NCBI GenBank assembly: GCA_030587475.2
Contig: JAUQYZ020000080.1
Span: 1 to 27,993 of the forward strand
Source: Candidatus Sigynarchaeum calidifontis
GTDB taxonomy: Archaea > Asgardarchaeota > Lokiarchaeia > Sigyniarchaeales > Sigyniarchaeaceae
Direction: 5' to 3'
DNA: 27,993 nucleotides
Of the stretch, positions 1 through 27,993 are shown piece after piece. Within the stretch, counting starts at the first letter, position 1. Each line of letters starts with the position of its first letter. A model generated the notes under the pieces. That model made no database searches. It saw only the letters and a list, made by a program, of their open reading frames with translations, and was not told where the DNA came from. Both the position numbers and the translations under genes were made by a program.

Positions 1-12
1 CGAGCGGTAACC

Positions 13-729
13 GTGCCATCTGATAGCGCGTTCGCGGAAAAGATCCACGTCCAGGGCGGCGGGATCATCAGGGAGATCGTGTTCGGGATGAACGACGGCA
101 TCGTGTCGATATTTGCCTTGCTCGCAGGGATCGCGGGCGCTGGCGTGTCGGCCCAGCAGATCCTAGTGACATTACTTGCCGCGACGATAGCGGGGGCATT
201 GAGCATGGCTGCTGGCCAATATCTCAGCGCCAAGAGCGCGAGGAAATACGTGGAAAGCGAGATACACAAGGAGCGCCTCGAGATCAAGCTCGTCCCCGAT
301 ATCGAGAAAGACGAGATACGGCGCATCTATCAAAAGAAAGGCTTCAAGGGCGACATCCTCGAGCATATCGTGACCCAGATCACGTCAGATCCCGAGTTGT
401 GGGTCAAGGAAATGGTCGCCGACGAGCTCGGCGTCGCGGAAATCGAACAAGAGAACGAGCTGAAGGGCGTGGTCGTGATCTTCATCGCATTCATGGCCGG
501 TTCAATGTTCCCGACCTTGCCATACATGATCCTGCAATTCCTCGGCGGGGACGTGTTGTTTTGGGTGGCCACCTTCGTGACGTTCTTTGGACTTTTCCTC
601 GTCGGTGCGCTCAAGAAAGTCGTGACGGGCCAGAACTGGATCAAGTCTGGCTTCGAGATGCTCATCGCGGGCACTTTGGCATTCCTTGCATCCTATGGCA
701 TAGGCTTGCTCGTCGGCGTGTCCGTGTGA
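13..729 (+). CDS. VIT1/CCC1 family Fe2+/Mn2+ transporter
   Basis: N-terminal 'IIREIVFGMNDGIVS' and 'AGALSMAAGQYLS' motifs, a cytosolic 'E..E...IY..KG' metal-binding domain, and about 5 TM helices. The start is close to the window edge. Confidence 0.92.
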   Translation: MPSDSAFAEKIHVQGGGIIREIVFGMNDGIVSIFALLAGIAGAGVSAQQILVTLLAATIAGALSMAAGQYLSAKSARKYVESEIHKERLEIKLVPDIEKDEIRRIYQKKGFKGDILEHIVTQITSDPELWVKEMVADELGVAEIEQENELKGVVVIFIAFMAGSMFPTLPYMILQFLGGDVLFWVATFVTFFGLFLVGALKKVVTGQNWIKSGFEMLIAGTLAFLASYGIGLLVGVSV

Positions 730-2279
730 TTCGCCTTTCTTTTTTCTTCTTCGTTCTCGTCTTTTTTTCTCGGGACAATTCCCTTTTGGCGTAGAATCAA
801 GGCGAAGATCACCGCAGCGATTCCAGCCGCGAAGAAGGCCAGCCAGAACGCCGCGTATTGTGCGTGGGTCATGCGCGGGACGGGCTGGTCAAGGCCCGTG
901 AAGAGCCATGGACGGTTCGTCTTGACATACATCACCCCAAGCGTCCAGAGCGTGGAATAGATCTCCACGCTATCCACGGTATACAAGATAGTCGGGATGC
1001 CGTGGGCGCGATATTCCGCGAGCCGCGCGTTTGGGACGTCGAGATCCAGGTTCACGGCATCGTAGCCCTTCGCGATGACGGACTCGACGGAACAAGATCT
1101 CGTGCAAAGCCGGCTCAAGTTTTCGGCACTGGCCGATGCCGTGTAGACCCAGGCCTTCTTCCCGAGTGATGACGCCCCCAGCATCGCGATCATCGAGCTC
1201 CTGGCCGTGTCGTGAAAGGGATGGCCGAGGGGTGGCGACTTGAAATCGATTTCGAGGATTAAATCATGTGTCTCGGAAAAGTTTATGGCGTCCTGCAAAG
1301 AGGGGACTTTCACGCCGCGGTACGACTCTGCCTGGCTTCTCGGGACGATGCCCGACAGGATCGTGCCGTAGGGATCGTCATCAGCAAACCACGACCCTGC
1401 ATCTAGTGCACGTATCTGGGAGAAATTGAACATACAAGCGGGCACGGATGCTAGGTTTGGATACACCGTCTCGACATCGGTGGTGCGGCGCAAGTCGTCG
1501 TCGTGCATAAGGAAAAAGACGCCATCGAAACTCACCTGCACGTCTACCTCCCAGCCGGCAACGCCGAACTGGAGCGATTCTTGAGCCGCTCTTATCGTGT
1601 TTTCGGGAGCGTAGTTTGAAGCACCACGGTGCCCGATGAGGCGTGGTTTGGGTGGGAGCGGGTCGCTGGAAATGGTGGTGGGCGTGAGCACGAAAGGCAA
1701 AGCGAAACAAGCCGTGTATATCGCCAACATCGTCGAAAGGGCAATTATATTGGCATAGCGTGCCTTCCCGGTTAGTTTCCTGACACGCTTTACCATGCGG
1801 AGGATCGCGGGGATGGCTTTGAAGAGACACGCGACCATCAAGACGTTGAGAGCGATGTAGAGATAAAAGCTGATACCATCAAGGAACCGCACGACGATGA
1901 ATATCTCGCCACCAGCCATGCTTCCAAAGATGATATAGAAAACATTCCAAGCAACAAGTATGACGATCGATATGGCAATTTCTACACGACAAATTTTGAA
2001 GGATATGGCATTCCTGGATAATTGACGCTTGTATCGAACGATCAAGATAAAAAACCATGTTATCAGCAGCCCTGCGAGTATTGCAAAAAATAACATATAA
2101 TTGATCCGCAAGCCGATAACGTTGCCGAGGAGCACGTTCAAATCATAAAGGTACGGCTGGAGGATGAGCAAGACCACGAACACGAAGCCGATGTCTGCGA
2201 TCGAAATGGTGCAAACCGCTAGCCAAGCGATTGCCAGGGCGGGTCTCGTGGTGCCGTCGGGTATACCTTGTCTTGCCAT
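693..2279 (-). CDS. Six-TM glycerophosphodiester phosphodiesterase, GDE2/GDE3/GDE6 (GDPD5/GDPD2/GDPD4)-like
   Basis: Intact GDPD motifs 'IGHRG...APENT', 'WEVDVQVSFDG..FLMHD..LRRTT' and 'LDAGSWF'. Five hydrophobic helices precede the catalytic domain and one follows it. Confidence 0.9.
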   Translation of the reverse strand: MARQGIPDGTTRPALAIAWLAVCTISIADIGFVFVVLLILQPYLYDLNVLLGNVIGLRINYMLFFAILAGLLITWFFILIVRYKRQLSRNAISFKICRVEIAISIVILVAWNVFYIIFGSMAGGEIFIVVRFLDGISFYLYIALNVLMVACLFKAIPAILRMVKRVRKLTGKARYANIIALSTMLAIYTACFALPFVLTPTTISSDPLPPKPRLIGHRGASNYAPENTIRAAQESLQFGVAGWEVDVQVSFDGVFFLMHDDDLRRTTDVETVYPNLASVPACMFNFSQIRALDAGSWFADDDPYGTILSGIVPRSQAESYRGVKVPSLQDAINFSETHDLILEIDFKSPPLGHPFHDTARSSMIAMLGASSLGKKAWVYTASASAENLSRLCTRSCSVESVIAKGYDAVNLDLDVPNARLAEYRAHGIPTILYTVDSVEIYSTLWTLGVMYVKTNRPWLFTGLDQPVPRMTHAQYAAFWLAFFAAGIAAVIFALILRQKGIVPRKKDENEEEKRKANHTDTPTSKPMP

Positions 2280-2388
2280 GATCCTCGTGACCAGGCAAAC
2301 GGGGAGGGTATTTGAAGATACTCACTTACGCGTGAGAGATGGAAAGGGAAAAAACGAGAATAAAACCGAGGGATAAACGGCGAGACTT

Positions 2389-2550
2389 TTACTTCTTCGT
2401 TTCGCGTTTTTTCTGGCGTAAATTATAGCTATGGCAACGCCGGCATTTCACGGCGGTGAATGGATTGAGCGAGCCGCATTTTCGGCAGATCTTCTTGTAA
2501 AGCAAGTGATATTGTGCGATTTTGCGAACAGTGACATCTGCAATTGGCAT
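2389..2550 (-). CDS. rpl40e: 50S ribosomal protein L40e (eL40), no ubiquitin fusion
   Basis: Translated by hand from the minus strand: MPIADVTVRKIAQYHLLYKKICRKCGSLNPFTAVKCRRCHSYNLRQKKRETKK*. It has the eL40 'KKICRKC...NP..A.KCRRC....LR.KK' zinc motif and lies just downstream of rpl38e. Absent from the supplied ORF track (53 aa). Confidence 0.95.
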   Translation of the reverse strand: MPIADVTVRKIAQYHLLYKKICRKCGSLNPFTAVKCRRCHSYNLRQKKRETKK

Positions 2551-2589
2551 GTTGGTTCACTCGTTAAATTTGATATTCAGTTGTCGCGA

Positions 2590-2784
2590 TCAGAGCTCGA
2601 CTGGCTGGACGGGCAGCTTCTTGATGAGCGCATCGGCCGTCTCGGGCTCGCAAATGTATGTATAGAGCATCTTCTTGGTTCTGACCTTTAACTTGACGGA
2701 CTTGGGGCTCCGCTTCACACGGATGTCTGTTGCGCCAGCAGCGAGCTTCAAGAACTTCTCTGCGTCGGTAATGTTGCGCGGCAT
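2590..2784 (-). CDS. rpl38e: 50S ribosomal protein L38e (eL38)
   Basis: 64 aa basic protein with the eL38 pattern 'MPRNITD..KFL.LA......RVKR....VKLKVRTKKMLYT'. Confidence 0.92.
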   Translation of the reverse strand: MPRNITDAEKFLKLAAGATDIRVKRSPKSVKLKVRTKKMLYTYICEPETADALIKKLPVQPVEL

Positions 2785-3003
2785 GGTGCAATACCATATT
2801 TCTATCTCAAGGAGGTAGATGCGCCGGGCGATTTAATGGTTGTCAAATGTCGTGCCGATAGGTTTCATAGCTTCATATCCTAAGGAATGGTTTTATCATT
2901 TAGATCCCTATCTAGGTTTGGATAGAAGCCGTTTGCTCTGAAGACTAGAACTCAAATATCTATTATGGAATTATAATAAACAGAAAATAACGGTTTGGTT
3001 TTA

Positions 3004-3555
3004 ATGAAACTATTACCAACGTGTATTACTTGCGCGAAAGGCTCGGTTTTATGTGAATCGTGCCAGGAACGCCTTGAAAGCGGGGAGCTTACCAACCTCG
3101 ACATCGACATCTCCGAGATCTTGCTCGAGATCGAGGAAGCAAACCCCGACATAAAGCTTTCAGAGGCCTCCTTCTTCAAGAGCATCGAGCTTGACAAGAT
3201 GACCATCCTGGTCATCGGCAAAGGCGAGACCGAGATCTTTAAACCCCTTATCAAGAAGCTGCAGAAAGAGCTTCAATTGCCACGCATCGAGTTCCTTGAA
3301 AAGTCCAAGGAAAGCAGCGACCTCAAGGCAAAGGTAAGCGAGAAGGAACTCAAGAACATCGTGAATGATTTCGTCAAGCCGGGCAAACTTGTCGGCATTA
3401 ATAAATTATTCCTTCCTACTGGAGACGACGAATACAAGGCCCGCGTGCAAATCAAGCAAAGCGATCGGTTGCCCCTCTCTAAATCGAACCTGGAAAAGTT
3501 GATCAAGGAATTGACAAACACGATCGTCCGGATCGAGATAGAAGTTGTACAGTAG
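3004..3555 (+). CDS. Archaeal NusA-like transcription elongation factor (Cys4 N-terminus, KH-like)
   Basis: N-terminal 'KLLPTCITCAKGSVLCESCQERLESGELTNLDIDISEIL' matches the crenarchaeal NusA-like family, and the gene sits before pth2-truD. ATG at 3004 is preferred over TTG at 2995. Confidence 0.8.
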   Translation: MKLLPTCITCAKGSVLCESCQERLESGELTNLDIDISEILLEIEEANPDIKLSEASFFKSIELDKMTILVIGKGETEIFKPLIKKLQKELQLPRIEFLEKSKESSDLKAKVSEKELKNIVNDFVKPGKLVGINKLFLPTGDDEYKARVQIKQSDRLPLSKSNLEKLIKELTNTIVRIEIEVVQ

Positions 3556-3595
3556 TAATTCCTCCATTCCTGGTTCTCTGGCCTTTAAACGGGTG

Positions 3596-3961
3596 ATGCC
3601 CACGTCATTTATCTACAAGCAATTCATCGTGATCCGCGCCGATTTGAAGATGTCGGCTGGCAAGGCTGTTGTTCAAGGCGCGCACGCCTCAATCCTCGCG
3701 GCCGAGAAGGTGCGACGTGTCAACCCGGACACGTGGAAGGCCTGGTTCAACGAGGGACAGCGGAAGATCGCGTGCAAGGTGCAATCGCTCGATGAGCTGC
3801 TCCAGCTGAAGGGCCAAGTGGAGCGGCTTAACGTGCCTTGCGAGATCGTCGCCGATGCGGGCCTCACCCAGCTGGAGCCTGGCACAATCACGGCACTTGG
3901 CATTGGCCCCGTTCTCGAGACCACGATCGACCCGATCACCAGGAATTTGAAACTGCTCTGA
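3596..3961 (+). CDS. pth2: Peptidyl-tRNA hydrolase Pth2
   Basis: 'YKQFIVIRADLKMSAGKAVVQGAHA', 'GQRKI', 'DAGLTQLEPGTITALGIGP' and a C-terminal 'LKLL'. ATG at 3596 is preferred. Confidence 0.97.
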   Translation: MPTSFIYKQFIVIRADLKMSAGKAVVQGAHASILAAEKVRRVNPDTWKAWFNEGQRKIACKVQSLDELLQLKGQVERLNVPCEIVADAGLTQLEPGTITALGIGPVLETTIDPITRNLKLL

Positions 3962-4008
3962 TCCCGGTCGGGCTGTCTGTGCAGCAATAAACGACCCCGG
4001 TGCACTCC

Positions 4009-5424
4009 ATGTCCAAGCTTGTAACAAGGTACGACCACTTTTCCTACGAAGGGCTCGTGGGGATACGACACTACGTCACTCCGGAGTTGCCGGGGATCGG
4101 GGGCGAGATCAAGAACCTGCTTTCCGATTTTATCGTCCAGGAGATCACAACGGGCAAGGACGTTATCAAGACCGCCGACGATGCTTTCATCGACCCTCGC
4201 CAGCAGCGAAAACCACCGCGCAGCAATCGCAAGTACACCCGTTTCGTGCTCAAGAAGTTCGGATTTGACACGATCCACGCCATCGAGTATATATCCCGCC
4301 GCATCGGTGTCCCGTCGGAGAAATTCTCGTTTGCCGGCATCAAGGACAATCAAGCCATTTCCGCCCAGCAAGTCACGGTCGAGGGCGACTATTGGAGCGC
4401 CCTCGCTGCGATCTGCAGGGACAACCCGAATTTCGAGATTTCAAGTATCGATTACGCTTCCGAGCCGGTCAAGACCGGCGACTTGTGGGGCAACAAGTTC
4501 CTCATCCGCATCAGGGACATCGACTTGCCCATCGACGAGATACAAACGCGGGTCAACAATATTGTGGCCACGCTAGAAGCGCGTGGCGGGTTCCTCAACT
4601 ATTTCGGCCTCCAGCGCTTCGGCACGCATCGCCCGAACTCGCACAAGGTTGGAAAATGCATCGTCAAGGAGGATTGGGAGGGAGCGATCAATGAATTGCT
4701 CATTCCCACGTTTCCGCGGGAGACCCCGGATGCTATCATCGCCCGGGATTTGTATAAGGACACCCGCGATCCCGCTGCCGCGCTAAAGATCATGCCGAAG
4801 TCGTTGTTCTACGAGAACATCCTCCTCGAGTACTTGTCAATGCACCCGAAGGACTGGAAGGGCGCCTTGCTCGCGCTGCCCCGCACGATCGTGTCCCTCT
4901 ACACCTACTCGTACCAATCCTTTCTTTTCAACGAGGTCATCAGTGCCCGTTTCGAGAAATCCAAGGATCTCGTCATGCCCGCGCCGGGCGACCTGGTCGC
5001 GTTGCTCGATGGCAAGCATGGCCAAATGACGAAGGTCCGCTACATCGTCGACGCGTCGAACCAGCGCATGCTCGCTGACTACATCAAGCTCGGTAAAGCG
5101 GCCATCGTCGTTCCTGTCATCGGGTCCCGGTTCTTCATCCATCCAAACAACCCTTTCTCCCCACTTTACGAGGAATTGCTAAGGAAGGAACAGATCCAGC
5201 AGCAAGAGTTCGCGCCGCCCGAGGATGACGAGCTCGGCATCAATCTCCAGGGCGTGACCCGTCCCATGGCGTTGTTCCCCCGGAATTTAAAAGTTGTTGA
5301 AATAGTGCCCGACGAAATAAACAAGGGCAAGAACCAGGTGCGGCTCTCGTTCGCTCTACCAAAAGGAACCTATGCGACCATGTTTTTGCGGGAGATCATG
5401 AAGACCGACAATCAATACTTGTGA
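4009..5424 (+). CDS. truD: tRNA pseudouridine(13) synthase TruD/Pus7
   Basis: 'GIGGEIK....DFIVQE', catalytic 'FAGIKD', 'GDLWGNKF.I', 'NYFGLQRFG' and 'LSFALPKGTYATMFLRE'. Confidence 0.96.
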   Translation: MSKLVTRYDHFSYEGLVGIRHYVTPELPGIGGEIKNLLSDFIVQEITTGKDVIKTADDAFIDPRQQRKPPRSNRKYTRFVLKKFGFDTIHAIEYISRRIGVPSEKFSFAGIKDNQAISAQQVTVEGDYWSALAAICRDNPNFEISSIDYASEPVKTGDLWGNKFLIRIRDIDLPIDEIQTRVNNIVATLEARGGFLNYFGLQRFGTHRPNSHKVGKCIVKEDWEGAINELLIPTFPRETPDAIIARDLYKDTRDPAAALKIMPKSLFYENILLEYLSMHPKDWKGALLALPRTIVSLYTYSYQSFLFNEVISARFEKSKDLVMPAPGDLVALLDGKHGQMTKVRYIVDASNQRMLADYIKLGKAAIVVPVIGSRFFIHPNNPFSPLYEELLRKEQIQQQEFAPPEDDELGINLQGVTRPMALFPRNLKVVEIVPDEINKGKNQVRLSFALPKGTYATMFLREIMKTDNQYL

Positions 5425-5502
5425 GCGAAGATACCATCATTTTCAAAAGAAAGGTCGTACACTCCAAATCAAGCCAGATCGACATGGAAAGGGTGGTTGA
5501 AT

Positions 5503-6831
5503 ATGGACATCAAGCTCGATAGCATGGGTGAAATGAGAAAGACACATTATACATCAGATCTCTCCGCTAAGGACGATGGCAAGGAAGTCATCGTCGGCGG
5601 CTGGGTTTTGAGGAACAAGTCCCTCGGCGGGTTGAAATTTTTCATCTTGCAAGACCGGGAGGGGACGTGCCAGGTCACCGCGAAGGATGACAACCCTGAC
5701 GTTCCCGATATCGTGAAGAAAATCATCCCGGAACTCGGTGCCATGTACGTCGTGCTGGTCAGAGGGAAGATTCGTGCCGATAAGCGTGCGCCGGGCGGGT
5801 TCGAGATCATCCCGCTCGAGATCAAGGTGCTCAACAAGACCATGCAACAGCTACCGCTCGTCGAAGGCACGAGTGCAGAACTTGACACGCGGCTCAACAA
5901 TCGAGTTCTTGACCTGCGCTTCAAGAAAAACCAGGCCATTTTCAAAATCCAGCACGTCATGCTCAATGCGTTCCGTGAATATTTCATGCAGAATCACTTC
6001 ACCGAGATATCCACGCCGAAGATCATCGGCTCGGCTACCGAGGGCGGCACCGAGCTGTTCCCGATCGTGTACTTCAACAAGGAGGCGTTCCTCAGCCAAT
6101 CGGCGCAGCTCTACAAGGAGCAATTGTCCTCGGTATTCGAGCGCGTGTTCGAGATTGCCCCGTGCTATCGAGCCGAAGCTTCCCACACGAAACGCCATCT
6201 CTGCGAAATCCTCACGCTAGACATCGAGATGGGCTTTGCCAACATTTACGACGTGCTTTCCACGTTTGAGAAGGCTTTGGTACACGTGCTCAACGCGATC
6301 AACAAGGATTGCGCCGCGCAGCTAAAGATCCTCGGTCAAAAGCTCTTGATCCCGGAGCTTCCGCTCAAGCGGTATACCTATTCGGAGGTCATCGAGCTCC
6401 TCCAGACCAAGGGCGATTACAAGATCGAGTGGGGCGAGGACATCACGACCGACGCCTATAGAGTTCTTGACAAGTTCTTGAAGGGCTATTTCTACATCAT
6501 CAAGTGGCCCACCGCTGCTAAACCATTTTACATCCAGCCTTGCGAGGACGATCCCAAGGTGTCGGAATCATTCGACCTGCAATACGGGTTCCTCGAGCTT
6601 GCCAGCGGCGGCACGCGCTTGCATAACAAGGACTATCTCATCCAACGCTTGCGCGAGAAAAAGCTCAACCCCGTGTCGTTCGAGGATCACCTCAAGGCAT
6701 TTGATTTCGGGATGCCACCGCACGCGGGTCTTGGTTTCGGCATCGGTCGTTTCTTGACCGTACTTACCGGCGCCCAGGATATCCGGGAGGTCGTGCTCTA
6801 CCCGCGCACGCCGGACCGGCTCACGCCGTGA
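5503..6831 (+). CDS. aspS: Archaeal-type aspartate--tRNA ligase (probably non-discriminating)
   Basis: OB anticodon-binding domain, '[11 protein letters not shown]', 'ATEGGTELF', '[10 protein letters not shown]', motif 2 '[14 protein letters not shown]', motif 3 '[11 protein letters not shown]' and terminal '[10 protein letters not shown]'. Non-discriminating status is inferred only from the short 'APGG' loop. Confidence 0.94.
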
Positions 6832-6834
6832 TGC

Positions 6835-7713
6835 TCATTCTTTATCTTTTTTCCTTGCCGGCACGATGAATGCCGGGATGTACAACCCGGCGATCGCGAC
6901 CGACATGAGGCTGTAGACGATTCGCAAGAAGAAAGCCGTCTCTTCCGTTATCTTCGTGAAGGAAGCCATTTCCACGAATATCATCAAGAAAGTGACGGTG
7001 ATGAGGAGTATAATTTGGACTGCGATCGCTTCTAGGGCTCGCGCTTGTGTTGGCTCGGTGATCGATCTCCGGATCTTGAAAATCTTGAATGCCACGATAC
7101 CCACGATGATACCGATCATACCGAGCACCGTGAAGCCGATAACAGCTATGGCGATCTCGAATGGTGAGCCATCCTCCGTGTAGGTGAGGAGCGTGACGAA
7201 GATCCCTATGACGATACCAAAAGCTTCGAGGAACAGGATGAAACCTTCGATACCATGTTCTCGCTTTTGCCCCATGGCTGGCTTGATGAAAACCTCCATC
7301 GCCACGAATGAAAAGAACATGAGGGACAGGATGCCCAATGGCATGAATGCCTTGAGGCCGACTTCGCTGATGCCTTTCAATCCTTGAAAAAACATGTGCG
7401 CCACGTTAACAGCATACGCGCTGCCTTGATAGATCGCCGAATAAAAGACCAGCGACGCCAGGTAATTGTCGACCTTCTGGTGTCGGATTTTATTGTATCG
7501 AAACGCCTCGTAGAGCAAAGCCAACGCGGCCGCCGTGCCGGCGACGATGAAAGCCACTTTCCATGGATGAAGATCAGAAAAGCCAAATATCGTGATTGGT
7601 CCGAGAGGTGGATTAACGGACAAGTCGTAAAAATCAAATATCGTACACAAGATTATCGTTGCCAGAAATGAAACTAGGAGGATCGTGTTCTGGAGCTTGA
7701 GATTGATTTTCAT
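6835..7713 (-). CDS. Uncharacterised integral membrane protein (about 8 TM, 1+7 arrangement)
   Basis: 292 aa with about 8 hydrophobic helices and a basic C-terminus. No catalytic motif recognised. Confidence 0.75.
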   Translation of the reverse strand: MKINLKLQNTILLVSFLATIILCTIFDFYDLSVNPPLGPITIFGFSDLHPWKVAFIVAGTAAALALLYEAFRYNKIRHQKVDNYLASLVFYSAIYQGSAYAVNVAHMFFQGLKGISEVGLKAFMPLGILSLMFFSFVAMEVFIKPAMGQKREHGIEGFILFLEAFGIVIGIFVTLLTYTEDGSPFEIAIAVIGFTVLGMIGIIVGIVAFKIFKIRRSITEPTQARALEAIAVQIILLITVTFLMIFVEMASFTKITEETAFFLRIVYSLMSVAIAGLYIPAFIVPARKKDKE

Positions 7714-7908
7714 CGTTACAATACTGGCAATCTAGTCGGTAGGTTAGATCAACAGTTCTCTAGAGACCATTTCAACATTTGCTCTAGTATTAGTCCCGCG
7801 AAAGACGGCGAAATAGTGAATCATTTCTCTATCCCGCTTCTCGACCATGTTTATATCCAAGGGGAAGTATCTCTATTTTATCGAAGCATCGCCGAACGGG
7901 TCATCGAC

Positions 7909-8820
7909 GTGGTAGACGAGGATATTGTTTCGAAATATCGTGCAGCGGGTAGGGTGTGCGCAGAAGCTGCAAAATATGCGCGAACGTTGGTAAAGCCCGG
8001 GGCATCCGTGCTCCAGATTGGCACCCAAATAGAAAAATTCATCCTGGACAAGGGCGTGAGATTGTCATTCCCCGTTAACATCTCGCTCGACGACATCGCG
8101 GCGCACTACTCGCCATCGATCGACGACACTTTCGCCTTGCCAGAGAAAGGATTGCTCAAGATAGACATCGGCACGCACGTTGACGGTTACATCGCTGATC
8201 ACGCGATCACGGTTGATATCGGTAATACAGGCGGTATCTACCAGGAACTCATCGATGCTGCTGAAGCAGGTCTCGATACCGTCGTGAACAACTTCCGGGC
8301 AGGCCAGAACGTCGTGCAGATAGGAAAGCTCGTCGAAGAAACGATTGTGAAGGCCGGCTTCGTCCCTATCCGGAACCTCGGGGGCCACAACCTGGAGCAA
8401 TATAACCTCCACGGTGGCGTGTTCGTGCCAAACACGGGGTCGGGATACCCTTATATCTTGAAGGAAGGCGATGTATTCGCGGTCGAGCCCTTCTCGACGA
8501 ACGGAGCTGGTTATGTCATAGACGGGACGAGTAAATTCATCTATCGCTTCCAAAAGCGGCCGAAGCACCAGCTTCCCATGCCGCTGGCATCTTATCTCGA
8601 GCTGATCCGGAAGCAATGTTCCACGTTGCCGTTCTCGCCCCGGTGGCTTATAGGCAAGATCCCCAAGGAGCGCATTATGCCCGCCATTCTTGAGCTCGCC
8701 CGGAAGGATTTGCTGCAAGCATATCCCCTCCTCATCGAGCGCCAGGGCGGGCTCGTCGCTCAAGCGGAACACACGCTGATCGTCATGAAGGATCATGCAG
8801 AAATCACGACGATCTCGTGA
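7909..8820 (+). CDS. map: Type II methionine aminopeptidase
   Basis: 'FPVNIS..DIAAHYSP', 'KIDIGTHVDGYIAD', 'NLGGH....YNLHGG', 'FAVEPF' and 'VAQAEHT', plus the type II helical insertion. GTG at 7909 is the likely start (the ORF is open from 7816). Confidence 0.97.
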   Translation: MVDEDIVSKYRAAGRVCAEAAKYARTLVKPGASVLQIGTQIEKFILDKGVRLSFPVNISLDDIAAHYSPSIDDTFALPEKGLLKIDIGTHVDGYIADHAITVDIGNTGGIYQELIDAAEAGLDTVVNNFRAGQNVVQIGKLVEETIVKAGFVPIRNLGGHNLEQYNLHGGVFVPNTGSGYPYILKEGDVFAVEPFSTNGAGYVIDGTSKFIYRFQKRPKHQLPMPLASYLELIRKQCSTLPFSPRWLIGKIPKERIMPAILELARKDLLQAYPLLIERQGGLVAQAEHTLIVMKDHAEITTIS

Positions 8821-8840
8821 TCGTGGAGGCACACGGCCAC

Positions 8841-9686
8841 ATGGACGCGATCGTGCTTGCCGCGGGGGAGGGATCGAGATTCTTCACGAAAATGTTCGAG
8901 CAGCGGCAATTACCACGAGGTTTAGAATATCCCATACCGAAAACCCTATTTCCTGTTATTGTGCCCCACGCGGGCACGGTTTGCAAGCCGATGCTCGAGC
9001 ACCTCGTCAACGCGTTGAGCGCTGGAGGCGTGGAGACGATCTGGGTCGCTACTGGACACTTGAGCGTGAAGATCGGTGCCTTCGTGAAAACGGCGCTTGG
9101 CGGGTCGAACGTGAAGGTCATTCCCCCGCACCCGTCGATCGACTACCGGAAAGGTCCCATCTACACGCTCGCCGGAACACTCGATTATCTCAACGAGCAC
9201 GGGGAATTAACGAAAAGCGGTTTTGACAAGATGATGTTGCTCTCCCCAGCTGACTTGATCATAGACCGCAAGGCAATATGGTATATCGCCGGGGTGCCGG
9301 CTCGCGGCATGATGGCATCCCGATCGCGTGTACACGTGATAATCGAGAACAGGTTAAGTAAAACAAAGACAGGAATGCACACGTTTTTAAAAGACATCGT
9401 TCCTCAAAGGTTCCAAAATTTATTCGATCTGGCTATGCTGGCTTGTCCCCTCGTGCCGATTGTTGCCGTGCACATCGACGTGCTCACGAGCGCGATCAAA
9501 GGCATCGCGAGGGGTCGCACGACATTCACCGAAGTGCTCAAAGATTGGCTCGAGGAGAACATCCGGGACGAACACGAGTTCCGCTCAGAGCTTAACGTGA
9601 TTCAATCGATCTATCTCGGGGAAAAATTCTACTGGTACGATTTGGATACGTTCGACAGGGTAAAGGACATGGAGAGCGTGGCTTGA
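8841..9686 (+). CDS. Nucleotidyltransferase (NTP_transf, GT-A-like fold), substrate unknown
   Basis: 'MDAIVLAAGEGSRF...PKTL.PV...KPMLEHLVNAL...GV..I.V.TGH' and C-terminal 'WYDLDT', similar to sugar-phosphate, choline-phosphate and inositol-phosphate cytidylyltransferases. Confidence 0.8.
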   Translation: MDAIVLAAGEGSRFFTKMFEQRQLPRGLEYPIPKTLFPVIVPHAGTVCKPMLEHLVNALSAGGVETIWVATGHLSVKIGAFVKTALGGSNVKVIPPHPSIDYRKGPIYTLAGTLDYLNEHGELTKSGFDKMMLLSPADLIIDRKAIWYIAGVPARGMMASRSRVHVIIENRLSKTKTGMHTFLKDIVPQRFQNLFDLAMLACPLVPIVAVHIDVLTSAIKGIARGRTTFTEVLKDWLEENIRDEHEFRSELNVIQSIYLGEKFYWYDLDTFDRVKDMESVA

Positions 9687-9817
9687 ACCTTCCTGAGGGC
9701 ACCATCTCTTGCTCGTGCCAAGCATCTATAGTCATTCGATGGGTGCGGAAATATCAAATCCCTCGAATTCTTCAAACCCTCGCCCCTATCTTTCCACGTG
9801 ATTTCTCATCGGGGATC

Positions 9818-12800
9818 ATGACTTCAACGGTTGACAGCAGCGCTGCCCTCGAGCCCGGGATGAAAGTAATAGCACGGGACAGCCCCCGGCTCGGCGTGGG
9901 CGAGGTGTTTTCGGTGGAAAAGGCACCGATCTTGCATTACAAGGTGCTTTTTCCATCTCCCCCAGTGAAAACTCTCTATCCCCACGAGATCTCGCGGCTG
10001 GCCATCCCACCCAACACCCTCGTCTATACGAAATACGGCACGGGAAAGGTCGTGAGAAAGGAAAAGAATGGCGGTGCCGGGTTCTATTCCTACGAGATCG
10101 AATTTCTCAAGGACAAGGCGAGAAAGTCACTGAAAGAGAACGTCATCACCCGCGTGTTCCGCGGCATCGCGGCAGAGTTTGATCCTTGCCGCATGCAACC
10201 AGTCGATGCAAGCTTCGTGGGGCTATTCATAAACGCGTATTACTTCCGGTATTGCCTCCCGTCTGATCCGCGATTCCAGGCCGTGTGCCACGGCCGCATC
10301 GAGGCTTTCCCCCACCAGATGAAAGTGATAAACAAGGTTCTCGGCGCCTACCCGTCCCGGTTCCTCCTCTGTGACGAGGTCGGGCTCGGCAAGACCATCG
10401 AGGCGTGCGCGATCTTGAAGGAACTTTACCTGCAAAACGTCGTGAACCGGGTCATCATCATCGTGCCCGCGAACCTGGTCGAGCAATGGCACTTCGAGCT
10501 CGATTCCAAGTTCAACCTCGATTTCGAGGTTTATGACGGGCCGCGCGTGAAGGAATTAAAGACCGGCTATCCCGGCATCAACCCGTGGACGCTGCACCCT
10601 AGGATCCTCACGTCGCTGCATTTTCTCCGCCGGGACGAGCATCGGGAGGCGCTCAAGGAGATCAATTTCGACATGGCCATCTTCGACGAGGCCCACCACT
10701 TGCGACGCTACGCTGGCAATGCCGAAACCGGGACGTACCGGAAGACGAAAAACTATGACCTTGCCGAGATCGTTTGCACCCGGGCCCGCGTCGTTTTGCT
10801 GCTCACCGCCACGCCGATGCAGCTCGATCCCTTCGAGCTATTCTCCCTTATTCAGTTACTCGACCCGACTCTATTTCCCGAATATTCGCATTTCTTGGAA
10901 TTCAAGGACAAGGTCAGCCACTACAACCTGGTCGTCCGGAATCTCGATCGATTCGGGAAATTGAACATTTTCGAGAAAAAGTACATGGATGGCATGATTG
11001 GAGCGCTCCTGGCTACCAACAAGGAGTTTTCCAAGCCGGAGAGCATCAAGGATGCATTGCTCAAGCGGAATCCGCGGATCAAGGAGGCCATCATCCGGGC
11101 CATCCGGGATCGCCACGAACTCTCCCGCGTGATGATCCGGAACAAAAAAAGGAACGTGTTCCATGGCTTCTTGCCGAGACGGTTCACGAAGATCGTGCTC
11201 ATCGAGCCAACCAGGGAGGAACTGGAGATCTACACGGCCATCCGCCTTTACATCACGAGAGTGTACCAGCGATCGATCCAGGAGAAGAACGCGGCGACGG
11301 GTTTCGTGATGGTCGTTTTCCAGCGGCTACTCGCATCATCGCACGTGGCTTTGCGAAAGACCATCCAGCAGCGTGTCGCCACGTTGCGTGAATATCAAGT
11401 CAAGCTCCTCAAGCAGAAAGCCCAGCTCGATACCGTGGCCGCGACCATGACCGAGGAGGAATACAAGAAAAAAGCTTGGGATATCGCAAACCGGATCGCT
11501 GCTATAGATGAAGACGTCCCGCTGTTGAACGAGTACCACGCCAAGCTGAGCGCGCTCAAAACAGATTCGAAAGCATCAGCACTCGTGCGGCTCGTGACCG
11601 AACTAGCTAGCGAGGAAAACCACCCGAAAATCATCGTGTTTACACAATTCATCCGCACGCTCTATTACCTCAAGCACGTGCTGGAGACCACGCTGAAAAA
11701 TGTCATGGTCGGCATTTTTCACGGGAAATTGACTAGAGAAGAGAAAGACGCCGAGATCGATAACTTTAGATCCAGCACTGGACGGACCTTCGTGCTCATC
11801 AGCACGGAAGCAGGTGGCGAGGGTCGAAACTTTCAATTCTGCCACATCGTCGTGAATTACGACCTCCCGTGGAACCCGATGAAACTGGAACAGCGGATCG
11901 GCAGGGTGGATCGCATCGGCCAGGACCACGATGTCAAGGTCTTCAATTTTGCACTCAAAGACACGGTCGAGGAACAGATCGTCTCCATCCTCTCGGAAAG
12001 AATCTTCGTCTTTCAAGAACTGGTCGGTGAGCTCGAGCCGATTCTTGTAAACGTGGAGGATGATCTCACGAACGCGATCTTAACTTCCATGTCCGACGAA
12101 GAAGCAGAATTAAAGTTTCAAATGCTCGGAAACAAGATCTCCGACAAGCTCCGGCAGCTCCAGGATCACCAGGAGAGCTTGCATGACGTGATCATGGAAT
12201 TGGAAAGTAAGGAACTACTCGAGGATGCCACGCTTGCGTGCAACGTCGAGCTCGACTATTATGAGGCGTTGAAGCGGTTCACGTCCGCCGTGATCGACGT
12301 GGCAAGCAATTCGACAGAGATGGCGATCCCGGTCGAGGCTCGTGCATCACTGACAGATGCCTTGGTCGCGAAGGGGATCATAAAGCCTTCCATCTCCGAG
12401 ATGAAGGAGGACGTGTTTTCGATAAACGAAGGAATCGCAGGAGACCACGTGGGGACATTCGACAAGGCTGTCGCGCTAAGAAACGAGCGCCTCGAGTTCT
12501 TCAACATAGGACACCCGTTCATCGAGAAGATCATCGACGTGGCAATCGCCATTGACTCGACCAGGTACATCGGCGTGCTGGAGGACACGCCAGACCGCAT
12601 TGCATCCGCATGGCAAGACCAGCGATTCAAGGTTCTTTCTGATGCGGCGAGTGCTGTCATCATATGCAACGCGATCGATTTGACCGGCGTGATGAGCCAG
12701 CGGCAAATGGAATGTGAGGTTTATGCAATCGTGCATTACGACGTGAAGAGCGTTGTGAAAGAGATCGGGCAAGTCCCGGCAAATTTGCTTTCCGAATATC

Positions 12801-13273
12801 TCGTCTCGAACGAAGGAAGGAATGCCATGGTTGGCAACCTTTCTGAACTCGTTCTTTCGACCGAGATGATCACCAGCATCATCGCGATCAATAACAAGCG
12901 GGTTTCTGAAATCATCAAGGGGATGCGCGACGATTGGAAAACAAAAAACGATCGGCTGTATGAGCAAATACGCGAGCGGGAGGAGCATTTCCACGCCTTC
13001 CGGATGAAGAAATATAATGACGAAATATCCCAATACAAGTTAATGATCGACGAGATGCGAACACGAGAGAATGTTGACCCCGACTCGAAGGCATTGAAAG
13101 CAATTGAAAGCAAGATCTCTCGAGCGGATGAAAAGATCAAGCAAGAACGAGAGATCCACGCTAAGAACTTGCGAGAAATCACCGAGAACTACCACCGGCT
13201 CGATATATCGACCACGCCCCTCGCCGTCATCGTGATACACCTTCTTAACAAGGAAAACTTAAAAAACCGTTAA
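9818..13273 (+). CDS. RapA/HepA-like SNF2-family ATPase/helicase
   Basis: 'FPHQ' Q motif, 'RFLLCDEVGLGKTIEA', 'DEAHHL', 'LLLTATP.Q', 'STEAGGEGRNFQF', 'DLPWNPMKLEQRIGRVDRIGQ', N-terminal Tudor-like repeats and a C-terminal coiled coil. ATG at 9818 is preferred over TTG at 9683. Confidence 0.92.
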   Translation: MTSTVDSSAALEPGMKVIARDSPRLGVGEVFSVEKAPILHYKVLFPSPPVKTLYPHEISRLAIPPNTLVYTKYGTGKVVRKEKNGGAGFYSYEIEFLKDKARKSLKENVITRVFRGIAAEFDPCRMQPVDASFVGLFINAYYFRYCLPSDPRFQAVCHGRIEAFPHQMKVINKVLGAYPSRFLLCDEVGLGKTIEACAILKELYLQNVVNRVIIIVPANLVEQWHFELDSKFNLDFEVYDGPRVKELKTGYPGINPWTLHPRILTSLHFLRRDEHREALKEINFDMAIFDEAHHLRRYAGNAETGTYRKTKNYDLAEIVCTRARVVLLLTATPMQLDPFELFSLIQLLDPTLFPEYSHFLEFKDKVSHYNLVVRNLDRFGKLNIFEKKYMDGMIGALLATNKEFSKPESIKDALLKRNPRIKEAIIRAIRDRHELSRVMIRNKKRNVFHGFLPRRFTKIVLIEPTREELEIYTAIRLYITRVYQRSIQEKNAATGFVMVVFQRLLASSHVALRKTIQQRVATLREYQVKLLKQKAQLDTVAATMTEEEYKKKAWDIANRIAAIDEDVPLLNEYHAKLSALKTDSKASALVRLVTELASEENHPKIIVFTQFIRTLYYLKHVLETTLKNVMVGIFHGKLTREEKDAEIDNFRSSTGRTFVLISTEAGGEGRNFQFCHIVVNYDLPWNPMKLEQRIGRVDRIGQDHDVKVFNFALKDTVEEQIVSILSERIFVFQELVGELEPILVNVEDDLTNAILTSMSDEEAELKFQMLGNKISDKLRQLQDHQESLHDVIMELESKELLEDATLACNVELDYYEALKRFTSAVIDVASNSTEMAIPVEARASLTDALVAKGIIKPSISEMKEDVFSINEGIAGDHVGTFDKAVALRNERLEFFNIGHPFIEKIIDVAIAIDSTRYIGVLEDTPDRIASAWQDQRFKVLSDAASAVIICNAIDLTGVMSQRQMECEVYAIVHYDVKSVVKEIGQVPANLLSEYLVSNEGRNAMVGNLSELVLSTEMITSIIAINNKRVSEIIKGMRDDWKTKNDRLYEQIREREEHFHAFRMKKYNDEISQYKLMIDEMRTRENVDPDSKALKAIESKISRADEKIKQEREIHAKNLREITENYHRLDISTTPLAVIVIHLLNKENLKNR

Positions 13274-13293
13274 AAACTAAACAAGTCTTAATC

Positions 13294-13872
13294 ATGAGGC
13301 ACGTCGTTGTCATCGGGCTGGTAGGGATGCCCGGTGCTGGAAAATCTATCGCTGTCGAGGCGCTGGTGACCCAATTAGGTGCCAAGATCGTGAACATGGG
13401 TGACATGGTTCGAGAACAAGTCACCAAAGCCGGGCTACCCATCACGCCAGAAAACTTGGGACTGATGGCGGAGGATCTCCGCAAGAAACGGGGCCCGGAC
13501 GTGGTCGCGCAGCTCACCGCCGAAAAGGTTCTCGAGGCCGGAAAAAACGGCGATCTGGTCATCATCGATGGCCTTCGGTCCATGCAAGAGGTGTCGTATT
13601 TTCGCGCAATGTGGCGTTTCCCCGTGCTCGCCATCCATTCCCCGCCCGCGACACGCCATGCGCGCATGAAAGAGCGCCTCCGGGCAGATGATTCTACTAG
13701 ACCGGGCTATTTCGAGGAGCGAGATGCAAGGGAATTAAAGTTCGGCATTGCCGAGGTCATCGTTCTCGCAGACGAGATGATCGTGAACAGCGAACGAACG
13801 ACGATTGCCGAGTTACAAAAGATGGCCTCCGAGGCGGTCGACCGGCTGGTGAAAGGAGCGGAACATCCATGA
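13294..13872 (+). CDS. UPF0200 family P-loop kinase (archaeal COG0237, dephospho-CoA/NMP kinase-like)
   Basis: Walker A 'GMPGAGKS', 'MGDMVRE', 'IIDGLRS..E', 'ERDARELKFGI' and 'ADEMIVN'. It is coupled to a UPF0201 gene, as is common in archaea. Confidence 0.85.
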   Translation: MRHVVVIGLVGMPGAGKSIAVEALVTQLGAKIVNMGDMVREQVTKAGLPITPENLGLMAEDLRKKRGPDVVAQLTAEKVLEAGKNGDLVIIDGLRSMQEVSYFRAMWRFPVLAIHSPPATRHARMKERLRADDSTRPGYFEERDARELKFGIAEVIVLADEMIVNSERTTIAELQKMASEAVDRLVKGAEHP

Positions 13873-14333
13873 TCCAGGTCCGGATCAACACGTCGATCTA
13901 TCCCACTGAGGATCCCGAGCGCGTGATGGCTGCGCTCAAGAACCTGTTCGTGTTCGACGAGAATTTGGTTCAACGGGAGACGAAGGTCGAGACCGTCCAG
14001 CTGAAGCTCGACGTGATGGTTAGATATGACGTCAATGTCACGCGGATCGTGCTTGAAATAGAAGGGAAGGAATGCCTCGAAAAATTGAAGACATCGTTTA
14101 AGAACGATTCCATCGAGGAATGTGCGCGATCCGTGCTCTTCAGTTCTAAACATCTAATCGGGGGGAACATGTACCGGCTATCCTTCCGGCTCCACAAGCA
14201 AGCAGCGTTCATGGGAAAGGTGCATTTCTCCGAGTTGCACGAGTCGCCGCTCGGGCCGATCAATATCGACATAACGACCGATGAGCCCGTTCCGTTCATC
14301 GACTGGCTCGCGCCACGCGAGGGTTCGCCTTGA
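13869..14333 (+). CDS. UPF0201 family putative RNA-binding protein
   Basis: 'IYPTEDPERV..ALKNLF', 'LHKQAAFMGKVHF', 'ESPLGPI.I.I' and 'IDWLAPR'. ATGA overlap with the upstream kinase. Confidence 0.88.
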   Translation: MIQVRINTSIYPTEDPERVMAALKNLFVFDENLVQRETKVETVQLKLDVMVRYDVNVTRIVLEIEGKECLEKLKTSFKNDSIEECARSVLFSSKHLIGGNMYRLSFRLHKQAAFMGKVHFSELHESPLGPINIDITTDEPVPFIDWLAPREGSP

Positions 14334-14347
14334 TCGCGCGGTCGGCT

Positions 14348-15529
14348 TCAATCGCTGGTGATAAGCAAGATCGCACGAGTGAACCCGGCGTGTTCACGCT
14401 TCCGCTGCATGGACACGATGGACATCCCTTGAGCTTTTTTTACGAGCGAGGTCACGATGTCGATCGCCACCTCTGGTATTGCGAGGCATAACATCGCGTG
14501 TGATCGGGAGAGGCGGAGTAAAGCCTCTATGTACTTGTCAAACGGGGCGTGCTTGAGGGATTCAAGACGACCATACGGCGGGTCGGTAACGGTAATCGTG
14601 CTCTCTCGGCTCGTGGTGAGATCTTCGCGGAAAGGGAGCGAAAAGGTACTCGCGTGTAGCAGGTTGAACCCGGCCTTCTTGCCACTGCTATAGTAGCGCA
14701 AGTTTGCAATACAACCCTTGATGCACTTGTAATCAATGTCCACGCCGACTGAGGCAATCCCGCGCGCGAGTGCCTCGATTATGATGCCTCCCGTGCCGCA
14801 ATAGGGGTCGAAAAGGAGCGACGGGCGGTTCCACGGGGGATGGCTCACGTTAACCATGAGCGACGTGAGCGGGGGATTCATCGTGCCGATCTCGAATGCA
14901 GGGCGGTTTTTCGCGATGCGGGCCTTAAATCCCCTGGTATGGAAGGGCGTGCAATTGAACGAGATAAGGAACCGGATCTTTCGGGATGGATCGTGATTCG
15001 TCGTGATGATCGTGGTGATCGACACGTCCGGGACAAGTAAATCCACGTGTAGACCACTTTCCGCCCCGATCACCGAGCCGATCGCGGTCTTGATTTCCAG
15101 GTCAGCGTTCTTGGGGACTGGAATGCCGTGGACGGTCTGGGCGATTGCGAAAGTGTTTCCCTTCCCTTTTAGCCCTCGGGCGAGTTGCTTCATTTCCTCG
15201 AGGCCCGGCACGGCGTTCTTAAACTCGCGGATTGCTTGTTCGACATCGTTGCTGCTCGCGATCCACGTGAAATCCAATGTTCCCGCTTGCCATATCGACA
15301 CCGATCGCCGCAAGAACCGGGTAATGCTTGCATTAAATGCAGGCACATCCGCTTCAACGATCCTGTGAGCTGTATAACGGGGTCGTATCTCGCTTGTCGG
15401 AAATAGCGCCTTCAACAACGAAGTTATCTCGAGCATCGTGAAGGCGGGTTCATCCCCGGGTTCGATATGCCGCCGGGTGTTGAAGTTTTCCCCGGTTGTG
15501 AAAAAAAAAATGCGGTGCATCGGATGCAC
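14348..15529 (-). CDS. THUMP-domain tRNA guanine-N2 methyltransferase (Trm11/TrmG10-like)
   Basis: THUMP-like 'IG..I......VDL..PD', SAM motif 'FDPYCGTGGIIIEA', 'GVDID' and catalytic 'TDPPYG'. Confidence 0.82.
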   Translation of the reverse strand: MHPMHRIFFFTTGENFNTRRHIEPGDEPAFTMLEITSLLKALFPTSEIRPRYTAHRIVEADVPAFNASITRFLRRSVSIWQAGTLDFTWIASSNDVEQAIREFKNAVPGLEEMKQLARGLKGKGNTFAIAQTVHGIPVPKNADLEIKTAIGSVIGAESGLHVDLLVPDVSITTIITTNHDPSRKIRFLISFNCTPFHTRGFKARIAKNRPAFEIGTMNPPLTSLMVNVSHPPWNRPSLLFDPYCGTGGIIIEALARGIASVGVDIDYKCIKGCIANLRYYSSGKKAGFNLLHASTFSLPFREDLTTSRESTITVTDPPYGRLESLKHAPFDKYIEALLRLSRSHAMLCLAIPEVAIDIVTSLVKKAQGMSIVSMQRKREHAGFTRAILLITSD

Positions 15530-15532
15530 GCT

Positions 15533-16423
15533 TCACGTCGTCTTGAAATGGTCTGCAATGATGGGCGCAACAGACACGACAGAGACTGGGGAGCTCGTAG
15601 CGTTAGTGCCGATGATCTCGCAGCCAATGCTGCCTAGCTTGTATTGTGCGTTCCCAATAAGTAAAGCGTGGGTGCACAGCGCGAAAATATTGCGTGCACC
15701 GCCTTTCTTGGCAAGCTTCAATGCTGTTGCCATGGTGCCACCCGTCGCGATGATATCATCAGCGATCGCGACATCCCTGCCGTCGAGCTTGATGTCTCCT
15801 TTCATTTCGATCTCGCCGGTGATACGGTCGCGGCTTTTATCGAAGAGGACGAGCTCGGCGCCCAGGAGATCGGCAAATTGCTTGCTCCGGTCGCGCGAGC
15901 CCTTGTCGGGAGAGATGACGACCGGATTAACGAGCTTGCGGTTTTTCAAGTGCTGGGCGAGGAGTGGCATGGGATCGAGACTATAACACGGGATATTAAC
16001 GGCCGAGAACACCTCCGGGGCGTGAATGTCGACCGTGACGAATTCGGTCGCGCCGGCTCGCTCGATGAGCGTTAACAAGAGGCTCGCGGAAATCGCCTCG
16101 CCGGGACGGAAGACCTTGTCTTGCCGGGAATAAGCGAGGTACGGGACGACGACGGGGATCTTGGCAGCCCCCACGCGCTTTGCAATAGAAATCAAATAAA
16201 GTAATTCAATGAGATGATCGTTCTGGGGAGAATCTGCCGTCTGAACGATGATCATCTCCGAATTCTTGAATTGCGCCTCGTCCTCGACGTTTAACCTGAC
16301 ATAATTTTCTCCATCGGGAAATTTTTTCGCTTCGGTCTCGATGACGGGCACCCCGAGCAGCTTTCCGACTTGGACCGCGAGCGCTTGCGAAGCGGGGCCG
16401 GCTATCACGAATCGGTCTGCCAT
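15533..16423 (-). CDS. prs: Ribose-phosphate pyrophosphokinase (PRPP synthetase)
   Basis: 'KFPDGENYVR', 'PYLAYSRQDK.F..GE', 'VDIH', 'SPDKG' and PRPP loop 'DDIIATGGT'. Confidence 0.97.
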   Translation of the reverse strand: MADRFVIAGPASQALAVQVGKLLGVPVIETEAKKFPDGENYVRLNVEDEAQFKNSEMIIVQTADSPQNDHLIELLYLISIAKRVGAAKIPVVVPYLAYSRQDKVFRPGEAISASLLLTLIERAGATEFVTVDIHAPEVFSAVNIPCYSLDPMPLLAQHLKNRKLVNPVVISPDKGSRDRSKQFADLLGAELVLFDKSRDRITGEIEMKGDIKLDGRDVAIADDIIATGGTMATALKLAKKGGARNIFALCTHALLIGNAQYKLGSIGCEIIGTNATSSPVSVVSVAPIIADHFKTT

Positions 16424-16458
16424 TGTTTCTCACTTAAGATAGGGTTGCAATGTTCTAA

Positions 16459-17400
16459 TCATTGCTTGCTGGCAATCGGGGTGAATCGCGAGAAGAGATC
16501 TGCAAAGGCCCGGCGGACATTGGCCGTGACCTTGACCATGACCGCGCCGGCCGGGATGGGCGGCTCGATGTCGGTAACCGGTGGTTGTCCATAAGCCATG
16601 ACGGCGCCATCCGGCGCGAGTAAGACCATGGGGATGAGTAACAAGTCCTCCTCGCCGCCCGTGATCTCGATGATGGTGCGCTTGCCGCTCGCGATGGCTT
16701 GCGCTATCGCTTCCCATGCGACTCGCGTTACCCCGCCGGTGACGTTGGATACCTCGCGACGTTCGTAACCCTGGGGAAATATGGCTTCGTAGTCCCGGCG
16801 CTGGGTTTTGCGATCCATGACGGCAAGGTCGGGGGCGTAATCGGTCTTGAAGAGATTCCTGGAAATCACGTCGCCGCATCCGCCAAGATATGGTGGCCGC
16901 TCGCGTTTCAGGTAATCATTGATCTTGGGGAGCGTTTCGGCCTCCGTCCCCGCGATGAGCTCGCCGTGCAACTTCGCTAATTCCGGGCGCAGTTCCTTCG
17001 ACGCCACGAGCGTTGACACTCCGGGAGGAAAAAATGTCGATGCGAGATCGATCGATTCGTTAGAGGGCGCCGTGGCCCTGGGCGTGCTGCGTGGATAGGG
17101 TTTGAACACTTTCCTGATGAAAACCGTGTACAAGACCAGGACAAAACCAAGCGGGAGGAAGAACAAGAACAAGAGCACGTGTATCCCGTCGTAAAACAAA
17201 TAATCTTGCAAATTTAACGCCGAAAACAAGGTTACCAGCGCATAAACCACGACGGCGATGGTGATGACTTGTACTCTTAACACCTTTTTCTTCGGGATGG
17301 TCATGGCGTCGAATCGAGCGTGCATTGCGGCATCGATTTGATCTACCCTCCCGGCCTCAAAAAGCAATCGTTTCGGACGGGAATAGTCGTCTCGATTCAA
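16459..17400 (-). CDS. DUF359 GTP-dependent dephospho-CoA kinase with N-terminal 2-TM extension
   Basis: The C-terminal ~185 aa carry 'ELR.ELAK..G.L', 'GDVIS', 'MDRKTQR', 'GEEDLL.IP..L.AP' and 'YGQP'. The N-terminal ~120 aa hold two hydrophobic helices. The start is uncertain (TTG 17400 or a downstream ATG). Confidence 0.85.
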   Translation of the reverse strand: MNRDDYSRPKRLLFEAGRVDQIDAAMHARFDAMTIPKKKVLRVQVITIAVVVYALVTLFSALNLQDYLFYDGIHVLLFLFFLPLGFVLVLYTVFIRKVFKPYPRSTPRATAPSNESIDLASTFFPPGVSTLVASKELRPELAKLHGELIAGTEAETLPKINDYLKRERPPYLGGCGDVISRNLFKTDYAPDLAVMDRKTQRRDYEAIFPQGYERREVSNVTGGVTRVAWEAIAQAIASGKRTIIEITGGEEDLLLIPMVLLAPDGAVMAYGQPPVTDIEPPIPAGAVMVKVTANVRRAFADLFSRFTPIASKQ

Positions 17401-17662
17401 TCGTTTGATGCATTTTTAAAGAGGAATTTCACGAAAACATCTGGCTGCTTTTTTTGCAAGCGTAACGTGGGCATTTTTTGCAGATAACCCTCTCCAGGGC
17501 ATAGGCAAGGATGCCGGGCGTCATGGCTCGGATTGCTTGCACCCGCCCCATTGGAACCGGCATGGCTTCGCCTTTCAAGGGAATCGTCGCGTCAAGTGCT
17601 TTTACCAGCGCGTCCTCGAACGTTTTTTACCAATTCGACAAATATATCAAAATCGCCCGCTC

Positions 17663-17675
17663 GGAAAGTTAAAAA
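17663..17675 (+). promoter_or_regulatory. Putative archaeal BRE/TATA (GGAAAG TTAAAAA) for rps24e-rps27ae
   Basis: Purine-rich BRE-like run directly followed by a TTAAAAA box about 60 nt upstream of the rps24e ATG. Position and consensus only. Confidence 0.45.
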
Positions 17676-17733
17676 CAATTGAGCCATTTTAACCATCAAT
17701 TATCAACTGGCCATGCATCGAGAAGGTAATTCG

Positions 17734-18072
17734 ATGGACGTTCAGATTAAAACCGTCAAGCCCAACCCGCTACTCAAGCGGCGAGAAATATCCTTCATGA
17801 TCATTCCGGACAAGGGCGCGCCGGATCGGGTCGAGGTCAAGGAAAAGATAGCTGCGTTGCAGAACGCCAAGTTCGAACTAACGTTTGTCCGCAAGTTGAA
17901 CCCCCGGTTCGGCAAGAGATCACTCGAGGGCACGGCGATGATCTACGACGACGAGGAGGCCGCAAAGATCGAGCCCACCCACGTCAAGATCCGCAACATC
18001 CCGAAAGATAAGCGAGAAGAGGCAAGGAAAGCAGCCAGGAAACCGCGCAGCAAGAAGAAAAAGAAGGAGTGA
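17734..18072 (+). CDS. rps24e: 30S ribosomal protein S24e (eS24)
   Basis: 'NPLLKRREI', 'P.RVEVKEKIA', 'FGK...G.A.IYDD' and 'EPTHVKIRN' with a Lys-rich tail. ATG at 17734 is preferred. Confidence 0.95.
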   Translation: MDVQIKTVKPNPLLKRREISFMIIPDKGAPDRVEVKEKIAALQNAKFELTFVRKLNPRFGKRSLEGTAMIYDDEEAAKIEPTHVKIRNIPKDKREEARKAARKPRSKKKKKE

Positions 18073-18081
18073 GTTTGACAC

Positions 18082-18489
18082 ATGGGAAAGAAAGAAGCCG
18101 AGCAGAAAGCAGCGGCTGAAGCGCCTGCTGCCGCTCCTGCCAAGGGAAAGGCACCGGCCGGCAAGGGCGCGAAACCCGCAGCAGCCGCCCCGGCAAAGAA
18201 AAAGGTCAAGGGAGTTCCCAAGAAGATCTACGCGGTACAAGGCAACAAGCTCACGCGCACGAAGACCGAGTGTCCGAAGTGCGGGACGGGGTATTTTATG
18301 GCCGTGCATTACAATCGCAGGACTTGTGGGAAGTGCTCGTACACGCAATTCACGGACAAGGACGGCAACGTCCGTGGCTTCGGTGGTGCCCCGATGGGCG
18401 GCCCTGCCGGTGCCATGCGGCAATCGCGGCGGCTGGGTCGCCAGACCCAAGCCGGCGGTGGCGGCCCAGGCCCTGCCGGCGAGGAATGA
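18082..18489 (+). CDS. rps27ae: 30S ribosomal protein S27ae (eS31) with low-complexity N- and C-terminal extensions
   Basis: Core 'Y.V.GNKLTR...ECPKCG.GYFMAVHYNRRTCGKCSYT', immediately downstream of rps24e. Confidence 0.95.
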   Translation: MGKKEAEQKAAAEAPAAAPAKGKAPAGKGAKPAAAAPAKKKVKGVPKKIYAVQGNKLTRTKTECPKCGTGYFMAVHYNRRTCGKCSYTQFTDKDGNVRGFGGAPMGGPAGAMRQSRRLGRQTQAGGGGPGPAGEE

Positions 18490-18599
18490 AGCCCTCTTCC
18501 AATATCCCTGACTCATTTTCTAGAACGCCCGGATTTGTTAGCTAGCGGGATTGAATCGCCTTCTTCATTAACACGATTCACTACAGCTACGTGGTCACC

Positions 18600-19583
18600 A
18601 TGACGACATGCCTCGGCCTGGAATCGACCGCGCACACGCTCTCCGCGGGCATCGTGGACGACACCGGGCGGATCCTGGGCGTGGTGAACGACACGTACGT
18701 GCCGGACGAAGGTGGATTGCACCCGCTCAAGACATCGAACCATCACGTCGACTGCTTCCAGTCCGTGATCGAGAAAGTACTAGATCAAGCACGTATCGCG
18801 TTGAAGGCCATCGACGTGATCGCGTTCTCGCAAGGTCCCGGCCTCGGGCCATGCTTGCGCGTGGGGGCGAGCGTCGCCAGGGCACTCGCAGCATTTCTCG
18901 GCGTGCCGATCGTCGGCGTCAACCATTGCGTCGCGCACGTCGAGATCGGCAGGCTTGTATGCAAGGTCGATGACCCGCTCACGCTATACGTGAGCGGGGG
19001 GAACACGATAGTGTCGGCATTCGATTGCGGGCGATACCAGGTGTTCGGCGAGACGTTGGACATCGCCCTGGGCAACTTGCTCGACGCGTTCGCCCGCGAA
19101 GCGGGGCTCCAGCACCCCGGCGGGCCGAAGATCGAGGCCCTGGCCCGCGAGTCGACCACGTACATCGAGCTGCCGTACACGGTCAAGGGCATGGACCTTG
19201 CCCTCTCGGGCTTGCTCACGTCCGCGACCAACGCGCTGCGAAACCATCCGGTCGCGGACGTGGCATTTTCGCTGCAGGAAACAGCGTTCTCCATGGTGGC
19301 CGAGGTGACGGAACGTGCACTCGCGCATACCGAAAAGAAAGATGTCCTCGTCACGGGTGGTGTCGCCGCGAACGGCCGTTTGCAAGAGATGATACGGCTG
19401 ATATCGGAAGACCACGGGGCATCGTTCCACGCAGTGCCGCGGGCGCTTGCTGGTGACAACGGGGCCATGATCGCGTGGACAGGCCTGCTGCAATTCAAAC
19501 ATGCGGGAAGTTTATCGATGGAGAAAACATCCATTATGCCTAAATGGCGCCTGGACCAGGTTCCCATCGCGTGGAGGTCGTGA
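18600..19583 (+). CDS. kae1: KEOPS N6-threonylcarbamoyltransferase Kae1
   Basis: 'LGLESTAHT', 'FSQGPGLGPCL', 'VNHCVAHVEIG', 'LYVSGGNT', 'GETLDIALGN', 'GGVAAN', 'DNGAMIAW' and terminal 'WRLDQV.I.W'. Confidence 0.97.
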   Translation: MTTCLGLESTAHTLSAGIVDDTGRILGVVNDTYVPDEGGLHPLKTSNHHVDCFQSVIEKVLDQARIALKAIDVIAFSQGPGLGPCLRVGASVARALAAFLGVPIVGVNHCVAHVEIGRLVCKVDDPLTLYVSGGNTIVSAFDCGRYQVFGETLDIALGNLLDAFAREAGLQHPGGPKIEALARESTTYIELPYTVKGMDLALSGLLTSATNALRNHPVADVAFSLQETAFSMVAEVTERALAHTEKKDVLVTGGVAANGRLQEMIRLISEDHGASFHAVPRALAGDNGAMIAWTGLLQFKHAGSLSMEKTSIMPKWRLDQVPIAWRS

Positions 19584-19587
19584 CCGG

Positions 19588-20301
19588 ATGGAGCCGACGA
19601 ACCCAGGGACGCTGCCATCCACCGTGCCGGCCGGCGAGGTGCTGCGCAAGGGCGCCGAGGCGATCCTCGTGAAGGCGGAGTGGCTGGGCCGGGAGGCGCT
19701 GTTCAAGGTGCGCACCCGGAAAGCATACCGGATCCCGCAGATCGACGACCGGATCCGTGCCGAGCGAACCGTCACCGAGGCTCGCATCCTCGCGAGCCTC
19801 CTGAATGCGGGCATCCCGGTGCCGGGCTTGCTGGACGTGCATTTAAAGGAGGCGACGATCGTGATGGAACTCGTCCACGGGGCGCGGCTCAAGGATATCG
19901 TGACGCCACTTCGCGGCAAGCTGGCACGCATCTTCGCGCAGATCGGGACAGCAGTGGCACGTATCCATGAGTTGGACATCATCCACGGCGACCTGACGAC
20001 GTCGAACGTCATCTACGAGAGTCCACTCGATAACGACGACATCCACTTCCGGTTCATCGATTTCGGGCTCGCGCGCCACACGGCAAGCGTCGAGGACAAG
20101 AGCGTGGATATCCACTTGTTCAAGCGCGTCATCACGTCGACGCACGCGGGGGATTACGAGCGCATGTTCCCGCCGTTCATGGATGGCTACAAGGCACACC
20201 TGGAGCGGCAAGGCCGATCGAGCGATTTCAAGAAGATTGAGAGCCGACTGGAGCAGATCGAGACGCGCGGGCGATACGTGGAAAAGAGCAAGAGAAAATA
20301 G
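19588..20301 (+). CDS. bud32: KEOPS kinase/ATPase Bud32
   Basis: 'KGAEA', 'K.R..K.YR..IDDRIRAERT..EARIL', 'IIHGDLTTSN', 'IDFGL', 'EDKSVD' and 'IETRGRY'. ATG at 19588 lies 4 nt after the kae1 stop, in a different frame. Confidence 0.96.
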   Translation: MEPTNPGTLPSTVPAGEVLRKGAEAILVKAEWLGREALFKVRTRKAYRIPQIDDRIRAERTVTEARILASLLNAGIPVPGLLDVHLKEATIVMELVHGARLKDIVTPLRGKLARIFAQIGTAVARIHELDIIHGDLTTSNVIYESPLDNDDIHFRFIDFGLARHTASVEDKSVDIHLFKRVITSTHAGDYERMFPPFMDGYKAHLERQGRSSDFKKIESRLEQIETRGRYVEKSKRK

Positions 20302-20333
20302 AAATAATATATAGCTCGTGGCCAATTCTGCGT

Positions 20334-21011
20334 TTATGGCTTCTTTTCCGGGGCTGCATCCGCGACAGGGGCGTATTTCTTCCAGTTCGTGATGGCAATC
20401 AAGATGATAACGCCGAACGAGATTCCCATGATAGCCCAAACGCCCCACGTATATCCTATTGATACATACAGCTGATCGAGCAAGAATTTCAACATGATGA
20501 GGATTGCGCCAAGTAATATCGAGAACAAGATGAACCGGGCAACGATTTCCTTTTCACGCTTGTTCGGATCGCCCATGATGAGCTCGTGGAAGCCGATCTT
20601 CTTGCTGAAGAAAAGCACGAGGTAGATAAGCAAGAAGGTGATGAGCACGGACGAACCGGCGTTGTAACTAAAAATCTTCATCATGTTACTCAATGAGTTC
20701 GGATCTCCTGGTGGGCCATAAACATCTGGATCGAAGAAATGGCCAAGGGCGAGCGTGTCTGCCATGAAAAGAATGAAGCAGAACGTATTGCCCCATAATC
20801 GATCATCAGGGTGTATGAAGACTTTTTGGGTGAAGGTGGAAATAATCGACAAGAGCACCAGGACAACGAGACAACAGACTGAGACGATATATGCGTAGAA
20901 TGCTGCCGCTTGGATGACATCAACATATTGGATCAAGATGGCGACGATTAAAACAGCGAGAGCGATTCCACCAACAAAAAACTGGATGGGAATGAGACGC
21001 ATGCTTGGCAT
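20334..21011 (-). CDS. Uncharacterised membrane protein (about 6 TM)
   Basis: 225 aa with six hydrophobic segments. It fills the gap between bud32 and a divergent AT-rich spacer. Confidence 0.75.
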   Translation of the reverse strand: MPSMRLIPIQFFVGGIALAVLIVAILIQYVDVIQAAAFYAYIVSVCCLVVLVLLSIISTFTQKVFIHPDDRLWGNTFCFILFMADTLALGHFFDPDVYGPPGDPNSLSNMMKIFSYNAGSSVLITFLLIYLVLFFSKKIGFHELIMGDPNKREKEIVARFILFSILLGAILIMLKFLLDQLYVSIGYTWGVWAIMGISFGVIILIAITNWKKYAPVADAAPEKKP

Positions 21012-21132
21012 TGTATTTTCCCTTGTTGTATTGTATTTTAATCAAAACATTACTACTTCCCTCTATCATCCTCCTTGGTAAAATATTATTCGGAATGCGC
21101 TTTTCTAGTCTGCAGAAACCGGAACTCTTGCC

Positions 21133-22077
21133 GTGATCGAGATGGAACGACCGATGGACGGGAAGGCGCCAGAAACCAGGTGCCCGCAGTGCGGCCTGGT
21201 CATCAAGCTGGCGAGCCTATCGGTCGAAACATGCCCCGTTTGCGGTGCAAAGCTACCCGCCGTGCCGGCCGCTAAGAAAAGCCCTTCGGAACCAAAAGGT
21301 CCCATCATGCTCGAGCAAGCGCTGTTTAAAAGCCCCCGGGTCAAGGAATCGTGGGCACCTCGCGAGGTCTTGAGCGTTATCATGCTCACGTTCTTCGTGG
21401 TCTTGATGGTCAACTATCTAATCGTCGCTGCGGGCGAGGGCATCATCACGAGCGGCCAGTTTGATCCTGTCTTGTATTTTTCCATCAATCTGGCTGGTAT
21501 CCTCGTTGGCATTGCCCCGCTCGCTTACGTCTTGGCTAACAAGACGGGCATCAAGAAGCTCGCCTTGCATCGGATTCCTCGGGCGGAATGGCTCTGGGCT
21601 ATCGTCCTGGGCATCACGTGCGGCATCGGCCTCTATGCCTTGAATTACATGGGGCAAGTCATAAACGAAGTCACGGGGTTGGATTCTCTCGTGACGACCA
21701 CGGCGGGTGAACAAGCCGAGAAACAATACTCGGAATTCATGCTCGTCATGGAGAACCGGCTGTTTCTACTCGTCCCGGTCGCGGTCGCGCAAGTGCTGGG
21801 CGAGCTGTTCTACCGCGGTACCGTGTTGAACGGCATCATCCAGTGGTTCCAGAAACGTGTACCGCCGCTCTCCCGCTCGGCGACGAGACTGCGTGCATGG
21901 GTGCTGTCTGTCCTTTTCGGGACGCTGTTCGATTTTTCCTTGTTTTTCAATCTGACTTCGATAGTACCCAGCTTGTTCCTTCACGCGCTCGTCGGGTTGC
22001 TCTTTATCCTGACCAGGAACGTGCAAGCTGGCATGATCGCGCAGTTGATGTACATCATCCTCTTGATCATCGTTTAA
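21133..22077 (+). CDS. Zinc-ribbon + CPBP (Rce1/CAAX protease, Abi) family membrane protein, probably catalytically inactive
   Basis: N-terminal 'CPQCG...CPVCG', about 7-8 TM helices, and a CPBP-like 'GELFYRG' with downstream 'S.LF' and 'L...TRN..AG.IAQ' spacing. Confidence 0.72.
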   Translation: MIEMERPMDGKAPETRCPQCGLVIKLASLSVETCPVCGAKLPAVPAAKKSPSEPKGPIMLEQALFKSPRVKESWAPREVLSVIMLTFFVVLMVNYLIVAAGEGIITSGQFDPVLYFSINLAGILVGIAPLAYVLANKTGIKKLALHRIPRAEWLWAIVLGITCGIGLYALNYMGQVINEVTGLDSLVTTTAGEQAEKQYSEFMLVMENRLFLLVPVAVAQVLGELFYRGTVLNGIIQWFQKRVPPLSRSATRLRAWVLSVLFGTLFDFSLFFNLTSIVPSLFLHALVGLLFILTRNVQAGMIAQLMYIILLIIV

Positions 22078-22124
22078 CAGCAGCGGCGGGGTCGATAACC
22101 TGGCCAAGGACGGTTTCCACGCTC

Positions 22125-23306
22125 TCACTTGATCGTCGCGTCGATGTATCCCTTGATCAGCTGCAACGGTATCATCGTGAAGAAACTGCCCGGCTGGTGA
22201 TTCGATTTCAAGAGGATATTGCATGCCATGAGCTCGGCCATGAAGGTATTAAATTCGTTTACTATTGGTTCCATGTCTAGGGATTCGCACGTCATGTCGT
22301 AGACTTCTTTTAGTTTCCCCCGGGAAATGTAGAATTGGCCGGATGCTTCCACGTGGCCAATGATGTTATCGAGGAAGATGATCTTCTGGATGGACGCATC
22401 CGCGAAAAACTCGGCGAGTTCCAGTTCGTTGTAAGAGATCTCGGGCAACGCGTTTTTCACGCTATCCTGGATCAGGCCAAGAGATATCGAATCGGCATTT
22501 CCCTCGACGACGTGGGGGTACAAGTATTTCATGACGTTGATGCAAGGCCCCGGGCGTGCACTGTCAAACGCGACGACCGAGTCCGTGATAAATTGTCCGA
22601 CCCGCGGGTCCATTCCCGGGAAAGCAATTCTCGCGCGTTGTTCCACGATCTCGTTGAGATCGCCGATTTTATAAACGTCCAGGTCCATGCTCAGGTCCAG
22701 GTTCTCGATGAAATAGTTATTGTGCCGCATGCTCGTGGCCATGAGCAAGTTCATGCCCTGGTGTTTCAAGTTCCACGCGAGCTTGTTGAAAAAGCGCAGC
22801 GGCACGCACTCGACATTGTTGAAAAAAACGGTGTAGGCGGTGGTGGCCGCACGCTTGCGCAAGATGGCCAAGATCGCGTTCCACGTCCCGGCGACGTCGA
22901 CGGGAGATCCGGCGGGCAATCCCAGATCGATGTCCAGCTTGGCAAGGAGATCGCCCAGCAGCTGGGCCTCGTCCTTCTCGATACAGTTGATGTCGATGTT
23001 CTGCAGCCGTATCGGCGACGTGCCCACGTGTGCTTCTTGGAGCTCGTTCACCACCTTGCGGACGAGCGTGGCCTTGCCGACGCCCTTGAGCCCGTTCATC
23101 ATGACCGCCATACCACTCGTATCGGGAATATGGGAGGCAAGCTTGAGCGCGACGCTGTCCGCGAGAAATCCCTTGAGGAAACCGGCCTCCTTCGTGCGAC
23201 CGACGAGCAGCGGTGGCACGTAATGCGGGTCAAAGAGAGCCCTGTACCCCTCGAGCCGTGCTGCCTTCGTGAACTGCATGATCGAGATGGCATGGCAGCC
23301 AGGCAT
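22125..23306 (-). CDS. Cdc6/Orc1-family AAA+ protein with degenerate ATPase motifs and winged-helix C-terminus
   Basis: 'LFDPHYVP..LVGRTKE', P-loop 'GLKGVGKAT', 'DINC', 'Y...DL.EIVEQRA..AF' and WH-like 'EVY...CESLDMEP....F..FM.EL....IL'. The start may be the downstream ATG at 23279. Confidence 0.8.
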   Translation of the reverse strand: MPGCHAISIMQFTKAARLEGYRALFDPHYVPPLLVGRTKEAGFLKGFLADSVALKLASHIPDTSGMAVMMNGLKGVGKATLVRKVVNELQEAHVGTSPIRLQNIDINCIEKDEAQLLGDLLAKLDIDLGLPAGSPVDVAGTWNAILAILRKRAATTAYTVFFNNVECVPLRFFNKLAWNLKHQGMNLLMATSMRHNNYFIENLDLSMDLDVYKIGDLNEIVEQRARIAFPGMDPRVGQFITDSVVAFDSARPGPCINVMKYLYPHVVEGNADSISLGLIQDSVKNALPEISYNELELAEFFADASIQKIIFLDNIIGHVEASGQFYISRGKLKEVYDMTCESLDMEPIVNEFNTFMAELMACNILLKSNHQPGSFFTMIPLQLIKGYIDATIK

Positions 23307-23468
23307 TTAAACCCCCCGGTATCATTTCTCCGGCGGGATTCAAGACGTGGCGCTTGTTGCTCGCCTGGGCGGCCACGTCCCTTCTAGGCAATCCAAGTCT
23401 CAACTATAAGCATTAATAGCTGCACAAGGAAATATCCTTGTTGAAGCACGTGTTAATCGTGAGCACCC

Positions 23469-25055
23469 ATGGTGAGTAAGTTTCCCGAGTGTGACCTCTG
23501 TCCGACATCGAATTGTGACGATGAAAAGATAGAGATGGTGCTCCAGGATGCTGATTTCACGAAATCCTTTGTTAATCACATGTTAGAAAGCAACATCGAC
23601 GAGATTTCAAAGGATTGCTATTTCATGTCCGAGGTCATCTCCGAGAAAACCGCTCCCATGGAGATCGCCGACTTCGCATTCTGCATCTACGTGCAGCTCT
23701 CCCAACTCGTCGAGATGCCGACCGACAAGCGCATGGAGATCGGCGTGCTGTTCCGGCAAGAATTCGATCGGATGGCCGAGGACGTCAGCCAGGGACGTGA
23801 GATCGCCAAGAAAAAAACCGGTGCGGCCGCGCCTTCGAAGGAAGCGCCTGCTGCCAAGAGCGCGATCTCGTTCCAAGCGAAGGCCATTGCTGCCCCCGCC
23901 GCGGCCAAGCCGAGCGCGGTCCCGGCCAAATCGCCTGCCGTTGTTGTCCCCAAGCCCACCCCGTCGCCGCGCGTAGAGGCGACGGATTCGGTAAGCCCGG
24001 GAAGCGTCACGCAGCCGGCAAAACCCGCGATCGCCAGCTCCCCCGCGGCCAAGCTGTCGTCGCAAGTCGAAGAATCAAGTAAAGACGATGCGCGCAAGTT
24101 CCTCGCGGATCTCGAAAAAGACATCGCGGAGATCGACGCGATCTCTAGCGAGGTCGAGCAACTCATCAAGTCAGACAAGGAATTGAAGCCATTCCCTTCC
24201 GATACCGAAGGATCTGCCGGGACTCTCGATGCCCGAGTCGCCGCTGCCGAGGTTATCGCAGACGAGGTCCCAACCCCCACGGTCGTCGCTTCCGTGGCTC
24301 CTGCTCCGCGCAGAGGTGGCACCCTAGAACCCGTGATTGGCAAGTTGGCCGGCGCGCGGCCCGTGGTGACAGGCGCGATCAAGGCACCCGCTGCCACGCG
24401 GGCACCGGCGAAGCCTCGGGAGCCGGAACTCGGGTCGAAGGCCAGGCCCATCAAGCTCACGCCCGAGATGCTCGTGGGTATCGTTTCGGAAAAAGACATG
24501 GCCCGTGTCGAGAAAGGTATCAAGATCAAGCGCATCGAGGCGTCGCGACTCGCTCCAAGAGTGACAGCACCCAAGCAATTGCGAGACGGGGCCATGGCCG
24601 CTGCCGCGGCAAAGCCGGCTGGATTGCCCGAAAAAATCGAGCGGATCAACCGGCCATCCGACAAGGAAAAAGCACTGGGCGAGGAGCTTTTCTCGGCATT
24701 CCAACAAATCAAGGCTCGCGAGGAGTTACCAAGCACGTTCAACCTCGAGACCCTCGGGGTCGGCACGCGTCCCGAGGGGGAAACACATGCAAAGAAAGAT
24801 AGCCCTGGCAGCCAATTTATCGCGGACTTGTTCAAGCTCTCCCCGGAGGAAAAACCAGAACCACCGAAAGCGGCAGCCCGCCCCGCGATCGAAGACCTGA
24901 CATTGAATTTCGGCGAGGAAAAAGTACCTGCAATCGAGCAGCATGCTTCCCCGCCAACCATGGACAAGACCACTTCAAGCAAGACCTGCCCATCTTGCGG
25001 GAAAACGAATCCCGCGAAAAACGTGTTCTGTGCCAAGTGTGGCGCGAAGTTCTAA
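23469..25055 (+). CDS. Cys-motif N-terminal domain / long Pro-Ala-Lys-rich linker / C-terminal zinc ribbon protein
   Basis: N-terminal 'CDLCPTSNC', low-complexity middle region and C-terminal 'CPSCGKTNPAKNVFCAKCGAKF'. Coding-like codon usage on the + strand. Confidence 0.82.
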   Translation: MVSKFPECDLCPTSNCDDEKIEMVLQDADFTKSFVNHMLESNIDEISKDCYFMSEVISEKTAPMEIADFAFCIYVQLSQLVEMPTDKRMEIGVLFRQEFDRMAEDVSQGREIAKKKTGAAAPSKEAPAAKSAISFQAKAIAAPAAAKPSAVPAKSPAVVVPKPTPSPRVEATDSVSPGSVTQPAKPAIASSPAAKLSSQVEESSKDDARKFLADLEKDIAEIDAISSEVEQLIKSDKELKPFPSDTEGSAGTLDARVAAAEVIADEVPTPTVVASVAPAPRRGGTLEPVIGKLAGARPVVTGAIKAPAATRAPAKPREPELGSKARPIKLTPEMLVGIVSEKDMARVEKGIKIKRIEASRLAPRVTAPKQLRDGAMAAAAAKPAGLPEKIERINRPSDKEKALGEELFSAFQQIKAREELPSTFNLETLGVGTRPEGETHAKKDSPGSQFIADLFKLSPEEKPEPPKAAARPAIEDLTLNFGEEKVPAIEQHASPPTMDKTTSSKTCPSCGKTNPAKNVFCAKCGAKF

Positions 25056-25099
25056 TTGGAACGAAACTCCTTTTTACGATCCTGAGCCCGGACCTGGCT

Positions 25100-26242
25100 T
25101 CAGAGCAGCATGGTGACCAGGCAACCGATGACGGTGAGTACCACGGGGTTGATCGCGTTGTCTGCCACGGGCGGCGACAAGTAATCGATGAGGAGGAAAA
25201 CAACTGCGATGACGATGGCGACGAGCCAGCTCGTAAAGATGATCCCGCAGATGAAGGCGACGACGAAGCCGGCAATGAAGCCCTCGATGCTCTTGACCTG
25301 GTCGTATGGACGCCGAACCTCGTGGCGGCCGCACGCTTTTCCCACTATGGCAGCGGCGCCATCCGCCAGCGTCGATATCACGATGGCCGCGATCGCGATC
25401 CGGATCGCCTCGACAGCGGGGAGGATCGCGCCGAAAGCGATGCCGACGAGCCACGCGCACGTGCTGCTGATGGCAAAATAATCTTGAGCGCCTGGCCCGT
25501 TTCTCTCCTTGTCCCGGAGGACCCTTCCCAGCCGCCGTTCGACGAGCATGATGATGCTATACTTGTTACCGGCGAGCAGCCTGAACATGTCGATGAGCAT
25601 GACCAGTATCACGGTCGCGGTGAGGGCAAACAGCGTGAGCGTGACCGCTGCCTCTTCGAGGTTCGTTTCGCTGAAAAAATATGCCTCGGAAATAGGACCC
25701 CAGACATCCTCATATGCCGGACCCGCTTTCACGATAGCTTCATTTACCAGTACCGATAACAAGGGTGAAACGAGAAAATACGACACGACGACGAGAAGTC
25801 CTGCCAGATGAAATGCTTTGCGTGCCTTTTCGTGTTTGTATTTCAAGCCATCCTCGTGAGGTGCTAATGAATCGTTGGTACACGCCTTGTTTTCCGCCGG
25901 GGCACAGGCTGGTGCCGCGACGGGAGCCGGCATTCGCGGCTCCCGCAATTTCTCCTTCAAGAAAAACGCGGTCGTGATCGCCGCCCACGCCCACGTCCAC
26001 CACTGCATGAAGCCCGGATAGGGGTACGGGAACATGCCCGGGTACCGCGGGAACGGGCTGGCGAACGTGATGGCAAATGCAATGACGAAGACCTGGACAG
26101 CAGCCACCAGGGAGGAGCAGCAGCAATAGAGATGCTTTCCCTTGTTTCGCCACCCGACATACACGAGGAGGATACCAAAAAATGACATCTCGGCGAATAA
26201 CAAGGCGTTAAAGAGGTAGGGCAGCACGAACACGGTGTTCAC
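25100..26242 (-). CDS. CTP-dependent polyprenol/dolichol/diacylglycerol kinase family (Sec59/Dgk1/VTE5-like)
   Basis: 'RKAFHLAGL', 'R.KER', 'LADGAAAIVGK..G', 'KSIEG..AG' and 'DNAINP', with an extra N-terminal TM block. Confidence 0.85.
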   Translation of the reverse strand: MNTVFVLPYLFNALLFAEMSFFGILLVYVGWRNKGKHLYCCCSSLVAAVQVFVIAFAITFASPFPRYPGMFPYPYPGFMQWWTWAWAAITTAFFLKEKLREPRMPAPVAAPACAPAENKACTNDSLAPHEDGLKYKHEKARKAFHLAGLLVVVSYFLVSPLLSVLVNEAIVKAGPAYEDVWGPISEAYFFSETNLEEAAVTLTLFALTATVILVMLIDMFRLLAGNKYSIIMLVERRLGRVLRDKERNGPGAQDYFAISSTCAWLVGIAFGAILPAVEAIRIAIAAIVISTLADGAAAIVGKACGRHEVRRPYDQVKSIEGFIAGFVVAFICGIIFTSWLVAIVIAVVFLLIDYLSPPVADNAINPVVLTVIGCLVTMLL

Positions 26243-26258
26243 GCATCCCGATGAAGCA

Positions 26259-26450
26259 TCATCTGACCTTCAACGCGTACTTGCCGGCTTCCTTGATGTT
26301 CAGCCGCTTGGCGATCTCGGACTTGGCCGGGTCGATGATGATGACCACCGACGTGAAATCGTCGGAAAGCGTGTATGTCTTGCATCGCGGGCACGTTTGC
26401 TGGCCGGTCGAGATGAGGCCGCATGTCCGGCATGCTTTCTCGGTTCCCAT
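26259..26450 (-). CDS. spt4: Transcription elongation factor Spt4 (RpoE'')
   Basis: 'EKACRTC..I.....CPRC.....S.DF...VIIIDP.KSEIAKRLNI...GKYALKVR', directly downstream of rpoE1. Confidence 0.96.
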   Translation of the reverse strand: MGTEKACRTCGLISTGQQTCPRCKTYTLSDDFTSVVIIIDPAKSEIAKRLNIKEAGKYALKVR

Positions 26451-26478
26451 GATCGTTCACGAGCAAAGATTCCCTGGT

Positions 26479-27108
26479 CTATTTGCCTTTTCTTTTCCCG
26501 CCGGCCGGCTTCTCCGCCGCCGCGGCTTCGCCTTCCTTCTTCTTCCCCTTGTCGCGGGCAGGGCCGCCAGCGAGGTCTTCCTTGACCCAGTCGAGCTTGC
26601 CGAGGAACGGGCGGCGCATGGTAAGGCCGAGCTTTCCCGCCTTGGATCGGGACGCCGGGGATATGGCCACGATGCGGGCGCGAACCAGGTCGTTAGCCAT
26701 CATGGTGCGTCCCGTGTCCTTGCCTTCGAGGATGCCCCCCTTCGAGTTGTACGAGATGAAATCGTCCGTGACTTGGGAAACGTGACACAAGCCATCGGTC
26801 GGCCCGAGGCGCACGAACACGCCGAAATCGACGACCTCGACGACCTTGCCTTCCACGACCTCGTTCATCTCGGGACGATAAACGAGGAGCTCGAACGTGC
26901 ACCGGGAAAACATGCCCTCCTCCTTCGGGAGGAGTTTTCCAAGGTCGATATCCATGATATCCGTGACCGTGATGACGTAACCGATGTCCTTGAGCACGAT
27001 GTCCTCGTATTCCATGCGGATGATTTCCTTGGCCTCCTCCTTGATGTCCTTGCCAAACGAGGAGGGATGGATCCTGATCGTGTCCTTTATGGATACTAGA
27101 TAAAACAT
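26479..27108 (-). CDS. rpoE1: DNA-directed RNA polymerase subunit Rpo7 (RpoE')
   Basis: 'MFYLV.IKDTIRIHP..FG', S1 domain 'EVVEGKVVEVVDFGVFVRLGPTDGLCHVSQV.DD' and 'GLTMRRPFLGKLDW'. Confidence 0.97.
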   Translation of the reverse strand: MFYLVSIKDTIRIHPSSFGKDIKEEAKEIIRMEYEDIVLKDIGYVITVTDIMDIDLGKLLPKEEGMFSRCTFELLVYRPEMNEVVEGKVVEVVDFGVFVRLGPTDGLCHVSQVTDDFISYNSKGGILEGKDTGRTMMANDLVRARIVAISPASRSKAGKLGLTMRRPFLGKLDWVKEDLAGGPARDKGKKKEGEAAAAEKPAGGKRKGK

Positions 27109-27141
27109 GCCTTGTCGTGGCCTTCGAGGAATGGGATGTTG

Positions 27142-27149
27142 TATAAAAA
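27142..27149 (-). promoter_or_regulatory. Putative TATA box (TTTTTATA on the minus strand) for rpoE1-spt4
   Basis: The forward strand reads tataaaaa at 27142-27149, about 34 nt upstream of the rpoE1 ATG in an AT-rich divergent spacer. Confidence 0.45.
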
Positions 27150-27359
27150 GCAGAGATATTAATTAACAATTCTATCTCGTTTCTCGGCTACACCTCTTCA
27201 GCGAGGAACAAAGGAATATCCGAAGATGTGAACCACGTTGCTCTTAATCGACATCATTACCAACTTTAACCTTTTTATGTTTCTAAAGGTTAGATACAAC
27301 ATCGGTTCCCTTACGTAGCATCCAACTCTCCCCCCGAGATGGTGAGACGGGTAACAGAC

Positions 27360-27737
27360 ATGCAGTCAGATACGAACAATGTCGAGGAACTTGAAGAAAT
27401 ACTCAAGAACCTGACCGCGAACATACCCGAGATTCTCGCGACGGCAGTCGTGAGCGTGGAGGGGCTCCCCATTGCATCGATGATGCCGCAAGAAGTCGAT
27501 GACACGCGGATCGCGGCCATGACTGCAGCGATGCTGAGCCTCGGCGAGCGAGCGGCGCTGGAGTTGAACAAGGGAGCGCTGGAGCAAATCCTCATCCGGG
27601 GCGAGAACGGGTACCTCATGGTCATGGGCGCGGGGGCGAACGCCGTCTTGACCGTGTCGGCCACGAAGGACGTAAAGCTAGGGCTTATCTTTTTAGACTG
27701 CAAGAGAGCGTGCGAGAAAATCTCCAAGATCGTCTGA
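27360..27737 (+). CDS. Roadblock/LC7 (MglB/LAMTOR-like) domain protein
   Basis: 'A.AVVS.EGLPIAS', 'RIAAMTAAMLSLGERAA.EL.KG.LEQI.I.G..GY' and 'AVL.V.A....KLGLIFLD'. The start is 27339 or 27360. Confidence 0.93.
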   Translation: MQSDTNNVEELEEILKNLTANIPEILATAVVSVEGLPIASMMPQEVDDTRIAAMTAAMLSLGERAALELNKGALEQILIRGENGYLMVMGAGANAVLTVSATKDVKLGLIFLDCKRACEKISKIV

Positions 27738-27993
27738 TCTCGCACGGATTTCACGATCAAACATTTCGCGGCGATTTCTTGATGCGATGCCGCAATTTCT
27801 GCCTCGATCGCAAGATCGAAGAGATTTTCATGACGTCCATCGATTGAGCTTGAAGCGCAAGGGGTACTTGTAAGAGGCGAGCGTCGGATGCGGCGCTCGC
27901 GAACATCGACGTCACCACGATCTCCCCCGAGGCGCTCATGGCCTCCCCCGCCATGAAGGCGCTGTTCCAGTGCCCCGCCGGCAACTACATGGG

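What the first reader, a model, noticed from the sequence alone, without database searches (positions are those of the whole stretch)
693..2279. Archaeal homologue of the metazoan six-TM GDE2/GDE3/GDE6 GPI-anchor-cleaving phosphodiesterases (candidate eukaryotic signature protein)
Seen in sequence: five TM helices, then a GDPD domain with intact HRG, ExD and HD residues, then one TM helix and a basic tail. The basic loops after TM2, TM4 and TM6 suggest the catalytic domain faces outward. Established: this 5TM-GDPD-1TM ecto-enzyme topology defines vertebrate GDE2/GDE3/GDE6 (GDPD5/2/4). GDE2 and GDE3 release GPI-anchored surface proteins such as RECK, glypicans and uPAR. By eye, against my recollection of human GDE2, the similarity goes beyond generic GlpQ/UgpQ. 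Examples are 'LPPKPRLIGHRG', 'FLMHD..LRRTT.VE..YP.LA..PA.M.N', 'AGSWF..DDPYGT', 'PP..HPF', 'LYTV...IYS.LW..GV..V.TN', 'P..RM....Y...W' before the last TM, and the luminal loops 'YDLN.LL....G....Y' and 'E..IV...L.G....L.IA'. Inference: this archaeon may have a surface enzyme that cleaves inositol-phosphate archaeol headgroups or sheds lipid-anchored surface proteins, a possible precursor of GPI-anchor shedding.
Basis: partly seen in the sequence, partly recalled or inferred. Interest (0 to 1): 0.88.

Follow-up and report, generated by a model that had tools for sequence, protein, structure and literature searches.

The report
Asgard GDE2-like six-helix surface phosphodiesterase
This Asgard archaeon gene encodes a full-length relative of the animal cell-surface enzymes GDE2, GDE3 and GDE6, most likely facing outwards. 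A few Chloroflexota bacteria carry the same protein, the trees do not show that eukaryotes inherited it from Asgard archaea, and nothing shows that it cuts protein anchors.

Summary
Observation confirmed. ORF 693-2279(-) is an intact 528-aa protein with five TM helices, a GDPD barrel and a sixth TM, in a Lokiarchaeia (Sigynarchaeales-like) genome. After Asgard relatives, the best named hits are vertebrate GDPD5/2/4. Homology covers the whole chain (profile E 1e-104; TM bundle alone E 6e-14; predicted-structure TM-score 0.81).

Outward orientation is supported by the positive-inside rule and by two-fold N-glycosylation sequon enrichment, seen in Asgard and eukaryotic members only.

The family has three branches: Asgard (63/400 genomes), Anaerolineales bacteria (5/250) and eukaryotes (animals, an ichthyosporean, an amoebozoan). 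Rooted trees place Asgard as sister to eukaryotes plus Anaerolineae. Eukaryotes nested beside Heimdallarchaeia is rejected; eukaryotes plus Asgard is not (p 0.09). So it is an ESP-like candidate, not a demonstrated one.

No GPI transamidase subunit was detected here (89% complete), so anchor shedding is unlikely. The best guess is an ecto-enzyme acting on inositol-phosphate lipids or headgroups; the substrate is untested.

No paper found. This scan reported the same family in four other Asgard genomes.

The parts
693..2279 (-). CDS, 528 aa six-TM glycerophosphodiester phosphodiesterase (GDE2/3/6 family)
2160..2216 (-). TM1 (aa 22-40)
2037..2093 (-). TM2 (aa 63-81), followed by a basic cytoplasmic loop (6 K/R)
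1923..1979 (-). TM3 (aa 101-119)
1800..1856 (-). TM4 (aa 142-160), followed by a basic cytoplasmic loop (7 K/R)
1692..1748 (-). TM5 (aa 178-196); P195 and P200 are conserved in all three branches
876..1661 (-). GDPD TIM-barrel catalytic domain (aa 207-468), predicted extracellular
   Evidence: Z 27.4, rmsd 2.1 A over 228 residues to 2pz0
1626..1631 (-). H217-R218 (= GlpQ His43/Arg44; GDE2 H233; GDE3 H229/R230)
1542..1550 (-). E244-x-D246 Ca2+ ligands (= GlpQ Glu70/Asp72)
1500..1505 (-). H259-D260 (= GlpQ His85, second catalytic His)
1245..1247 (-). D345, third metal ligand (GlpQ Glu152): Asp in 94-100% of all three six-TM branches, Glu in 94% of the nearest soluble GDPDs
945..947 (-). W445, family signature (97-100% in Asgard, Anaerolineae and eukaryotes; not conserved in soluble GDPDs)
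1113..1427 (-). Span holding N-glycosylation sequons N285, N333 (51% of Asgard members) and N387
792..848 (-). TM6 (aa 478-496), with Y475 and W479 conserved in all three branches
696..791 (-). Charged cytoplasmic tail; its last 37 nt (with the stop) overlap the convergent VIT1 gene

Best explanation
The gene encodes the Asgard branch of the six-TM GDE family (GDE2/3/6-like). Six helices hold a Ca2+-dependent TIM-barrel phosphodiesterase on the outer membrane face; both termini are cytoplasmic and the barrel is probably N-glycosylated by AglB. Shown by sequence, structure and tree: family membership, intact catalytic residues, outward topology. Inferred: like GDE3, it cleaves phosphodiesters of membrane-proximal inositol-phosphate compounds (glycerophosphoinositol, lyso- or archaetidyl-inositol lipids) in phospholipase-C fashion, using H217/H259 as acid and base and E244/D246/D345 for Ca2+. 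Its role would be to scavenge phosphate and inositol from environmental lipids or to trim surface headgroups, not to shed proteins. Evolution: an ancient family shared by Asgard and eukaryotes, with a sparse Anaerolineae branch that was most parsimoniously acquired by transfer; Asgard is the sister group, not a shown donor.
For: Full-length profile match E 1e-104. TM-only profile match E 6e-14; the Asgard TM HMM scores eukaryotic TM regions 3-51 bits against at most 2.3 for shuffled, reversed or PF10110 controls. Nearest full-length structures in the ESM Atlas are an Asgard cluster and vertebrate GDPD5 (TM 0.81). The six-TM family is one clade, 100/100, against the nearest soluble GDPDs. Shared remodelled pocket: Glu152 to Asp, and GlpQ's Gln188/Phe190 site for sn-glycerol-3-phosphate lost in all branches. 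Ecto topology: positive-inside pattern; sequons per domain 3.6 vs 1.9 shuffled in Asgard, 4.1 vs 1.9 in eukaryotes, 0.8 vs 1.2 in Anaerolineae; AglB/STT3 in the genome; N-X-S/T glycosylation shown in an Asgard (PMC11284389). All characterised members cleave inositol phosphodiesters (PMC5576486, PMC11314389). Accessory-gene pattern fits scavenging: patchy, no conserved neighbours, present in 5 of 15 order-mates lacking inositol-1-P synthase vs 36 of 139 with it.
Against: No activity data for any prokaryotic member. Asp at position 345 is not diagnostic: two soluble paralogues in this genome also have it. The region replacing Gln188/Phe190 is variable among Asgard, so pocket identity with GDE3 is not shown. 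No link to inositol genes by neighbourhood or co-occurrence. The root among the three branches is unresolved.
Confidence: 0.55

Rival explanations
1. Function rival: a membrane-tethered general glycerophosphodiesterase or lysophospholipase D (GlpQ-like cleavage releasing glycerol-phosphate, possibly the archaeal sn-1 form) that recycles deacylated lipids at the surface. Inositol and GPI specificity would have arisen only in eukaryotes.
For: Barrel and catalytic set are those of classical GDPDs. The genome has 11 GDPD matches, suggesting broad lipid scavenging. Presence is independent of inositol synthesis.
Against: The GlpQ residues that fix sn-glycerol-3-phosphate (Glu152, Gln188, Phe190) are changed in the same way as in GDE2/3. 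All tested family members act on inositol compounds.
Confidence: 0.3
2. Function rival: a sheddase that releases proteins tethered by a GPI-like inositol-lipid anchor from the archaeal surface, a precursor of GPI-anchor shedding.
For: GDE2 and GDE3 do this. Ecto topology. Inositol-1-P synthase, CDP-alcohol transferases and PIG-L-family deacetylases are present. One preprint assigns GPI synthesis and transamidase components an Asgard origin (PMC12338589).
Against: No Gaa1, Gpi16/PIG-T, peptidase C13/PIG-K or PIG-M match in this 89%-complete genome (three of these searches had no positive control). The PIG-L family is common in bacteria. Anaerolineae carry the enzyme and are not known to make GPI anchors (own knowledge).
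Confidence: 0.1
3. Origin rival A (scored apart from function): eukaryotes got the six-TM GDE from a bacterial (Chloroflexota-like) donor, so the Asgard protein is a cousin and not an ESP.
For: Eukaryotes plus Anaerolineae is supported 100/97 (catalytic domain) and 99/92 (full length). Catalytic-domain profile score is 616 for Anaerolineae-eukaryote vs 565 for Asgard-eukaryote. Eukaryotes as sister to Heimdallarchaeia is rejected, p-AU 0.0001-0.0002.
Against: Anaerolineae copies are rare (2/400 Chloroflexota, 5/250 Anaerolineales) and less diverse (46% vs 41% within-group identity), which fits a recipient. TM bundle is closer between Asgard and eukaryotes (77 vs 46). Eukaryotes plus Asgard is not rejected (p 0.08-0.30). 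In one search Anaerolineae sit in a polytomy among eukaryotic lineages.
Confidence: 0.3
4. Origin rival B: Asgard acquired the gene late from a eukaryote, or the contig is a eukaryotic contaminant.
For: Patchy Asgard distribution; the Asgard subtree does not follow taxonomy.
Against: Asgard members form their own deep clade (100/96) outside eukaryotes and span Loki-, Hel-, Heimdall- and Thor-labelled genomes. The gene is intronless among archaeal housekeeping genes.
Confidence: 0.05

Closest known systems
Vertebrate GDE2 (GDPD5), GDE3 (GDPD2), GDE6 (GDPD4): six-TM ecto-glycerophosphodiesterases
   Same: 5TM-GDPD-1TM order, homologous TM bundle, catalytic His/Arg/Glu/Asp, D345, W445, H353-P354, sequon-rich ectodomain; 26-33% local identity; TM-score 0.81.
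   Different: Lacks the Cys-rich cytosolic N-terminal segment and the two ectodomain Cys conserved in 82% of the eukaryotic set (positions 201, 446). Separate clade. No GPI transamidase detected in the host. Activity untested.
Anaerolineae (Chloroflexota) six-TM GDPDs, uncharacterised
   Same: Same architecture and signature residues; about 36% identity in the catalytic domain.
   Different: Bacterial, rare, no sequon enrichment, divergent TM signature; branch with eukaryotes in the best trees; include TM-less derivatives (P0139, L096).
Classical GlpQ/UgpQ (B. subtilis GlpQ 5T9B, T. tengcongensis 2PZ0)
   Same: TIM-barrel plus GDPD insert fold (Z 25-27) and the His/Arg/Glu/Asp/His catalytic set.
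   Different: No TM bundle; keep Glu152, Gln188 and Phe190 for sn-glycerol-3-phosphate; only 22-28% identity.
Bacterial membrane GDPDs with PF10110
   Same: N-terminal membrane domain plus GDPD.
   Different: Unrelated TM domain: no PF10110 hit, TM-score 0.47-0.50, TM HMM score -2.3; the example examined has no C-terminal TM.

Membership tests
Six-TM GDE family (GDE2/3/6) | Five TM, GDPD domain, one TM | tested here: met
   same helix order in the bird GDE2 model
Six-TM GDE family (GDE2/3/6) | TM bundle homologous, not just hydrophobic | tested here: met
   hhalign TM-only P 98.2, E 6e-14; real 3-51 bits vs at most 2.3 for controls. Family level only; this single protein is too divergent for the eukaryotic TM HMM.
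Six-TM GDE family (GDE2/3/6) | Catalytic His (GDE2 H233/GDE3 H229), Arg, metal ligands | tested here: met
   H217, R218, E244, D246, H259, D345
Six-TM GDE family (GDE2/3/6) | One clade with eukaryotic GDE2/3/6, excluding soluble GDPDs | tested here: met
   100/100; the clade also holds Anaerolineae
Six-TM GDE family (GDE2/3/6) | Extracellular catalytic domain | tested here: met
   Computational only: positive-inside rule, sequon enrichment, AglB present
Six-TM GDE family (GDE2/3/6) | PLC-type cleavage of GPI anchors, lyso-PI or glycerophosphoinositol | not testable with these tools
   Needs assay
Eukaryotic signature protein | Best homologues outside Asgard are eukaryotic and full-length | tested here: inconclusive
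   Vertebrate hits follow Asgard, but in the exhaustive search Anaerolineae members score as high or higher
Eukaryotic signature protein | Absent from bacteria | tested here: not met
   Anaerolineae/Chloroflexota carry it, at 0.5% of the phylum and 2% of Anaerolineales
Eukaryotic signature protein | Eukaryotes branch within or as sister to Asgard | tested here: inconclusive
   Best tree is (Asgard,(Euk,Anaerolineae)); Euk+Asgard p-AU 0.08-0.30; Euk sister to Heimdall rejected
Eukaryotic signature protein | Traceable to LECA | tested here: inconclusive
   Named: animals, Chromosphaera, Mastigamoeba, i.e. Amorphea. Further unplaced deep sequences, one beside an alpha-tubulin gene. No named plant, SAR or Discoba member seen.
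Classical GlpQ/UgpQ | Glu152, Gln188, Phe190 glycerol-3-phosphate pocket | tested here: not met
   NCBIfam UgpQ 79 bits vs cut-off 264
PF10110 bacterial membrane GDPD | PF10110 membrane domain | tested here: not met
GPI-anchor shedding system | GPI transamidase and mannosyltransferase genes in the host | tested here: inconclusive
   No match for PF04114, PF04113, PF01650 or PF05007; genome 89% complete and eukaryote-trained profiles may miss remote homologues

The most novel reading that the evidence does not exclude
The six-TM GDE family arose in the Asgard-eukaryote stem as an outward-facing inositol-lipid phospholipase C and passed vertically to eukaryotes, with Anaerolineae as later recipients. 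The GPI-cleaving chemistry of GDE2/3 would then predate GPI-anchored proteins, and the Asgard enzyme could cleave GPI or lyso-PI substrates in vitro.
Probability: 0.3. Interest if true: 0.8.

Novelty: new variant of a known kind. Interest (0 to 1): 0.56.

Why it matters
GDE2/3/6 have been studied as vertebrate enzymes of neural development and cancer, and no full-length structure appeared in the PDB searches. Prokaryotic members give tractable proteins for structure and mechanism, and let one ask what the family cleaved before GPI anchors existed. For eukaryogenesis it is a candidate Asgard-eukaryote surface enzyme not named in the main text of recent ESP surveys, but the Anaerolineae branch and unresolved root keep it from being a clean ESP. 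Two single-contig Lokiarchaeia genomes carry it (G138, 6.0 Mb; G143), so a cultured host may be available.

Tried and rejected
Literature: Asgard+GDE2, Asgard+GDPD5 and Asgard+GDPD2 gave 0 papers; ESP surveys do not mention GDPD in main text, but their supplementary tables were not held, so a listing there cannot be excluded. Three non-Asgard NCBI labels (Deferrimicrobium, Nanopelagicaceae, Bathyarchaeia) match in length and all three profile scores proteins from genomes that the genome tool places in this window's own phylum, so they were not counted as extra lineages. treekit AU tests on the full alignment and one long PMSF run did not finish and were redone with fast constrained searches. 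Those searches bias p-values of constrained trees downwards, so 'not rejected' is safe and the borderline p 0.05 for (Euk+Anaerolineae) beside Heimdall is weak. Neighbourhood analysis found no conserved partner in Asgard. Co-occurrence with inositol-1-P synthase was uninformative. No sequencing run was listed. Reciprocal search with the human proteins was not run, as no tool supplied them; bird, fish and other mammalian orthologues stood in. No complex prediction was run, as no binding is claimed. The 294-306 insertion was rejected as a GDE2-specific mark.
Full report
Observation. The ORF at 693-2279 (minus strand, ATG, 528 aa) is intact. Hydropathy gives five helices before the catalytic domain and one after. 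AlphaFold2 models it confidently (pLDDT 92.9) as a helical bundle plus TIM barrel; the barrel matches solved GDPDs at Z 25-27. Pfam finds only GDPD, and the NCBIfam UgpQ score is far below cut-off. Seven of eight quoted motifs match exactly and one is off by a residue. The window is archaeal housekeeping DNA (L38e, NusA-like, Pth2, TruD, AspRS, MetAP II; Kae1-, Bud32- and RpoE-like ORFs by eye), and the closest proteins are labelled Sigynarchaeota/Lokiarchaeota at 75-77% identity. The genome is 4.99 Mb and 89% complete.

Homology to GDE2/3/6. After 22 Asgard-type hits, the first search returns vertebrate GDPD5, GDPD2 and GDPD4 at E 1e-24 to 1e-41, then generic GDPDs at 1e-8 or worse. Prokaryotic and eukaryotic profiles align over residues 8-497 at E 1e-104. 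The TM region alone aligns at E 6e-14, and an Asgard TM-only HMM scores eukaryotic TM regions 3-51 bits against at most 2.3 for shuffled, reversed or PF10110-type controls. This protein's own TM region is too divergent to be found by the eukaryotic TM HMM, so that claim rests on the family. In the ESM Atlas the nearest full-length models are an Asgard cluster and vertebrate GDPD5 (TM 0.81), with PF10110 proteins at 0.47-0.50. A bird GDE2 model shows the same order of elements.

Topology. Loops after TM2, TM4 and TM6 are basic in this protein and across Asgard; the others are acidic or neutral. This places the barrel outside. Independently, N-X-S/T sequons in the barrel are about twice the shuffled expectation in Asgard (3.6 vs 1.9) and eukaryotes (4.1 vs 1.9), and below it in Anaerolineae (0.8 vs 1.2) and soluble GDPDs. 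The genome encodes AglB/STT3, and Asgard N-glycosylation of an extracellular protein at such sequons is published (PMC11284389). Kinship among sequences inflates these averages, but the contrast between groups is in the expected direction.

Active site. H217, R218, E244, D246 and H259 correspond to B. subtilis GlpQ His43, Arg44, Glu70, Asp72 and His85; H217 aligns with GDE2 H233. GlpQ's Glu152 is Asp in 94-100% of all three six-TM branches against Glu in 94% of the nearest soluble relatives, and the Gln188/Phe190 site that enforces sn-glycerol-3-phosphate binding is lost. W445, H353-P354 and P466 are further shared signatures. GDE3 is a PLC-type enzyme on glycerophosphoinositol, lyso-PI and GPI anchors; GDE2 cleaves GPI anchors (PMC11314389, PMC5576486). 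The shared pocket change is therefore consistent with an inositol-type substrate but does not prove it: Asp at this site also occurs in two soluble paralogues here.

Distribution. The exhaustive search gave many six-TM proteins in three groups. Asgard: 63 of 400 genomes at E below 1e-60, a lower bound, in this genome's own order (41/154), two other Lokiarchaeia families (5/5, one Helarchaeota-labelled), a Heimdallarchaeota-labelled family (14/31), another family (2/12) and one Thorarchaeota genome. Bacteria: only Chloroflexota, mostly Anaerolineales, 2 of 400 in the phylum and 5 of 250 in the order. Eukaryotes: vertebrates, invertebrates, the ichthyosporean Chromosphaera and the amoebozoan Mastigamoeba, plus unplaced deep sequences, one beside an alpha-tubulin gene.

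Phylogeny. Rooted on the nearest soluble GDPDs, the six-TM family is one clade (100/100). Asgard is a clade (88/82 catalytic domain; 100/96 full length) and eukaryotes group with Anaerolineae (100/97; 99/92), with Anaerolineae unresolved among eukaryotic lineages. AU tests do not reject eukaryotes plus Asgard (p 0.08, 0.30, 0.09) or Asgard plus Anaerolineae (0.68, 0.17), but reject eukaryotes as sister to the Heimdall sequences (0.0002, 0.0001). The two halves of the protein disagree: with equal samples, the TM bundle is closer between Asgard and eukaryotes (77 vs 46) while the barrel is closer between Anaerolineae and eukaryotes (616 vs 565). The breadth in Asgard and rarity in Chloroflexota favour Anaerolineae as recipients; that is inference. 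My odds for the origin of the eukaryotic gene: Asgard or a shared Asgard-eukaryote stem about 0.55, bacterial donor about 0.3, other about 0.15.

Function in this cell. The genome has two inositol-1-P synthase matches, three CDP-alcohol phosphatidyltransferases, nine PIG-L-family and eleven GDPD matches, but no Gaa1, Gpi16, peptidase C13 or PIG-M match (weak negatives). The gene has no conserved neighbours across Asgard and occurs equally with or without inositol synthase. This looks like an accessory surface enzyme for lipid or headgroup scavenging or trimming. Protein shedding is possible but unsupported, although a preprint argues for Asgard ancestry of GPI synthesis in general (PMC12338589).

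Novelty. No paper in the library links Asgard to GDE2, GDPD5 or GDPD2, and recent ESP surveys do not mention GDPDs in their main text; their supplements could not be checked. This scan's earlier notes describe the same family in four other Asgard genomes with the same conclusion; I had reached it before reading them. Added here are the sequon evidence for topology, the shared pocket change, prevalence counts and the TM-versus-barrel conflict.

Verdict. A real prokaryotic branch of the six-TM GDE family: new variant of a known kind, ESP-like but not a demonstrated ESP, substrate untested. Interest 0.56.

Noticed in passing
window 2309-2316 (-): TATA-like TTCAAATA about 30 nt upstream of the ATG, apparently kept in the relative P0002, whose longer N-terminus is probably a mis-called start; suggests a leaderless transcript.
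   Followed up: no
window 13-729 (+): VIT1/CCC1 family metal transporter, convergent with the gene and overlapping its 3' end by 37 nt.
   Followed up: partly
window 2590-2784 (-): Ribosomal protein L38e (Pfam E 2e-11), divergent from a NusA-like, Pth2, TruD, AspRS cluster.
   Followed up: partly
window 9683-13273 (+): 1196-aa SNF2/RapA/DrmD-like helicase, below all NCBIfam cut-offs, inside a housekeeping cluster.
   Followed up: partly
window 23469-25055 (+): 528-aa Ala/Pro/Lys-rich low-complexity protein with an N-terminal Cys motif and a C-terminal zinc ribbon; not annotated.
   Followed up: no
window 6835-7713 (-): 292-aa multi-TM protein with no clear family, possibly an Asgard 7TM-like sensor.
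   Followed up: no
P0139; L096:2671-3435: TM-less GDPDs (L096 from a Chloroflexi MAG) nested within the Anaerolineae six-TM clade, apparently soluble derivatives useful for crystallography.
   Followed up: partly
L012, L013, L081, L099: Tandem duplicates of the six-TM gene in some Lokiarchaeia; other genomes carry up to three copies.
   Followed up: no
L073, L093, L099: NCBI titles (Deferrimicrobium, Bathyarchaeia, Nanopelagicaceae) of three SMAG genomes conflict with their placement in this window's phylum; probably mislabelled records.
   Followed up: partly
G000:C35:6436-7976: Two tandem inositol-1-phosphate synthase family genes in this genome.
   Followed up: no
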